Shown here one piece after another: positions 1 through 64,000 of a DNA stretch of 64,000 bases. The notes beneath the pieces are model-generated. The model was not told the DNA's origin. It ran no database searches and worked only from the letters and a program-made list of their open reading frames with translations. Each line of letters starts with the position of its first letter. Positions within the stretch are counted from its first letter, which is position 1. Position numbers and translations under genes: made by a program. This DNA comes from Planctomycetota bacterium (GTDB lineage: Bacteria > Planctomycetota > UBA8108 > SXIK01), in the NCBI GenBank assembly GCA_965223845.1, contig CBDCXR010000004.1:2176001-2240000 (forward strand), read 5' to 3'.

Positions 1-1731
1 GTCGGCGCGTGCTTGGTGCTCGCTGCGATCGCGGCGGGCACCGGTTCGGCGTGCCGTCCTTCGGCGACGCCAACCGAAACGCCCGCGCCGATCGCGCGGT
101 CGGAGGCGACTCCCGCGGCGGCGCCGACCGGCGAAGCCGATCGCGTTCGGCTCGTCGACGTCGCCGCAGCGCGGGGGCTCACGCGTCCGTCCGCGGCGGG
201 TAGCGACGAAAAGTTCGCGATCCTCGAGAACATAGGCTCGGGCTGCGCCCTTTTCGACGCGAACGGCGACGGGAGGCTCGACGTTTACCTTGGAAATGGT
301 GGACGCCTCGAGCAAGCGAAGGAGCAGCGCGGCGACGGCGGCTCCCTGTGGCTCCAAGAGTCGTCCGGGAGCTTCCGCGATGTCACCTCGTCCGCCGGGC
401 TCGAGTTCGACGGCTGGGTCACCGGCCTCGCGGTTGGCGATGTCGAAGGCGATGGCGACGAGGATCTCTTCGTCGCGTGCTACGGACGGAATCGGCTCTA
501 CATCAACGACGGCGAAGGCACGTTCACCGAACGCGGCGCGGAATTCGGACTCGCCGGTACGGAGCTGAGCGCGAGTGCGGTCTTTCTCGATTTCGACCGC
601 GATGGCTGGCTCGACCTCTACGTCGCGAACTACGTCGAGATCGATTGGAGCGCGCTCCCGAACGACGGCCATCCTTGCCTCACCTCCGGCGTCTCGACGT
701 CCTGCGGACCGAGTTTCTACTCGCCCGAGGCGGACCGGCTCTACCGCGGGCGCGGCGGCGCTCGGTTCGAGGACGTGTCCGACCGCGCCGGGATCGCGTC
801 TTCCGCCGGCGCGTACGGTCTCGGCGTCGCGGCCGGTGACCTCGATCGCGACGGGTGGACGGACATCTACGTCGCGAACGACAGCACGCCAAACGTGCTC
901 TGGCGCAATCGCGGCGACGGCACCTTCGAAGATTCGGCGCTCTGGAGCGGAGTGGCCCTGAGCGAGCACGGTCAGGGTCAAGCTGGAATGGGCGTCGATC
1001 TCGCCGATGCCAACGGCGATGGCATCCTCGACATCGCGGTGACGAACTACGCCGAGGAGTACTACTCGGTTTACGCGAGCATCGGCGCCGGTGACTTCGA
1101 GGACGTCTCCCACCGCTGGGGAATCGCCTCGGCGACGCGGCCGCTTCTCGGCTGGGGCGTGAAATGGCTCGACGTCGAGAACGACGGCGACCTCGACCTA
1201 TTCACGGCGAACGGACATGTCTACCCGCAGGCGGATCGTCTCCCGGACGGCTCCCCTTACGCGCAGCGCTGCGTGCTCTTGCGTCGGACCGGAGACGCGA
1301 ATTCGTACAAGGAAGTGGCGGACGTTCCCGCCGGCACGCGCTCACATCGCGCCGCAGCGGTGGGGGACATCGACCGCGACGGCGACCTCGACCTTGTCGT
1401 CACCGCTCTCGACGCACCGCCGCGGCTATTCGAGAATCGATCGACGCCGCGCGGAACTTGGGTGCGCCTGCGACTCGTGGGTTCCGGGCCCAACCGAGAC
1501 GCGATCGGTGCGCGCGTCACTCTCCGTGCCGGCGGATCCTCTCAGCTGCGCGAAGTGAGCCGCGGCGGAAGCTATCTCGCATCGAGCGAAGTGACGCTCC
1601 ACTTCGGGCTCCGCGACCACGCGAGCCCGGTCACGGCTGAAATCGCCTGGCCATCGGGACGGACGGAGACGATCTCGGTCGCGGTGAATCGCGAGCACCG
1701 CGTCGTCGAACGCGCAGCGGGCGAGGATTAA
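1..1731 (+). CDS. CRTAC1-family protein (FG-GAP/VCBS repeats + C-terminal ASPIC/UnbV domain), probable lipoprotein; probably 5'-truncated by the window
   Basis: Repeated DxDxDGxxD motifs (FDANGDGRLD, DFDRDGWLD, DLDRDGWTD, DIDRDGDLD) and C-terminal NRDAIGARV..GGSYLAS..LHFGL..WPSG. Frame is open from base 1. Confidence 0.9.
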   Translation, partial: VGACLVLAAIAAGTGSACRPSATPTETPAPIARSEATPAAAPTGEADRVRLVDVAAARGLTRPSAAGSDEKFAILENIGSGCALFDANGDGRLDVYLGNGGRLEQAKEQRGDGGSLWLQESSGSFRDVTSSAGLEFDGWVTGLAVGDVEGDGDEDLFVACYGRNRLYINDGEGTFTERGAEFGLAGTELSASAVFLDFDRDGWLDLYVANYVEIDWSALPNDGHPCLTSGVSTSCGPSFYSPEADRLYRGRGGARFEDVSDRAGIASSAGAYGLGVAAGDLDRDGWTDIYVANDSTPNVLWRNRGDGTFEDSALWSGVALSEHGQGQAGMGVDLADANGDGILDIAVTNYAEEYYSVYASIGAGDFEDVSHRWGIASATRPLLGWGVKWLDVENDGDLDLFTANGHVYPQADRLPDGSPYAQRCVLLRRTGDANSYKEVADVPAGTRSHRAAAVGDIDRDGDLDLVVTALDAPPRLFENRSTPRGTWVRLRLVGSGPNRDAIGARVTLRAGGSSQLREVSRGGSYLASSEVTLHFGLRDHASPVTAEIAWPSGRTETISVAVNREHRVVERAAGED

Positions 1732-1774
1732 GCCGACTCGCGCGCGCGGTTCCCAACCGAAGCCCGCCGGCAGT

Positions 1775-2680
1775 CTACCCGTCCTCGGCGGACTCGATTC
1801 CCGCCTCCGAGAGCGCTCTGAGAACAGCGTTTCGACCGTCGCCTTCGAGCGGAAGTAGAGGTGGACGCGGCGCCCCTACCCGGTAGCCGAGGTGCTCGAG
1901 CGCGCACTTCAGTCCGGCGACACCGAACCGCGCCGTGACGGCGGCGTTCACATCGAGAAGGGCGGTCTGTTCAGCGCGCGACTCGTCGAATCGCCCCGCT
2001 CGAGTGCCCTCGAAGATGCGGACGCAACGCCTCGGCGCGACATTCGCGAGCGCGAGGATCCCTCCGTGAGCACCGAGGCACGTCGAGGCGAAGAGGTGGC
2101 TCCCGAGTCCTGCGTACACCCGAAAGCCGGGCGAAGTATCGCGGAGGATCGTCGCGAGGAACGCGGGGTTTCCCGAGGTGTCCTTGATCCCGGCGATGTT
2201 CGGATGCTCCGAGAGGCGAGCGACGAGCGACGGCGAGAACTCGACCGGTGCGAACTTCGGCACGTAGTAGAGCACGACCGGGATGGGCACGGCATCGGCG
2301 ATCGCACGGTAGTGCGTCTCGAGAACCGTTTCGTTCATCGCCGAGCGGTAGTAGGCCGGCGGAACGATGAGCGCCGCCTTCACTCCTGCGTTCGCGGCGG
2401 CGCGCGTCAACTCGATGGTGTGACGCGTCGATGGCCGGCCGGTCCCGGCGATGAGAAACTTGTCCGTCGTCGCCTTGGCCAAGCGAAAGCACTCGACGGA
2501 CTCCTCGTCCGAAAGATGCACACTCTCGCCGTTGGAGCCGCAGACGACGTATCCCGCGAGATCGGTCGCGTCCCACTGGCGAAGATTGTGCGCGAAACCT
2601 TCGCGATCGAGACCGCCATCGGCGTCGAACGCTGTCGGTATCGGAGGTAGGACGCCGGCAGGGAGTACGCTCTCGCTCAC
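1775..2680 (-). CDS. DHDPS/NAL-family class I aldolase (4-hydroxy-2-oxoglutarate aldolase-like)
   Basis: GVLPPIPTAF, GSNGE (rather than DapA GTTGE), LYYVP, Schiff-base Lys in GIKDTSG. GTGA overlap with the upstream PFK gene. Confidence 0.85.
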   Translation of the reverse strand: MSESVLPAGVLPPIPTAFDADGGLDREGFAHNLRQWDATDLAGYVVCGSNGESVHLSDEESVECFRLAKATTDKFLIAGTGRPSTRHTIELTRAAANAGVKAALIVPPAYYRSAMNETVLETHYRAIADAVPIPVVLYYVPKFAPVEFSPSLVARLSEHPNIAGIKDTSGNPAFLATILRDTSPGFRVYAGLGSHLFASTCLGAHGGILALANVAPRRCVRIFEGTRAGRFDESRAEQTALLDVNAAVTARFGVAGLKCALEHLGYRVGAPRPPLLPLEGDGRNAVLRALSEAGIESAEDG

Positions 2681-3891
2681 AAGTCGATCTTCGCCACCGC
2701 GAAGTCGTCTAAGGATCCTATTTCGGGGAGCCCCCCCGTCAGCGGCAAGGCGTAGTCGATGAATGCACGCGAAATGTCGTTTCCGGAGGAAGAGAGGAAC
2801 TCGGGCGCGAGCGAGCGCGTTCTGCGGGCGACGCTCGAAAGCTCGGTGAGGAAGTACTCTACGTCGTACGCGCCGCCGGCGAGTCGCCGCATCGCGACGG
2901 ACGTGCTCGACACCTCGCCGCTCAGAACGGCCTTCACCGCCTCAGCGCCGACCGCTCGCGCTTCGCGCGCGTCGACGTCGGAGATGCTTCCCGGAAACGA
3001 GCGCTGGAGATACCCGAAAGTATCGGCGCGCACGCGCTCCACTCCGAGGCGACGTCGAATGGTGCCCGCGAGTTTGTCGCCGAGCGCGCCGGACCCCGAG
3101 AGCTGAGGGTTACCGTGAGAGTCGAGGTCGCCGGTCGAGCCGATCGGATTCCCGGCTTCGTCCTCGATCCCCTCCGAAACCGCGATGACGCACCGTCCGT
3201 ACTTCTGCAGGCAAGCCTCGACATCACCGCAGAAGCGGTCGAGGCTGAACTTCACCTCGGGCACGTAGATCAGGTGCGGCCCGTCGTCCTCGCGCTGCCG
3301 ACCGAGCGCGGCCGCCGCGGTGAGGAAGCCGGCGCTCCGGCCCATGATCACGTTGATCTTGACTCCGGCTAGCGCGCGATTGTCGAGGTTGTCCCCCATC
3401 AGCGCGAGCGCGACGAACCGCGCGGCCGAGCCGAAACCGGGACAGTGATCCGTGACGAGGAGATCATTGTCGATTGTCTTCGGAATGTGCGCGACGCGAA
3501 AGTCGTAGCCGCTCTCCTGCGCGAGCTCGTCGATGATGTTCGCGGTCTCGGCGCTGTCGTTGCCCCCGATATAGAAAAAGTACCGGACGTCGTGCGCGCG
3601 CAGAATCTTGAACAGACGCTCGCAATGATCCCGATCGGGCTTCATGCGGACCGAGCCGAGGCCGGCCGACGGGGTGCGGGCGAGAACCTCGAGACGCTCG
3701 CGGGACTGGCTCCCCAGATCGACGAAGTTCTGCTCCAGGATGCCATGGATCCCGTGTCGCGCCCCGTAGATCGCGGTGATCGCGTCGTGTTTCGCGGCCT
3801 CCTCGATCGCGCCGACCAGACTTTGATTGATCACCGCGGTCGGACCGCCCGATTGACCGATGACCGCCTTTCCTCGCGGGATACTCGTCAT
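2677..3891 (-). CDS. pfp: Pyrophosphate-dependent 6-phosphofructokinase
   Basis: QSGGPTAVIN, IGGNDS (Asp typical of PPi-dependent enzymes), PKTIDND, MGRSAG, VSEG, GYLQR. Confidence 0.88.
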   Translation of the reverse strand: MTSIPRGKAVIGQSGGPTAVINQSLVGAIEEAAKHDAITAIYGARHGIHGILEQNFVDLGSQSRERLEVLARTPSAGLGSVRMKPDRDHCERLFKILRAHDVRYFFYIGGNDSAETANIIDELAQESGYDFRVAHIPKTIDNDLLVTDHCPGFGSAARFVALALMGDNLDNRALAGVKINVIMGRSAGFLTAAAALGRQREDDGPHLIYVPEVKFSLDRFCGDVEACLQKYGRCVIAVSEGIEDEAGNPIGSTGDLDSHGNPQLSGSGALGDKLAGTIRRRLGVERVRADTFGYLQRSFPGSISDVDAREARAVGAEAVKAVLSGEVSSTSVAMRRLAGGAYDVEYFLTELSSVARRTRSLAPEFLSSSGNDISRAFIDYALPLTGGLPEIGSLDDFAVAKIDL

Positions 3892-4386
3892 GAAACTACC
3901 AGATCCTTTTCGCCGTCCGCGCGCACGAACTCGATCGAGAATGGAGCGTCGTCAGTGAATGAACGTCGTTAGTGAACCAGGCGCCGACGCTCGGCGTCGG
4001 CCGAGCGCTGCGAACCCACGCTCGCCCGCGACTCGTGGCGGACGCAGCATCCGCCCGCGCCGCGATCGCCGCGTGTCCCACCTCAATCTGCCCGGTTCGG
4101 CGCGCCTCCGTGCGGGCGACGGCGACCAGCCAACTCGGCGGGGCCCTCGACCGCCCGACCGAAGAGTACCGCGGGAAACGAGACCGCCGGCCCGCATCGC
4201 ACCCGCACCCGTAGAGCGGCGCTCCTGAGCTAAGTCGCGGCGTGATGCGTTGATCCGGATGGAGCCGAGTCGAGACGTTGTACTCGATCCGGCCGCCGAG
4301 ACGAAAGCGAATTCCTCCGCGGCAGAGCGCGAACAAGCACCTCCCAATCGTACACAACCCCTTATCTCACAAACGCTTATTCAGAG

Positions 4387-4415
4387 TTGCAAACCGCCTA
4401 GCCCGACTCTATACT
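4387..4415 (+). promoter_or_regulatory. sigma70-type promoter for the H1-DksA gene
   Basis: TTGCAA (4387-4392), 17 nt spacer, TATACT (4410-4415), in a locally AT-richer stretch. Confidence 0.65.
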
Positions 4416-4590
4416 TTCGCACCCTTCGCTCCGGGGGCGACGACGCATCCGCCCACGCGAAGGGAGCAAACGAGTGTGGGGCTCCCGAGTTGAGCGCCCA
4501 TGACGCTCGATCGAGAGTCGAGATGAGTGACCGAGACCTGACGCGGCGCCGGCGCCGCGGGTGCTGGCTCTGGCAATCGGGACCTTAGCG

Positions 4591-5427
4591 ATGGCGAAGA
4601 AGACGACGAAGAAGAAATCGGCGGCCGCCGCTAAGTCGAAGAAGAGCCCGGCGAAGAAGAGCCCGGCGAAGAAGAAAAGCCCCGCGAAAAAGAAGACCCC
4701 GGCGAAGAAGAAGGCGGCTGCGAAAAAGACGAGCGCGAAAGCCGGCGCGGGGAAGAAGAAAGCCGCCCCGAAGAAGAAGACCCCCGCGAAAAAGAAAGCC
4801 ACCGCCAAGAAGGCACCGGCGAAGAAGACCGCCAAAAAGAAAACCGCCGCAAAGAAGACGGTGGCGAAGAAAGCCGCCGCAAAAAAGGCGAGTACGAAGA
4901 AGGCCCCGCGGTCCGCCGCCTCCAGTACGGCGAAGAAGAAATCGTCCGCGAAATCCCCGGCGCGGGCCGCGGCCTCGGCCGCTACGCTTCGCGGATTCGA
5001 CGACGCCGCCGAGAAGCCGATCAAGCCTCGGAAAACACCCAAAAATATGCGGTCGGGACTCGGACGGATTCGAAAGGCCCTGATCGCAAAGCGTGAAGTC
5101 CTCAAGCAGCAGCTTCAGTCCGAGCTGAGCGAGCTCGAGCGTCCGGAGAAAAGGCATCGAGCCGATCTCGAGGAGATCGCGAGCGATACGCACGACACCG
5201 ATTCGCTCTGCCACATCATGGACATCAACTCGAGCCAGCTCGATCAGATCGACGCGGCGATCGCGAAGATCGACGCCGGGACGTACGGAATCTGCGAAGA
5301 TTGCAACGAAGAGATTCCGCTCCCTCGACTCGAAGCGCTCCCCTTTGCCACCCAGTGCATCGAGTGCAAGAAGAAGGCCGAGGTCGAGGCGCAGTTTTCG
5401 TCGTTCTACGGCGGTTACGAACGCTGA
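4591..5427 (+). CDS. TraR/DksA C4-zinc-finger protein with long N-terminal histone-H1-like Lys/Ala-rich region
   Basis: ATG at 4591; ~130 aa of KK(S/T)PAKK/KKAAAKK repeats, then coiled coil with DLEEIA tip and GTYGICEDC..IPLPRLEALPFATQCIEC. Confidence 0.9.
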   Translation: MAKKTTKKKSAAAAKSKKSPAKKSPAKKKSPAKKKTPAKKKAAAKKTSAKAGAGKKKAAPKKKTPAKKKATAKKAPAKKTAKKKTAAKKTVAKKAAAKKASTKKAPRSAASSTAKKKSSAKSPARAAASAATLRGFDDAAEKPIKPRKTPKNMRSGLGRIRKALIAKREVLKQQLQSELSELERPEKRHRADLEEIASDTHDTDSLCHIMDINSSQLDQIDAAIAKIDAGTYGICEDCNEEIPLPRLEALPFATQCIECKKKAEVEAQFSSFYGGYER

Positions 5428-5457
5428 CGTTCGCGTCCGTGCGTAGACGTTGGACTC

Positions 5458-5659
5458 GGCCGAGCGGAGCGCGACGGACTCGACGCTGACTCCCGGCAGC
5501 TCGGCTAAGAAACAGCCACTCCGACCGGGACGCGGCCAAGAACTGGCCGGAATCGGTAACTCCCTTTGCATGAAAGAGTTACCGGAATGAGGCGGTTCGA
5601 GCTGACGCTGGAAGAGCGCAGTTTTTGGCCGTCCGGTCCATCAGGGCCAGTGCTCGGCC
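5458..5659 (+). ncRNA. Candidate structured ncRNA (long irregular hairpin), family unknown
   Basis: Nested complementarity: 5458-5465/5652-5659, 5534-5545/5619-5630 (12 bp, one G-U on + strand), 5554-5562/5576-5584. Confidence 0.35.
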
Positions 5660-5737
5660 TGCGGAGCGAGCCATCGAATCAAGGGCAACCCTCGACTAGG
5701 TAAGCACTTAGACAAATATCGATCCGATCTGGATTCG

Positions 5738-5753
5738 AGGCCCATGGGTTGCT
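5738..5753 (+). promoter_or_regulatory. sigma54-like -24/-12 promoter
   Basis: AGGCCCATGGGTTGCT: GG(5739-40)-N10-GC(5751-52) with TTGCT at -12; the -24 box deviates from TGGCAC. Confidence 0.4.
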
Positions 5754-5763
5754 TAGTAGTGCA

Positions 5764-5951
5764 CCCGAGAGAGGGTAGGGATGCAGCCGTGGGATGATTT
5801 CGAGGAGTGAAGGGCTCCTCGGGTCGCGGGTATGGTTGGAGGGCGGGGAATGAGGGAAGTCGGAGGGCCGAGGGCACCCACGATTCTCTTGAGACTTGCT
5901 TCATTTCTTACGGAAGGGCGCCAGAGAAGACGGTCTGGCGTCCTTTTTTTT
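5764..5951 (+). ncRNA. Candidate G-rich small RNA with repeated AGGG/GGA motifs
   Basis: Lies between the sigma54-like promoter and a strong terminator; 11 GGG tracts in 5773-5874 and 8 GGA; no credible ORF. Confidence 0.4.
5916..5951 (+). terminator. Rho-independent terminator
   Basis: GGGCGCCAGA/TCTGGCGTCC 10 bp stem, 8 nt loop, followed by T8. Confidence 0.85.
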
Positions 5952-6469
5952 GTTCGCGAACACGGGCCGGGACACGGTGGTGACCGGTCATGGGATGTGC
6001 GGGACTTGGTCGCGGCCCGAACGGGATTTTTTTTTTGCGCGCGACACGGTCGGGATCTACCATGACCTTCAGACTCGGTGAAGTCGGGCGGCAGGGACAT
6101 CGGTTCCGGCGCCAGGTGTAGGAGCTTCGTTAGAGTCTCGTTCGATCGCCGGCTCGATTCTCCGAATCGGCGGATCGACTCTCAGCTACGAAATTCGCAA
6201 GGGGGGGTCGGGCAGTCAAGGAGTGGCGCAACGAAGAACGTTCGCGGTCCGGCTGTTAGCGGATTGGTGGGGCGGTCTCAGTACCGCTCTTCACCGAGGC
6301 CGAGAGTCGGCCTCTCCGAGGATCGGATCGTGACGTCAGGATCAGCGACGCTCAGTGGCCGAAACTGGTCGCCGTAACCACGCGGCGGTCGCTTCGAACG
6401 AGCCCCAGATCCCCCAGCGGGCAACGATCCGCCCGAGCTTAGATTTTTCATTTTTTTCTCCTCGTTTGT

Positions 6470-6501
6470 GCCCCCTCGTGTTCCGCACGGGGGGGTTTTT
6501 T
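6470..6501 (+). terminator. Rho-independent terminator
   Basis: CCCCCTCGTG-TTCCG-CACGGGGGGG followed by T6. Confidence 0.85.
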
Positions 6502-6803
6502 CATTGCGAACGCTTGGGGTAGTCTCCGCGCGCGCGGGCCCGCGAAGCGGCGAATCGTGAGACCGCCGATCCCAGCCGAGAGGAAGCGTTCCCGGACTAC
6601 ACGCACCGAGCTCTAGGGGTCTCAGCGTCGTGCTCGACGAATCGTTCTGAGGAACTCAGGATTCCCCGGGCGAGCCGACCCCGAGGAACTCTCGCAGAAG
6701 CACTCGGCGTCGCGGCCCTAGCGGCGCTGGTCGTGGGACTTCTCGCTGCGGACCCCTCACGCCTCAAACGTCGCGGTGACGAAGTGGGTCGGAGCGTTCG
6801 ACC

Positions 6804-7046
6804 TCAATGGTCGTTTGTCGGCGGCGTTCTGCTTCCCAGGAGCCGGTTTAGACCGAACCCTCCGCCGACGATCGCGAAGGCCACGGAAAGCCGGAGAGCC
6901 CAATCGAGGTACCCGTCCACCAGCGATCCAAGGACGAATCCGACGACCGGAAAGCCTACGAGTAGAAGCGCGATTCTCAGTCGGGAAGCGATCGTCCACT
7001 CTCCTGCCGTCTCTTTCCCTACCGTCGATCGTCGAGCGCACGACAT
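6804..7046 (-). CDS. Small two-helix membrane protein, AtpZ/AtpI-like
   Basis: Pattern 'VGFVLGSLVDGYLDW..AFAIVGGGFG' resembles AtpZ family GxxxGxxxD hairpin proteins; start uncertain. Confidence 0.55.
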   Translation of the reverse strand: MSCARRSTVGKETAGEWTIASRLRIALLLVGFPVVGFVLGSLVDGYLDWALRLSVAFAIVGGGFGLNRLLGSRTPPTNDH

Positions 7047-7114
7047 TCCCGCCGCTCATCAAGCCGATAGCTCGGCTCCCGCGACGACGCGCATCTGGCC
7101 GGGACAAACGGGCG

Positions 7115-8347
7115 CTACTCGCACCCGAGCGAATCGGTGATCTGCGAGTCGCGGCCGGGCTGCGGGTAGGGATCGAACGGCGCACGACCGCCCGCGAACA
7201 AATGGAGGGCGAGCGAGATCGCGTCCGAGATCACGATCGAGCCGTCGTCGTCGAAATCTGCCGCGTCCTCGCAGGGGAATCCGGCTCCCTGATAGAGCCC
7301 CGCGAGGACTCCGACGACATCGGAGAGATTGACGCTTCCGTCGCGATTCACGTCACCGCGGACGAAGAGCTCGGTGGGCTCGACGACATCGACGCGGAGG
7401 TCGCAGACCGAATAGAACTGAGGGCGGCCGTCCCGCGACAGCTCGTTCACGATCGCTGGCGACGTCGCCGTTTCGGGAATCGAATGAAACTCGATCTCGT
7501 AGCGGTCGCCCGGCCGCGCGTCGTCTGAAATGCCGAACTCGAGCCACGCGATCGTCTGATCGTGGAGAGCGGGGAGCGTCGCAAAGGTGTCGCCGAACGT
7601 CATCGCTGCGGTAAGGGCGAGAAAACCCTCGTCGAGCTGCCCGTCGAACTCGTGGACCCACGCCGGGGCGACGTCCACTCGATCGTACACGGCACCGCTC
7701 ACGTCCAGGCCTTTGAAGCGGATCTCCGGCGCCGACGAGTGGAAACTGAGAGTGAAACCTTCCACCGCGCCCGTCGTCGTCAACTGCACGGGCACACGCA
7801 CGGAGCGCTGACCCGGAATCACCTCGACGTGGCGACGAAAGTGAATGAACTCGAGATCCGCGACTCCGTCGTCGTGGGATTCGCAGGGTCCCCGGTGGCG
7901 GACGAAGCTCGCCGCGCCTTCCGCCTCCGCGTCGCGATCGTCCGCTCCCTTCGCGTCACGAGCGATCGGAAGCACCGGGCGCGGACCGCTCTCGCAGCTC
8001 AGTGAGTCGAGCGTGGAGTCCGTTCCGAGCACCTTGTACGGCGGGGGGATCGGGCTATGCCGATAGAAAAGCGTTCCTACGAGGTAGAGCGGATCGACGA
8101 GATCCAAGTGGCCACTGTCGTCGACGTCCGCGGCGTCCTCGCACCCGATCGACTCGCCGAGGTGCATATGGCGAAGGATGGTGAACACATCGGCGAGACT
8201 CAGAGCCCCGTCGGAATTCGCGTCCCCGCGATAGAAGGACGAGTCCGCCGCGCGCGCGGGCGCGGACAACCCAACGACACCGAACAACAGGCCGAGAAGC
8301 AGAATTCGGTACGCCCACCGGCCGCCGGCGATCCACCGAGCGTCCAT
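7115..8347 (-). CDS. Secreted protein with N- and C-terminal dockerin-like (paired EF-hand) domains and a central cohesin-like beta-sandwich
   Basis: Signal peptide ending APARA; FYRGDANSDG..CEDAADVDDSG..PPPY and FVRGDVNRDG..CEDAADFDDDG..DPYP; central VRVPVQL..VEGFTLSF. Start set at MDARW (8347). Confidence 0.8.
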   Translation of the reverse strand: MDARWIAGGRWAYRILLLGLLFGVVGLSAPARAADSSFYRGDANSDGALSLADVFTILRHMHLGESIGCEDAADVDDSGHLDLVDPLYLVGTLFYRHSPIPPPYKVLGTDSTLDSLSCESGPRPVLPIARDAKGADDRDAEAEGAASFVRHRGPCESHDDGVADLEFIHFRRHVEVIPGQRSVRVPVQLTTTGAVEGFTLSFHSSAPEIRFKGLDVSGAVYDRVDVAPAWVHEFDGQLDEGFLALTAAMTFGDTFATLPALHDQTIAWLEFGISDDARPGDRYEIEFHSIPETATSPAIVNELSRDGRPQFYSVCDLRVDVVEPTELFVRGDVNRDGSVNLSDVVGVLAGLYQGAGFPCEDAADFDDDGSIVISDAISLALHLFAGGRAPFDPYPQPGRDSQITDSLGCE

Positions 8348-8708
8348 TCTCGATACGTTCCCCAGACTCTTGGAAATCCACTCCGAGGGCTCGGAGATTT
8401 CGAGATCTATCTTCGCCGACCCGCGCGCGAAGAACAAAGACATTCGCGCTGCGTTGCGGACCTGTGCGGGGCCCCCCGACGCTCGCCCGATTCGACGGAG
8501 AGCTCGCAGCACGCCCACCGTCTCCCCCAAACCCAGCGACGCCAGCTCCGACCTCACGATGGCCTGCGACTCCGATTGAGCATGAGCCGGAGTGAGAACA
8601 AAAGTTCCCAGATGGACTGATCGGCGTAAATCGCGATTGGCGTCGGCGTCGTCTCTGCTTTTCTTAAGATACTGGTACCAAACGAATTATGATTCTTTAC
8701 GACGCTGC

Positions 8709-8724
8709 TGGCACGATCGTTGCA
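8709..8724 (+). promoter_or_regulatory. sigma54 (RpoN) -24/-12 promoter
   Basis: TGGCACGATCGTTGCA matches TGGCACG-N4-TTGCW exactly; AT-rich tract just upstream (about 8658-8700). Confidence 0.8.
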
Positions 8725-8845
8725 ATACGAACCACCGACCCACCGGGCGGGCGTGGAATCCCTGGAGCGAGTGCCACGACGACCTGTCCTCTCCGGACAG
8801 TGGGGCACAGACGAGAGAGAAGGGTTCGGGATTGGGATTTCTTGT

Positions 8846-11800
8846 CTAGCGCCTCGCTCCGGGGCTCTTTTGCCGCGCCGGTCGCCGGTCGCGACCGCGG
8901 TACGCGTCGACGTCGACTCCATGTTTTTCGATGAGCGTCGTCAAGTGGCGCCGGGTCACATCGAGGGCGCGAGCCGCCGCCGACACGTTACCCGAATAGC
9001 GCTCGAGAGCGCGCCGGACGCCGTCCGCCTCGGCCGCCGCTTTCGCTTCGCGGAGCGGCCGAACTTCCTCGTCGACGTCGAGCGGCGGAGACGGCTCTTG
9101 CCCGCGGAGGCACAAGTGATCGACGTCCTCCGCGGCGATCTCGAGGGGCGAGTGAAGCGCCAGGCGCAGTAGCTCGTTCTCCAGCTCCCGGACATTCCCC
9201 GGCCAGTGGTAGCTCTCGAGCACGGCGAGCGCGTCGGGGTGAAGAAACGGCCGACGGATCCTGTTCGTTTCGGCAAGTTCGTCGAGTACGGCTTCGGCGA
9301 TTTCGGCGATGTCGCCTCGACGAGCTCGGAGGGGAGGCATTTCGACGACGAGTCCGCCGAGTCGATAGAAGAGGTCGGGCCGCACGAGCCCGCCGGCGGC
9401 GAGTGTCTCGCGACTCTGCCGACTCGAGGTTACGAGGCGAAACTCGACTCCGCGCGATGTCGTCTCTCCGACGCGGCGGACCTGCGCTTCTTCGATGACG
9501 CGGAGAAGCTTGGATTGAACCACCACATCGACATCGGTGATCTCGTCGAGATAGATCGTCCCGCCCGCGGCGGCTTCGAAGATTCCGGGCCGATCTTCGA
9601 TCGCATCGGTATACGCGCCGCGTGCGACACCGAAGAGCTCCAGCTCGAGCAGACTCGGGGGCGTATTGCAGATTCCAGCCACGAACGGCTTTTCCCGTCT
9701 CTCGCTCGCGTAATGGATCCACCGCGCAAGGAGATCCTTCCCCACGCCGCTCTCGCCGACGATGAGGACCGGAAGATCGCTCTCCGCCAGCGCGGGGATG
9801 CGATCGACCACGCGCTTCATGTCGGGAGAGCTCCCGACGAGTGGCCGCGGCCGGGATCCGCCCGTCGAGGTACGAAGATCGAGACGGGCCGTGCGGACGG
9901 CGGGGGTCGTCCCGATCGGTTCCGTGCCGATTTCCTTGTTCCCGCTCACGACCTGAGCGTGGAGCGAACGAAGATGATCCTCCGCTTCGGCGAGTCGCTG
10001 CGAGCGCGCCGATAGTTCCTTTTCCGCGGCGGCGAGAGCCGCGGCGAGACGAACGACGACGACCCCCCAATCCACTGCGGCATCGAGATCAGCCGGTGAG
10101 CCTCGGCCCGGCGCGCGCAAAGCGAGCACCGAATCGTCCTCGACACCGCCGATCCGCCGGAGAAGCCACCGGTCCCAGATCGATCGCCCCGTCCCGCCGG
10201 AGGCGAGTAGGTCGCGCCAAACTTCCTCGGGACACGAACGAAGCTCCGACCGCTGTGCGCTCGGCGGAAACGCAGCGACCGAAACGGCGCTCCCAGACTC
10301 GATCCGTAGGACGACAGCCGCAGCAACGGACCACGGGCGGTGCTCGGCACAGAGCTCCCGGAGCGCATCCCGTACCCCGCGGTGGCTTTCGTCGTCTCCC
10401 GTCGACTCGTCGTCGGCGCGGTCGCTCCACCACGCGGCGTCGAACGACGCTCGACGCTCCTCCGGCACGCTCCGACGCACGTGCGCAACATGCGTGTCGA
10501 GCATGACGCGAAGCTCCGGCGCGCCGCTCCGAGCGACCTCGACACGAAGCGCGAGCAAGACTTCCCAGCGCCACCCGGCGCGAGCGGATTCGCGGCACCG
10601 CGAGGCGAGCGCGCGCGGGTCGACGTCTGCGTCGAATCGGGCGCGAATCAGCTCGCCGGCGAGACGAGTCCGCGTCGATGCCGTCCTCCCTCCGGTCCGC
10701 GCGAGCCACCGTCGCGCGGATCGAGTCCGACCGAGAGTGAGGAGCACGCGAACGAGTTCGATCCTCGACTGTTCGAGGCGAAGCGCATCGCGAACTCGGC
10801 GAGCGAACGTGCCGCTCCGCCGCAGATGCGGAATCGCCTCGCGCGGGCGATCGAGGCCGGCGAGCGCGCGGCCGAGCGCGTACTCGCAGTACCCGAGAGC
10901 GCGGAGATCCGCGGCTTCGCGCGCGCGCGTGAGCGCGTCCGACAAGAGCTCGAGGCCACGCGAAGATCCCAGAACCCACTCGATCACGCCCTCGTAGCAG
11001 ATCGTCAGCGGAAGCAACCGCCGGCTCTCGGTTTCGCGCGCGAGGCGAACCGCCTCGCGGCTGTGCTCCCGGCTGCGTCCGAGCCGACCGAGCTCGAGGT
11101 AGAGCTCGGCGATGTTGTTGTGCGCGAGAATCCGGTCGTCGACCCGCGTCTCCGTCCCCGCACGGAGGACGCGGCGATAGAACCGGAGCGCAGCCCGAAA
11201 CTCACCGCGCTCGCGGAGCACGCCGCCGAGTCCCAACCAAACCGTCGCGACGAGGGGATGCGTTCCGAGGTCGGAGGCGAACCGACGCGCCCGGTGGAAG
11301 CACTCCTCCGCACGATCGAGGCGTCCGAGCCGATAGTGAGCGACGGCCTGGTTGAAGGTCGCTCGAAGCGCGTTGGCGCGATCCCCGCGCGAGGTGGCCT
11401 CGCGTTCGAGTCGCTCAAAGACTGCGAACGCGCGCTCCCACTCGAGCGAGCGCACGTGGAGGATTCCCAGCTCGTTTAGGATCGCCGGTGCGTCGCCCTC
11501 TCGAGCGCTCCCTTCGGCTGCGGCGACGACCGACTCGAGGAGCGAGCGAGCGAGCGCCCGATCGCCGTGACTCGAGTGCGCCGCCGCGAATTGCGCGGCG
11601 ATCCGAATGCCGGCGAGCACGCGCAGCTCCGGCGTCGCGCGGCGAAACCATGAGCGAAACTCCGCCGCTCTCCCGAGATGATCGCGCCCTTCGGTCGTGC
11701 GTCCTTCGCGAAAGAGGAGAGGCGCCGCGAGCGAGGCGAGTTCGAGTCGTCGCGCGGCCGAAACCGCATCCTCCGGGGAACTTTCGTGTGCGGATTCGTC

Positions 11801-14026
11801 GCAGAGGATCTCGATCGCCTCGGGCGCTCGCCCCGCGGCGATCAGGAGCTTTGCTCGCTTCTTCGCGAGCGCAAATCGTTCGCCCTCGCGCGTAGGCGCG
11901 AGATTCGTTTCATCGAGCATGTCGAGCGCGTCGCCGTGGCGCCCGCAGGCTTCGTACGCGGCCGCGATGCGAAGAGAAAGCGCCACGCTCGTCGGCGACG
12001 GAGTCCCGCCGGTGAGTTCCCCGTGGAATCGCGAGCGCATGAGGTCGTAGAGCTCGATGAGAAGCCGCGGCTCCGTGCGCCGAATGAGACGCGGCGCCAG
12101 GCGACGAAGCCGGCGCTCCTCGGCTCGGCAGGACGCCCCGGCGCCCGCGCCGCTCGGCCCTCCGAGCGCGACGTCGTTTCGGAGCGCCGCGATGGCGGAA
12201 GAGAACCTCACGCGACGACGCTCATCGGAGAAGTAGCGCGCGAGCGAGCGACGCGCCTCGGTCAGCTCTCGAGCGCCGAGGAGCTCCTCCGCCGGCGGGA
12301 CGCAGCTCCGCACGATCCGCACTCGACCGTCGCCGTCGTCGCTACTGAGGCCGAGGTGAACGAACCGCGCCACGGAGCGTTGCCATTGGGAACGCGCCCG
12401 GTGGGGGAAGCGTTCGGCCAACTCGTCCGGAGAGAGTGGCTCTCCACCTAGGATGAGCTCTCCGAGCGCTCGGCGCTCGTTGTCGCTGAGCGTCTCGAGG
12501 ACCGGAAACGAAGAGTCCTCGGGCTTCCAGTCGGGGAGCTCACCGACGGCGAGATCGCCGAAAGCATCTGCGCACACGTTACGCCGTTCGAGCTCCGCGA
12601 GCATCGCGAGAAGGATCGCCGGACTACCGGTCGCACCGGTGGACAACCAAGCGGACAACTTCTCCGGCAGGGACTCCGCGACGAAGAATCTCCGTGCCGC
12701 CTCGTCCATCTCCCTAGTCGACAGGGGATCGATGTCGACACGGACGATCGCCTTCGGGTCGACGCCCAGGGCGACCGCGATCGAATCGGGAGTCCGAGTC
12801 GCGATCGCTGCGGCGAAGGCCCCGCCCCGGCGCTTCATTTGCTGAATGAGATCGGCGAATCGGTCGCCGCCCGGGTCGGCAGCCGGCTCGGAAGTGACGT
12901 CGACGAGGATCGTCACTCGGGCGCGACGACAACGCTCGTAGATCCCGGCGCGCTCGTTCGCGCCCTGCAGCCCCTCGGCCTCGCCGGCATCGCGAAGCGC
13001 GCGCAAGAGCTCGGCCTCCGCCTCGGGATCGCTGAATCCGCGAGCGATCACGACGCGTCTCCCTCGCACGCGGAGCGGCGCGGCGATCGCCTCGAGCATC
13101 GCCCGCGCCGCGTCGGGGAGCGGGCTGAACACGACGGGGAGTCGATCACCGCGGGCGACCGTATCGGCGAGTTCGGCGATCGCGTCGCTACGACCTGCGA
13201 GCCAAAGCCGGTGGTGGAGGCGGGCGACGGGCCGCGGCGGCAGCGCGATGCGTTCGCGGAGAAACTCGAGCGCGTCGCGAGCAGTTCGAAACCTCTCTCG
13301 AGGATCGGGATCCGTCAGCCGGCGTACCAACTCGTCGAGAGTCGGTGGGACATCGTCGAGCGCGTCGCGAAGACGTGCAGGCACGCCGCGCGCGCGCCAA
13401 TCCTCGACGGCGCGAGGTCGACCGAGTACGAACGGCAAGCGTCCCACCGCCGCATGAAAGAGAGAGAGGCCGAATCCGTAGAGATCGATCCAAGGATCAC
13501 TTTCCTGTCCCGGCGCGACCTGCGGCCGGTACGCCGGCGTCCCGTCGTCGGACGCGAGGAACGGTCGATCGAATCGGCGAGCCGACGCGAAATCGATCAG
13601 CCGGAGCGCGTCGCTCTCGCCTTCGACGAGGAGGTTCGCGGGCTTGACATCCCCGTGAGAGATCGAGCGGTGGTGGAGATACGAGAGTGCGGCGAGTCCC
13701 TCTGCTGCTCGCGCGAGCAGCCAGCTCGCGCGACGCGAGAGCTCGACGCGCGCGGCGGCCTCGACGAGGTGGCCCCCCGCGACGTACACGCTCGTGAAGT
13801 AGAAGCCGCCGCCGGGCGCGACGCCGCAGTCGATCACACCGGCGATGTTCGGATGGGAGAGCTCCGCGAGCGTCAAGAACTCCCGTCGCGCGACGGCGCC
13901 GCGAACGGCGATGAGCTTCACCGCGACGAGCTCGTCGTCGCTCAGACGATCACGCGCGAGGACGACCTCTCCGTGCCCACCTTCTCCGAGGGATCGAACC
14001 ACGGAGTAGCGCGGAGGAAGGTCCAT
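8846..14026 (-). CDS. Ser/Thr kinase - degenerate NTPase/TPR - sigma54 enhancer-binding AAA+ - Fis HTH hybrid regulator (1726 aa)
   Basis: Kinase LGEGGHGEV, VAVK, HGDVKPAN, IDFA, GTPAY; central TPR-like helices; GESGVGKD, ELFG..GAYTDA, YLDEI, RPDLFYRL, WPGNVREL, GNVSAAARAL. Confidence 0.92.
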   Translation of the reverse strand: MDLPPRYSVVRSLGEGGHGEVVLARDRLSDDELVAVKLIAVRGAVARREFLTLAELSHPNIAGVIDCGVAPGGGFYFTSVYVAGGHLVEAAARVELSRRASWLLARAAEGLAALSYLHHRSISHGDVKPANLLVEGESDALRLIDFASARRFDRPFLASDDGTPAYRPQVAPGQESDPWIDLYGFGLSLFHAAVGRLPFVLGRPRAVEDWRARGVPARLRDALDDVPPTLDELVRRLTDPDPRERFRTARDALEFLRERIALPPRPVARLHHRLWLAGRSDAIAELADTVARGDRLPVVFSPLPDAARAMLEAIAAPLRVRGRRVVIARGFSDPEAEAELLRALRDAGEAEGLQGANERAGIYERCRRARVTILVDVTSEPAADPGGDRFADLIQQMKRRGGAFAAAIATRTPDSIAVALGVDPKAIVRVDIDPLSTREMDEAARRFFVAESLPEKLSAWLSTGATGSPAILLAMLAELERRNVCADAFGDLAVGELPDWKPEDSSFPVLETLSDNERRALGELILGGEPLSPDELAERFPHRARSQWQRSVARFVHLGLSSDDGDGRVRIVRSCVPPAEELLGARELTEARRSLARYFSDERRRVRFSSAIAALRNDVALGGPSGAGAGASCRAEERRLRRLAPRLIRRTEPRLLIELYDLMRSRFHGELTGGTPSPTSVALSLRIAAAYEACGRHGDALDMLDETNLAPTREGERFALAKKRAKLLIAAGRAPEAIEILCDESAHESSPEDAVSAARRLELASLAAPLLFREGRTTEGRDHLGRAAEFRSWFRRATPELRVLAGIRIAAQFAAAHSSHGDRALARSLLESVVAAAEGSAREGDAPAILNELGILHVRSLEWERAFAVFERLEREATSRGDRANALRATFNQAVAHYRLGRLDRAEECFHRARRFASDLGTHPLVATVWLGLGGVLRERGEFRAALRFYRRVLRAGTETRVDDRILAHNNIAELYLELGRLGRSREHSREAVRLARETESRRLLPLTICYEGVIEWVLGSSRGLELLSDALTRAREAADLRALGYCEYALGRALAGLDRPREAIPHLRRSGTFARRVRDALRLEQSRIELVRVLLTLGRTRSARRWLARTGGRTASTRTRLAGELIRARFDADVDPRALASRCRESARAGWRWEVLLALRVEVARSGAPELRVMLDTHVAHVRRSVPEERRASFDAAWWSDRADDESTGDDESHRGVRDALRELCAEHRPWSVAAAVVLRIESGSAVSVAAFPPSAQRSELRSCPEEVWRDLLASGGTGRSIWDRWLLRRIGGVEDDSVLALRAPGRGSPADLDAAVDWGVVVVRLAAALAAAEKELSARSQRLAEAEDHLRSLHAQVVSGNKEIGTEPIGTTPAVRTARLDLRTSTGGSRPRPLVGSSPDMKRVVDRIPALAESDLPVLIVGESGVGKDLLARWIHYASERREKPFVAGICNTPPSLLELELFGVARGAYTDAIEDRPGIFEAAAGGTIYLDEITDVDVVVQSKLLRVIEEAQVRRVGETTSRGVEFRLVTSSRQSRETLAAGGLVRPDLFYRLGGLVVEMPPLRARRGDIAEIAEAVLDELAETNRIRRPFLHPDALAVLESYHWPGNVRELENELLRLALHSPLEIAAEDVDHLCLRGQEPSPPLDVDEEVRPLREAKAAAEADGVRRALERYSGNVSAAARALDVTRRHLTTLIEKHGVDVDAYRGRDRRPARQKSPGARR

Positions 14027-14200
14027 CGGCGAAATCGCGTTCCACTGGGGCGAGAACCGGCGTAGGCGCGCGGGATCATCTCACGTAGCCGGGGCGCCGC
14101 TTCGCTGGCGAATCAACGACGAGTCCGGAGAGGCGATGGTACCACAGCTCGTATCGGCAAACCCGGGCGGAGGAACCGGAGCAAACCAGCAAAAAGACGC

Positions 14201-15106
14201 CTAACGCGCCGGCAGATCCGCGACTCCGAAGTGTTCCCCAGCCATCGCGAGGAATCGCCGCGCCGCGTGGGACAGACGTCGGTCCACGCGAAGCACAAGA
14301 GCCGAGACGAGCTCGACACGCTGATCGAGCTCGATGACCGCGAGTGCTTCACGTCCCGACGAGACGGCCGAACGCGGAACGAGCGCAACACCGATCCCAG
14401 CTTCGACGTAGCGCTTCACGATCTCGAAGCTGCTGAATTCGATCGACGGCAGGCGATCGAGTCCCGCGGATTCGAGAAGCTCGTCGATTCGACTCTGGGT
14501 CGCGCTGCGGCGCTCGAGAGAGATCAGCCGTTCTCCGGCGAGGCTCCCGACGGCGATGGTCTCGTTCCCGGCGAGCGCATGGTCAGCCGGCGCGATGCAG
14601 ACGAGATCTCCCGACGCGAGGGGAATGATCTCGAGGTGCTCCGTGTCGCGATCGCTCACGGGCAGCGTCACCACCCCGAGCTCGACGTCTCCGCTTCGGA
14701 CGGCGGCGAGCACGCCCGCGGAAAACGAGCTCGAGATCGCGAGCTCGACCTTAGGGAACGCTTCAACGAAATTCCGGAGGAGTTCGGGCAGGACGAACAT
14801 GCTCGTCGTGTCGCTCGCGCCGATCGACAATCGCCCGCGATCGAGGTCCTTGATTTCGACGGAGACCCGCTCCAACTCCTCGAACTTGCGGACGACCTCT
14901 TCCGCCTGCGAGAAGAGAGCTTCACCGGCTGGCGTGAGACGGATTCCGCGTCCTTGACGGTCGAAGAGCCGCTCGCCGAGCTGTCGCTCGAGTCGCTTCA
15001 CTTGGAGGCTGATCGCCGGTTGCGTCAGACCGAGCTTTTCCGCCGCCCCCGTGAAGCTGCCGCAGTGCGCGACGTAGAAGAATCCCTTGACCTCGTCGAA
15101 TTCCAT
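14201..15106 (-). CDS. LysR-family transcriptional regulator
   Basis: GSFTGAAEKLGLTQPAISLQVKRLE..LFDR..LTPAG HTH plus substrate-binding domain; start MEFDEVK at 15106. Confidence 0.92.
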   Translation of the reverse strand: MEFDEVKGFFYVAHCGSFTGAAEKLGLTQPAISLQVKRLERQLGERLFDRQGRGIRLTPAGEALFSQAEEVVRKFEELERVSVEIKDLDRGRLSIGASDTTSMFVLPELLRNFVEAFPKVELAISSSFSAGVLAAVRSGDVELGVVTLPVSDRDTEHLEIIPLASGDLVCIAPADHALAGNETIAVGSLAGERLISLERRSATQSRIDELLESAGLDRLPSIEFSSFEIVKRYVEAGIGVALVPRSAVSSGREALAVIELDQRVELVSALVLRVDRRLSHAARRFLAMAGEHFGVADLPAR

Positions 15107-15245
15107 CGAGGGAATGTGCCCTCCAGCCGAAGAACGAGAGAGGCGCCCAGCCGATCGGTGTCGCGGGCGGTGAAGTGAATTGTAGGGCACTCGCCGAACG
15201 GGATGCCAGGCGGGAGCGCAGTCGCGACGCGGAAGAAACTCGAGC

Positions 15246-16022
15246 GTGATCGAAGATGCACTGAAAGCCGCGCTCCTCGGGCTCGTCCAGGGCCTCACGG
15301 AGTTCCTTCCGATCTCTTCGAGCGCGCACCTCAAGGTCCTCCGCGAGCTCCTTTCCTTCTCCGTCGAAGGTCTCGCGTTCGACATCGCCGTTCACTTAGC
15401 AACGCTGGTCGCCGTCCTCCTTTACTTCCGGGCGGACTGGATCGGCGTACTCCGCGAGCGCGAAGGTCGTCTGCGGATGCTCGCACTCCTCGCGGTAGCC
15501 TGCATCCCTCTCTTCGCGATCGGGTTCTTTCTTCGCGATGCGAGGGAAGGCCTCTCGCTTTGGGTGCCGGTGGTGTGCTGGACGATCTCGGGGAGCTACC
15601 TCCTCCTCCTTCGCGGCAAAGGCGGCGACCGCCCTTACCGCCAGCTTTCGTTCGGTGCTGCGCTCCTCATCGGACTCGCTCAAGCCTGCGCATTCTTTCC
15701 GGGCATGTCGCGATCGGGCTGCACGATCGCCGCTGGCCTCGTTCTCGGACTCGAACGCGAGAGTGCCGCGCGGTTCTCGTTCCTCCTTTCGATTCCCGCG
15801 ATCCTCGGGGCGAGTGCGTCCCAGGTCCTCGACATCACCCGGGGCGCCGAGCTCGAAGGCCTCGCGTGGGCGGCGGGCGTCGCGATGCCCGTCGCGTTCG
15901 CCGTCGGGCTCGGCGCGATCCACCTTCTCGTCAAGCTCGTCCGAAGCGATCTCTTCTACCGCTTCGGCTGGTACAACCTCGCGGCGGCGATTGCATTCGG
16001 AGCGTATCTCGCCGCGCGGTGA
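15246..16022 (+). CDS. uppP: Undecaprenyl-diphosphate phosphatase
   Basis: GLVQGLTEFLPISSSAH, PGMSRSG, AARFSFLLSIP. Confidence 0.95.
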   Translation: MIEDALKAALLGLVQGLTEFLPISSSAHLKVLRELLSFSVEGLAFDIAVHLATLVAVLLYFRADWIGVLREREGRLRMLALLAVACIPLFAIGFFLRDAREGLSLWVPVVCWTISGSYLLLLRGKGGDRPYRQLSFGAALLIGLAQACAFFPGMSRSGCTIAAGLVLGLERESAARFSFLLSIPAILGASASQVLDITRGAELEGLAWAAGVAMPVAFAVGLGAIHLLVKLVRSDLFYRFGWYNLAAAIAFGAYLAAR

Positions 16023-16033
16023 CGATGGGGCGT

Positions 16034-17266
16034 TCAGGCGACCGGCCAGCGCCGGCTGATCGTCCCCGCCGAAGAGTCATCGACGAGCGGAACGTACCGC
16101 GGCGCCTCGTAAGGCGAGAGGTCGCGCGTTGCGATGACCTGGACGCGGCGACTGGCGATGCCGTAGACGACTCCGAGAGCGAGGTAGCTCGCGACAAGAC
16201 TCGAGCCGCCGAAGCTCACGAGCGGCAGAGTCAGCCCGGTGATCGGCGTCAACCCCATCGCCATCGCGATGTTTTGGAATGACTGCGCGGCGAACTGAAC
16301 TCCGACCCCGGTCGCGACGAGGCGTCCGAACGGCTCCTTGGTGCGGCTGGCGATTCGGAGGACGACGAACGCGAGAAGAAAGCTCGCGCCCACGGTGAAC
16401 GACGCGCCGACGAAACCGAGCTCCTCGGCGATGACGCTGAAGACAAAATCGGTGTGCCGAGCCGGGAGAAACCCCAGCTTGTTTTGCGTTCCTTGCTGAT
16501 AGCCCTTTCCTTGGAACCCTCCCGAGCCGATCGCGATCTCCGATTGATGGAGCTGGTAGCCGCTGTCGTTCCGCGTCGACTCGTCGCGCCGAACGAAGGA
16601 CTCGAGCCGCTGAAACTGGTACTGGTGGAAGACGGGGAGGCCGAGCGAATAGGCGAGATAGGCAGCGGGAAGCAGCGACAGACCGACGACCACCGCGACG
16701 GCGATGTGCCGGCGGTTCGCCCCCGCGACGAACATCATCCCGAGGAGCACCGGGGGAAACATGAGGCTCGTTCCGAGGTCGGGTTGCCGCAGGACGAGGT
16801 ACATCGGAACCACGGTGAGCACGAACGGCAGGAGAAGTCCGCGCACGGTGTTCTGGTCGCGTCGGTACCGGAGATAGCGCGCCAGGCAGAGTACGAGCGC
16901 GAGCTTCATGAGCTCGCTCGGCTGAACCTGAAACACGTAGAGATTGATCGACCGAAGCAGCGAATCCGAGAGGATAAGCATGACGGAGAGGACGACGATG
17001 AGCCCGCCGTAAGCGGCGTAGGCCCAGCGATCGAAGAGTCGGTAGTCGAATCGCGATACGAAGAAAAACGCGGCGATTCCGAGGATCGCCTTGAGCATTT
17101 GACGGCGCGCCTGCGTCCCCGGGAACGGCGCGTCGCCCCCCGTCGTCGTCGAATGGACGAAGACGACGCCGAGCGCGGTCAAGGTGAGCGCGAGTGCGAC
17201 GAGGACGAAGCGCAGCCCGGGGAGATATCCATTGCCGGAGCGCAGGCTCGTCGAAGGAGCGTTCAT
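16034..17266 (-). CDS. rodA: SEDS-family peptidoglycan glycosyltransferase RodA
   Basis: QPSELMK, QPDLGT, SGYQ..IGSGG, HTDF..EELG, PITGLTLPLVSFGGSS; coupled to pbp2 by a 4 nt overlap. Confidence 0.93.
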   Translation of the reverse strand: MNAPSTSLRSGNGYLPGLRFVLVALALTLTALGVVFVHSTTTGGDAPFPGTQARRQMLKAILGIAAFFFVSRFDYRLFDRWAYAAYGGLIVVLSVMLILSDSLLRSINLYVFQVQPSELMKLALVLCLARYLRYRRDQNTVRGLLLPFVLTVVPMYLVLRQPDLGTSLMFPPVLLGMMFVAGANRRHIAVAVVVGLSLLPAAYLAYSLGLPVFHQYQFQRLESFVRRDESTRNDSGYQLHQSEIAIGSGGFQGKGYQQGTQNKLGFLPARHTDFVFSVIAEELGFVGASFTVGASFLLAFVVLRIASRTKEPFGRLVATGVGVQFAAQSFQNIAMAMGLTPITGLTLPLVSFGGSSLVASYLALGVVYGIASRRVQVIATRDLSPYEAPRYVPLVDDSSAGTISRRWPVA

Positions 17267-19572
17267 TCGGGGGCGCCCGCAGAGACTTGGAATCGCGCAT
17301 CTCGAGCGGCGAAGTACTCGAGGACACGCGCGATGATCGGCGCCGTGACCTCGCCACCGGAACCCGGCGTATCTTCGACGACGAGCGCAAATGCGATCTC
17401 GGCCGGCGGGTCGTGTCGACCCGACTCGGACGCCGGCGCGAACCCGGCGATCCATGCGTTGTGCCTCGCCTCACGCGAGGAGAGCTGCGCCGTTCCGGTC
17501 TTCGCGGCGACGCGAAACACGCCGCGGAGACCGTAGTGCACCTTCGCCGCCGTGCCCCCGGGGCGCTGCGCGGCGTGCCACATGCCGCGGCGGAGCTCCC
17601 TCTTCGTCGCTCGCGAGAGAGCGAGCTCCGCGGGGGGTCCGGTGGGCTCGACGAGAAACGGGCGGGGGAGCGTTTCCTCGTTCGAAGCGATCGCCGCGAC
17701 GCTGCGGGCCACCTGTAGCGTCGTCGCCGTTACGTGTACGTGGCCGATGCTCAAGTGGCAGACGTCGAGCCCGCGAACCCCATCCGGCGCGGTCAGCAGT
17801 CCGCGGCCGCTCCGCCCGGGTAGATCGACGCCGGTGGGCAGCCCGAACCCGAATGCGCTCGCCAGCTCGTGGATGCGCTCGGCGCCGAGCACGTCGAGAC
17901 CGAGAGCGTAGAAGTAGTTGTTGCACGAAACTCCGATCGCTTCGGTGAGCGTGATCCCGCCGTGGCCGTATTGAGCGTTGCAGCGCCAACGAGTGTCGCG
18001 GAACTTTCCGTCGCAGGGGAGAGTCGTTCCCGGCTCGAAGCCGCCCTCGAGCGCCGCGGCACCGAGAACGAGTTTGAACACGGATCCCGGTACCGCCGCG
18101 TGGCGAGTGGGACGATCCATGCGCCATCCGCTGCGAGGGCCCCAGCGCGCATTCATTTCGTCGACGTAGTCGCGATCGCGGATGCGGCCGGGATCGAAGC
18201 TCGGCACACCGACGGCGGCGAGGATCGCGCCGCTCGCAATGTGGAGCACAACCGCGCTCGCTCGCTTCCCGCCGAACTCGCCCGGTCGCTCGACCGCGGC
18301 CACGAGCTCGCGGTGAAGGAGTCTCTGGAGTTCGAGTTCGATCGTCGTCCGGACGTCCAATCCGTCGATCGCATCCACTTCGTCGACGACTTCCCGAAGC
18401 GCGCCGGAACTCCCCACTCGCGCGAGTCGCACTCCGGGCGCACCGCGGAGTGCGCGATCGTAGGACTCTTCGATGCCTCCCTGCCCCGTCCAGCCTTCCC
18501 GAGACCACAGCTCTGGCTGAGCTCGCGCGAAGGCTTCCGGATCCCGGAGCACGCTTCGATCGAGACTCTGCACCGTGACGGCGCCTCGGTCGCGCTCGGG
18601 ATCATAGCGCCGCAAGTAACCGAGCAGAGAGCCCGAAACATCGGCTTCGGGATACACCCGTTGCGTCTCCGACCGGGTGAGGAGCCCCGCGAACGTCTCG
18701 GGGTGATACTCGATCTCCGTCACGACCGCGAGAGAGACGTCACGGGCGAGCAAGATGCGCTCGGCGTGGAGCCGCGACTGCTGGCGAGATCGCCGGCGGC
18801 GCCACGCGGCGAGCTCTTCGCGGTGCCGCCGCGCGCCTCCGACCCCTCCGACGGCCGGCGGGCTTCCGACCGCGCGAGTCGTCCGACGATCGAAGCGCTC
18901 GCGGATTTCCCTCACCCGCGCCCAAAGTTCGGATTCGACGGACTCGGGCTCTCGTCCGTCCTCGACCGCTATCGAGTCGGCGAGGCGACCGAGCACGCGC
19001 TCCGTCGAGAGGATCGTGTTCGGTTCGAAGTAGAGGTCGAAGAGCTCGCCACTCGCGGGCGACGTCCTCGGACAGAAGCGGAGGAGTCGCCGGAAGCGCG
19101 TGCCTGCGTAGTCACGCCAGCGGCGCTCGATCCGCCGCCGAGTCGAGCGGTCGACCGGGCCGAGCAGCCATTCCCAGTCGGCGTTGCCGCCGCAGTTCGC
19201 CGCTGAGCCCTCCACGGCCGGCGCCGGAGCGCCGAGCGCCAGCTCGACGACGCGTGACTCGATCCGCTCGGCGGTGTACTCGCCGCCGAGCTCTTCGGCC
19301 AAGATCTCGACGAGGACGTCGCGAGGGTAGAGATCTCGATAGTTGCAGTCGACGACGAAACGAGGCGCGTTCCCGGCGAGCACCGCGCCACCGGAAGAGA
19401 GGATGCGGCCTCGCCTCGGCGCGGTGAGGACCACGTGGAAATGCTGCGCCTGCTCGACGGCTTCTCGGTGCCGCGAGGGCACGAGCTGAAGCTGCGCGAG
19501 TCGCAAAAGAACGAGCGCGACCGGGAGCGCGAGCAGACCCGCGAGGAGGCGGACGCGAGAGCGCGGATTCAT
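17263..19572 (-). CDS. mrdA: Class B penicillin-binding protein 2
   Basis: N-terminal TM, APRRGRI, RVYP, GQGGIE; catalytic SVFK, SCN, KTG; lies between mreD and rodA. Confidence 0.9.
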   Translation of the reverse strand: MNPRSRVRLLAGLLALPVALVLLRLAQLQLVPSRHREAVEQAQHFHVVLTAPRRGRILSSGGAVLAGNAPRFVVDCNYRDLYPRDVLVEILAEELGGEYTAERIESRVVELALGAPAPAVEGSAANCGGNADWEWLLGPVDRSTRRRIERRWRDYAGTRFRRLLRFCPRTSPASGELFDLYFEPNTILSTERVLGRLADSIAVEDGREPESVESELWARVREIRERFDRRTTRAVGSPPAVGGVGGARRHREELAAWRRRRSRQQSRLHAERILLARDVSLAVVTEIEYHPETFAGLLTRSETQRVYPEADVSGSLLGYLRRYDPERDRGAVTVQSLDRSVLRDPEAFARAQPELWSREGWTGQGGIEESYDRALRGAPGVRLARVGSSGALREVVDEVDAIDGLDVRTTIELELQRLLHRELVAAVERPGEFGGKRASAVVLHIASGAILAAVGVPSFDPGRIRDRDYVDEMNARWGPRSGWRMDRPTRHAAVPGSVFKLVLGAAALEGGFEPGTTLPCDGKFRDTRWRCNAQYGHGGITLTEAIGVSCNNYFYALGLDVLGAERIHELASAFGFGLPTGVDLPGRSGRGLLTAPDGVRGLDVCHLSIGHVHVTATTLQVARSVAAIASNEETLPRPFLVEPTGPPAELALSRATKRELRRGMWHAAQRPGGTAAKVHYGLRGVFRVAAKTGTAQLSSREARHNAWIAGFAPASESGRHDPPAEIAFALVVEDTPGSGGEVTAPIIARVLEYFAARDARFQVSAGAPE

Positions 19573-19618
19573 GGCGCGGCCTCCGTTCGGCGCGAGGCTA
19601 GCCAGCAGCGCCGCTCGG

Positions 19619-20197
19619 TCATTCGAAGGCTCCCCGCAGCGGCGCGCGATGCCGCGAAAACTCGGACGAATTCGTGATCGCCGCGAACACGCCTCCGAAG
19701 GGGCTCGCGGCCTCGCGCGCTACGGCGGCGACGAGACCGCAGTACGCGCAGCTCGCCGCGCCGGCCGCCCAACCCGGGAGCGCGCCTCCTCCCTCGGCGA
19801 CGTAGCGGACGGCGAAGACGATCGCTTGAGCGGCGCTGCCGGTGAGCGCGAGACTCGCGAATCGCCACGTCCCCCCGTCGAGAACGCCGTGCGCGCGAGC
19901 GCGCAGCAGGGCCCAGGCGCCGAGGAGGTACGCGAGCGCGTGGGCGCCGACGGGGTCGAGAGAGAGAGCGTCGAAGGTCCCGCCCGCGATCGCTGCGGCA
20001 GTGACCGCGATCGCCGGCGCGGCGAACGTCGCGAGAACGAGCACCGCTGCGAGCACGAAGTCGGGCGCGACCGCGGTCGCGGCGCCCGGCGAGCCCATCG
20101 GAACGTGGACTTCATAAAAGGGAAGAAGCCCGAGCTGAAAGACGAAGCCGAAGGCGACGACAGCAAACGCGACGGCCGAGCTGCGCATCCGGTTCAT
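19619..20197 (-). CDS. mreD: Rod shape-determining protein MreD
   Basis: Hydrophobic, PDFVL..GGTFDAL..G.HAL motif, syntenic between mreC and pbp2; start 20197 or 20188. Confidence 0.75.
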   Translation of the reverse strand: MNRMRSSAVAFAVVAFGFVFQLGLLPFYEVHVPMGSPGAATAVAPDFVLAAVLVLATFAAPAIAVTAAAIAGGTFDALSLDPVGAHALAYLLGAWALLRARAHGVLDGGTWRFASLALTGSAAQAIVFAVRYVAEGGGALPGWAAGAASCAYCGLVAAVAREAASPFGGVFAAITNSSEFSRHRAPLRGAFE

Positions 20198-20345
20198 CCG
20201 CGACGCCCTCCGATCGAACTCCGTCGGACGAGTCGAGAACCGCATGCGCGCCCGGAGGGATCGTCAAGAATTCGCGCGGAAGAGCTCGGCCCGGTGACGC
20301 GCGAGCGGCTCAGTTTCGTTCGAGACGATATTTCGGCTACCCGAG

Positions 20346-21149
20346 TCATCGTGTTCCCGCCCGTCCGATGGATGCCTCCGAGTACGAGCTAGCCATCAAG
20401 TCGGGAGTGAGGACCACCCGACGGAGCGCAGCGAGGTGCGCGTCTGCGCGCACGAGCGGATGCCGCCCCGCGCGCGTCGCGAGCTCGGCGTCTCGGTCGT
20501 CGACGATGGTTCCGATGGGAACGCCGTGGGGGTAGATTCCGCTCCGTCCGTCAACCACGAGGCGTGTTCCCGCCGGGGGTTCGTCGGGTCCCTCGAGGTA
20601 CCGGATCTCGAGAAGCGCGGCTCCCGTCGCGTCGACGAGCCCGGTTCCGGCGAGCAGCCCGGCGCAGCCTTCGCCCGTGAATCGCACACGGAATCCGGGG
20701 TCCGAGAGGAGCTGGATCTGCGCGATCGTGTAGCGCTCCTCCCCGATCGGAGCGTCGAGAAAAGCCGGCGGGAATACGTCGACCACCCGACCGACCAAGG
20801 CGCCATCCGGGGCGAGCGCGGCGACGTCCGAGCCGACGGGACCGCTCGACCGGACTCCGGCGAGGAGCGAACTTCGTCGTGGTGACGGATCGCGCGCGAG
20901 CAGGACGTCAGCTAGGAGCCGCGCATGGCGTTCGTCTCCCGCGCGGGTGCGGAGTGCTTCGAGGTCGGCGTGCGCGGCTTCGAGTCGCGCTGCGAGCTCG
21001 GCCGCGTTCGGCGGCAGAGCTGCGTCCCGGTCGGGCGCGGACGAAACGTGCGGTAGCGCGAGTCGCACCACGCCGAGGAGAGCCGGCGCAGCGAGGAGCG
21101 CGGCCCAGACGATGTGCACGACTCGCGCAGAGCCGGTCGGTCGGCGCAT
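20346..21149 (-). CDS. mreC: Rod shape-determining protein MreC
   Basis: TM, short coiled coil, then beta domain (GALVGRV, QLLSD, SGIYPHGVPIG); directly after mreB. Confidence 0.8.
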   Translation of the reverse strand: MRRPTGSARVVHIVWAALLAAPALLGVVRLALPHVSSAPDRDAALPPNAAELAARLEAAHADLEALRTRAGDERHARLLADVLLARDPSPRRSSLLAGVRSSGPVGSDVAALAPDGALVGRVVDVFPPAFLDAPIGEERYTIAQIQLLSDPGFRVRFTGEGCAGLLAGTGLVDATGAALLEIRYLEGPDEPPAGTRLVVDGRSGIYPHGVPIGTIVDDRDAELATRAGRHPLVRADAHLAALRRVVLTPDLMASSYSEASIGRAGTR

Positions 21150-21352
21150 TCCTCAGTTCCTCTCTTCCCTCCACTCGAGCGCCCTTTGTCCGCGGGGCGC
21201 GGAGCCCCCGCAGCGAGCGGGCGACACGCCGGACGCGCACGCGCGAACGAGACGCGCCCGACTAGCGGAGACGTTACCCGAGAGAGCCGCCGCATGCCAG
21301 GTTCTCGCCGGCGCGAGCCCCCTGCGCGAGTGCGGGCGTTCGGCCCCCGAGC

Positions 21353-22405
21353 TCAGACTTCGTCCCGCTCTCCTTCGAGCACGTCGACGAACGAATCGAG
21401 CGCCTCGAGGAATACTCCCGTCCCTCGCGCCACGGTCGTGAGCGGATCCGCGGTCACGCGGACCGGAAGACCCGTCTGCGCCTCGAGGAGGGCATCGAGC
21501 CCCGAGAGGAGCGCCCCGCCGCCGCAAAGATGGATCCCCGTTTCGACGAGATCGCCGGAGAGCTCGGGACCGGTGCGCTGGATCGCGGCTTCGACCGCCT
21601 CGACGATCTGACGGACCGGCTCGGCGATCGCCTCACGAATGTCGCCCGCGCTGACCGTCACCGCGCGCGGCCGTCCGGCGAGCAGATCGCGACCCCGAAT
21701 CACGTCGAATTCGTCATCGCTCCCTGGGTACGCGGCACCGAGGCGCATCTTGAGCGTCTCAGCGGCGTTCGGGCCGATGAGAATGTTGTAGTTGTGCTTT
21801 AGGTACTTCACGATCGCCTCGTCCATCGCGTCGCCCGCGACGGGGAGGTGTTCGGAGATCACGACGTCCGCGAGAGAGAGGATCGACACGTCGGTCGTTC
21901 CCCCGCCGATGTCGACGATCATGTGCGCGCGAGCCTCGTGGATCGGTATCCCGGCGCCGAGCCCCGCTGCGCGCGGCTCCTCGAGCAGGTAGACCCGGCT
22001 CGCGCCCGCTCGAGCCGCGGCATCGAAGAGCGCACGTTTCTCGACCGTGGTCAAGCCGAGGGGCACCGCCATCACGACCCGCGGACTCACCCAGCGACGG
22101 CGCTGAAACACGCGCCGAAGGAAGTTCGCGAGCATCGCCTCGGTCATCTCGAAATCGGCGATCACGCCCGCTCGCACCGGCCGAATCGCATCGATGCTCA
22201 TCGGCGTGCGCCCGAGCATCTCCTTAGCCGTCCGCCCGACCGCGTCACCGCCGAGCAGGACTTCCTGCGTCCCTTTCTTCACCGCGACGACGGTCGGTTC
22301 GTCGAGGACGATCCCCTCGCCCTGAACGCAAACGAGGGTGTTCGCGGTCCCGAGGTCGATCCCGACATCGGGGGAGAAGTAGCGGAAGATCCTCGAGAAG
22401 ACCAT
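21353..22405 (-). CDS. mreB: Actin-like rod shape-determining protein MreB
   Basis: GIDLGTANT, EPTVVA, GVIADF, DIGGGTT, GGGALL; start MVFSR at 22405. Confidence 0.96.
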   Translation of the reverse strand: MVFSRIFRYFSPDVGIDLGTANTLVCVQGEGIVLDEPTVVAVKKGTQEVLLGGDAVGRTAKEMLGRTPMSIDAIRPVRAGVIADFEMTEAMLANFLRRVFQRRRWVSPRVVMAVPLGLTTVEKRALFDAAARAGASRVYLLEEPRAAGLGAGIPIHEARAHMIVDIGGGTTDVSILSLADVVISEHLPVAGDAMDEAIVKYLKHNYNILIGPNAAETLKMRLGAAYPGSDDEFDVIRGRDLLAGRPRAVTVSAGDIREAIAEPVRQIVEAVEAAIQRTGPELSGDLVETGIHLCGGGALLSGLDALLEAQTGLPVRVTADPLTTVARGTGVFLEALDSFVDVLEGERDEV

Positions 22406-22672
22406 GAGCGGCGGCTTCAAAAAAGTGCGTCGAAGCCCGAGATCCACGCGGGTCGGTCCGAGTTCCGGTGCCCGAACGGGCCGAGCATCGCGTGTGGCGT
22501 CCGAGCTCCTCTGTGGCGACGCCGGGCAACCGACCGCCGTTTCTCTTCGCCTCGCGCCGGATCACTCGCGGCCGCAGCATAGTCCGAGGGCGCGGCGATG
22601 TAAACGGCGCGTCCGACGCGGCGACGAGATGCCGCCCGCGGCAGGGAAGATCATCCAGGCCCCGCCCCGAAC

Positions 22673-22715
22673 AAAAAAACACCGGGGCTCGAGAGGATCG
22701 ACTCGAGCCCCGGTG
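22673..22715 (-). terminator. Rho-independent terminator after the acidic-tail protein
   Basis: CACCGGGGCTCGAG/CTCGAGCCCCGGTG 14 bp stem followed by a T run on the minus strand. Confidence 0.8.
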
Positions 22716-22744
22716 CGCTTGGTCTTTCGATCGACGACTAAGTC

Positions 22745-23173
22745 TCAGATGTCGTCGTCATCGTCGTCGTCGCCGAGATCATCGTCGTCATCGTCGCCGA
22801 GATCGTCGTCGTCATCATCGTCGTCGTCGCCGAGATCATCGTCATCATCGTCGTCGTCATCGTCGCCGCCGAGATCGTCGTCGTCGTCGTCCGACGCCGC
22901 GGGATCTTCAAGCCCGGCGCCCGGGCTCCCGCTCAGAATCTGTTCGACGTCCGCCTTGAACGCGCGGAGGTCTCTCTGAACGATCGCCGAGGCCGGATCC
23001 TGCTCCGCCGCCTGCGCAGGCGAGAGCCCGGCGCGGTACTCCACCAGCTCCGCCACGCAGAATGCGATCGCGCCGAGAAGCGCAACGCAGCTCACGATCA
23101 GGCTCGCAGTGGCGAGAGGGCTCGCCTCTTTCTTCTCGATGATCTCTTCGGTCGGTCGGTTCGTTTTGGCCAT
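22745..23173 (-). CDS. Single-pass membrane protein with poly-Asp (DnLG repeat) C-terminal tail
   Basis: One TM (LIVSCVALLGAIAFCVA); tail DDDDDDLGGD10LGD9LGD6LGD7I; followed by a terminator. Confidence 0.75.
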   Translation of the reverse strand: MAKTNRPTEEIIEKKEASPLATASLIVSCVALLGAIAFCVAELVEYRAGLSPAQAAEQDPASAIVQRDLRAFKADVEQILSGSPGAGLEDPAASDDDDDDLGGDDDDDDDDDDLGDDDDDDDDDLGDDDDDDLGDDDDDDDI

Positions 23174-23232
23174 GGTCGATCACCTGGGTGGGAAGGTCTC
23201 GTCGTCTCCGTGCACTTCGCTCGGCGTCGACC

Positions 23233-24081
23233 TTAGTTGATCCGCGTCGAGGCCTGGTCGCCCCGGGCAACCTCCTCGCCGGGCTTCGTGTAGAGGACGC
23301 GCGCGCCGCTCAAACCCGGATACACCCGGAACACTTCGACCTTGCCGACGAACGAGTCACCGCGGTAGACGGTGAAGCTGTGCCCTTCCTCGACGTTGTC
23401 GTCACGCCCCACGGACAGCACAACGAGGTCTTCTTCGGTGTCCACATCGACGATCTGACCCTCGATGAGCGGAACCGCTTCGGGCGCACCGCCAGGGCAG
23501 CGGTCGCGGAGAGCGTTGTACTTGAGGCTGAGCTCTTCGTGATCCTCGTTGAGCTCGTTCATCGCGACGCGGAGAGCGTGGAGTTCCTGCTGCGACTTCT
23601 CGAGGTCGAGCCGAATGCTGTTCGCCGCACTGTTTGCCGACTCGGCACTCGTGAGCGCTTCATCGCGGCTCGTGTTCGCCGCCTGAAGCTGACCGAGGAG
23701 ATCGGAATTGCGCGCTTCCTTCGACTCGAGGAGCTTCGAAGTCTGCGCAACCGCCTCCTGCGCGCTCTGCACCTGCTGCTGCGCACCCTGGAGACGCTTC
23801 TCCTTGTCCGAGTTCTCTTCGCGCAGATTCTTGTTCGTCAGTCCGGTGTTCTCGAGCTCGCTCTTCAGCCGGCTCACGTTCTGCTCGAGACGCGAGTTCT
23901 CGCCAACGACACTGTTATTCTTCTCCTGCAGCTGCGCGAGCTCGGCCCGCGCCTGCGATCGGAAGTCCTCGTGAGCGAGGCGCCAATTCTGGCGCGCGAG
24001 GTAAAGCGTCGCCGACGCGCCGAAGAAAAACACGGTGAGCACGAGGTTGAAGACGACGAAGAACTTGGCAAGCGCACTCAT
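23233..24081 (-). CDS. Membrane-anchored coiled-coil protein with C-terminal small beta-barrel domain
   Basis: GGAGG RBS, N-terminal TM, ~170 aa heptad-rich helix, then GQIVDVD..LSVGRDDNV..FTVYRG..VGKVEV. Confidence 0.8.
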   Translation of the reverse strand: MSALAKFFVVFNLVLTVFFFGASATLYLARQNWRLAHEDFRSQARAELAQLQEKNNSVVGENSRLEQNVSRLKSELENTGLTNKNLREENSDKEKRLQGAQQQVQSAQEAVAQTSKLLESKEARNSDLLGQLQAANTSRDEALTSAESANSAANSIRLDLEKSQQELHALRVAMNELNEDHEELSLKYNALRDRCPGGAPEAVPLIEGQIVDVDTEEDLVVLSVGRDDNVEEGHSFTVYRGDSFVGKVEVFRVYPGLSGARVLYTKPGEEVARGDQASTRIN

Positions 24082-24596
24082 GATACGTTGATCCTCCCTG
24101 AGGCGGGACGTCCGCCCGTTGCGTTCATTTCTTCTCTGAGAGTTCGCGTGTCGAGTCCGGCGCGAGCGAAAGACGCCGACACGCAGAAAGTGTCAGACTG
24201 GATTTGCAGCCGATGAGAATTCAGGGGCAAGCAGAAAACGAAGATATCAGGTGGGGGGCTTCGGCAGCTCGAGGCACGGAAGGGGAGCCGTTACGGCCCG
24301 GAAGAATCGCCCGAACTCGCGAAGTAGATTGCGAAGAGACTCGGCGGAACTCGCAGCGGTCGCAAAACGCGAATCGCGCGGCGACGGTACGCTCTCGCGA
24401 GCCCAAGACCCAATCGCCCGCCGCGGCGCTGAACCGGCGTCGAAGACCCGCGCCTCGAACCCGAGCCAAATGAACTCAACTCGAGTCGCCAGCACCTTTT
24501 GGCAGACTTAGCCAGTTTTACGGAACCAGGCCTCAAAAAGCAACCCTCAAAAGAGTCCACGACGCACCTCCACGGTGCGCACCTGAGGCCGCTCGT

Positions 24597-25868
24597 TCAT
24601 GCCTTGTTTGGGCGATGGGACGTGAGATCGCGTCCGACCCAGATCGCCCGCGAGAATTCAGCGCCGGTCGGGGGCGTGAGGATCCAGCCCGACTCCCCGA
24701 CCGTCGGGCGATTCCAATCGGATTCCGCGATGTCGATCGCGACCGGGCCCCGATCCTCGATTCGTCCCGGCGCGATCGCCCAGCTCGCCCCCGCTGGACT
24801 GGATTCGTCCCCGGTCGCGTGGGCGGCTTCGCCCGAACGAACGCGCTTCGACCAGTCCCAGGCGCGCGACTCGACCCCACGGCGCGCCGCGAGCGCCGGG
24901 ACGACGAGGCAGTCGAAGAGCGCACTCGCGGCCAGAGGGAGGCCGGGTAGGCAGAGGACGTCGAGCCCGCGCGTCTTCGCGTAGACGAACCCCAAGCGAC
25001 GAACGACGTCGACCCCGGAAAAGTAGATCCGCGCGCCTAACCGGCGCAGCGACTCGACGACGCGGTCCTCGACTCCCGTTCCGACGCCTCCCGAGAGTAC
25101 GACCGAGTCGACGCCCCGCCGCGAGCAAGCGAGAAGCACTTCGCCCAGCCGGGCGGGTGAATCGGAAACGATTCCGAGCGGCACGACGGACTCCCCGCCG
25201 GCGGCGAGCGCGTCGCCGAGCCAGTACCCGGTGACGTCGCCGCGGACGGAGCTCGACGCCGCGGCGAGGTCGGTCAACTCGTCACCGACGCTCCCGAACG
25301 CTACCCTTCCCGCCCGCCGGACGGCGACCTCGGCGACCGGGGTCGCGACGAGCAGCGCGCGGAGGCGCGGCGTGACTGGAGCCCCTTCGGGCCACTCGAG
25401 GGCGTCGCCGGACTCGCCGCCTGCGGCGCGGATGCCGAATCCGGGCGGAGGGACGGACTGAAGCCGGACGCGCGCGAGACCCGAGAGTTCGGCCGACTCG
25501 ACCGGCACGATCCGGTCGGAGTCGAGGGGAACTCGCGCCCCCGTTTCGACGCGCCACACGCCGGACGGCGAGGGTGAACGAGCGTTCTCGTCGAGGTCTT
25601 CCCCGTCCGGCCCAAGGCGCGCGCCCGCGGCGGTGATGACGCCGAGGAGCGGTCGCTCGTCGCCGGAAGTCGCCTCCGGGCCGACGGAGTATCCGTTGAG
25701 CGCCGCGTACGCCGATGGCGCCGCCCGACGTGGGATCACCACCGCGCGAGCGAGGTGTGCGCCGGCAGCATCCGCCGGCGCACAAGACTCAACGGGCCGG
25801 CGACTTATCGCATCGGCGAGCGCCGCGAGCGCACGCGGAGGATCGAGAGTTCGCGCGGTGATCGTCAT
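24597..25868 (-). CDS. moeA: Divergent molybdopterin molybdenumtransferase MoeA-like protein
   Basis: Altered MoeA motifs AALNGY, VETGA.VP..DRIVPVE, SVGDEL, LSGGVG.G.ED, LPGLP. Confidence 0.7.
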   Translation of the reverse strand: MTITARTLDPPRALAALADAISRRPVESCAPADAAGAHLARAVVIPRRAAPSAYAALNGYSVGPEATSGDERPLLGVITAAGARLGPDGEDLDENARSPSPSGVWRVETGARVPLDSDRIVPVESAELSGLARVRLQSVPPPGFGIRAAGGESGDALEWPEGAPVTPRLRALLVATPVAEVAVRRAGRVAFGSVGDELTDLAAASSSVRGDVTGYWLGDALAAGGESVVPLGIVSDSPARLGEVLLACSRRGVDSVVLSGGVGTGVEDRVVESLRRLGARIYFSGVDVVRRLGFVYAKTRGLDVLCLPGLPLAASALFDCLVVPALAARRGVESRAWDWSKRVRSGEAAHATGDESSPAGASWAIAPGRIEDRGPVAIDIAESDWNRPTVGESGWILTPPTGAEFSRAIWVGRDLTSHRPNKA

Positions 25869-25928
25869 GAGTTCGTGGTCGCTCGAAGAATCGACGGCCG
25901 GCGTGGGGAATCGGACACGCTGCCGAGC

Positions 25929-25958
25929 TTGACACTCTCCCGCTCGATCCCGTACGGT
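25929..25958 (+). promoter_or_regulatory. Possible sigma70 promoter for CBS-ribE
   Basis: Perfect TTGACA, 18 nt spacer, weak -10 TACGGT. Confidence 0.35.
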
Positions 25959-26209
25959 GCAAGAGGTCCATTTTCGAACGCATCTCGGCGGAATCTGGGT
26001 CGGAGTCTGCGGCTGAGCGGCCCCCCGACCCGGCTGAAACACGCGGATGCGGCCGACCAACGGTCGAGGCAGGCTTCGAAACGATCCTCTCGAACACCTA
26101 CTCTTGAGGCTTCGCTCCGGTTCCCCGGCCCCGATCCGGTCAAATCGCTCGCGACGGGTTCGTCCGGGCGTTCGCGGGGTGGTTGTTTCGGAGAGGGAGG
26201 AGGTCAGTG

Positions 26210-26686
26210 ATGGAGCTCAGGATTCCGACCGTCCGCGATTACATGGACACGAACTTCGTGCGCCTGCGCCCGGAGCAGGATGTCTACGATGCGATCGACC
26301 TCTTTCTGAGGCGGCGCATCACCGGGGCGGCCGTCGTCGACGAGGACGGTAGCGTCGTCGGCATTCTATCCGAAAAAGACGTCCTCTCGACGCTGGTCGA
26401 AGGCGCGTTCAACGCCGTCCCGGCCGGGACCGTGCGCGAGTACATGTCCGAAGTCGTCATGACGGTGCCTCCGGACATGGACGTGATCAATGTCGCGCTC
26501 ACGTTCCTCAAGCAGGTGTTTCGGCGCCTTCTCGTCGTGGAGGATGGACGGCTCGTCGGCCAGATCACGCGCCGGGATCTCCTGCGAGCCGTGCGGCACG
26601 TGGTGAAGCGGAAGGATCAGCTCCCACCGATCCTCGAAGCGAAGCCGGAGCCGGGACTCCGGGTGTCCGCTCTCGACCGAAGCTGA
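26210..26686 (+). CDS. CBS-pair domain protein
   Basis: VRDYM..GAAVVD..VGILSEKD and VREYM..LVGQITRRDLL; GGAGG RBS. Confidence 0.9.
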   Translation: MELRIPTVRDYMDTNFVRLRPEQDVYDAIDLFLRRRITGAAVVDEDGSVVGILSEKDVLSTLVEGAFNAVPAGTVREYMSEVVMTVPPDMDVINVALTFLKQVFRRLLVVEDGRLVGQITRRDLLRAVRHVVKRKDQLPPILEAKPEPGLRVSALDRS

Positions 26687-26718
26687 CGCCGCCCGGAGGG
26701 GAGGGAGCCGAGCGCGCG

Positions 26719-27408
26719 ATGTTCACCGGAATCGTCGAGCGCACCGCCGCCGTCACCTCCGTAGCCGAGCGCAGCGGTAACCGTCGACTCGTCCTCGACA
26801 TCGGGGAAGTCAACGGGCGACCCGCGTGGGACGACGTCGCGATCGGGGAGAGTATCGCGGTGAGCGGGACGTGCCTCACGGTCGTCGAGCAACCGTCGCC
26901 GACCGGGATCGCCTTCGACGTCGTCCCCGAGTCGCTCGCGAAGACCACGCTCGGGTCGCTCCGACCGGGTTCTCACGTCAATCTCGAGCGCTCGCTGGCG
27001 GCCGGCGATCGCTTCGGCGGACACTACGTCACCGGCCACATCGACGGCGTCGGAGAGGTGAGCGCTCGCGAGCCCGAGGGCGGACAGATCACCTTCGCGA
27101 TCACCGTCCCGCCCGAGCTCGTCCGTCAGATTCTTCCCAAGGGATCGATCGCGGTCGACGGGATCAGCCTCACCGTGATCGACGTCGACCCCGCGAGGAG
27201 CGGATTCACGTTTGCGGCGATTCCGCACACGCTCGAATGCACGACCCTCGGCGGCACGGCGGTCGGGACGAAGGTCAATCTCGAAACCGACGCATTCGGA
27301 AAGTGGGTCCTCCACGCGGCCGACGGGGCCGCGCGCGGCGAAGGCGGCGACGAGCGGCTGCGCGGCCTCCTCGAAGCGGGAGGTTGGTCGAAGCCTCCGG
27401 CAGACTAG
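26719..27408 (+). CDS. ribE: Riboflavin synthase (alpha chain; ribC in E. coli naming)
   Basis: MFTGIV, GESIAVSGTCLT, VNLER, GGHYVTGHID, KGSIAVDGISLT, VNLE. Confidence 0.96.
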   Translation: MFTGIVERTAAVTSVAERSGNRRLVLDIGEVNGRPAWDDVAIGESIAVSGTCLTVVEQPSPTGIAFDVVPESLAKTTLGSLRPGSHVNLERSLAAGDRFGGHYVTGHIDGVGEVSAREPEGGQITFAITVPPELVRQILPKGSIAVDGISLTVIDVDPARSGFTFAAIPHTLECTTLGGTAVGTKVNLETDAFGKWVLHAADGAARGEGGDERLRGLLEAGGWSKPPAD

Positions 27409-27512
27409 CCCCGTCAGAACCCAGCACGTGATCTGGATTGACCCGACATTCGAGATTGGAAATAACTAATCTCTTGAATCGCCCCTCTTTGGTCAAACGC
27501 GAATTATTTACA

Positions 27513-27526
27513 GGTAAACATTTACC
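27513..27526. promoter_or_regulatory. Palindromic operator-like site in an AT-rich island
   Basis: GGTAAA-CA-TTTACC, ~45 nt upstream of the PHP gene start. Confidence 0.45.
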
Positions 27527-27569
27527 GTTATAGACCTACTCTCTAATTCGTAAGCATGATCGAATAGTC

Positions 27570-28397
27570 TTGTTTGACCTTCACATTCATACTACACTTT
27601 CTGATGGGTATGCGACTCCGTGCGAAGTGGTTCGTCGCGCCCGAGAATGCGGCTTGCGGGGGATCGCGATCGCCGACCACGACAACATCGACGCGTACAA
27701 GGAGCTCGAATCCGCTCATAGCGAGGCCAGCACGGATCGCCTGCGCATCATTCCGGCCGTCGAAGTCAGCGCGAGCCGCGGAGACACCACGATCCACGTG
27801 CTCGGCTACTATCCGCAGGGCTTTTCGAGCTCGGCGCGCGCCTGGATCGAGGAGCTCGTCGCCGCGCGCCGAGCGCGACTCGAGCGTGGGCTGAAGGCCC
27901 TCGCGGCCCGTGGCGTCCATCTCCGCGCGGCCGAGTGCGCGGCCGCCGCCGCGGGGCGCGTCGTGTGCCGGAGCCATCTCGCCGCGATCCTTTGTCAGCG
28001 CGGATTCGCACCGAGCCCGCGTGCGGCGTACCGTCATTTGTTGAGCCCGGCCGTCTTCCCGTCGACCGGAATTGCCGCGACGACGGCGATTCGACGAGTG
28101 GGGGAGACGGGAGGCATCGCGGTGTGGGCGCATCCGAGAAGAGACGAACTCCCCGAGCACCTGAGCGCCTTCGTCGACGCCGGTCTCACGGGGCTCGAGG
28201 TCCTCGTTCCGTGGCGACGACGCGCGGAGAGTAGAGCTCTCCGTGCTTTCGCCGAAGAGAACGGGCTCTGCGTCACCGCGGGATCCGACTGGCACGGCAT
28301 TCCGGGGGGACCAGAACTCGGCCGGTTCTCGGCCCCGGCGGAAGAGATCGCGCCGTTTCTCGAACTGCTCTCGGCGACCGGCGCTCGCCCGACGTAG
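27570..28397 (+). CDS. PHP-domain metal-dependent phosphoesterase (TrpH/YciV-like)
   Basis: DLHIHTTLSDG, IADHD, VEVS, IHVLGY, WAHP, GLEV, GSDWHG. Confidence 0.9.
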   Translation: MFDLHIHTTLSDGYATPCEVVRRARECGLRGIAIADHDNIDAYKELESAHSEASTDRLRIIPAVEVSASRGDTTIHVLGYYPQGFSSSARAWIEELVAARRARLERGLKALAARGVHLRAAECAAAAAGRVVCRSHLAAILCQRGFAPSPRAAYRHLLSPAVFPSTGIAATTAIRRVGETGGIAVWAHPRRDELPEHLSAFVDAGLTGLEVLVPWRRRAESRALRAFAEENGLCVTAGSDWHGIPGGPELGRFSAPAEEIAPFLELLSATGARPT

Positions 28398-28635
28398 TCC
28401 CGGTGAGCGAGATCGAACCCTCCGACGACGAAGCCATCGGAGAAGTCGCGCTCGATCTGACGCGACCCGGCCACCGCTTGCTTCATCCGGCGCCCAACGC
28501 AATCGGAGATTGCCGAGCAACCGCGTCGTCGAGAAGGAGATGTCGGTTGAACAACTCGAGGATTCGGCGCATAAGGGCGGGGCGTAGTCTGGCCGTGATC
28601 GGCCGAGAACGCCGACGCAAACTCCGGTCCTTCCC

Positions 28636-30165
28636 ATGAGCCCGCTGCGAAACCTCCCGTTTCCACCGATTGCCTGCGTCGTCGGCGGCACCGCGGACGC
28701 GGTCGAGACCCAGCTTCGAGCACTCGAACGTATCGACCTAGGCGCGAAACTCGGGGTCGAGCTGCGTGCTGATCTTTGCGCGAGCGCGGAGGCCTCTCTG
28801 TCGCTGCTCAAGCAGCTCAAGCAGCGACGCCCCGTGCTCGTCACGCTGCGCACAAAAGTCGAAGGCGGACGCTGGGAAGGGGATCGCGATCGGGTCTCGA
28901 TCTACAGATCCGCGCTCGAGCTCGGCGCTGACCTCGTCGATGCCGAGTTGCGAAGCGAGGCCGCGCGGGAGTTAGGGGCGGCGGGACTTCCACTCGTCGC
29001 GTCGTACCACGACTTTGCGGGAATGATCGAGCGCCCTGAGCTCGAACGACTGGCGACAGCGGCTCGTGAGCTCGGCGCGCGCGCCGTCAAGGCCATCGCA
29101 ACGGCGGAGTCCGCCGCGGATGGCCTGCGCCTCCTCGAATGGATCGGAGAGAGATCTCCGGACGAACCGGAGCGCATCGGGTTCGCGATGGGCGAACTCG
29201 GCATCTACAGCCGCGTGCTCGCGGTATCGCGCGGCGCGCCGTTTACGTACGGTTCGCTCGACAAGGCCGTGGCGCCGGGTCAAATCTCCGCGCGCGAGTT
29301 GAGCGAAGTCTATCGGGTGGGGGAGCTGCCGCGTGAGGTCAAGGTGTTCGGTGTCGTCGGTCGGCCGATTTCGCATTCGCTCTCGCCGCACATGCACAAC
29401 AGGTGCTTGGCCGGTGCGAGCCCGGCCGCGGTTTACCTGCCGCTCGCCCTAGTAGAGCTCAGCGAAATCGACGCCTTGCGTCGGGGGCTCGACCTCGGCG
29501 GCGTCAGCGTGACGATTCCGTTCAAGGAAGCCGCGCTTCGGTATGCCGACCGGAGCGACGAGCGATCGCGGCGCGCGGGAGCGGCGAACACGCTCGTCTT
29601 CAGTACGGACGGAGCCTCGCACGCGCACAACACGGATTTCGAAGGCGTCGTCGGGCCGCTCCGAAGCCGCGGCGTCGATCTCGAGCAGCTCTCGGTGGGA
29701 GTCATCGGCAACGGCGGTGCGGCCCGCGGGGCCGTCAGCGCGCTACTCGAGAAAGGCGCGTCCCCCACCCTCTACTATCGGAACGTCGAGCGGGGCGGGC
29801 CGGTCGCGGGCGAACTCGGAGTGCCCGGACGTCAGATCGACGAGCTGGCGGGTGGCCAGCATCGCGTACTCATCAATGCGACACCGCTCGGACTCCACGC
29901 CGAGGATCGATCGCCGGTGCGAGCCGAGCAGCTTCGCGGCGCCGATGTTGCGTTCGATATGGTGTACACGAACGGGAAGCCGACGGTATTTCTACGCACG
30001 GCTGCGACGGTGGGCGTCGGGACGCGCATCGGCGGACACGAGATGCTCGTCGCGCAAGGTACGGTTCAGTTTCAACTCTTCACTGGTCGCGAAGCGCACG
30101 CGGACGACTTCGAAGCGGGTCTTGTTGCCGAGTGGGAGTACCGCGCGCAATTCGGATCGAATTAG
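28636..30165 (+). CDS. aroDE: Bifunctional type I 3-dehydroquinate dehydratase / shikimate dehydrogenase
   Basis: N-term ELRAD, TLR..EGG, SYHDF, VK, AMG..G..SR, APGQ; C-term HSLSP.MHN, SVTIPFK, ANT, NTD, GNGGAAR, INATP.G, DMVY. Confidence 0.93.
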   Translation: MSPLRNLPFPPIACVVGGTADAVETQLRALERIDLGAKLGVELRADLCASAEASLSLLKQLKQRRPVLVTLRTKVEGGRWEGDRDRVSIYRSALELGADLVDAELRSEAARELGAAGLPLVASYHDFAGMIERPELERLATAARELGARAVKAIATAESAADGLRLLEWIGERSPDEPERIGFAMGELGIYSRVLAVSRGAPFTYGSLDKAVAPGQISARELSEVYRVGELPREVKVFGVVGRPISHSLSPHMHNRCLAGASPAAVYLPLALVELSEIDALRRGLDLGGVSVTIPFKEAALRYADRSDERSRRAGAANTLVFSTDGASHAHNTDFEGVVGPLRSRGVDLEQLSVGVIGNGGAARGAVSALLEKGASPTLYYRNVERGGPVAGELGVPGRQIDELAGGQHRVLINATPLGLHAEDRSPVRAEQLRGADVAFDMVYTNGKPTVFLRTAATVGVGTRIGGHEMLVAQGTVQFQLFTGREAHADDFEAGLVAEWEYRAQFGSN

Positions 30166-30248
30166 ACGCCATCTCAGGCCGAACGCTGGTACGAACCGGA
30201 AGAAGCGGAGCGGGACCTCGATCCCACTCGCCATCAGACCGCCCCACC

Positions 30249-30276
30249 GGGTCCGATAATCAATATTATGATGAGT
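30249..30276 (+). other. XerC/XerD dif-like recombination site
   Basis: GGGTCCGATAA-TCAATA-TTATGATGAGT: 11-6-11 layout with inner ATAA/TTAT; right arm matches E. coli XerD arm TTATGTTAAAT at 8/11; intergenic and AT-rich. Confidence 0.6.
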
Positions 30277-30456
30277 TGAGTAGGGGGCAGCCGCGAACGA
30301 ACCGCTACGCAGCACACAGAGCCGCGCCCTGCCACTGGCGACAAAAGGATTTGGCTTTCTCTCTTCGCTCCGCGACGTACACTGTTGCGCGTCTCTCTTG
30401 CTCTTCGCACGTCGATCGAACCCGACGCGCCTCGAAGAATCAAGCACCCGATCCGA

Positions 30457-30894
30457 ATGAGACGCACGACTCAAACCTCGAACGTCAACGCGCCGCGGCG
30501 ATCGCGCGCCGCGACCATCGCAATCGCCGGGATCGCAGCCGCAGTCGTCGCTAGCGCTCCCGGCTGCGCCGCGATTTTCCGCGGGACCACGCAGACGGTC
30601 ACGATTCGAACGGATCCACCCGGACGCTCGGTGCACTACCAGGGACTCGAGATTACGGACGGCTCCGCCGTTTCGATTCGAAAACGCGCCGAAGAGCCGC
30701 GAGTCTACGTCGGAGCGTGGTCGCGAGAGCTCTCGTACGAGCCCGATCCGCTCCTCATCGCGGATGCAGCACTCCTCGTCGTGTTCGTGATCCCCGGCAT
30801 CGTCGCGCTCGGAATCGACTTCGCGACCGGCGCGTGGCGGGACCTCGACGACGTGCAGAGAATCTATGTCCCCGATCCGCCGCAAGGCGAGTGA
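30457..30894 (+). CDS. Hypothetical lipoprotein with PEGA-like segment and C-terminal hydrophobic hairpin
   Basis: Lipobox-like APGC followed by AAIFRGTTQTVTIRTDPPG; C-terminal GIDFATGAW. Confidence 0.7.
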   Translation: MRRTTQTSNVNAPRRSRAATIAIAGIAAAVVASAPGCAAIFRGTTQTVTIRTDPPGRSVHYQGLEITDGSAVSIRKRAEEPRVYVGAWSRELSYEPDPLLIADAALLVVFVIPGIVALGIDFATGAWRDLDDVQRIYVPDPPQGE

Positions 30895-31163
30895 TTCAAG
30901 AGCCTTACGTCCGGTCCGGCGCGGACGCGCCGAGCGGGAGCGGCGAGAGATTGAGGTCCTGCGCAGATCAGACGAGCGCGCTGACGAAACGGACAAAACT
31001 TTCCGAAAAACCCAAAAGTTCCGATTCTGTGCTGCCGACGACAGCAGGGTAAGCGACGTTTACGGAACCCCTTCGCGGGTGCGTCGCACGTCGGGACGGT
31101 AGTCGCGTCGGCTACCGACGGCAGAACGGATCAGTTCTCATCCTGTTTATGGAGGAGATGGTA

Positions 31164-31487
31164 ATGCGTACCCTGTGCTCCTTGGCCGCAGTCGGCCTCA
31201 TCGTGTCGTCGATCGGTTGTGCGTCGGGCCCCACCCCGCTCCAGGGCCTGATCTTCGCGGACACCCAGTACCCCGGGTACTACGAGGGAGTGAGTGAGGA
31301 AGGTCCGGGCAGCAAGTCCGGCACGTCGAGCATGGTCGCCTACCTCGGCCTGATCGCCATGGGCGATGCGAGCATCGAGGCGGCTTGCCAAGATGGCGGC
31401 ATCAAGCAGATCAAGACGGTCGACCACCACTACAAGTCGATCCTCGGGATCATTCAGAACTGGGAGACGAACGTCACCGGCGAATAG
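31164..31487 (+). CDS. TRL-like family lipoprotein
   Basis: GGAGG RBS, lipobox SIGC, SKSG....YLGLIAMGDASIEAA..GGI..I..VDH..SILG...T.V.GE pattern. Confidence 0.8.
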   Translation: MRTLCSLAAVGLIVSSIGCASGPTPLQGLIFADTQYPGYYEGVSEEGPGSKSGTSSMVAYLGLIAMGDASIEAACQDGGIKQIKTVDHHYKSILGIIQNWETNVTGE

Positions 31488-31511
31488 TCTGGCTGACGCT
31501 CGATCGAGTTG

Positions 31512-31552
31512 AACGGGGAGGGCGCGAGCTCCATCGTGCCCTCCCCGTTTTT
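31512..31552 (+). terminator. Rho-independent terminator
   Basis: AACGGGGAGGGCGCGA/TCGTGCCCTCCCCGTT stem plus T run. Confidence 0.8.
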
Positions 31553-31579
31553 ATTGTTCTCGAATCGCGCCGGTCTGGA

Positions 31580-31939
31580 TCACGGTTGTCCGCGAGGCTC
31601 AGCGTGGGCAGGGGACACTTCGGAAAGCGCCGACCAGTCGAACTGCCACTCCGAAAGCCCAAAGCTTTCCGTGCTGCCGAATTCGTCCTTGAGTCGCCGG
31701 AGGGCGCGAAAGAGGAGCATCGATGCCGCGTCCCTGCTCCGGCTCATCCGCGTCGCCACTTGCTGCATCGGAAGCCCGCACAGTCGCGCCAGGATGATGA
31801 CTTCACGATAGTCGGCCGGCAGTCTACCGAGAGATTCCCCCAACCGCTTGAACCGCTCCTCCCGCTGAAGTCGCTGGGATCTTCTTCGCGCCGTCGGGGG
31901 TGATGGACGTCGTCGGTCGCGCCACGAGGGCCGCCCCAC
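31580..31939 (-). pseudogene. C-terminal (region 4) remnant of an ECF sigma factor
   Basis: SQRLQREERFKRLGESLGRLPADYREVIILARLCGLPMQQVATRMSRSRDAASMLLFRALRRL is a sigma region 4; no in-frame region 2 upstream. Confidence 0.65.
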
Positions 31940-32705
31940 CCGTCATGTCCTCACGCGCGATGCGCCGCGCCGTATCGCGACTTTTCGCGAATCCCCGGAC
32001 CCCATTCGGTCGATGAAAGGCGCCCCGGTCGCCGAAGCGTCCGGGGCGTTATGGAGGGTAGAAATGCGGGCTGTCCCTTGCGGGACAGGAATAGGGTATG
32101 GGGTAGCTAGGGGACGGGAGGAGGCACTCCGTCGCGAGCGCGGATCCGCGGGCACGAGAAACGGCGGACGAGACGACAACGCTGCTCGCTGTCGACTCCC
32201 ACCGCCCGCGCCGGCACGTCCGTCCGTGCGCTGAGCGACCTCCGCTTGGTGACACCCGGAGTTCGGTGTGCGTGCGGCACGACCGTCGTCGGTGCGTAAG
32301 GCCTCGCGACTCCCTCAAGTAGAGATTCCGGGAAGCAGCGTGATCCCAGGATCTTCCACGCCGCGGCTGAACTCACGAGAGGATCCGTTCGAGACGGATT
32401 GCGGGACACGAACCGATCGCGCCGCGATCGCCGTGTCCGGTGGAGCGGCCGCGACGGATCGCGCCCGTTCACACACCGCGCCTGGATCATCGATCCCCCC
32501 TCTTGAGAAAGGCAGCGGAGAAGGAGACGCTCCGGTTCCTCTTCATTACCGGGCGCTCACAAACCTGCTATCGGCGCCCGCGGGGGAGAACTTTAGAGAA
32601 TCTTGACCGAATTCTCGCGGGAGAGTCGAAGCGCGAATCGGAGAAGGCGAACCGATCTCGGCGCCCGCGAAATCACGCCCCACTCACGGCCTCACCGGCC
32701 GGGAC

Positions 32706-33986
32706 TCATTCCTTCCCGATGCGGTAGAGGAACCGATCCGAGCGGAGGAGAATCCCGCCGTCGATCGGAACCGGACCGGCGTTGAAGTCACCCGGATCCG
32801 ATTCGATCACGTTGTGCGCGATCGTCTTGAACTTCGGCGCGGCATCGAACACGAAGGTCCCGTCCCGCCGGGAAACGGCGAAGATCTTCCCGTCCGCGAC
32901 GACGACCGACGCGTACACGGATCCCGCGCCGTCGAGTCGCTCCTCGAACTTGACGTCTCCCGTCGCGGCGTCGAGGCAGTAGGCGATTCCACCGCGGTCA
33001 CTGACCCAGTAGAGGTGCCCCTCGTACGCGATCGGTGAGGTCACGTAGGCGCCGGGACGACTCGTCCACGCGACGGCCGACTTCGTCACGTCACCCTTCC
33101 CGCCGATCTTGACGGCCGTAGTCCCCCCGCTCCTTCCGAGGACGAACGCTTTCCCGTCGTGAACCACGACGCTCGAGCACATTGCGCGTTCGCGCGACGT
33201 CTCGGCGTACCAGCGGAGCTTGCCGTTCGCGGGATTGATCGACCAGAGCTCGTCCGGAACACTCACGAGAAGCTCGTCGCGCCCGCCCGCGTTCACGACG
33301 ATCGGAGTTCCCCACCAGGCACCGTAGCCCTCGGCCGGAGCGCGCCACTCTTCGACCCCGGTCTTCTTGTTGAACGCGACGATCGACTCGCACTCGACAC
33401 TGGCCGGCACGATCACGAGGTCACCGTGAAGAACGACGCTCGACGCCGAGCCGAAGTTGTGGGTTCTCGGGTCCGGATCCACCTCCGCTCGCCACACCTC
33501 TCGCCCGTCCAAACTGTACGCGACGACGCCCGAGCGGCCGAAATACGCGAACACTCGCGCGCCGTCGGTCGCGGGAGTGCTCGACGCATAGCCGTGATTC
33601 GGAATTCCGATCCCGTCGTACTCACGCTCCGGCTGCTTCGCCGCGATCGACTGATTCCAGACAGTTTTCCCCGTCTCGCGATCCACGCAGATGACGTGAA
33701 GACGCAAATCTTCAAGCTTTCCCGGGTTTCGTCGATCGACGCCGTAACCCGAGTAGCACGTGACGAACACTCGATTCTTCGCCACGATCGGACTGGAGCT
33801 CCCCGGGCCCGGAAGAGGCTCCTTCCAGCGGATCCCATCCTCTTCGCTCCAGGAGGTAGGGACGTTCTTCGCATCCGAGATGCCGCTCCCCGACGGGCCG
33901 CGGAAGCGCTGCCAGTCCGCGTTGACAGGAGCTGCGATGAGCAAGAAACCGGCAGCAAGAAGCGACGAACGATCAAGAATACGCAT
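32706..33986 (-). CDS. Secreted PQQ-like beta-propeller repeat protein (BamB-like family)
   Basis: Signal peptide, ADWQRFRGPSGSG, P..WS....W, SSPIV, YASSTPATDG, repeated GxxxW blades. Confidence 0.9.
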   Translation of the reverse strand: MRILDRSSLLAAGFLLIAAPVNADWQRFRGPSGSGISDAKNVPTSWSEEDGIRWKEPLPGPGSSSPIVAKNRVFVTCYSGYGVDRRNPGKLEDLRLHVICVDRETGKTVWNQSIAAKQPEREYDGIGIPNHGYASSTPATDGARVFAYFGRSGVVAYSLDGREVWRAEVDPDPRTHNFGSASSVVLHGDLVIVPASVECESIVAFNKKTGVEEWRAPAEGYGAWWGTPIVVNAGGRDELLVSVPDELWSINPANGKLRWYAETSRERAMCSSVVVHDGKAFVLGRSGGTTAVKIGGKGDVTKSAVAWTSRPGAYVTSPIAYEGHLYWVSDRGGIAYCLDAATGDVKFEERLDGAGSVYASVVVADGKIFAVSRRDGTFVFDAAPKFKTIAHNVIESDPGDFNAGPVPIDGGILLRSDRFLYRIGKE

Positions 33987-34125
33987 GAGGACACCTTCTC
34001 ACGGCGTTGGCGGGATAGATTCGGAGCATCGGAGCTGAAACCCCGACGCGCGCGTCCGGTTCCGGGCGAAACTCCGGGCCGACGGGCGCTCGAGCGAGCG
34101 CCGAGACGTCTCGATCGCCCGCTGC

Positions 34126-34743
34126 TCAGCCCCGCGTGAGCTCCGGTCCGATCGTGTCGGGAGGAGGCGTGTCTCCCCGGAGGCGACGGGCCGTTTCGGC
34201 GAAATCGACCCGCCACTCGCCTTCCTCGTGAACAAAAATGACGTCCATTTCGCGGTAGACCGACGGCTCGTCCTCAGATGAGACCTTGGCGGTCACCTTG
34301 ATCACGGCCCAGCTCTCGTCGGCGGAGACCTGCGTCGAGCCGACGTGGTGGAGCGCACTCACGACGAGGTCGTACACCGACACGTCGAGGACCGGGTCGT
34401 CGAACAGACGGAGACCGACCTCGAATCGGAGCGGGCCGATCATTTCGCGCGACTCCGCCGATAGAGACTCGTAGGCGAAGTCCCATTGGTGGGCCTCGAC
34501 CGCATAGACGAATCCGCGCAGCGTCGAGGTTGGCCAATCGCGCGCAAAGTACTTTTCGGCGCGCGGCGCGGGGACGCAGCACGCGCCGACGGCGAGCGCC
34601 AGCAGCGCCGGCGCGAAGATGCGCGCGGCGCGCCGGACGCATCGCGGGTGTCGACGACTCTGCCCGCCGCCCGCCGTCCGCGCGCCCGGTTCGCGCCGCC
34701 TACCGCTGCGCGGATCCTCCCCCACCGAGCTCGATTCGATCAA
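34126..34743 (-). CDS. Hypothetical lipoprotein (NTF2-like fold suspected)
   Basis: Lipobox AVGAC, PTSTLRGFVYAV....AYESLS, FVHEEGEWRVD; start uncertain (TTG 34743 after GGAGAGG). Confidence 0.65.
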   Translation of the reverse strand: MIESSSVGEDPRSGRRREPGARTAGGGQSRRHPRCVRRAARIFAPALLALAVGACCVPAPRAEKYFARDWPTSTLRGFVYAVEAHQWDFAYESLSAESREMIGPLRFEVGLRLFDDPVLDVSVYDLVVSALHHVGSTQVSADESWAVIKVTAKVSSEDEPSVYREMDVIFVHEEGEWRVDFAETARRLRGDTPPPDTIGPELTRG

Positions 34744-34799
34744 CGGTTCCCTCTCCCGACGCGCCTCGGCAACCGCCGATCGCTCGTGAGCGATCGCGC

Positions 34800-35267
34800 C
34801 TACCGACGTACGGACAGATCCGCGCTCGTAGCGATCGGGCCGGACTTCCGCAGCTCCGAGTCGCGCGTGAGCTGCCACATCTCTACATCTCCCGTGCGCG
34901 AATTACAAATCCACAGGATCTGATTCAAGTTGCGGTCACTCAAAGTGATCGACGAGTGCTCGGCCGGAAACGCATTCAAGTCGATCTGGGCAACGCGGCT
35001 CCGCTGCACCGTCGAGTACTCGTTGTTGAGAAAGGTGTACGCCGCCATCCGCCCGTTCGTGCGGTTGACGACCCAGACCGTGCGGCGACTCGGCAAAAAG
35101 GAAAACTCGCCTTCGCCGAGATCGACCGTCGCCGCCGCCACCGACGGCATCCAGGTCGGCGCCGCGGCATCGGGACGAGACGTCAGCGCGGACCCCGCGA
35201 TCGCACCTACCGCCAAGATGAGCATCCACGTCGCCAGTCGTCCGCGGGAGAGGTTCAGGCTTTCCAT
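34800..35267 (-). CDS. Hypothetical exported protein with two propeller-blade-like repeats
   Basis: N-terminal hydrophobic segment; VWVVNRTNGRMAAY and LWICNSRTGDVEMW; overlaps the nuclease gene stop. Confidence 0.7.
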   Translation of the reverse strand: MESLNLSRGRLATWMLILAVGAIAGSALTSRPDAAAPTWMPSVAAATVDLGEGEFSFLPSRRTVWVVNRTNGRMAAYTFLNNEYSTVQRSRVAQIDLNAFPAEHSSITLSDRNLNQILWICNSRTGDVEMWQLTRDSELRKSGPIATSADLSVRR

Positions 35268-35890
35268 TCTTCGTCGTCCTCGTCTTCGCTGAATTCTTCC
35301 ATGGGATCGAGGAACGTGTCCTCGGAGCCGCCTTCTTCTTCCTCTCCACTCCGGATCTCGAACTCGATCGAACCGAACTCGACCTCGAGAGACTCTCCCC
35401 CTTCGCCCGACACCGACATCTGGCCGGAGGAAAGCGTTCCTTCGACTTCCTCAGCCATGTTCGTCACGTCCGGTACCTGCTCGAACACATCGCTGGTGAC
35501 GAACAAGTCCACGGAGTTCTTGAGGGCGAGCACGAAGCAGTCGCTCGGCCGAGCATCGATCCGCACTTCGTTCCGGCGTCCGGCCCAGTCTTCGGTCCCG
35601 TTCTCCGCGAGCTTCTGCCGCAGAAACAGCGTGGCGCAGAAGGTGTTCTCGATGATGCTCGAGATAATCACCTTCGTGACCTCGACGTCGAACCCGATGC
35701 AGATGTTCTGAATGAGCTCGTGCGTGAGCGGACGCGCCGGCACCTCGTTGTTGATCTCGCGGATCAGAGCCGCCGCCTCGTAGAACCCGATAAAGACGAC
35801 GAACGTCTTCTTGTCGTTCCCCAGGAGCACGGCCGCACCACTCGGCGTCGGACCGATAATTCGTTTGATGTCGACTTTCTCGAGCTCCAC
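35255..35890 (-). CDS. Bifunctional nuclease (BFN/DUF151) family protein with acidic tail
   Basis: IGFYEAAA, RPLTHEL, FCATL, IDARPSD..VLAL. Confidence 0.9.
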   Translation of the reverse strand: MELEKVDIKRIIGPTPSGAAVLLGNDKKTFVVFIGFYEAAALIREINNEVPARPLTHELIQNICIGFDVEVTKVIISSIIENTFCATLFLRQKLAENGTEDWAGRRNEVRIDARPSDCFVLALKNSVDLFVTSDVFEQVPDVTNMAEEVEGTLSSGQMSVSGEGGESLEVEFGSIEFEIRSGEEEEGGSEDTFLDPMEEFSEDEDDEEWKA

Positions 35891-36044
35891 TCCGTCACCT
35901 GTCGTCGACGTCTGAGACAGTTCGAAACCCGGTTCGGGGCCCGCGACTCCCGTTGCGCCTTCGCGGTCTTATCTGGATCGGTCGGCGCGAAGGCGTTCCT
36001 TAGTTCGACTTTCGCGATCCTCGCGCCCTGCGGCGGCTCTTACT

Positions 36045-36296
36045 CTACCAGCCCCACAAGTTGAACGTATCCACGAGCGGCTCGTGCGTGAGCTCGTTGC
36101 CCTCTCCGATGAGGAGGGTGACGAAGTCCTTCGCAGGAGTCGCAAAGGTGACGTCCTCCGGGTCGAGGATCTCCCCGACCGACCAGCGCAGCTCGCTCAT
36201 CTGATACGAAAACGTCCCGCCGGGGCCCGGCGAGGTGCAGCCCGACAAGATCGTCAGACCGGCGGAGAAGAACAGCGCGCGGATGGCAATCTTCAT
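36045..36296 (-). CDS. Small lipoprotein (83 aa)
   Basis: MKIAIRALFFSAGLTILSGC lipobox; ATGA overlap with the upstream ORF. Confidence 0.7.
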   Translation of the reverse strand: MKIAIRALFFSAGLTILSGCTSPGPGGTFSYQMSELRWSVGEILDPEDVTFATPAKDFVTLLIGEGNELTHEPLVDTFNLWGW

Positions 36297-36514
36297 CGCT
36301 GATTCCTGGGGAAGCTGGTTCGCTGAAGAAGTTCCGTGTAGTGGCGTCTCGTCGCCGCGCCGGTGACGAGAAACGCTGCGGCTGCGACCGTGCTGAAGAG
36401 AAGCTCGCCGACGAGCGCCAAAACGAGGAGAGGAAAGCTGGCCCAAAACCCACACCAGCGAGGAAGCCAGCCCCCGCGTCGCGGCGCGGTCTCCCGGTTG
36501 TTTGGGTTGCTCAT
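36293..36514 (-). CDS. Small membrane protein (73 aa)
   Basis: ATG start, one long hydrophobic segment, translationally coupled to the lipoprotein gene. Confidence 0.5.
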   Translation of the reverse strand: MSNPNNRETAPRRGGWLPRWCGFWASFPLLVLALVGELLFSTVAAAAFLVTGAATRRHYTELLQRTSFPRNQR

Positions 36515-36822
36515 TGCGATTGCCGCTCGGAAGCCGCGCGAGACGGGACACCCATCGATCGCCGGTACAGTTCCTACTTCGGAATTCGACGCCCGACGGG
36601 TCCAGCGCGATCGAGTTCCGATAGCTCTCTAAACCAGCGAACCACTCGATCTCGGGAGTTCGACGAAGCTTCCGAGTGGAGTCTACTGCCCCCCTGGAGG
36701 GTTCTCAAGCAAAGCGCGCGATCCACCCTGGCGTCCGAACGCTCGGGAACTGTCCAAAATGTGGTTCGAACTCGTCGAGCGCATCCGGAGGCGACGATCG
36801 GCGTGATGCCGCGGCGAGGCCG

Positions 36823-37908
36823 TTACGACCGGCTCAAGCTCGAGTAGATCGCCGCGATCCGCTCCGCTGCGCGCGACCACGTGCGCTCACGTGCGCTCGT
36901 CACCCCCGCGCGCCGCTTCGCTTCGATCGATGGGCCGCCGCGCAGCGCCTCGCGCAGGCCGTCCGCGGCCGCCTCGGGGTCGTCCGGCTCGACGAGAAAG
37001 CCGTGCGAGCCGACAGCGTCCACAAGCCCACCCCGGCGACTCGCCACCACCGGCGTACCAAGCGCGAGCGCCTCGAGAACTGCGAGTCCGTAGCCCTCGT
37101 AGTGAGAGAGCTGCATGAGACACTCGGCGCGATCGATCGCCGCCCAGAGAGTTGGTCGCGGAAGATACCCCGTCCGGACGACATCCTCCCCGAGCTCCTT
37201 CGCCGCACGCTCCGCAGCGCTCCCGGCCCAGCCGTAGTTCGGTGCGCCGGCGAGAACGAGCCGGAGCTCGGGTTCGCCGTCCCTGACTCTCCGGTAAGCT
37301 TCGATCACCGCGCCGAGGTTCTTTCGCGCGCAGAGTGCGCCGACTGCGATCACGTACGGCGGCCGAATGCCGAACTCCGCGAGTCGCGTGGCCGCCGCGT
37401 CGAGTTCGCCCGCCGAAGGAGCCTCGACACCCGGCGGGACGACCTCGATCCGTCGCGCGCGAGGGTACCGTTCGCGAATCTCGCTCGCGATCGTCGCCGC
37501 GAGAGTGACGATGACGTCCGCACGTCGCGTGAGAGAGTCGTAGGCCTCCGCCTTTCGCACGCGAAATCGAGCGGGTGCGAGCTCCTCGCGGTCGCTCACT
37601 TCGTTCACGGCGATGAGATCGAAGAGAGTCGCGACGAGCGGACCGCGGTAACCCACCGGCATCCGCGTGTCGAGGAGGTGGACGAGGCCGTAGCGTGAGC
37701 CGAGACGGCGACCGCTCCAGTACGGTCGAGCCGGGACGCCGAGCTCGGTGAGGCGCGAACGCCTCGACCATCGTCCGGCGGGATACACCAGCTCGAGGGG
37801 GATCGAACCGGTCTCGCGCAGTCCGCCGAGCAAGCCGAATCCGTACTGCGCGACTCCGCTCGGATGCTCTCCCATCCAGCCGGAAGCTTCGAGGGCGACG
37901 GGTCTCAT
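36823..37908 (-). CDS. Glycosyltransferase family 4
   Basis: VGALCARKN, SHYEGYGLAVLEALALGTPVVAS. Confidence 0.92.
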   Translation of the reverse strand: MRPVALEASGWMGEHPSGVAQYGFGLLGGLRETGSIPLELVYPAGRWSRRSRLTELGVPARPYWSGRRLGSRYGLVHLLDTRMPVGYRGPLVATLFDLIAVNEVSDREELAPARFRVRKAEAYDSLTRRADVIVTLAATIASEIRERYPRARRIEVVPPGVEAPSAGELDAAATRLAEFGIRPPYVIAVGALCARKNLGAVIEAYRRVRDGEPELRLVLAGAPNYGWAGSAAERAAKELGEDVVRTGYLPRPTLWAAIDRAECLMQLSHYEGYGLAVLEALALGTPVVASRRGGLVDAVGSHGFLVEPDDPEAAADGLREALRGGPSIEAKRRAGVTSARERTWSRAAERIAAIYSSLSRS

Positions 37909-37946
37909 CAGTTCGTCCTCGCCCGATTCACGCGGTCGGACTCGCG

Positions 37947-38975
37947 CTAGGGAACAGTCGGACTCTCACACTCGACGGGTGCGCTCTCGGCCGCCGCGAC
38001 CGCTTCGGCGACACGGCCCTTCCGTCTGAAATAGAAGAATCCCGAGACGACGGTCCAGCCGATGTACACGACGCGCATGAGCACCGCGATCATTCCGCCG
38101 GTCGCGACCCCGACGAGAGAGAACAGCTCGGCGTAGTAGGCTTCCGCCGTCCCGATCGCACCCGGAGGATTGATGGGTACGGCCATCGCGATGTTCGCGA
38201 GCGGCACGAGAAAGAAGAACACGCCGACGGGAACGCCCTCGGTCGCGAGCGCGCGAGACGCGCACAGCACAGCGAGGATCGCCGTCACGTGCAGCGCGAC
38301 CGATAGGAAGACCGCGGCGACGACTGTCCACGGATGTCGCCGGAAGGTCGTCAGCGCTTCGGCGAGGCTGTTGAGACGCGGACGTGATCGAATGAACCGG
38401 TGAAACCAGGCGAACTTCTTCGCACTGCACACTCTCTCCGAGTACAGCACCGCGAGCGCGACGAAACCCGCGACGAAAAGCCCCAGAACGATGAGTGCGA
38501 ACGTCGTCAGCCACGCGTCGGAGCGAACCGTCTCGAGGTGAGTCGCGATCGCGACGAGGCCGACCCCGATGAGGACGAAGAGTCCGAGCGCGCGATCGAA
38601 CACCACCGAGACGAGACCGGCTCCGCCTCGACCCCTCTGCTCGCGCACGACGACGTAGGCCTTCACGACGTCACCGCCGGTCGTCCCGAAGATGAATTGG
38701 CTGAAGAAGAACCCGATCAGAGTGAGCGACAGAGCGTCGTGAAACGGGTAATCGATTCCTTGCGCCCGAAGAAGCAAGCGCCAGCGCGTAGCCGCGAGCG
38801 TGAGTACACCGCCGAACAGCGCGAACGACGCGAGGAGCCACGGCCAACCTTCTCGGACCTTCCGGAGCTGCTCGAAGTCGAGTCGTCCGGAGGAGAGAAG
38901 CCAAGCGATGAGGCCGATCGCGAGCGCCGCTTTCAGGGCGGGTAGGATATACCGTTTCAAACCAGGGGATCTCAC
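37947..38975 (-). CDS. Lysylphosphatidylglycerol-synthase TM / flippase-like protein (UPF0104)
   Basis: RWRLLL, IGFFFS...GTTGGDVVK, DRALG, VPINPPGAIGTAE, multiple TMs. Confidence 0.88.
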   Translation of the reverse strand: MRSPGLKRYILPALKAALAIGLIAWLLSSGRLDFEQLRKVREGWPWLLASFALFGGVLTLAATRWRLLLRAQGIDYPFHDALSLTLIGFFFSQFIFGTTGGDVVKAYVVVREQRGRGGAGLVSVVFDRALGLFVLIGVGLVAIATHLETVRSDAWLTTFALIVLGLFVAGFVALAVLYSERVCSAKKFAWFHRFIRSRPRLNSLAEALTTFRRHPWTVVAAVFLSVALHVTAILAVLCASRALATEGVPVGVFFFLVPLANIAMAVPINPPGAIGTAEAYYAELFSLVGVATGGMIAVLMRVVYIGWTVVSGFFYFRRKGRVAEAVAAAESAPVECESPTVP

Positions 38976-39102
38976 TCGCGGATCGAGTCGTTCGGGGTAC
39001 TCGGGTGGGCGATGTCAGGACCGTCGCGTCTTCGGAGGGTATCGGCCGCGGGCGAGTCCGCGCTGGTGAGGTTTCCCGCTAGCGCCGGTCCGAGAAACTC
39101 GC

Positions 39103-39867
39103 TCAGGGAGCCCCCGGATTCGTCGGCGCGCCGAACTTCGTCTCGTAGAGCTGCTTCCAAGCTTCCGTCTGCTCGAACGGGATCTTCTCTCCACTCAGCT
39201 GGACGAGCCCGTCGTAGAGCGTGAGGCGAATCGACTGGTACCGACCCGTCGCATCGACATCGAGAAAGAGCTCGAGGAGGACGCGGAGCGCCTCCGGTCC
39301 CCCCACCGCGGCGAGGGCTCGCACGATCTCGAGTCGCACCTCGACGCGCTCTTCCCGACGCAATTGACGGGCGAGCGGAGCGGACGCACTCGCCGCCGGG
39401 CGGCGCAGCCACCCCTTCGCCGCTTCGAGCCGCACCAGCCACGAGGAATCGCTCAGCGAATCGGCGAGCAAGTCTTCGATCTTCGGCTGCTCGAGCCGCG
39501 AGAGCGCCGCCACCGCCTGCGCGCGCTGGATCGGATCACCCTCACTCCGCGCCACCTCCTCGAGGTATTCGACGGCCTTGAGCGCGCCTTCGTCGTAGGG
39601 AATCCGCTCCGCCTCGCGGGCGCGCAGCATCTCGCCGAGCGCCGTCGTCGCGGCGCGGACGTCCTGCGGGTCGCCGCGGCGCGCGGCCTCGAGCTGATCG
39701 ACGAGCGTCGACGAGCACGCTACGGTGGCGCCGACCGCGACCCCGAGCGCGGCTAGCGCAGCGAACCGGCGAGATCCGCCGGAGCGACGCCTCGCTCGCT
39801 CATCGCCATGCAAGTCGACCATCGCGGGTTCCTGATTCTGGTACGTACGCGTTCTCGTTCTCTTCAT
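39103..39867 (-). CDS. HEAT-repeat lipoprotein
   Basis: Lipobox TVAC; HEAT-like units (LSDSSWLVRLEAA, EVRLEIVRAL); start 39867 or 39822. Confidence 0.75.
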   Translation of the reverse strand: MKRTRTRTYQNQEPAMVDLHGDERARRRSGGSRRFAALAALGVAVGATVACSSTLVDQLEAARRGDPQDVRAATTALGEMLRAREAERIPYDEGALKAVEYLEEVARSEGDPIQRAQAVAALSRLEQPKIEDLLADSLSDSSWLVRLEAAKGWLRRPAASASAPLARQLRREERVEVRLEIVRALAAVGGPEALRVLLELFLDVDATGRYQSIRLTLYDGLVQLSGEKIPFEQTEAWKQLYETKFGAPTNPGAP

Positions 39868-39986
39868 TCCGACTCTCAGGTAGTCCGGGAAACGACCGTT
39901 TCTACCACAACCGTCGCGATCGGCTTTCGCCAATTTCGCGCCGGGAGAGACCAGGTCGAAGCCAACGCGACGGGAGCCGGGGTGAG

Positions 39987-40742
39987 TCAGCCGCCGGGGC
40001 GAGGCGCGACGACGAACGCCGCGAATCCCGCCGCCAGACAGAGAGCGAGAATCAGCGCCGGAACGATCTCCGCGAAAACTGCCGAACGGAGTGAGATCGA
40101 ATGCGCGGCGCAGAGGGCGGATGTCTCGAAGACCGTGCCTGCGAGCAGAAAGAGAAAATCTCCGGCGAACGGGATCCCGATCACGGGAAACGCGGCCGCC
40201 TGCGCGTACGCGACGACCCGGTACGTCGCCTCGAAGCTCGAGCGAGCGTTCATCGAAAAGACGAGCGACAGGTGAACGAGCTGCGCGCGGACGTAGACAT
40301 ACACGAGCGGCATCGCCACGAAGACGACGATGGGCCACCAAGTGCGGCCGTGCCCCCACCGAACGAGCGCGGTGTCCTCTCGAAGCGCCGTCGCGAGGAG
40401 AATGGATGGCGACGCGACGACGACGAGGAACAGGGAGGGAAGAAGAACACCGCCTTCCCGGCGAAACTCGCTGAACGCCGCGTTCGGAGCTCGCCAGGTG
40501 TCCGCGAGAGTCCGCGCAGCGGCCGCGATGAGGGTGAGAGAACCCCGGCGCGGACGCGAGTCCTCAGCGCCAGCCGCGGGACGAAGCGCGTCCGCGAGCG
40601 CGCGTTCGAACGCGGGCCGCGACCAATCGCGGGGCGCCTCCGCAAGCCGTGCCCCGCACGAGGCGCAGGAGCCGGCGATCTCGGCAAGCTCGGCGCCGCA
40701 GAGCGGGCAGGCCCGGGCTCGGTCGTCGTGCCGCTCGCTCAA
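39987..40742 (-). CDS. Zinc-ribbon + Yip1-like membrane protein
   Basis: CPLCG..CASCG, P.AAFS, FEATYRVVAY, 4-5 TMs. Confidence 0.75.
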   Translation of the reverse strand: MSERHDDRARACPLCGAELAEIAGSCASCGARLAEAPRDWSRPAFERALADALRPAAGAEDSRPRRGSLTLIAAAARTLADTWRAPNAAFSEFRREGGVLLPSLFLVVVASPSILLATALREDTALVRWGHGRTWWPIVVFVAMPLVYVYVRAQLVHLSLVFSMNARSSFEATYRVVAYAQAAAFPVIGIPFAGDFLFLLAGTVFETSALCAAHSISLRSAVFAEIVPALILALCLAAGFAAFVVAPRPGG

Positions 40743-40928
40743 GTCACCTCCTCCCGACCCGCGGGCACTGCCGCAGGGCTGATAAAGATCCGCCGCGAAT
40801 CGGCCGATAGTACGAAAGGACCGAGAAAGAAGCCACTCGCCCGGGCTTCACGCGAAACTCGAGGGGCCCGTGCCAGCCGAGTCGACCGCGATGAGATCCC
40901 GGGCCGTCCGGAAGAGGCCCCGACCGAC

Positions 40929-42155
40929 ATGAGTGTCCTGAGAATCCTCCCGCCCCCATTCGTTTCGATCGCGTTCCTGCTCGCCGCCGGCCCGGCGCTC
41001 GCCGCGCCCGACGAAGTCCGCGCGATCTGGATCACTCGCTGGGACTTCCGGTCCGAAGCGGACGTCCGGCGCTCGATCCGAACGGCACACGAGCTCGGAC
41101 TCAATCGCGTCTTCTTCCAGGTTCGCGGCCGCGCCGATGCCTATTACCGCTCGCCCTACGAGCCGTGGGGCGAAGAGATCGGCGGTCGCGACCCGGGATT
41201 CGACCCCCTCGCGGTGGCGGTCGACGAAGCGTCCCGCCGCCGGATCGCTCTCGAGGCGTGGGTGAACGTTCTCCCCGCGTGGAAAGGGTCCTCACCCCCT
41301 CGAAGTCGAAGCCACATCTTCCACACCCGACCGGAGTGGTTCCTCGTCAATCGCGCAGGAAAACGCCTGCGGCTCGACAAGAACCGCTACACCATCCTCA
41401 ATCCCTGTCTCCCCGAGGTCCGTTCGTATCTCGCGACCGTGATCAGCGATATCGCGAAGCGCTACCGGGTCGACGGCATCCATCTCGATTACATTCGCTT
41501 CGTCGCCCCGAACGGCGGCAGGGCTCTCGATTTCCCATTCGATTCGCGCACCCTCGGCCTCTTTCGCGCTCAAACCGGAGCGACCCCCGCGTCGTCACCC
41601 GCCGAATGGAACGACTGGCGTCGAAGAAACGTCAACACGGTTCTCTACCGAGTCGCCGCTGCCTGCCGTGCCGCGCGACCGGGAGTTCGCATTTCCGTCG
41701 CTTCGATCGCGAACTACCACCGCGCGAGAACGACGCTCTTTCAAGACGTAGCCACCTGGCAGCGGCGCGGCTGGGTAGATGACGTCTATCCGATGAACTA
41801 CCACCGCCGGACAGCGGACTTCGAACGCTACGGGCGAAACGCGATCGCGGCGGGGCCGCCGGGGACGGTGCACCTCGGAATCGGGGTATATCTCCTCGAC
41901 GATCCCGCTCAGATGCGAGCTCAGATCGAAGCAGCCCGGCGCCTCGGCTCGAACGGCTACGCGCTGTTCGCGCTCGCGAACTTCGCCGCCACTCGCTCGC
42001 ACGAGTCTCGGGCGGGCGCGGCAGCGGAGCGAAAACGTGCGGCGTTTCGGCGCGAGCTCCTGTCGACGCACAGGTCTCGCGTCGCCACGACGCGAGTTCA
42101 GCCCCCTGCGTCGCGACCCGAGTACCGAAACGTCCGTCCGCAGAACGGGAAGTAG
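40929..42155 (+). CDS. Glycoside hydrolase-like family 10 (YddW/DigH-like) exported protein
   Basis: Signal peptide, EVRAIWITR, FFQVRG, FDPLA, LNP.LPEVR, DGIHLDY, QD..W...G.VD.V.PM.Y. Confidence 0.88.
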   Translation: MSVLRILPPPFVSIAFLLAAGPALAAPDEVRAIWITRWDFRSEADVRRSIRTAHELGLNRVFFQVRGRADAYYRSPYEPWGEEIGGRDPGFDPLAVAVDEASRRRIALEAWVNVLPAWKGSSPPRSRSHIFHTRPEWFLVNRAGKRLRLDKNRYTILNPCLPEVRSYLATVISDIAKRYRVDGIHLDYIRFVAPNGGRALDFPFDSRTLGLFRAQTGATPASSPAEWNDWRRRNVNTVLYRVAAACRAARPGVRISVASIANYHRARTTLFQDVATWQRRGWVDDVYPMNYHRRTADFERYGRNAIAAGPPGTVHLGIGVYLLDDPAQMRAQIEAARRLGSNGYALFALANFAATRSHESRAGAAAERKRAAFRRELLSTHRSRVATTRVQPPASRPEYRNVRPQNGK

Positions 42156-42293
42156 CGTCAGGATCGCCGCCCGAATCTGGCACTAGGACGACGGACGAGT
42201 CGCGGGCGGCCCCCTCGCGAAGCGAACCATCGAAGCCGCGAGCCCGGGCCGCGGCGATCGCGTGATCGGAAACCCGGTGATTCCGCCCGGCGG

Positions 42294-43190
42294 CTAGACG
42301 TCGAAGCACTCCGCTTTGACGCGAGCCTCGTAGAGCTCTTGCACGCGGCGCGTCACGGGTCCCTTGCGTCCGTCTCCGAGCGGCCTCCCGTCGACCGCCG
42401 TCACGGGCACGACACCGCGCACCGAGCTCGTGATGAACGCCTCGTCCGCGGTGCGCAGCGCGTCGGGGAGCAAGTTCCGTTCGGCGGTTCCGATTCCCGC
42501 CCCGGCGGCCTCCTCGAGAACGACGGCACGTGTGATGCCGTCGAGGATGCCGTGGCTGAGCGGTGTTTCGATGACTCCGTCGTGCACGAGAAAGAGATTC
42601 GATGTCGTCCCTTCGGCGAGATACCCTTCGGCGCTCTGAAGGATCGCCTCGTCGGCGCTTCCGTCCTTCGCCTCCTTGTAGGCGAGGATATTGTTGAGAA
42701 AGTTCCCGCTCTTGATGCTGGGGTCGAGTGCGTTCGGGCTGTTCGAGCGACGCTCCGAGATCACGATCCCGATGCCGCCTTCGACGGAGCTCTCCGACGA
42801 ATCTGGAACGCGACCCGTGAGCTCGAAGACGTAGATCAGATAGCTCGGCGAGCGGCATTGAGCAACGTCGAGTCCGAGCGGGCCGACGCCGCGTGACACG
42901 ACGAGGCGCGCACCCACATCGCCGTCGATCGGGACCTCTGCGATCGTTCGAAGAACTTCTCCCTCGAAATCGGCCCGTGCGGCCGGGAGCGAGAGAAAGA
43001 TCCGCTCGAGTGAGCGCTCGAGTCGATCGAGATGGCGTCCGAGCAGGAATGGGCGCCGGTGGTAGGTCCGCACCGTCTCGTAGACCGAGTCGCCGTAGAG
43101 AAACCCGTGGTCGAGCGCGGACACACGGGCTTCGTCGCCGGGCGATAGAGTCCCGTTGACGTTTACGAAGAGACTCGTATTTCGGCTCAA
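42294..43190 (-). CDS. PLP-dependent aminotransferase class IV (IlvE/Dat/PabC family)
   Basis: DHGFLYGDSVYET, HLDRL..S, IKSGN, EGTTSNLF, ILDGITR, ADEAFITSS. Confidence 0.92.
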   Translation of the reverse strand: MSRNTSLFVNVNGTLSPGDEARVSALDHGFLYGDSVYETVRTYHRRPFLLGRHLDRLERSLERIFLSLPAARADFEGEVLRTIAEVPIDGDVGARLVVSRGVGPLGLDVAQCRSPSYLIYVFELTGRVPDSSESSVEGGIGIVISERRSNSPNALDPSIKSGNFLNNILAYKEAKDGSADEAILQSAEGYLAEGTTSNLFLVHDGVIETPLSHGILDGITRAVVLEEAAGAGIGTAERNLLPDALRTADEAFITSSVRGVVPVTAVDGRPLGDGRKGPVTRRVQELYEARVKAECFDV

Positions 43191-43260
43191 ACGTGGAGCT
43201 CCACTAGCAGATCGATGCGGTTCTGTCGGCGCCGAACATGCCAGATGCTCCGCTGCGCAA

Positions 43261-44304
43261 TCAAGGTCGTACCGCCACCGGTGCGCTGTCGTCGAGGGTG
43301 CGCACCGGCGGAGGAATCCACAGCACCTCGCGCGCTTCCCCCTCCGACAAGAAGCGCACGTCGTCGATCCATTCCGTGAGCACGACTTCCGTCACGGGGA
43401 GCGCTTCGTCCTCGAGGAACGGGTCCCTCTCGCCCGCTTTGCGCACCGGGCGAATCGCGCGGCGGCGATGGGTGCGCACGCCGGCGATGCGGTTCAGCGA
43501 GCGAACCTCGCCCGGCGGATCGAGCTCGACGACGTGACTCCGTCCGTCGAGGAAGGCGTGGACACCGCGGTAGTAGACGCGGAAGAGATGGCCGGTCGAC
43601 GGGTGGGGCTCGAGAAGATACGGTCCCGAGGGAAGCCCAGGCATGCGGGGGTAGACCTCGACGCGAGGATCGACCGCTCTCGGATGCGGCGCCATGAGCG
43701 TGCGATACTCCCACCGGCCATCGAGGGTGACGAGCTCCGGCGCGAGGAGAACACGAAGGCTCCGGAGAGCGAAATCCTCCCACGGGGCGCGATACGAGCG
43801 CACGAGACGAGCACCGGACCTCGGCGCGGCCGCTCCGAGTCCACCTTCCGACGGCGCCCCACGAGACTCCGGCTGCGCGTAGGCATGGAGGGCGGCGTCC
43901 GCCAACGGTACGAGCAGTCGCGGTGCGCCGGGTTCGAGCTGCAGCCACAGATAGGAAAAATCGTCGCGGCGAAATGCGATGCTATGGATGCGGAGCTGCC
44001 CCTTCTTCGACGCAGCTCGGTACCGAAACTCGACCGCCGCAGAGTCTTCCCAGCGGCCGGAGTCGCCGTGGCGACGCCGCAGTCCATCGACGACTTCTCC
44101 CGCCGGAGTCTCTGCGAACGGCGTCGCGACGAGGGGGCCGCGCGCGGCCGTCGAGCACGAGAGCGAAAGCGAGAGCGCTCCGAGCGACCCGACGATGATC
44201 AGGCCGGTGATCGCCGACCGACCGGCGAAGCACGGGGCCCGGTCCCCTCGATGCGCGATGCGACCGTCCTTCGGTCGAAAGAGTGAGACGATGGTCGCTT
44301 GCAC
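43261..44304 (-). CDS. Hypothetical lipoprotein
   Basis: Hydrophobic stretch ending LSLSC; fills the gap in operon orientation; start uncertain (GTG 44304 after GGAGG). Confidence 0.6.
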   Translation of the reverse strand: MQATIVSLFRPKDGRIAHRGDRAPCFAGRSAITGLIIVGSLGALSLSLSCSTAARGPLVATPFAETPAGEVVDGLRRRHGDSGRWEDSAAVEFRYRAASKKGQLRIHSIAFRRDDFSYLWLQLEPGAPRLLVPLADAALHAYAQPESRGAPSEGGLGAAAPRSGARLVRSYRAPWEDFALRSLRVLLAPELVTLDGRWEYRTLMAPHPRAVDPRVEVYPRMPGLPSGPYLLEPHPSTGHLFRVYYRGVHAFLDGRSHVVELDPPGEVRSLNRIAGVRTHRRRAIRPVRKAGERDPFLEDEALPVTEVVLTEWIDDVRFLSEGEAREVLWIPPPVRTLDDSAPVAVRP

Positions 44305-44583
44305 CTTGGCCCGCGCCTCCCCGGAGTACGGTGATTTAGGATCTGAGCGGAGCGAGAGGTCGCCATCCCGGCGGCGTGCCTCTCCCGGTGAGACTCTTAT
44401 CGGATCGACGTTCGCCGCCCGTTCAGCGAAATCACCGCGGCGAGGCTCGCATTCCCCGGGAATCGTGGTAGATGAGCAGGAAGACGGGGCACCCACGACT
44501 CCGACCCCCGACGACGACGCGATTCGGACGAAACGCCTTTGTGCGATTCCGCGAGCCGCGGCCCCTCCCTTCACTCCCTGCTG

Positions 44584-45162
44584 ATGCGCATCACCCGATT
44601 TCGCCTTCTGCGCCCGAGCGAGCCTTCCACCCGGGCCGCGCGGAGATCCCTTCCCCGACGCCGATGGCGACCGAACGGGGGAGAGACTCTCGCCTCGCTC
44701 CTCGACGCTGCGATGATCGCCCTCGCGCTCGCGCTAGTTTCGTGCCGTTCGACGAGTGATCCGGCGACCGGAGTCTTGAGCGTCGATCTCAACCACGCCG
44801 ACCCGAAAGTCCGCATCGCAGCGGCTCAGCGCGCGGTCGCGGAGTCCCGCGACGACCTGCTTCCGCTTCTCGTCGCCAACCTCGCCGATCGCGACGGTGC
44901 CGTGCGTTTCTTCACCCAGATTGCACTCCGAAAGCTGACGAGCGAGGACTTCGGGTATTCCTCGAGCGCACTCCCCGAGGATCGCGCGCGAGCGATTGCG
45001 CGCTGGCGACGGTGGCTCGACCGACGAGCGGAGCTCGCCGAAAGAGCCGCGGAGCGTTCCGAAAACATCGCACCAGCGCCCGCCGCGGACCCCGGCGACG
45101 ACGGCGAATCTTCGAACGCCATGCAGCGATCGGACCTGCGTTCGACATCGACCGCGAATTAA
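44584..45162 (+). CDS. HEAT-repeat lipoprotein
   Basis: ALALALVSC lipobox; DPKVRIAAA, LADRDGAVRF..ALRKLT.EDFGY..R.RAIARW..W; start 44584 or 44713. Confidence 0.75.
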   Translation: MRITRFRLLRPSEPSTRAARRSLPRRRWRPNGGETLASLLDAAMIALALALVSCRSTSDPATGVLSVDLNHADPKVRIAAAQRAVAESRDDLLPLLVANLADRDGAVRFFTQIALRKLTSEDFGYSSSALPEDRARAIARWRRWLDRRAELAERAAERSENIAPAPAADPGDDGESSNAMQRSDLRSTSTAN

Positions 45163-45425
45163 CCCCGAGAGTCGTGGCGCGCGTCTCTGGGGCTGATTTC
45201 TCGTTCTTCCGTTGCGGACCTCGCGAGCTGGGTGTGAATCTCCCTTGGCACGAGCCCGAAACGCACGCCGCGAGGGCGCGTTGGCGGGTGGAGCACTCGG
45301 GTTGCGGATCGCATCGCTATCCCGTATGAATGACGGGCTCTCCCGACGCCACCGCGACTCGGCGTAACGCGAGAAGCGATGGCACTGCGATCGGCGGGCA
45401 ACAACATTCGGCCGCGAGGGACGAC

Positions 45426-46577
45426 ATGGCGCAGCGACGAAAAACGCTCGTGGTCGGTGGCGCGACAACGATCGGACTCGCTCTACTCCTCGTCGCGCTC
45501 TACGCCTCCGGCGCGCTCAGCGCGCTGCTCGAAGCCCGCGCTAAGGTTCAGATCGAGTTCGCCGACGTCCAAGGACTCGAGGAGGGCGATCCGGTCTTCC
45601 TCTTCGGTCTCGAGGTCGGAGAGGTCGCGAGCGTCACGCTCCTCCCGCGCGAAGCGGACGAAGCGGCTCGCCTTCGTGTCGAGGCGGCCTTGCCGGAACG
45701 CATCTGGTCGTACCTCCGCACCGACACGGACGCTGTGATCGAACGAACGACCGCGGATTCCGTGCGCCTCCTCCTCCGCGAGGGAGTTGGACCGGAGCTG
45801 CCGCGAGCCGGCGTCATCCGCGGACGTTCGCGCGCGGACTTCGCCGCCGTCGCCGAGCGGATGGAGAAAGTTCTGAGCGAAGCCGAACCGGTAGCGACGG
45901 CGATCGCGAACGTCGTCACCGAGATCGAGACGACCGCGGATCTCGGCCTTGCGTTCGCGCGTCTCGCGGCGTTTCCCGAGGAGCTCCGGCGCGACCTCGA
46001 GCCGGTCAAGACACAGGTCGAAGAGCTCATCCGGCTCCTTCGCGACACCCTCGAAGAGAATCGACTCGATCTCCGGCACGCGGTCGCCGACCTCAAGGAA
46101 ACAACGTCCCGCGCGCGCTCGATCACCGACAAGCTGCTCCTCACTCCGGAGAAGATCGTCCAGACGCTCGACGATCTGAAGAAGGTCGCGGGGCAGACGG
46201 CCGGACTCATTCGCGACAACCGTCCGCGCGTCAAGACGATCGTCGAGGACCTGCGCGAGACGGCGAGCAACGCGACCCAGCTCACCGCCGAAGTCCGCCG
46301 TCGGCCTTGGCTGCTCCTCTACCGCCCCTCGGCCGAAGAGCTCAAGGCGACGGAACTCTACGACGCGGCCTGGGCGTACAACCTAGGTGCGTCGGAGCTC
46401 CACCGAAGCCTCGAAGATCTCACCATCCAGCTCGACCGCGCGGCGCCCGAAGGCCCTGAGCTCAGTGAGGACGTTCAGAAGGAGCTCGAACTCGCGTACG
46501 AACGGGTGCGTCGGAGCCTCGATCGCCAACGGGAGGCGGAAGAAGAGTTTTGGCGCCGCCTTCACGCCGAACCGTAG
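45426..46577 (+). CDS. MCE/MlaD-domain protein with long helical C-terminus
   Basis: N-terminal TM, FADVQGL..GDPV..GLEVGEV, long helical region, RRRPWLLL. Confidence 0.88.
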   Translation: MAQRRKTLVVGGATTIGLALLLVALYASGALSALLEARAKVQIEFADVQGLEEGDPVFLFGLEVGEVASVTLLPREADEAARLRVEAALPERIWSYLRTDTDAVIERTTADSVRLLLREGVGPELPRAGVIRGRSRADFAAVAERMEKVLSEAEPVATAIANVVTEIETTADLGLAFARLAAFPEELRRDLEPVKTQVEELIRLLRDTLEENRLDLRHAVADLKETTSRARSITDKLLLTPEKIVQTLDDLKKVAGQTAGLIRDNRPRVKTIVEDLRETASNATQLTAEVRRRPWLLLYRPSAEELKATELYDAAWAYNLGASELHRSLEDLTIQLDRAAPEGPELSEDVQKELELAYERVRRSLDRQREAEEEFWRRLHAEP

Positions 46578-46660
46578 TTCGCATCGCTGGGTCGGTGAAT
46601 TCGCGAATGCGAGCAGCGTCGAGCCCGACATGCGCCAAAGCGCCGATCCCGATCGAGAAC

Positions 46661-47059
46661 CTAGGCCGAGCTCTGACGTTCTTTCATATCGGCGTACGCG
46701 GCATCGATCAAACGAAGCAGCGCCCGTTCATCGATAGAACGCTCCGGTCTCAGCTTTACGTGGCGCATGAACCTACCGGTTCCTTCCAGTAGGCCGTCCG
46801 GATCGGCGATCTCCGCGCCGTGAAAGAACCCGACGTTGACGTGCGCTGTAAACGCGTTCACGTACGCGAACGCGGCATCCTCGACACAGGCGGTCGGATG
46901 GCCGTCGTGGAGGATCTCGCGCACGTCGTCTCCGCGCTCACGCAAGACTTCGAACCAGCGCCGCGCGATCGCCCCCAACTCGTCGTCGTGCTGCCTCATC
47001 CAGCGCTCGATCGCAGGATCTCGCCGGACCGCACCGGCGAATCGGAAGAGTCGACTCAT
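46661..47059 (-). CDS. DUF1801 (YdhG-like) domain protein
   Basis: HDGHPTACV, HVNVGFFHGA, DP.GLLEGTG.FMRHVKL. Confidence 0.85.
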   Translation of the reverse strand: MSRLFRFAGAVRRDPAIERWMRQHDDELGAIARRWFEVLRERGDDVREILHDGHPTACVEDAAFAYVNAFTAHVNVGFFHGAEIADPDGLLEGTGRFMRHVKLRPERSIDERALLRLIDAAYADMKERQSSA

Positions 47060-47084
47060 CGCGGGCTCCGGTGCGCGAACGAGC

Positions 47085-49601
47085 TCACTCCCGTACGGGA
47101 GAGAACAGCGCGTTGAGAAGTAGGCGAAGCGAGTTCCCCGTCCAGCCGCGAAAATACGGCCGAAACCCGAAGAGCACCCATTCGCCGGCGGCGCCTTCTC
47201 GGCGGTACGTGGCGAGCAAACTCGCACCGATGCTATCGCCCGCGGCGAAACGCCGGGGTGCGCAGCGGCGAGAGTTTCCCGAGAGGCGCAGCACTGCGCG
47301 CGATAACGGAGACGCCGGCGGTGTCCACAGGACTCCCCCCTGAACGAAGACGTCGAATCCGCGATCGTATCCCCAGAGCAGCGCATCGCGAGCTCGAGAA
47401 GAGAACGGCACGGCAGAAGAAACCTCGACCATGACGCCAGGAAACGCGTCCGACTCGAGGGAGACCTCCGCGAGCGGCAGATCGCACGTCGTCGCCATCC
47501 AGCGAGATGCCCGTCCGAAGCTGACGACGCGTGCGCCGGATGCCACGGCGGACTCGATCTGAAGACGAAGCTCGGGACGTGGCCGACGGAGCGTTCCTTC
47601 AGCGGCGAGAAGGACTACCGGTCCCCCGCGAGTCTCGCGCGCGAACGAATCCGCGGGGACCGCGAGCTCCTCGATGTCGAGGTGGCGAAAACGTACCCCC
47701 GCGTCCTCGAGCACCCAGCGCAGCCAGCCTTCGTCCTTCGCGGGTCGCGTCCCCCGGAGGACGTAGACGTCCGGATAGCGAAATGCGCGCGTCACGTCAC
47801 TCGACCCGACGAGCACCAGTTCCTCGGCGGTCAGCTCCCTCGCGTCCGATCCGTCGTCGACGATCCGCTCGATCCACGACGAGTCGGGGCCGCGAAGGAG
47901 GAAGTCTCCCGGACGCACCAGGTCTTCGAAGTCGTTCACGGCGTCGACGACACGCTCGATCCGCGCCCCCGCTTCGATGAGATCGGCGAGCTCGGCGTAG
48001 AACGCGATGGAGCGCGGTGTGACGACCCACGCACCGCCACGCGCGCGGACGTCCGGGGACACGGTTCGCAGCGTCCCCGGTGGCGGCGTCGCCCGCGCGG
48101 CTCCGAGTGCAGATTCATTCACGCCCGTTTCACTCGATTGAATCACTCGCGTTTCGACTCCGGCGAAGTGAGCGAGATCGTGGACGCTCGAATCGTACGG
48201 CGACGAATTGAACGTCGTTCGCCCGTCGCGGTCGCTCTCGTCGCCGGACGGCGCGGGCGGATACGGGATGCAAGTAAGGAGCGACCGTGTCCAGCCGATC
48301 CCCTCGACCGGATCGCGGACCTCGTAGAGATCACGTCCTTTCGCTCGCACCCGTGCGCCCCCGAAACGGAGCGCCCCGAGAAGATCGTCGACGACGCGCG
48401 GATCCGCTTTCCCGGCAGAGATCTCCACCGCTTCGGATTGTGCACGCGCCGTCGCGCGATGCCGATCGCGCGCGCGGCGCGGATCGCCGTCGAGCATCGC
48501 GGCGAGGGCGGCGACCGTGGCGTCCTCGAGAAGAGCGATCGTCTGGGGCATCCCCCAGAGACCTCCGCGCCAAGGGTAAGGATGATCGGGAGTCGCATCG
48601 TTCCCGCGACCGAAGACCCAGAGCTCGCGCTCGTGGACCGCACGGCTGAAGACCCAGCGCGCCGATGCCGCTTCGACGAGGAAGCGGAGTCCTCCGTGGT
48701 AGAGGGGGTACGCGCGCGCGGGCGTCCACGCGTCGTACACCCATCGGCGTGCGATCCCGCGGTGCCCGCGCGAGGAGAGATCCGTAAGGACCGCGCCACC
48801 GATGCGATCGAGCTCCGCGAGAAGGTCCGGCGCGACCGAAGGATCGACCGGATCGGCATAGGGCGGAACGAAGAGGCGCGGGCCGAGGGCGCCCGTCTGA
48901 TGAAGGTCGATGGTGATCCACGGGCGAAGCGGGCGGTGAATTCGCGCCACGAGCGCGCGGACTTCCGCCTGCGTGCCGACGATCCAATCGCGATTGAGAT
49001 CGTGTCCCGTATAGCGATGGCTGAGAACGGGCAGCGAACGCGCGCGCCGCCCAGCGCCGCGAAGCCACTCCGCTACGCGGTCGGTGCCGTCGGGATTCAC
49101 CGTCGGTACGACGATCGTCACCGCGCGTCGGCGAAGCTCGTCGAGTGCGGACTCCTCGCTCGAGACGAGACGATGGAGAATCGGGAGAGACGCCGGACTC
49201 GATGCGACCTCGCTCGGGTGGATGCCACAGGTGATGAGAACGACGAGAGGATCGCCGGGGTCTCCGGCTCGAACGGCGTCGAGCCGACCGGGCTCGGCAA
49301 TGAGGATCCCCCAGAGTGGTCGCCCCTCGGTCGAGATCCCGTAACGGAACAGCGTCGCCCGCGGAGAGTTCGCCGCGAGCTGCGCGGAGTATCCGAGGAG
49401 CTCGGAAACGCCGAGGATCGAACCGGACGCCGCCGGGTCAACGCCCAGGACCTCGGCGGGCGGCGCGACGTCCCCCGCGGCGGCCGACGGCCGGAACGCG
49501 CACACGAACGCGCATGCGAGCAGCACCGCGCGGCGCAGCCCGCCCGTGCGGTGGGGAGGGTGTCGGTGCGGCGGTCCGAGCCCGCCTTCGATCGAGGTCA
49601 C
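47085..49601 (-). CDS. Secreted M14-family zinc carboxypeptidase-like protein with C-terminal GATase-like domain
   Basis: G.STEGRP, IHPSE (HxxE), NPDG, DLNRD, DLHQ, DEGWLRWVLE; GTG start overlaps the uvrA stop. Confidence 0.85.
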   Translation of the reverse strand: MTSIEGGLGPPHRHPPHRTGGLRRAVLLACAFVCAFRPSAAAGDVAPPAEVLGVDPAASGSILGVSELLGYSAQLAANSPRATLFRYGISTEGRPLWGILIAEPGRLDAVRAGDPGDPLVVLITCGIHPSEVASSPASLPILHRLVSSEESALDELRRRAVTIVVPTVNPDGTDRVAEWLRGAGRRARSLPVLSHRYTGHDLNRDWIVGTQAEVRALVARIHRPLRPWITIDLHQTGALGPRLFVPPYADPVDPSVAPDLLAELDRIGGAVLTDLSSRGHRGIARRWVYDAWTPARAYPLYHGGLRFLVEAASARWVFSRAVHERELWVFGRGNDATPDHPYPWRGGLWGMPQTIALLEDATVAALAAMLDGDPRRARDRHRATARAQSEAVEISAGKADPRVVDDLLGALRFGGARVRAKGRDLYEVRDPVEGIGWTRSLLTCIPYPPAPSGDESDRDGRTTFNSSPYDSSVHDLAHFAGVETRVIQSSETGVNESALGAARATPPPGTLRTVSPDVRARGGAWVVTPRSIAFYAELADLIEAGARIERVVDAVNDFEDLVRPGDFLLRGPDSSWIERIVDDGSDARELTAEELVLVGSSDVTRAFRYPDVYVLRGTRPAKDEGWLRWVLEDAGVRFRHLDIEELAVPADSFARETRGGPVVLLAAEGTLRRPRPELRLQIESAVASGARVVSFGRASRWMATTCDLPLAEVSLESDAFPGVMVEVSSAVPFSSRARDALLWGYDRGFDVFVQGGVLWTPPASPLSRAVLRLSGNSRRCAPRRFAAGDSIGASLLATYRREGAAGEWVLFGFRPYFRGWTGNSLRLLLNALFSPVRE

Positions 49602-52600
49602 GGCGCACCGCTCCGCGCGGCAGCCGCGTCGAAGACCCGACGAAGACACTCCCCCGTCCGGCTCCCCTCGCTTCGAGCGATCTCCGCGGGAGGTCCGTAC
49701 GCGACGATCCGCCCCCCCTCCTCGCCGGCCCCCGGCCCGAGGTCGATCACCCAATCCGCCGAAGCGATGACATCGAGGTTGTGCTCGATGACGACCACCG
49801 TCTGCCCGCGGTCGACAAGCGCCTGGAGCACGTCGAGCAGAGCGCGGACGTCTTCGAAGTGGAGCCCGGTTGTCGGCTCGTCGAGGACGAAGACACCCTC
49901 TCGGCGCGAACGATTCGATAGTTCCGCGGCGAGCTTGACGCGCTGAGCCTCCCCGCCGGAGAGCGTCGTCGCGGGCTGTCCGAGCTTGACGTAGCCGAGG
50001 CCCACCTCCTGCAGACAGCCGAGGATGCGGCGGCAGGCAGGATGCTCGGAAAAGAGCTCCGCCGCCTCGTCGACCTCGAGATCGAGCACGTCACCGATGC
50101 TCTTTCCGCGGTAGCGAACCGCTAGCGTCTCGGAATCGTAGCGCTTTCCGCGGCAGACCTCGCACTTCACCCACACGTCCGAAAGGAACTGCATGTCGAT
50201 GAACCGGACTCCGAGTCCTTCGCACGCGACGCAGCGGCCGGCGGGGACGTTGAAGCTGAAGCGGCTCGCGTTGAAGCCCTTGACGCGCGCCAGCGGCAGT
50301 CCGGCGTAGAACTCGCGAACGCGATCCCACACCCCCGTGTAGGTCGCGGGATTCGACCGCGGCGATCGGCCGATCGGATTCTGGTCGACGACGCAGAGCC
50401 GCAGAATCCCTTCGAGGCCGTCGACCCGCGCACCGCCGGTCTCGGGTCGCGGCAGATTGCGCGCGACGCTCGCGGCGAACACGTCGAGAACGAGCGATGA
50501 CTTACCGGAGCCGGAGACTCCCGCAACGACGGTGAATCGCTGACGCGGGATGTCGATCGAAACATCGCGCAGGTTGTGAAGCCGCGCTCCGCGGATCGAG
50601 AACTGCGCCTCGGCGGGCCCTCTCTCGACGCGGCGCACCGCGCTCTCCTCCGCCCGGAGGAAGCGCGCCGTCGAGCTCGAAGCGTCACGGATGACATCGT
50701 CCGGCGTGCCTGCAGCGACGACCTCTCCGCCGCGATACCCGGCTCCGGGACCGAGCTCGATCAAGTGATCGGCGCGACGCATCACATCGGCGTCGTGCTC
50801 GACGACGAGAACGGTGTTCCCGAGCGACCGCAGCTCTTCGAGAGTCGCGAGCAGGCGCTCCGTGTCCGCGGGATGGAGTCCGACGGTCGGTTCGTCGAGG
50901 ACGTAGAGAACGCCGGAGAGTCGACTGCCGAGCTGCGAGGCGAGACGGATGCGCTGCGCCTCGCCGCCGGAAAGCGTGTCCGCGGTACGGTCGAGGGTGA
51001 GATAGTCGAGGCCGACGTCGGCGAGGAACCGGAGCCGACCGCGAAGCTCGTCGAGTACTTGCTCGACGACCTTCGCGTCGCGTGGGGACAGCTCGAGCGC
51101 GGAGAGGAACTCACGCGCGTCCGAGATCGTCATCGCCGTGAAGTCCCAAACGTTCTTCCCGCGGATGCGTACGGCGAGAAACTCCGGGCGGAGTCTTCCT
51201 CCGCCGCACGCAGAGCAGACGCCCTCGACGAAGAGCCCGCGGAGTGCCGATGCCGCGTCGCCGAGCGTGCCGAGTCGCTCCCACCGCTCGAGCGATCCGA
51301 CGAGTCCCTCCCACGTCACGTCGACGACCGAGCCGCTCTCGATGGGAAGGGACACGGTCTCGGTGCCCTCGCCGTAAAGAACGGCCGCGCGATCGGCGTG
51401 CGAGTACTCCGCGAACGACACCTGAGTGAGGTCGCGCGCTTCGAGGATCGCCCGCAAGGCCCTGAGCACAGCCGGACGAAAATGTTCGAGGAACTTCGAG
51501 TAGACCGGATCGAGCGCGTCCGGGAGCGTCTTCGTCCCCCACGGCACGGCGCGATCGGGATCGACTCGGTTCTCGCGGCCGAGTCCGCCGCAGCGCTCGC
51601 AGCATCCTTGGTGGCTGTTGAACGAGAACGAACGGGGGGTCACTTCGCGCTCGAGCACGAACCCGCAGCGCCGGCACGTCGGGACTGTCGTGTACATCGC
51701 CGGCGCGCGATCGCCCACCCGCACCGCCGCGCGCCCGCGCCCGTGCTCGAACGCGCTCTCGAGCGAGCTCGCGAGCCGGGACTGAGCGCGCTCACCGGCG
51801 ACGACACGGTCGACGACGATGCAGAGGGGGTCCGTCGACGCACCGCCCTCGCGTTCGGCGTCGGATCGCACGGCGGCGAGGAGTCGACGCGCCGGCCGGT
51901 CTCCCTCCTCGTCGAGGCGGACCTCCTCCCCTCCGGCGATGACTCGCGTGAAGCCACTCTTCACCAGCACGGTGATCCAGCGGCGGACGTCATCGAGCTG
52001 CCCGCCGCTCTCGGCGCCGTCGTCCCAGCCGCTCGTCGGCGCGAGCACGTAGAGACGCTCGCCACCTTCCTCCTCGACGAGTGTCGCCGCGAGTCGCGTC
52101 GGACTCGTCCAGTCGAGAGCTTCTGCACAGTCGGGGCACTCCGGCGTCCCGATCCGCGCGAACAGGATTCGCACGAAGTCGTAGATCTCCGTGATGGTCG
52201 CCACGGTCGAGCGCGGATTGGCGCGCACCGACTGCTGATCGATCGCGATCGCCGGCGAGAGCCCCTGGATGCGCTCGATCGCCGGCGAGTGCATCTGCCC
52301 GAGAAAGCGCCGCGCGTACGTCGACAGCGACTCGATGTACCGCCGTTGTCCTTCGGCGAAGATCGTATCGAGCGCGAGGGAGGTCTTGCCGGACCCTGAT
52401 ACTCCCGTCACGACCGTCAGACGGCCGCGCGGGATCGTGACGTCCACGCCCTTCAGATTGTGCTCCGACGCGCCGGTGACGACGAGATCGCCGGCGAGGC
52501 CCTCCGCCGGAGGCGCGTTCTCCGTCGTGAGTCCGCGCTTCTTCGCGGCGCGCGATTCGTCTCCGGAGAGGACCGCGCGGAGGTAGGCGCCGGTGTGCGA

Positions 52601-55333
52601 AGCATCGACACGCGCGACCTCCTCCGGCGTCCCGGTCGCCACGACGCTCCCGCCGCGATCGCCCGCACCGGGTCCGAGATCGATCACGTGATCGGCGACC
52701 TTGATGACGTCCAGATTGTGCTCGATCACGATCACCGAGTTCTTGCGGTCGACGAGCGCCTGAAGCGCGTCGAGAAGTCGCTGGATATCCTCGAAGTGAA
52801 GCCCCGTCGTCGGCTCATCGAGAACGTAGAGAGTCCGGCCGGTGGCGCGACGACGGAGTTCGGCGGCGAGCTTGATTCGCTGCGCTTCTCCGCCCGAGAG
52901 CGTCGTCGCCGGCTGGCCGAGTTGAACGTAATCGAGTCCGACGGCGCGCAAGGGCTCGAGTGCGCGTCGGATCTTCGGGTGGTCGGCGAAGAATTCGAGT
53001 GCCTCGGCGATCGTGAGCGACAGAACGTCCGCGATCGATTTCCCGCGGTAGAGAATCTCGAGCGTCTCTCGGTTGTAGCGCCGGCCGGCGCAGGCATCGC
53101 ACTCGATCTCGACCGAGGCGAGGAGCTGGAGATCGGCGACCTGCACTCCCGCGCCGCCGCACTCGAGACAGCGTCCGCCGTCCTTGTTGAAACTGAACCG
53201 CCCGGCCTTGTATCCGCGCGCGCGCGCTTCCGGAACGAGGGCGAAGAGGTCGCGAATGAGTCCGAACGCCTTCACGTAGGTCGCGGGATTCGAACGAGGA
53301 CTGCGCCCGATCGGCGCTTGATCGATGAGAATCACCTTGTCGATGTTCGAGTAGCCCTTGAGCGAACGGTGCCGCCCGATCGTAGTTCGCGAACCGAGGC
53401 GCGCACGGAGTGCGCGATGGAGGATCCCGAGCACGAGCGAGCTCTTGCCCGAACCGGACACGCCGGTGACGGCGACGAAGCGCTCGAGCGGAATGGTGAC
53501 GTCGATCTCGCGAAGATTGTTCTCGGCGGCGCCGTAGATCTCGAGGCTGGCTTCTGAAGGACCGCGACGATCGCTCGGGATCGGGATCTCCGCCTCGCCG
53601 GAGAGGTACCGCCCCGTGATCGAACGCGCCTCGGCGGCGACGGTCTCGAAGGTGCCCGCCGCCACGATCTCGCCGCCCCCCCGTCCCGCACCCGGGCCGA
53701 CGTCGACGAGGTGGTCCGCGCGCGCCATGGTGTCCCGGTCGTGCTCGACGACGATGAGAGTGTTTCCGAGGTCGCGCAGCGCACCGAGGGTCTCGAGCAA
53801 GCGCTCATGATCGCGCGGGTGAAGTCCGATCGACGGTTCGTCTAGGACGTAAAGGACTCCTTGGAGTCCCGCACCGAGCTGGCTCGCGAGTCGGAGGCGC
53901 TGACTTTCGCCGCCCGAGAGCGTCGCGGCGCGACGGCTCGTGCTCAGGTACCCGAGGCCGACATCCCGAAGGTAGCGGAGGCGAACGGCGAGGTCGCGCC
54001 GGATCGGCGCGGCGATCGCGGACGCGGTCTCGTCGAGCTCGAGCCCGGCGAGCCACGACTCGAGCTCGCTGAGCGGGAGTCCGCTGACATTGGTGATCGT
54101 GCGGCCGGAGACACGGACGGAGCGAGCCGCCGGCGCGAGCCGTTCCCCGTCGCACGACTCGCAGTCGAGAACGCGCGCGTAGGGGGACACCCACTTGTCA
54201 CCGGCGTCGAGCGCCTGAGTGAGCACCGGCACCCAGCCGCGATAGTCGATACCGTCGCCGTGGAGAACGGCGCGGCGCGCGTCCTCGTCGAGGTCACTCC
54301 AACTCGAGCGGATGGTAAACCCGAGTCGCTCACCGAGACGTGCGAAGCCGGCGTCATCCAGATCGCGATTCGCGAAGACACCGCGCCGAGTCATGAAGTC
54401 GAGGCCGCCGTTCGCGAAAGGAAGCGACGGATTGGCGACGAGCGCGTCGGGATCGATCCTCTCGACGCGACCGAGCCCGTCACAGCCGGGACATTTTCCG
54501 TGCGCGGAGTTGAACGAGAAGAGTCGCGGCTCGAGCTCGGGTAGATCGATGCCGCAGTCGGGACACGCGTAGCGGCTCGAGTACGTCTCGACGAGACGCG
54601 GAGCTCCCGAGTCGTCGAGCTCGTGAATCGCGACTCGCCCGTCGCCGATCGCGATGCAGTTCTCGACCGCTTCCGCAAGGCGCGCGCGCGTATCCCCACC
54701 GACGACGAGTCGATCGTAGACGATATCGATCGAATGACGACTCCGGCCGTCGATGTCGAGCGGCGCATCCGACATCGTCACGAGCTCGCCGTCGAGGATC
54801 AGCCGGCGGAGCCCGTCGCGCCGGAGCGCTTCGAGCTCGCTTCGATGCTCGCCGCGCCGATCGCGCACGAGCGGCGCGCAAACGAGCACGCGACGGCCTG
54901 GCGCCGCGTGAAGTAAGCGGAGCACGATCTGATCCGGCCCTTGGCTCGAGACCGGACGCTCGCACCGCGGGCAGTGCGGCTCTCCGGCGCGCGCGTAGAG
55001 GAGGCGCAGGTAGTCGTACACCTCGGTGATCGTGCCGACGGTCGAGCGCGGATTCCGGCTCACCGTCTTCTGGTCGATGGACACCGCCGGCGACAGGCCC
55101 TCGATCCACTCGACGTCGGGTCGCTCCATCGCGTCGAGAAAGTAGCGGGCGTACGCCGGGAGCGATTCGAGGAAGCGCCGCTGCCCCTCCCGGAAGATCG
55201 TATCGAAGGCGAGGCTCGACTTTCCGGATCCGCTCACACCGGTGAACACGTTCAGCGCCTGCCGAGGCAGATCGACCGAAACGTGCTTCAAGTTGTGCTC
55301 AGACGCTCCGCGGACGCGGATCCACTCGGTCAT
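49598..55333 (-). CDS. uvrA: Double-length excinuclease ABC subunit A (tandem UvrA-UvrA, 1911 aa)
   Basis: Four Walker A (GVSGSGK), four LSGGE, four DEP(S/T)xGLH, multiple CxxC zinc fingers. Confidence 0.96.
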   Translation of the reverse strand: MTEWIRVRGASEHNLKHVSVDLPRQALNVFTGVSGSGKSSLAFDTIFREGQRRFLESLPAYARYFLDAMERPDVEWIEGLSPAVSIDQKTVSRNPRSTVGTITEVYDYLRLLYARAGEPHCPRCERPVSSQGPDQIVLRLLHAAPGRRVLVCAPLVRDRRGEHRSELEALRRDGLRRLILDGELVTMSDAPLDIDGRSRHSIDIVYDRLVVGGDTRARLAEAVENCIAIGDGRVAIHELDDSGAPRLVETYSSRYACPDCGIDLPELEPRLFSFNSAHGKCPGCDGLGRVERIDPDALVANPSLPFANGGLDFMTRRGVFANRDLDDAGFARLGERLGFTIRSSWSDLDEDARRAVLHGDGIDYRGWVPVLTQALDAGDKWVSPYARVLDCESCDGERLAPAARSVRVSGRTITNVSGLPLSELESWLAGLELDETASAIAAPIRRDLAVRLRYLRDVGLGYLSTSRRAATLSGGESQRLRLASQLGAGLQGVLYVLDEPSIGLHPRDHERLLETLGALRDLGNTLIVVEHDRDTMARADHLVDVGPGAGRGGGEIVAAGTFETVAAEARSITGRYLSGEAEIPIPSDRRGPSEASLEIYGAAENNLREIDVTIPLERFVAVTGVSGSGKSSLVLGILHRALRARLGSRTTIGRHRSLKGYSNIDKVILIDQAPIGRSPRSNPATYVKAFGLIRDLFALVPEARARGYKAGRFSFNKDGGRCLECGGAGVQVADLQLLASVEIECDACAGRRYNRETLEILYRGKSIADVLSLTIAEALEFFADHPKIRRALEPLRAVGLDYVQLGQPATTLSGGEAQRIKLAAELRRRATGRTLYVLDEPTTGLHFEDIQRLLDALQALVDRKNSVIVIEHNLDVIKVADHVIDLGPGAGDRGGSVVATGTPEEVARVDASHTGAYLRAVLSGDESRAAKKRGLTTENAPPAEGLAGDLVVTGASEHNLKGVDVTIPRGRLTVVTGVSGSGKTSLALDTIFAEGQRRYIESLSTYARRFLGQMHSPAIERIQGLSPAIAIDQQSVRANPRSTVATITEIYDFVRILFARIGTPECPDCAEALDWTSPTRLAATLVEEEGGERLYVLAPTSGWDDGAESGGQLDDVRRWITVLVKSGFTRVIAGGEEVRLDEEGDRPARRLLAAVRSDAEREGGASTDPLCIVVDRVVAGERAQSRLASSLESAFEHGRGRAAVRVGDRAPAMYTTVPTCRRCGFVLEREVTPRSFSFNSHQGCCERCGGLGRENRVDPDRAVPWGTKTLPDALDPVYSKFLEHFRPAVLRALRAILEARDLTQVSFAEYSHADRAAVLYGEGTETVSLPIESGSVVDVTWEGLVGSLERWERLGTLGDAASALRGLFVEGVCSACGGGRLRPEFLAVRIRGKNVWDFTAMTISDAREFLSALELSPRDAKVVEQVLDELRGRLRFLADVGLDYLTLDRTADTLSGGEAQRIRLASQLGSRLSGVLYVLDEPTVGLHPADTERLLATLEELRSLGNTVLVVEHDADVMRRADHLIELGPGAGYRGGEVVAAGTPDDVIRDASSSTARFLRAEESAVRRVERGPAEAQFSIRGARLHNLRDVSIDIPRQRFTVVAGVSGSGKSSLVLDVFAASVARNLPRPETGGARVDGLEGILRLCVVDQNPIGRSPRSNPATYTGVWDRVREFYAGLPLARVKGFNASRFSFNVPAGRCVACEGLGVRFIDMQFLSDVWVKCEVCRGKRYDSETLAVRYRGKSIGDVLDLEVDEAAELFSEHPACRRILGCLQEVGLGYVKLGQPATTLSGGEAQRVKLAAELSNRSRREGVFVLDEPTTGLHFEDVRALLDVLQALVDRGQTVVVIEHNLDVIASADWVIDLGPGAGEEGGRIVAYGPPAEIARSEGSRTGECLRRVFDAAAARSGAP

Positions 55334-55590
55334 GCTGGCGATTCGACTCTCCTACGACTCACCGCCCGTCCACTCCGATTTCGCCCCCGTCGCGGAGTCC
55401 GAGGGGGAGACTCGACCCATCTCGAGATTCTAACCCGGATTCGTTCCGAGGTTCGGTGAAGGGAATGATTGCGCGTTTCGACTCGCCCGAGCGAGCCGTC
55501 GACGTTGACGAAGGATTCACCGAAGACTCGAGACACAGAGGCCACCGGACGCGGCGCATCGCATCGCCGCTCGCTGCGCGTCGGATCGAC

Positions 55591-56682
55591 TCAACGTAAG
55601 ACCACCGAAGGAGAGGCTTCCCGCTCGTGCCGCGCGATCGCGTGCGCGATCAGTCCGGTGAAAAGCTCCTCGAGCGACAAGCCCGCGCGCGACGCCGCGA
55701 GCGGGACGAGCGATGTCTCGGTCATGCCCGGAAGCGTGTTCACCTCGAGAACGATCAGCTTTTCGGCCGACGTGACAAAGAGGTCGACCCGCGAGAGCGG
55801 AGCACAGCCGAACAGGCGGTGCGCGCGGACGCAAAGCTCCTCCACCGCGGCCGTGCTCGCCGCGGAGATCGGTGCCGGGCAAAGCTCTTCGGTCGCGCCC
55901 GGCGTGTACTTGGCGTGGTAGTCGAAGAACTCGCGCTCGCGCGGGCGGAGCTCGATCGGCGGGAGCGCCCGGGCCCGATCGTCGATCTCCACCACCGCGC
56001 AGCTCAGCTCGCGTCCCTCGACGAGCGACTCGACGAGGATCGCGTCTCCGTTCGCGGTGGTCGGCCAGCTCGCGACGAGCTCGTCCGCCCCGTCGAGGAG
56101 CTCGCTGGGAGTCGCGAAGACACCGATCCCGACGCTCGAGCCGAGCCGATTCGGCTTGAGCACCCAGGGGAAGGGAACCTGAGCGGCGAAGCCGCGCACC
56201 CGATCCTCCCAATCGAGCGCGACCCGCTCGTACGGAGGAATGACGAACCAGGGTGGAGTCGGAATCCCTGCGGACTCCATCGCCCTCTTCGACAGCGCCT
56301 TATCCATCGTCACCGCCGCGGCGACGCCTTCGGGACCCGTCACGGGGAGGCCGGCGATCCGAAGGAAGCCCTGAATCGTACCGTCTTCTCCGATCGGACC
56401 GTGGAGCGCGTTGAAGACGACCTCGACGCCCTCCTCACTCAGTCGCGCCGCTCCCGCGAGCGCCTCGCACCTCGGGTGGTCCTGCCACGAACCGTCTCCG
56501 ATCGAGTCGAAACCACCCGGCACGACCCACGACCCGTCGGCGCAGATCTCGACCGGCTTGACGTCGCAGCTCGGCTCGAGTCGTCTCGCGACCGTCGCGC
56601 CGGTCGCCATCGACACCTCGCGCTCTCCGGACGGTCCACCCATGAGCACGCTCACACGGAAGCGTCGTTCCGGAGTCGCCAT
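55591..56682 (-). CDS. ddl: D-alanine--D-alanine ligase
   Basis: GGPSGEREVS, LHGPIGEDG, MDK, KP..GSSVG, FFDYHAKY, RVD, EVNTLPGMT..SL.P. Confidence 0.95.
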   Translation of the reverse strand: MATPERRFRVSVLMGGPSGEREVSMATGATVARRLEPSCDVKPVEICADGSWVVPGGFDSIGDGSWQDHPRCEALAGAARLSEEGVEVVFNALHGPIGEDGTIQGFLRIAGLPVTGPEGVAAAVTMDKALSKRAMESAGIPTPPWFVIPPYERVALDWEDRVRGFAAQVPFPWVLKPNRLGSSVGIGVFATPSELLDGADELVASWPTTANGDAILVESLVEGRELSCAVVEIDDRARALPPIELRPREREFFDYHAKYTPGATEELCPAPISAASTAAVEELCVRAHRLFGCAPLSRVDLFVTSAEKLIVLEVNTLPGMTETSLVPLAASRAGLSLEELFTGLIAHAIARHEREASPSVVLR

Positions 56683-56762
56683 CTCTTCGCTCCTCGAATC
56701 GTCTCTTCACCGTACCCGCGCCCCATCCCCGGCGGGACGCGCGGTTCCCGATTCGCGCGGCC

Positions 56763-57761
56763 TTACGTCTTCCTCTCGACGATATACCGGCCGATCGCAC
56801 GAAACGTGTCGCGCCCCTCCTCGGAGAGCGGCACATCGTCGATGATGCGATCGACCCTGTCGATGAGTTTTTGCGCCTCGCGCTCGGCGAACTCGAGCGC
56901 GCCCGTCCGCCGGTAGAACTCGATCGCCCACTCGATGTCGGACGCCGTCGTCTCTTCCCGAGGCTTGACGAGTATCGAACGCAGACGATCGCGCTCCTCA
57001 CCGGCTCCGCAGCTTCCGTCGAGAATGTACGCGTAGAAAATGCTCGGCTTTCCCTCGCGCAGATCGCAGCCGATCTCTCCTCCGCGCCCTTTCCCTTCCG
57101 TGAGATCGAGATGATCGTCGCGGATTTGAAACGCCGGCCCGAGGCAGCGCCCGAGCTCCCAGAGCGGGCCGAGGACCTCGTCCTCGACGCCTGCGATCAC
57201 CGCCCCGCCGACCCAGGGAAGCGCGAGGTAAAACGCGGTCTTGAGCTGGACGATCCGGTAGTACGTCTCGAGCGTGACGTCCGGGTTGCCCCGGAGATTG
57301 ATATCGAGCGCCTGCCCTTCGACGGTGCGCTCGAAAGTTTCGGTGAAGCTGTCGAGAAGAGACACCACCCGCTCCGCCGCCACCGGGCTCGAGAGAATCA
57401 GCCGGTACGCCTTCGCGATCAGGTAGTCGCCGACGTTGATGCCGTTCGCGAGTCCGACCCGGCACCAGAGCGTCGGTTGATCCCGCCGCATGGTGTCGCC
57501 GTCTTCGATGTCGTCGTGTACGAGGAAGAAGTTGTGCAGCACTTCCGTCGCAAGCGCAAACGGCAGCGCATCTTGTGATTTCCCCCCGAACGCCTCGCAA
57601 CTGATCAGGCAGAGCGCGGGGCGGATCCGCTTTCCCCCGCTCTCGAACTGATACCAAACTCCTTCCGAGAGAAACGCCGCGCTGTCGCGAGGGATTTCAC
57701 TCTCGAGGAGAGACTCGACACTGGCTGCGTGCCGCCGGAGGAGGGGCTTCAAGTCCACCAT
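56763..57761 (-). CDS. Short-chain trans-polyprenyl diphosphate synthase (FPPS/GGPPS)
   Basis: GGKRIRP, FFLVHDDIEDGD..RR, GQALD, KT, FQIRDDHLD, DLREGK; start set at 57761 because the ATG at 57770 overlaps the -10 box. Confidence 0.92.
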   Translation of the reverse strand: MVDLKPLLRRHAASVESLLESEIPRDSAAFLSEGVWYQFESGGKRIRPALCLISCEAFGGKSQDALPFALATEVLHNFFLVHDDIEDGDTMRRDQPTLWCRVGLANGINVGDYLIAKAYRLILSSPVAAERVVSLLDSFTETFERTVEGQALDINLRGNPDVTLETYYRIVQLKTAFYLALPWVGGAVIAGVEDEVLGPLWELGRCLGPAFQIRDDHLDLTEGKGRGGEIGCDLREGKPSIFYAYILDGSCGAGEERDRLRSILVKPREETTASDIEWAIEFYRRTGALEFAEREAQKLIDRVDRIIDDVPLSEEGRDTFRAIGRYIVERKT

Positions 57762-57768
57762 GGCCGGC

Positions 57769-57796
57769 ATTGTAGTGGGGTGGCAGGGACTGTCAA
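57769..57796 (-). promoter_or_regulatory. sigma70 promoter, probably giving a leaderless mRNA
   Basis: TTGACA-16 nt-TACAAT, then 7 nt to the ATG at 57761. Confidence 0.75.
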
Positions 57797-57813
57797 CGCG
57801 CCCGAGGGCCTGG

Positions 57814-57841
57814 TTGACGGCCCGCTAACCACCCGTAGAAT
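57814..57841 (+). promoter_or_regulatory. sigma70 promoter (divergent partner)
   Basis: TTGACG-16 nt-TAGAAT. Confidence 0.7.
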
Positions 57842-58128
57842 ATACCTTTGAACGAGGTGAGAAGCGTGAGTGGGTCTCCGTCCGAGACCGCCGCCGGTCT
57901 CGACGAGAGGGGATTCGACTCGAGAATGGCGCCGGAGAAGCTCGGCGTGAATCATCTTCTCGCCGGCCCTTCCGGATGTGTCTCGATCCGAGCCCTCAGC
58001 GTTTAGCGGATACACGAAAGCGAGTTCGGCTGACCGATGCGCGCCTTCTCGGGCGAGTCGATCAACTGAACCGCCGCGTGGTTTGACTTGGCTGCGGCCT
58101 GTTCTTCATTGCGGTCCGACGTGACTCC

Positions 58129-59592
58129 ATGCGAGTTCGCAGACTGACTCGATCCTTCGCGGAGCAGGTGGGAACCCGGTCGACTCGACTCGGTCGATCG
58201 AGCCCGCGTCGCGTCGTCGATATCGCTTCGGCGCGTCCCCGCGCGCGAGCCGCGCTCATGTCGGTGTTCGCGGCACTCGCGATCGGCCTGGCGTTCCCGT
58301 CGGCGGCGAACGCATTCGAGATCGAAGTGTCGCGCTTGACTCAGCGCGCCATCCGCATCGAACACGTCCGAGCGTCACGCCACGCGGACGAGATCATCGT
58401 CCCGATCCACGGCATCGAACCGGGTCACGCCGACGGTGTCGCGCTCACGATCGGATTCGATCCGTCGGTGCTCGTCTTTCGCGGGATCGTCGCCTCGGAC
58501 CTCTGGCCCACGCGCCAGATCGTCCTTCTCAATCAGAATCGGATCAAGCTGGTCGCGGAACGCTACGGCGGTCGGTCGGCACCGAACCCCGGCTCGGACG
58601 ACGTTCATCTCGTCTCGCTTCGCTTCGCGATCTCCCCTCGGCTCGACACGACGATCGAAGACGCTCTCGATGCCGACGTCTACCGCACGCCTCTGACCCT
58701 CGGCGGCGACGCGGAGGAGTCCTACTTTTACGCGTTCCGGGGCGTCAAGCGCGCAAAGCCTCTCGACCACCTGACGACAGCGCTTCGAACGGAGCGACTC
58801 GACGGCAGCGTGGCCGTTCATCTGCGCGACTCGGTCGAGCTCGGTTCCGGCATGGTGAGCCCCACCGCGCAGGAGATTGCCCTTCCCCTCTACCTGACTC
58901 AGCTCAAGCCGCAGGACGGGCCGCTCTTCGTCACGGTCGACTACGACCAGATCTTCTCCCGCTTCGACCGCGCCCTCTCGGTTCGTCCCCGCCTTGTCGG
59001 CGAGGCGTCCATCGGCGAGGAGACGGGACGAGTCACGCTCGTCTTCCACCTCGACGCCGAGGAGAGTGCGACCGGAGGGGTACGACCCATTCTCCGCGAG
59101 GCGATCGCGACGCTCTACTTCAAGTACTTCGGCAACACTCCGGAGTCCGGTTCGCTCGAATTCCAGGCAGCGCTTCTCGGTGACGAGGAGGGGCTCGACG
59201 ATGCCGCGAAGGGAGTCGCCGGCGGGCGCGTCGTTGTCTCGATGCGTCACTCGCAGGTGTACGTCCTCTCCCCGTACTACGTCCGCGGAAACGTCGATGC
59301 GAGCGATCCCCTCGGACCGGATGGCCGATTCCGCTCACCGCTCCGGCTCGTCGACGCGACGATGATCCTCGAGTACCTCACCGGCGGACTCTCCGCGCTC
59401 CCCTGCGCCGCTGCGGCGGACGTCAACGCGAGCGGCGGCGTCGACGTGTCCGATGCGGTTCATCTCCTCACGCATCTCTTCGCGCGTGGAGCGGCTCCGG
59501 CGGCGCCGTACCCGGAGCCGGGCTGGCTCGCCGACGAAGAAACCGACCTCGAGTGCGAGAATTCACTCTCGTACTACTCGCTCATCGACTAG
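58129..59592 (+). CDS. Secreted protein with cohesin-like beta-sandwich region(s) and a C-terminal dockerin-like domain
   Basis: Signal peptide ending AANA; DGVALTIGFDPSVL, LVSLRF, VTVDYD, IATLYF; YVRGNVDASD..LPCAAAADVNASGGVDVSD..APYP; alternative start 58258. Confidence 0.75.
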   Translation: MRVRRLTRSFAEQVGTRSTRLGRSSPRRVVDIASARPRARAALMSVFAALAIGLAFPSAANAFEIEVSRLTQRAIRIEHVRASRHADEIIVPIHGIEPGHADGVALTIGFDPSVLVFRGIVASDLWPTRQIVLLNQNRIKLVAERYGGRSAPNPGSDDVHLVSLRFAISPRLDTTIEDALDADVYRTPLTLGGDAEESYFYAFRGVKRAKPLDHLTTALRTERLDGSVAVHLRDSVELGSGMVSPTAQEIALPLYLTQLKPQDGPLFVTVDYDQIFSRFDRALSVRPRLVGEASIGEETGRVTLVFHLDAEESATGGVRPILREAIATLYFKYFGNTPESGSLEFQAALLGDEEGLDDAAKGVAGGRVVVSMRHSQVYVLSPYYVRGNVDASDPLGPDGRFRSPLRLVDATMILEYLTGGLSALPCAAAADVNASGGVDVSDAVHLLTHLFARGAAPAAPYPEPGWLADEETDLECENSLSYYSLID

Positions 59593-59694
59593 GGCGAGCC
59601 GAGAAGCTCCGTCGCACGCCTCCGGACGGCCGCATCCGATCAATCCTGCATCGAGTTTCGGCTGAAGCGGCCCGCTCCATGCGCGTCTCGGGCG

Positions 59695-60438
59695 TTACTC
59701 GAGAATCTGCTCGAGTCCGTAGTACAGGCGGTCGAGTCCGACGACCTTCCGAACCGCGAGCACGACGCCCGGCATGAACGATTCGCGGTGGAGCGAATCG
59801 TGGCGAATCGACAGCGACTGACCGGTCCCTCCGAAGAGGACCTCCTCGTGCGCGACGTAACCCGGTAGCCGCACGCTGTGGACCGGGACGCCCAGGTACC
59901 GGCCGCCGCGGGCGCCGTCGATCGTTTCCCGCTCGTCCGGATTCCGCGGCGCCTCGACGTCCGTTGCCGCTCGAATGAGCTCGATCGTCTTCAGCGCCGT
60001 TCCGGACGGCGCGTCGAGTTTTTTGTCGTGGTGCAGCTCGATGACTTCGACCGAGGGGAAGTACTTAGCTGCCTCCGCGGCGAACTTCATGAGGAGCACG
60101 GCTCCGATCGCGAAATTCGGTGCGATCAGGCCGCCCAGGCGACGTTCGGCGCTCATGCGCTCGAGGGTCGCGATATCCTCCTGGGTGAATCCGGTCGTGC
60201 CGATCACCGGATGAACGCCCGCTGTGATGATCGCGCGCGCGTTCGCCATCGCCGAGTCCGGCTGCGTAAAGTCGACGACGACCCGCGCTCGCGTCGATGC
60301 GATCGCCGCGGAAAGGTCATCGCCGAGGTCGATGGCGCCGGCGAGATCGAGTCCGTCGGCCTCTTCCACCGCACGAACGACCTCCGTCCCCATCCGGCCC
60401 TTCGCTCCACTCACTAGCACTCGAATCGCGTTGCTCAT
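59695..60438 (-). CDS. dapB: 4-hydroxy-tetrahydrodipicolinate reductase
   Basis: GAKGRMG, VDFT, GTTG, APNFAIG, ELHHDKKLDAPSGTA. Confidence 0.96.
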   Translation of the reverse strand: MSNAIRVLVSGAKGRMGTEVVRAVEEADGLDLAGAIDLGDDLSAAIASTRARVVVDFTQPDSAMANARAIITAGVHPVIGTTGFTQEDIATLERMSAERRLGGLIAPNFAIGAVLLMKFAAEAAKYFPSVEVIELHHDKKLDAPSGTALKTIELIRAATDVEAPRNPDERETIDGARGGRYLGVPVHSVRLPGYVAHEEVLFGGTGQSLSIRHDSLHRESFMPGVVLAVRKVVGLDRLYYGLEQILE

Positions 60439-61253
60439 GAGGCCAACTCTCCGGTCGCGGCGTCATCGGTTCCGCACGCGGTGCGCCGCGCGCGGCCGAC
60501 GATCATACCAGCGGCGCACGTCGAGTCACGCGCGAACCACCGTTCGGCCCTCGGCCGCAAGACAAAAGTGAGAGAGGCCCCGCACGGAGGAGATTGCCCG
60601 ACCCACCGCTGAACCAAATGGCACCTCGCTAGTGAAAGGTAGAACCACTACGCAATGCTTCCCTTCGCAACCGAACGCCGACGATACGGTCGGCGCTGCC
60701 TCTCTGGCTCCGCGAGACCTCCCTCACTTCGCGTTCGTTCGTCTGTTCGCATCGGAACCGCCCGCTGCGCCGCGCAGAAACTCGACTCTACCGAGGGACG
60801 AGGGTCGAATCCCGTGCGCGTAAGGGCCGCGCGTGCACGACGGGCCTTGAGCATCACCTCCTTTCGAGTCTCCACCGGCACCATCCGAGTCGCCGGGGGA
60901 CTCCGTTGGCGACGGTGCTGCGTGTCGAGGAGCGGACTTCGCAAACGGGCGGCCAACGGCTTCGTGCGTCGCAAAAGCGGCTTGTTCGTGCTCTCCGAAC
61001 GCGTACGCGCGGTCGTGCGCGGAGCGTCGGAGCGCCGACGTAGGGTCCATCCTCGCGACGTGCACGTCCCTCTGAGCACGGAGAGCGGCCGCGACTTCCT
61101 CGGCCTGACAACGGGCCCGAGTCGCCGGGGGAAGACGCAACTGATCGCGCGTGCGCGATCAAGGTGATCGGGATCCGATCAGTGCGCCGCCGCATCACCG
61201 CGGGTCGCTTGCGCCGCTGGAGAACGAGCGGGCTCCGCGCTACAATCCGCGAC

Positions 61254-62108
61254 ATGGACCGCGTGCTCGGAGAGATGCGCCAGCTCGTCGAAGTCGTCGA
61301 TCGTCTGCGAGGTCCGGGCGGCTGCCCCTGGGACCAACAACAGACGCTCGCCGACATGGCGCGCCATATGACCGAAGAGGTCGCTGAAGTTGCCGATGCC
61401 GTCGAAGAGGACGGCGGGACCGCTTCCCCGGCGGTAGCGGAGGAGCTCGGCGACGTCCTCATGAACGTGCTCCTCGCCGCGCGCATCGGCTCGGAGACGG
61501 GTGGATTCGACCTCGGCACGGTCGCCGCAGGCATTCGCGAAAAACTCGTTCGACGCCACCCCCACGTCTTCGGGGACACCGAGGTCGACAGCGTCGACGA
61601 CGTCCTCACGAACTGGGAGGCGATCAAGGCGAGCGAGAAAACGGCGACGCCATCCGGCCGTCTGAGTCGCGTTCCGCGGAGCCTCGCGCCGCTGGCACGC
61701 GCGCACGAGCTTTCGAAGGCCGCAGCGCGCGTCGGCTTCGACTGGCCGAACGCGCAGGGCACTCTCGACAAGGTGCGCGAGGAGCTCGAGGAGGTGTCGT
61801 CCCTCATCGACGCCGAGTCCGGTTCGATCCCCGCGGGCGAAACGTCGGCGGCGGTCACCGCGGAGCTCCAGAGCGAGCTCGGCGATCTTCTGTTCGCCGT
61901 CGCAAACCTTTGCCGGAAGCTCGGCGTGCGACCGGACGACGCGCTACGCACGACGCTAAAGAAATTCGAGCGGCGGTTCCGTGCAATCGAGGAGCGGTTC
62001 CCCGATCCGTCGCGGCAGACGCTCGATGAGCTCGAGGCGGTGTGGGAGGAGGCGAAGCTCGCCGAGCGCTCCTCCGCGCCGGCTCCCCCAGGAGAGACGA
62101 GCGAATGA
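61254..62108 (+). CDS. mazG: Nucleoside triphosphate pyrophosphohydrolase MazG
   Basis: LRGPGGCPWD, EEVAE, EELGD, KLVRRHPHVF, GFDW, ELGDLLF; TACAAT 7 nt before the ATG. Confidence 0.95.
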   Translation: MDRVLGEMRQLVEVVDRLRGPGGCPWDQQQTLADMARHMTEEVAEVADAVEEDGGTASPAVAEELGDVLMNVLLAARIGSETGGFDLGTVAAGIREKLVRRHPHVFGDTEVDSVDDVLTNWEAIKASEKTATPSGRLSRVPRSLAPLARAHELSKAAARVGFDWPNAQGTLDKVREELEEVSSLIDAESGSIPAGETSAAVTAELQSELGDLLFAVANLCRKLGVRPDDALRTTLKKFERRFRAIEERFPDPSRQTLDELEAVWEEAKLAERSSAPAPPGETSE

Positions 62109-63142
62109 ACGTTTCCGCGGCCGGAGGCCCGAGCGTACGAGAGCGCCCCACCGGCGGCGACGTCCACCGCGTCGGCGCCGATCTCCGCGCGCTCCGCACG
62201 GAGCTCGCAGCGCGTATCGTCGGCCAGGAGGCCGTCATCACCGAGGTGCTCGCCGCGCTCCTCGTCGAGGGCCACTGCCTCGTCGTCGGCGTACCCGGTC
62301 TCGCAAAGACTCTACTTGTGAGCTCGATCGGCGAGCTTCTCGGGCTCGAGTTTCGGCGAATTCAGTTCACTCCGGACCTCATGCCGTCCGACATCACCGG
62401 CACTTCGGTTATCGCCGAGCGGGACGGCACGCGGGACTACCAGTTTCTCCGCGGGCCGATCTTCGCGAACTTGATTCTCGCCGACGAGATCAATCGCACG
62501 CCGCCGAAGACGCAGGCTGCGCTCATGGAAGCCATGGAAGAGCGCCAAGTCTCGGCGAGCGGCCGTCGCCATCGACTCGACCGGCCGTTCTTCGTTCTCG
62601 CGACGCAGAACCCCATCGAGCAGCGCGGAACCTATCCCCTCCCGATCTCGCAACTCGATCGCTTTCTCTTCAACGTGCTCATCGACTATCCCGAGCGCGA
62701 CGAAGAGTTCGACGTCCTCGTTCGCACGACGTCGGAATATCGCGCGAAGCCCTCGCGTTGTTTCGAGCGTGACGACGTCGTCCGCTGGATCGAAACCGGC
62801 CGCACCGTTCGTACGCCAGAGCCCGTTGTCCAGTACGCCGCCGCGCTCGCGCGCGCGACACGGCCGGAGGATGCCTCCTCGCCCCCGACTCTCCGATCGA
62901 AGCTGACGGCGGGGGCCGGCCCACGCGCGGCGCAGGCGCTCATCGCAGGCGCCCGGGCGATCGCGCTCATGGACGGACGCGGCGAGGCGAGGACGGACGA
63001 TGTGCGAACGATCGCTCTCCCTACACTCCGCCATCGAGTTCTTCTCAGCTACCACTCGAGCGCCGAGGGACTGAGCCCGGATGACCTCGTGCGGCAGGTG
63101 ATCGCGCACGTGGACGGTGGCGGCGACGGCGGCGCTCGGTAG
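62105..63142 (+). CDS. moxR: MoxR-family AAA+ ATPase
   Basis: IVGQ, GVPGLAKT, RIQFTPDLMPSD, DEINR.PPKTQ.AL, ATQNPIE, DRF. Confidence 0.93.
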   Translation: MNVSAAGGPSVRERPTGGDVHRVGADLRALRTELAARIVGQEAVITEVLAALLVEGHCLVVGVPGLAKTLLVSSIGELLGLEFRRIQFTPDLMPSDITGTSVIAERDGTRDYQFLRGPIFANLILADEINRTPPKTQAALMEAMEERQVSASGRRHRLDRPFFVLATQNPIEQRGTYPLPISQLDRFLFNVLIDYPERDEEFDVLVRTTSEYRAKPSRCFERDDVVRWIETGRTVRTPEPVVQYAAALARATRPEDASSPPTLRSKLTAGAGPRAAQALIAGARAIALMDGRGEARTDDVRTIALPTLRHRVLLSYHSSAEGLSPDDLVRQVIAHVDGGGDGGAR

Positions 63143-63237
63143 CTCGCGCGCCGGGGTCTGCGAGGTCGGCTCGATCGGGAGGGAGACTTGAGAGCGGTTC
63201 TTCCCAACGTGCGGCTTAAGGAATCCGGGAGTTCATC

Positions 63238-63687
63238 GTGCACCGCCTCGTCCGATTTCTGCTCATCACGATCGTATCGGGCGCGCTTCTGTTCCTCTTC
63301 TTGGCGGGGATCACGCTCCCGCTGCTCATCGACCCGTTTCCCCCGAGAGAACAAGGGACGGTTCCGTTTTCGGGCGAGAAGGTCCGATGGAGAGGCGGTG
63401 TGGTCGGATTGTGTGACTACAGCACGTACCCCGGCGGCTACGACTGGCAGGTCGAATGGGTCGGGGATGACGGCGAGCGGAAAGTCCTTCTCCACATCGG
63501 GGACGACAACACTCCGCTGATTCGAGTCGGGAGGAGCCGCGAGTTGCGCGTCTATTTCCGTCGAAGGATTTCGAGCGCTCACAGCGACAACGTTCCGATG
63601 CTCGCCGTGTTTGAGGACTTCGATCACGGCCCCGTGCTCGCAAAAGCTAAAGAACGCCGCCACGCGATCTGTCTCCCTCGACCGTGA
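63238..63687 (+). CDS. Hypothetical membrane-anchored protein
   Basis: GGGAG RBS, N-terminal TM, protein-like composition. Confidence 0.55.
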   Translation: MHRLVRFLLITIVSGALLFLFLAGITLPLLIDPFPPREQGTVPFSGEKVRWRGGVVGLCDYSTYPGGYDWQVEWVGDDGERKVLLHIGDDNTPLIRVGRSRELRVYFRRRISSAHSDNVPMLAVFEDFDHGPVLAKAKERRHAICLPRP

Positions 63688-63724
63688 GAGCTCGAGCACG
63701 TCCGTTCGACGGAGTCCGTTGCCG

Positions 63725-63745
63725 TTGCCACACTCTGTGTGGCGA
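63725..63745. terminator. Hairpin between convergent genes
   Basis: TTGCCACAC-TCT-GTGTGGCGA; no strong T run. Confidence 0.35.
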
Positions 63746-63768
63746 GCCGTGTTTCCAGGGATGGCTCT

Positions 63769-63999
63769 CTAGGAGTCTTCCTCTTCTTGTTCTCCCTCGA
63801 CGCCCTCGTCCGTCGTCGTCTCGTGATCTCGGCGGGACGATCCGACCTTGAACGCGGTCACGATGCCGAGCAGCGCAAAGATGAGATCGATGGGACTCAG
63901 GTTGCTGACCACCAGATCGACCAGGGAAATCTCCTCGGCGGCGTCAGCGCGAATCTGCAACACCTCTTCGCTCTTCAACCAAGTTTCGAGGTCCGGTTT
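63769..63999 (-). CDS. 3' end of a membrane protein (truncated by the window)
   Basis: Frame open to the window end; SPIDLIFALLGIVTAFKVG TM and acidic tail. Confidence 0.65.
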   Translation of the reverse strand, partial: KPDLETWLKSEEVLQIRADAAEEISLVDLVVSNLSPIDLIFALLGIVTAFKVGSSRRDHETTTDEGVEGEQEEEDS

Positions 64000-64000
64000 C

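Follow-up and report, generated by a model that had tools for sequence, protein, structure and literature searches.

Candidate small-RNA cluster conserved beside a kinase-TPR-sigma54 activator gene in an uncultured planctomycete group

Introduction

In myxobacteria, the gene for the small RNA Pxr lies right after the gene for the sigma54 response regulator Nla19, has its own predicted sigma54 promoter and is conserved across genera (excerpts of PMC5568312). In Enterobacteriaceae, the GlrK/GlrR system and sigma54 act on GlmY/GlmZ, where an activator-driven decoy RNA controls a second small RNA (excerpts of PMC3045617 and PMC4152352), and in Vibrio, LuxO and sigma54 drive the Qrr small RNAs as the main output (excerpts of PMC10162802). 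In Bacillus subtilis, RosA pairs with the seed of the C-rich anti-ribosome-site RNA RoxS and limits RoxS without an Hfq hub (excerpts of PMC8216469). For Planctomycetota, no small-RNA regulation was found among the top-ranked literature matches, and the excerpted text of a survey of sigma54 regulons from 2025, which includes this phylum, has no occurrence of small RNAs.

Here we analysed a 64-kb window (the whole stretch of DNA presented above) from a planctomycete genome of 7.9 Mb that is 91.7% complete, in which three predicted RNAs, A, B and C, lie near the gene for a giant kinase-fused sigma54 activator. As far as the excerpts allow the comparison, A is like Pxr in that it adjoins a sigma54 activator gene, has its own predicted sigma54 promoter and keeps this arrangement in evolution. 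However, Nla19 is a receiver-domain regulator whereas the activator here is a kinase-TPR fusion, Pxr stands in tandem with its activator gene whereas A is convergent, and Pxr, which has no sequence match here in Rfam, has no known partner RNA, whereas A is predicted to pair with B. Within the same excerpts, GlmY/GlmZ resemble the proposed A/B relation, in which a sigma54- and activator-driven decoy would act on another small RNA, but GlmY mimics GlmZ for the protein RapZ instead of base pairing, as predicted for A and B, and GlmY and GlmZ are homologues while A and B are complementary. The excerpted account of LuxO-Qrr likewise matches a small RNA as the activator's main output, the role proposed for A, but the Qrr RNAs depend on Hfq and have mRNAs as their pairing partners, whereas no hfq was detected in this genome, and the sole strong partner found for A is another small RNA. 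glmY adjoins its two-component genes, and qrr1 adjoins luxO. The excerpts on RosA/RoxS describe a parallel to the pairing predicted here, a small RNA directed at the seed of an anti-ribosome-site RNA, but the sequences are unrelated to A and B. To our knowledge, RosA is not driven by sigma54 or an activator.

Results

The activator gene (8846..14026, minus strand) encodes 1726 aa, and Pfam together with the translation gives the order Ser/Thr kinase, TPR, sigma54 AAA+ activator and putative HTH, in agreement with the giant kinase-TPR-sigma54 activator claimed in a first-pass annotation of this DNA. Pkinase (E 8.6e-26) covers residues 7-250, TPR_12/TPR_MalT residues 886-1009 and Sigma54_activat (PF00158, E 5.2e-49), the AAA+ domain, residues 1396-1559; AAA_lid_14 was also found, and HTH_8 scored 20.6 bits, below the 22-bit Pfam cut-off. 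The kinase motifs VAVK, HGDVKPAN and DFA are seen. The sigma54-contact loop reads GAYTDA and differs from GAFTGA; the loops of the orthologues are GSFTGA, GAFTGA (three times), GAFTDA (twice) and GAFSGA. A full-length orthologue with 37% identity is encoded in the relative G003. The genome also carries two copies of rpoN (Sigma54_DBD matches with E 1.8e-58 and 4.6e-56), a gene that the first-pass annotation had wanted confirmed. More than 23 paralogues of the activator are present in this genome, so a different paralogue could drive A or C.

The exact sigma54 site claimed at 8709 was confirmed. Promoter A (TGGCACGATCGTTGCA, 8709..8724, plus strand) scores 12/12 as a -24/-12 element and is the sole exact TGGCAC-N5-TTGC in the window. 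In the sigma54 pattern YTGGCACGrNNNTTGCW, the GG and GC doublets are spaced by 10 nt, and both doublets are present in promoter A as well as in promoter C (below). Against TGGCACG-N4-TTGCW, 12/12 is reached by four sites in the 7.9-Mb genome, 8709 among them, and exact TGGCAC-N5-TTGC occurs nine times genome-wide versus ~17 expected from base composition; because such matches are not enriched, the match by itself proves little, and it is conservation that carries weight. Eight genomes have A (the source genome, G003, G001, G012, G016, G014, G017 and G005), and all eight have a sigma54 site of 10-12/12 within 140-340 nt of the activator 3' end, against a chance background of 0.005 per 300 nt for a score of at least 10. 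The orthologous promoters score 12 in G003, 11 in G012 and 10 in G016, G001, G014, G017 and G005. The DNA around A is otherwise unalignable, a search for DNA homology in 40 relatives having returned one short spurious match only. With a canonical sigma54 promoter kept in this way, A is highly likely to be sigma54-dependent.

A palindrome without strand assignment (GAGAACAAAAGTTCCC, 8594..8609; core GAAC-N4-GTTC at 8596-8607) lies ~115 nt upstream of promoter A and is a candidate activator binding site. The sequence (T)GGAAC-N4-GTTCC(A), or a one-off variant, stands at the same place, 100-135 nt upstream, in seven of the eight A loci, and five more metagenome contigs have this palindrome 1.7-1.96 kb downstream of B. 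GGAAC-N4-GTTCC occurs only six times in the genome; apart from the promoter A locus and one weak case, no GAAC-N4-GTTC in this genome has a sigma54 site scoring at least 10/12 at a distance of 40-220 nt. About 20 nt past the palindrome, a GTAAA box (8626..8630, plus strand; TGTAAA in relatives) forms a conserved column block in a 7-genome alignment, followed by an AT-rich stretch (8659-8703). That the 8709 unit keeps its upstream palindrome and its place beside the activator gene is consistent with activation by the encoded protein. We lean towards this activator as the driver of A; to switch A on, it would most likely bind the 8594-8609 palindrome.

RNA A is predicted to span ~138 nt (8735..8872, plus strand), with its start placed from the -12 GC and its end from a hairpin (8851-8865) followed by TCTTTTG. 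This terminator is weak and only loosely fits an intrinsic terminator (a GC-rich covarying stem, then a T-run), a pattern that B and C both have; in relatives, the A units are 90-290 nt long and end in strong terminators. The predicted fold of A in this genome is no better than that of shuffles (z -0.80). Neither the 8709 nor the 5738 site has a coding-type ORF behind it, as the first-pass annotation had stated: the ORF at 8720..9172 is antisense to the putative HTH of the activator, the ORFs in 5428-7100 are without the GC1-high/GC2-low/GC3-high pattern of real genes here, and coding signature and conservation are both absent from the small ORFs. The whole A unit is inverted in G005 and in the metagenome loci L097 and L108, as expected of a self-contained gene.

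Since the predicted end of A reaches 27 nt into the 3' end of the activator ORF, which lies on the other strand, and the layout is convergent in seven of the eight genomes, A could be a cis-antisense or transcription-interference device that controls the activator gene itself by running into its 3' end. However, strong terminators halt A before the activator stop codon in G012, G014, G016 and G017, A faces away from the activator in G005, and in L097 and L108 its orientation is inverted with respect to B, so that we regard such a device as quite improbable.

RNA B, absent from the first-pass annotation, is preceded by a sigma70-type promoter (6027..6063, plus strand) consisting of a T-run (6027-6036), a -35 element TTGCGC (6035-6040), a 17-nt spacer and a -10 element TACCAT (6058-6063). 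A block of the same make-up (T-run, TTGCS, ~17 nt, TAGAAT-like) is found 60-90 nt past the C terminator in 6/6 genomes aligned. The predicted RNA of ~430 nt (~6070..6501, plus strand; 250-300 nt in relatives) has a body that is not conserved, and an invariant 3' seed, TTTCATTTTTTTCTCCTCGTTTGTGCCCCC at 6446-6475, also given as UUUCAUUUUUUUCUCCUCGUUUGUGCCCCC, which runs into the terminator (stem 6471-6495, T6 at 6496-6501). In the stem, 96.7% of alignment cells are paired, and three pairs show double changes. Of the order's 21 genomes, nine were found to have B; besides this genome, its seed occurs in 7 of 185,579 species genomes, and it also occurs in 22 metagenome contigs. Neither B nor C was found in G001, whose contig stops directly past A. 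In an AT-rich lineage of 1.2-Mb MAGs, the B seed and the palindrome both occur, but sigma54, the activator and A are missing; in G419, none of these three was found.

Read on the minus strand, block B could instead be the leader of a small-protein gene, to which it would supply a perfect ribosome site (GGAG-N7-ATG), A then being a paralogous leader. The Shine-Dalgarno sequence and ATG are present on that strand in 6/9 genomes, here with an ORF of 57 aa (6278..6451). However, the ORFs of 4, 14, 56 and 57 aa are unrelated to each other, the ATG is absent in G012 and G016 and in the metagenome loci L091, L094, L111 and L112, no conserved ORF was found in B on either strand, and a coding signature is absent. 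In addition, the T-run follows the hairpin on the plus strand only in all cases, and the U-G wobbles of the B stem, matched by plus-strand G-U wobbles in the C terminator, would be A.C mismatches on the opposite strand. A leader function is very improbable on these grounds.

The sole conserved stretch of A, in an alignment of 12 sequences, is a motif of 15-20 nt (GGGGCACARRCGAG(A)GAGA; here GGGGCACAGACGAGAGAGAA, 8802..8821, plus strand) that is complementary to the B seed. The predicted A-B duplex has -36.4 kcal/mol here, which 0/500 shuffles reach, and lies between -34.2 and -40.9 kcal/mol in 7/7 genomes with both RNAs, where again 0/500 shuffles reach any of the values; its length is 15-21 bp. 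The four variable core positions of A among the 12 sequences show C/U or A/G changes only, and all 13 variant cells can still pair with B; the variants are all transitions, a common class anyway. In G005, a G-to-A change in B is matched by C-to-U in A, which makes one strictly compensatory change. This extended complementarity, kept in evolution, is what a base-pairing sponge or decoy pair would have. The motif occurs in this genome only at A and at the antisense of B. In a scan of the phylum, 11 of 401 genomes match versus six reversed-control matches, which is chance level outside the order. Extra matches to the motif in five relatives were rejected, since they look like coding DNA.

The conserved blocks could be real and their complementarity the relic of an inverted duplication, with A and B acting separately on their own mRNAs or proteins, or with the blocks being DNA elements. 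The A hairpin-plus-motif does resemble the reverse complement of the B seed-plus-terminator, only one change is strictly compensatory, and transitions dominate substitutions generally. On the other hand, the complementarity is retained across three families while the surroundings of the A motif have diverged beyond alignment, no variant cell breaks it and the sole change in the B seed has its match in A, and the G-U wobbles that the stems contain suggest that selection acts at the RNA level, on the plus strand. We consider a relic unlikely and somewhat favour functional A-B pairing in the cell.

Promoter C (AGGCCCATGGGTTGCT, 5738..5753, plus strand) is the partial sigma54 site noted at 5738, and it is present with 9/12, GG-N10-GC intact and two mismatches. 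Taken alone it is at chance level, with 25 sites of this type in the window versus 29 expected. Equivalent sites score 10-11/12 in G003, G012, G016, G014, G007 and G005, a sigma54-type site is present at C in 7/7 genomes, and a score of at least 9/12 is reached in 11 of 13 metagenome contigs, a pattern that makes sigma54 dependence of C likely. The predicted RNA C (~188 nt, 5764..5951, plus strand) has a G-rich body with AGGGUR repeats and a CU-rich 3' part, and ends in a terminator (5912-5943) with T8, the 14-pair hairpin and T8 together covering 5912-5951. The invariant CU-rich part is ACTTGCTTCATTTCTTACGGAAGG (5894-5917), and 56 of 57 nt at 5894-5950 are identical to G003. In an 8-genome alignment (A2), 93.2% of the cells of the terminator stem are paired, with double changes at four pairs, and the RNA C fold has a z of -3.46. 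The palindrome of A is absent at C, where the upstream motif differs.

The first-pass annotation took the RNAs behind both sigma54 sites for G-rich sponges ending in terminator hairpins, that is, CsrB/RsmZ-like RNAs that titrate CsrA via repeated GGA motifs. The G-rich stretch and hairpin hold up behind 5738, with a G fraction of 0.48, eight GGA and the T8 hairpin; behind 8709 they do not, as the hairpin is weak, the GGA stretch is not conserved, and the part that is conserved pairs with B (end 6501). C does resemble CsrB/RsmZ in its repeated G-rich motifs and its terminal terminator, each RNA C has 6-13 GGA across seven genomes, and CsrA exists in some Planctomycetia (excerpts of PMC12316311). 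However, CsrA (PF02599) gave 0 matches in this 91.7%-complete genome, and of the order's 21 genomes two have csrA, G007 being the only one of the nine B carriers to have it. Moreover, the repeats of C are AGGGUR and not GGA in hairpin loops, the positions of GGA in loops are not conserved, and CsrB, RsmY and RsmZ of Rfam have no match at E up to 5. A role as a CsrA sponge is already largely refuted and hardly credible for either RNA. The underlying idea that the activator may switch on small RNAs finds partial support in the conserved units, the palindrome and rpoN; promoter C may be linked to this activator, through co-location only.

We also searched for partners of C and for known RNAs. Allowing up to five mismatches, targets of the C seed comprised only one weak (five-mismatch) match besides the antisense of C itself. 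The pairing values of the C seed with A (reached by 33/300 shuffles), of the B seed with the C body (209/300), of the C seed with the C body (130/300) and of a C/U-rich RNA candidate at C4:540646 with the C body (229/300) are all compositional. For the families of Rfam 15 (Qrr, GlmY/Z, Pxr, CsrB, RsmY/Z and all others), nothing in the window reached a gathering score, and nothing between 5400 and 9000 matched even with E values up to 5 allowed. No tRNA or tmRNA was found, and the intergenic DNA has no paralogues in this genome.

Discussion

We hold with strong confidence that all three units, A, B and C, are genuine RNA genes; the promoter and terminator units that the first-pass annotation expected beside orthologous activators recur at the same places in other genera. 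In the mechanism that we propose, B would be made constitutively from its housekeeping-type promoter. The invariant 3' end of B, UUUCAUUUUUUUCUCCUCGUUUGUG, mirrors an ideal ribosome-binding site and start codon, and therefore B most likely blocks translation starts. A holds a copy of the ribosome site without the start codon (GGGGCACARRCGAGAGAGA). When the activator fires, A may sequester B as a decoy or sponge, or A and B may destroy each other, and either course would relieve the targets of B. C, whose body is G-rich and which has an invariant CU-rich seed of its own, would add another sigma54-driven RNA to the cluster. From the sequences at hand, we give an about even chance to a conserved regulatory RNA cluster in which the activator turns on A, and A titrates or is titrated by B. 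The fuller version is tentative: in an order without detected Hfq, a eukaryote-like Ser/Thr kinase, joined via a TPR sensor to the sigma54 activator, would drive a single dedicated decoy RNA, A, that neutralises the anti-ribosome-site RNA B and releases its targets, possibly of the secreted dockerin type, with C in the same cluster.

If this is true, A, B and C would each represent a new RNA family, and no regulatory RNA circuit would have been described earlier for the phylum. At this locus, three conserved candidate RNA genes come with clear promoter and terminator sequences, one of the many giant kinase-fused sigma54 activators in these bacteria gains a plausible dedicated output, and a concrete candidate RNA-RNA pair shows a compensatory change that arose in nature. 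The locus suggests that an uncultured planctomycete group has a new type of switch in which one RNA acts against another, and it opens the questions of which targets such kinase-activators control and how base-pairing RNAs act without detectable Hfq or CsrA. The carrier clade is narrow and uncultured, and all the functions considered here are ones that we infer.

Between B and A lies a conserved gene for a secreted dockerin-repeat protein (7115..8347, minus strand; 410 aa when read from the ATG, including a signal peptide), whose Dockerin_1 match in Pfam is borderline. It is syntenic in G003, and in G014 and G017 C-terminal dockerin-like ends stand ahead of B. Complementarity of the A, B and C seeds to the 5' region of the dockerin-type gene is no better than that of shuffles, and the best mRNA-target candidates for B are post hoc; a ribosome site that looks like the A motif is present at C4:1055582. 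The genome has at least 145 dockerin matches. Elsewhere in it, near-perfect sigma54 sites stand before pilin-, ClpB- and Hsp20-like genes.

Conserved sigma54-type sites near the activator gene

The first-pass annotation described a kinase-TPR-sigma54 activator gene with an exact sigma54-type site at 8709 and a partial one at 5738, and this observation was confirmed. The gene (8846..14026, - strand) encodes 1726 aa, with an N-terminal protein kinase domain followed by TPR repeats; next come a sigma54-interaction AAA+ domain (E 5.2e-49) and an AAA lid, and a Fis-type HTH is matched weakly. In the translated sequence, the kinase motifs VAVK, HGDVKPAN and DFA are intact, and the sigma54-contact loop is GAYTDA. 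Activator orthologues are present in other genera of the order. The 7.9-Mb host genome carries rpoN, on which the proposed circuit depends, in two copies, along with more than 23 sigma54-activator matches, several of them in 1700-2000-aa frames.

By themselves, the exact -24/-12 element TGGCACGATCGTTGCA (8709-8724, + strand) and the partial element AGGCCCATGGGTTGCT (5738-5753, + strand) are weak evidence: exact TGGCAC-N5-TTGC is found 9 times in the genome versus ~17 expected from composition, and the window has 25 two-mismatch sites versus 29 expected, a chance-level count. Against a longer consensus, only four sites in the genome, including 8709, score 12/12. The DNA flanking the two sites aligned with none of 40 relatives. 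As judged from conservation, both sites are real features. All eight genomes in which unit A, the promoter and its RNA, was found (the host genome, G003, G001, G012, G016, G014, G017 and G005) have a 10-12/12 site at a distance of 140-340 nt from where the activator gene ends; the background for such sites is 0.005 per 300 nt. Sites equivalent to 5738 (10-11/12) lie upstream of the end of RNA C in six relatives (G003, G012, G016, G014, G007 and G005), and sites of at least 9/12 occur in 11 of the 13 metagenome contigs having the C seed, one of the other two being cut 88 nt upstream. Comparative evidence supports the proposed path from kinase through sigma54 to small RNA for RNA A, and less directly for RNA C. 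Genome-wide, 23 sites score at least 11/12, several of them upstream of pilin-like, ClpB-like and Hsp20-like genes.

Three predicted RNA genes

RNA A (predicted, 8735-8872, + strand) lies downstream of the 8709 site. A palindrome, (T)GGAAC-N4-GTTCC(A), is common to 7/8 A loci ~100-135 nt upstream (GAGAACAAAAGTTCCC at 8594-8609 here), and beyond it come a TGTAAA box and AT-rich sequence. GGAAC-N4-GTTCC occurs only six times in the whole genome, and the shorter GAAC-N4-GTTC accompanies a good sigma54 site solely at this locus, bar one weak case. Because of this palindrome and the adjacency, the activator driving RNA A is most likely the product of the neighboring gene. RNA A varies in sequence and in length (90-290 nt) across relatives, and its sole constant stretch is the A motif, GGGGCACARRCGAG(A/G)AGA (8802-8821 here). 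The motif is usually single-stranded, with a hairpin on one side and a strong terminator on the other; in the host genome RNA A ends in a weak terminator, and its fold is no more stable than those of shuffled sequences (z -0.80). Outside the order the motif occurs at chance level only. In one relative (G005) and two further loci (L097 and L108), the whole A unit, promoter included, has the inverted orientation, which speaks against RNA A acting solely as an antisense RNA at the 3' end of the activator gene.

RNA C (predicted, 5764-5951, + strand) lies downstream of the 5738 site. No ORF in 5428-7115 shows the codon-position GC pattern of local real genes, in keeping with the earlier statement that no credible protein gene follows this site. 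The RNA C body is G-rich with AGGGUR repeats, and its invariant 3' part reads ...CCCAUUUCUCCUUUUACUUGCUUCAUUUCUUACGGAAGGG, of which the host genome retains the second half only. The fold is unusually stable (z -3.46), and the terminator stem is paired in 93.2% of cells, with double changes in four pairs. The host genome and G003, in which PFK, the dockerin-type gene, the activator and LysR are in full synteny, share two non-coding islands of near-identity, one at 5894-5950 (56/57 nt) and the other at 6441-6501. The GGAAC palindrome is absent upstream of RNA C, where AAACCGGCC(A/G) repeats are found instead, so that RNA C may be driven by a different one of the activator paralogues. Directly upstream, the + strand encodes at 4561-5427 a protein with a DksA/TraR C4 zinc finger, extended at the N terminus by a long region rich in Lys, Arg and Ala; its gene is missing from the syntenic place in G003.

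The second island coincides with the 3' end of a third predicted RNA, RNA B, which the two-RNA picture of the first-pass annotation had missed. Its conserved sigma70-type promoter block (6027-6063, + strand; T-run, TTGCS, ~17 nt, TAGAAT-like) lies 60-90 nt past the RNA C terminator. The 250-440-nt body lacks conservation, and the 3' end holds the invariant seed UUUCAUUUUUUUCUCCUCGUUUGUGCCCCC; with the CCCCC of this seed begins the conserved terminator stem (6471-6495, then T6, + strand). This stem is paired in 96.7% of cells, with double changes in three pairs, and its U-G wobbles would be A.C if read from the other strand. A - strand reading offers a hairpin, GGAG, 7 nt and ATG; the resulting ORFs (4-57 aa) are mutually dissimilar and several genomes have no ATG, and we therefore read RNA B as + strand. 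Apart from the host genome, 7 of 185,579 species genomes contain an exact copy of the B 20-mer, and at up to two mismatches it occurs in 9/21 genomes of the order, against 0 matches for the control. It is also found in 22 metagenome contigs, followed by a hairpin and T-run in 21, the 22nd being cut. RNA B and the dockerin-type gene flank an 80-aa ORF (6804-7046, - strand) with a hydrophobic stretch and an ambiguous coding signature (GC by codon position 0.64/0.52/0.65). In G012 (C118; L054 ~1660-1740), a 17-nt unit (GCCGTTTTTCGTCGAAC-like) is repeated in tandem beside an N run just downstream of RNA B.

An AT-rich lineage with a small genome (GC ~0.37) carrying the exact B seed does not fit a picture of A, B and activator together. 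In these loci (L063, 1950-3440, from contig C25 of the 1.2-Mb MAG G419; L096; L107), B comes with a separate promoter (TTGCGT-17-TATACT) and terminator, and an M23-peptidase-like ORF follows 70 nt further on. Convergent ORFs enclose the palindrome TTGGAACGATCGTTCCAA, located 1404 nt downstream. The G419 MAG yielded no sigma54, no activator and no A-like motif.

Predicted pairing of RNA A with RNA B

The A motif is the complement of the B seed and occurs in the host genome only in RNA A and antisense of B. In all seven genomes with both RNAs known, predicted A-B duplexes have energies of -34.2 to -40.9 kcal/mol, against shuffled means of -14 to -18 kcal/mol; the observed value was reached by 0/500 shuffles in every genome. 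Among 12 A sequences (eight genomes and four metagenome contigs), four positions of the 10-nt core are variable, by C/U or A/G changes only, so that 13/13 variant cells still pair with B through G-U or U-G. G005 has a true compensatory change, G-to-A in the B seed matched by C-to-U in A, and in G014 the G-run has a single A.C mismatch at its edge.

The sequence mirrored by the B seed, CGAGGAGAAAAAAAUGAAA, is that of an ideal ribosome site with a start codon. On this ground the best reading of RNA B is that it blocks translation, and it would be made constitutively. RNA A would be made only upon firing of a sigma54 activator and would then serve as a decoy for RNA B, presenting a start-less copy of the ribosome site; alternatively, pairing might lead to co-degradation of both RNAs. 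This decoy model, inferred at every functional step, replaces the CsrA sponge proposed earlier, which we reject: csrA was not found in the host genome (91.7% complete) and is present in 2/21 genomes of the order. A search for hfq in the same assembly was likewise negative. No Rfam family was found to be related in sequence. The glmY gene adjoins those of its two-component system, and qrr1 adjoins luxO. RNA A would share its logic with the activator-adjacent sigma54 RNA Pxr/Nla19 (PMC5568312) and the activator-driven sigma54 RNAs GlmY (PMC3045617, PMC4152352) and Qrr (PMC10162802), and the A-B pair would resemble the base-pairing sponge RosA/RoxS (PMC8216469).

Candidate partners of RNA B and a further putative small RNA

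An 8-mer-prefiltered scan of the host genome (4100 sites) gave two post hoc leads, both at dockerin-type genes; the genome has at least 145 matches to dockerin-type repeats. One is the ribosome site ACACAACGAGGAGAGAGAAAUG of a 479-aa secreted dockerin-type protein (C4:1055582, -36.0 kcal/mol with the B seed). The other, at ~C4:6402150 (L090; 6402100-6402200; -36.6 kcal/mol), is an A-like element made up of a hairpin, GAGGGCGCAAACGAGGAAGAAGA and a terminator with T5; it sits within the 3' UTR, rich in purines, of a different dockerin-type gene. The dockerin-type gene within the RNA cluster has no seed complementarity. The gene for the 479-aa protein (C4:1055552-1057021) is the middle one of three tandem paralogues, the flanking two scoring -26.4 and -17.1.

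At C4:540646 (L088 347-500), a further 12/12 sigma54 site precedes a C/U-rich non-coding stretch of ~130 nt (ACCCUAACCCAACCCUUCCUC...) and a hairpin. The pairing that this stretch seemed to show with RNA C proved compositional only; the unit, convergent with a - strand ORF, is a candidate sigma54-driven small RNA.
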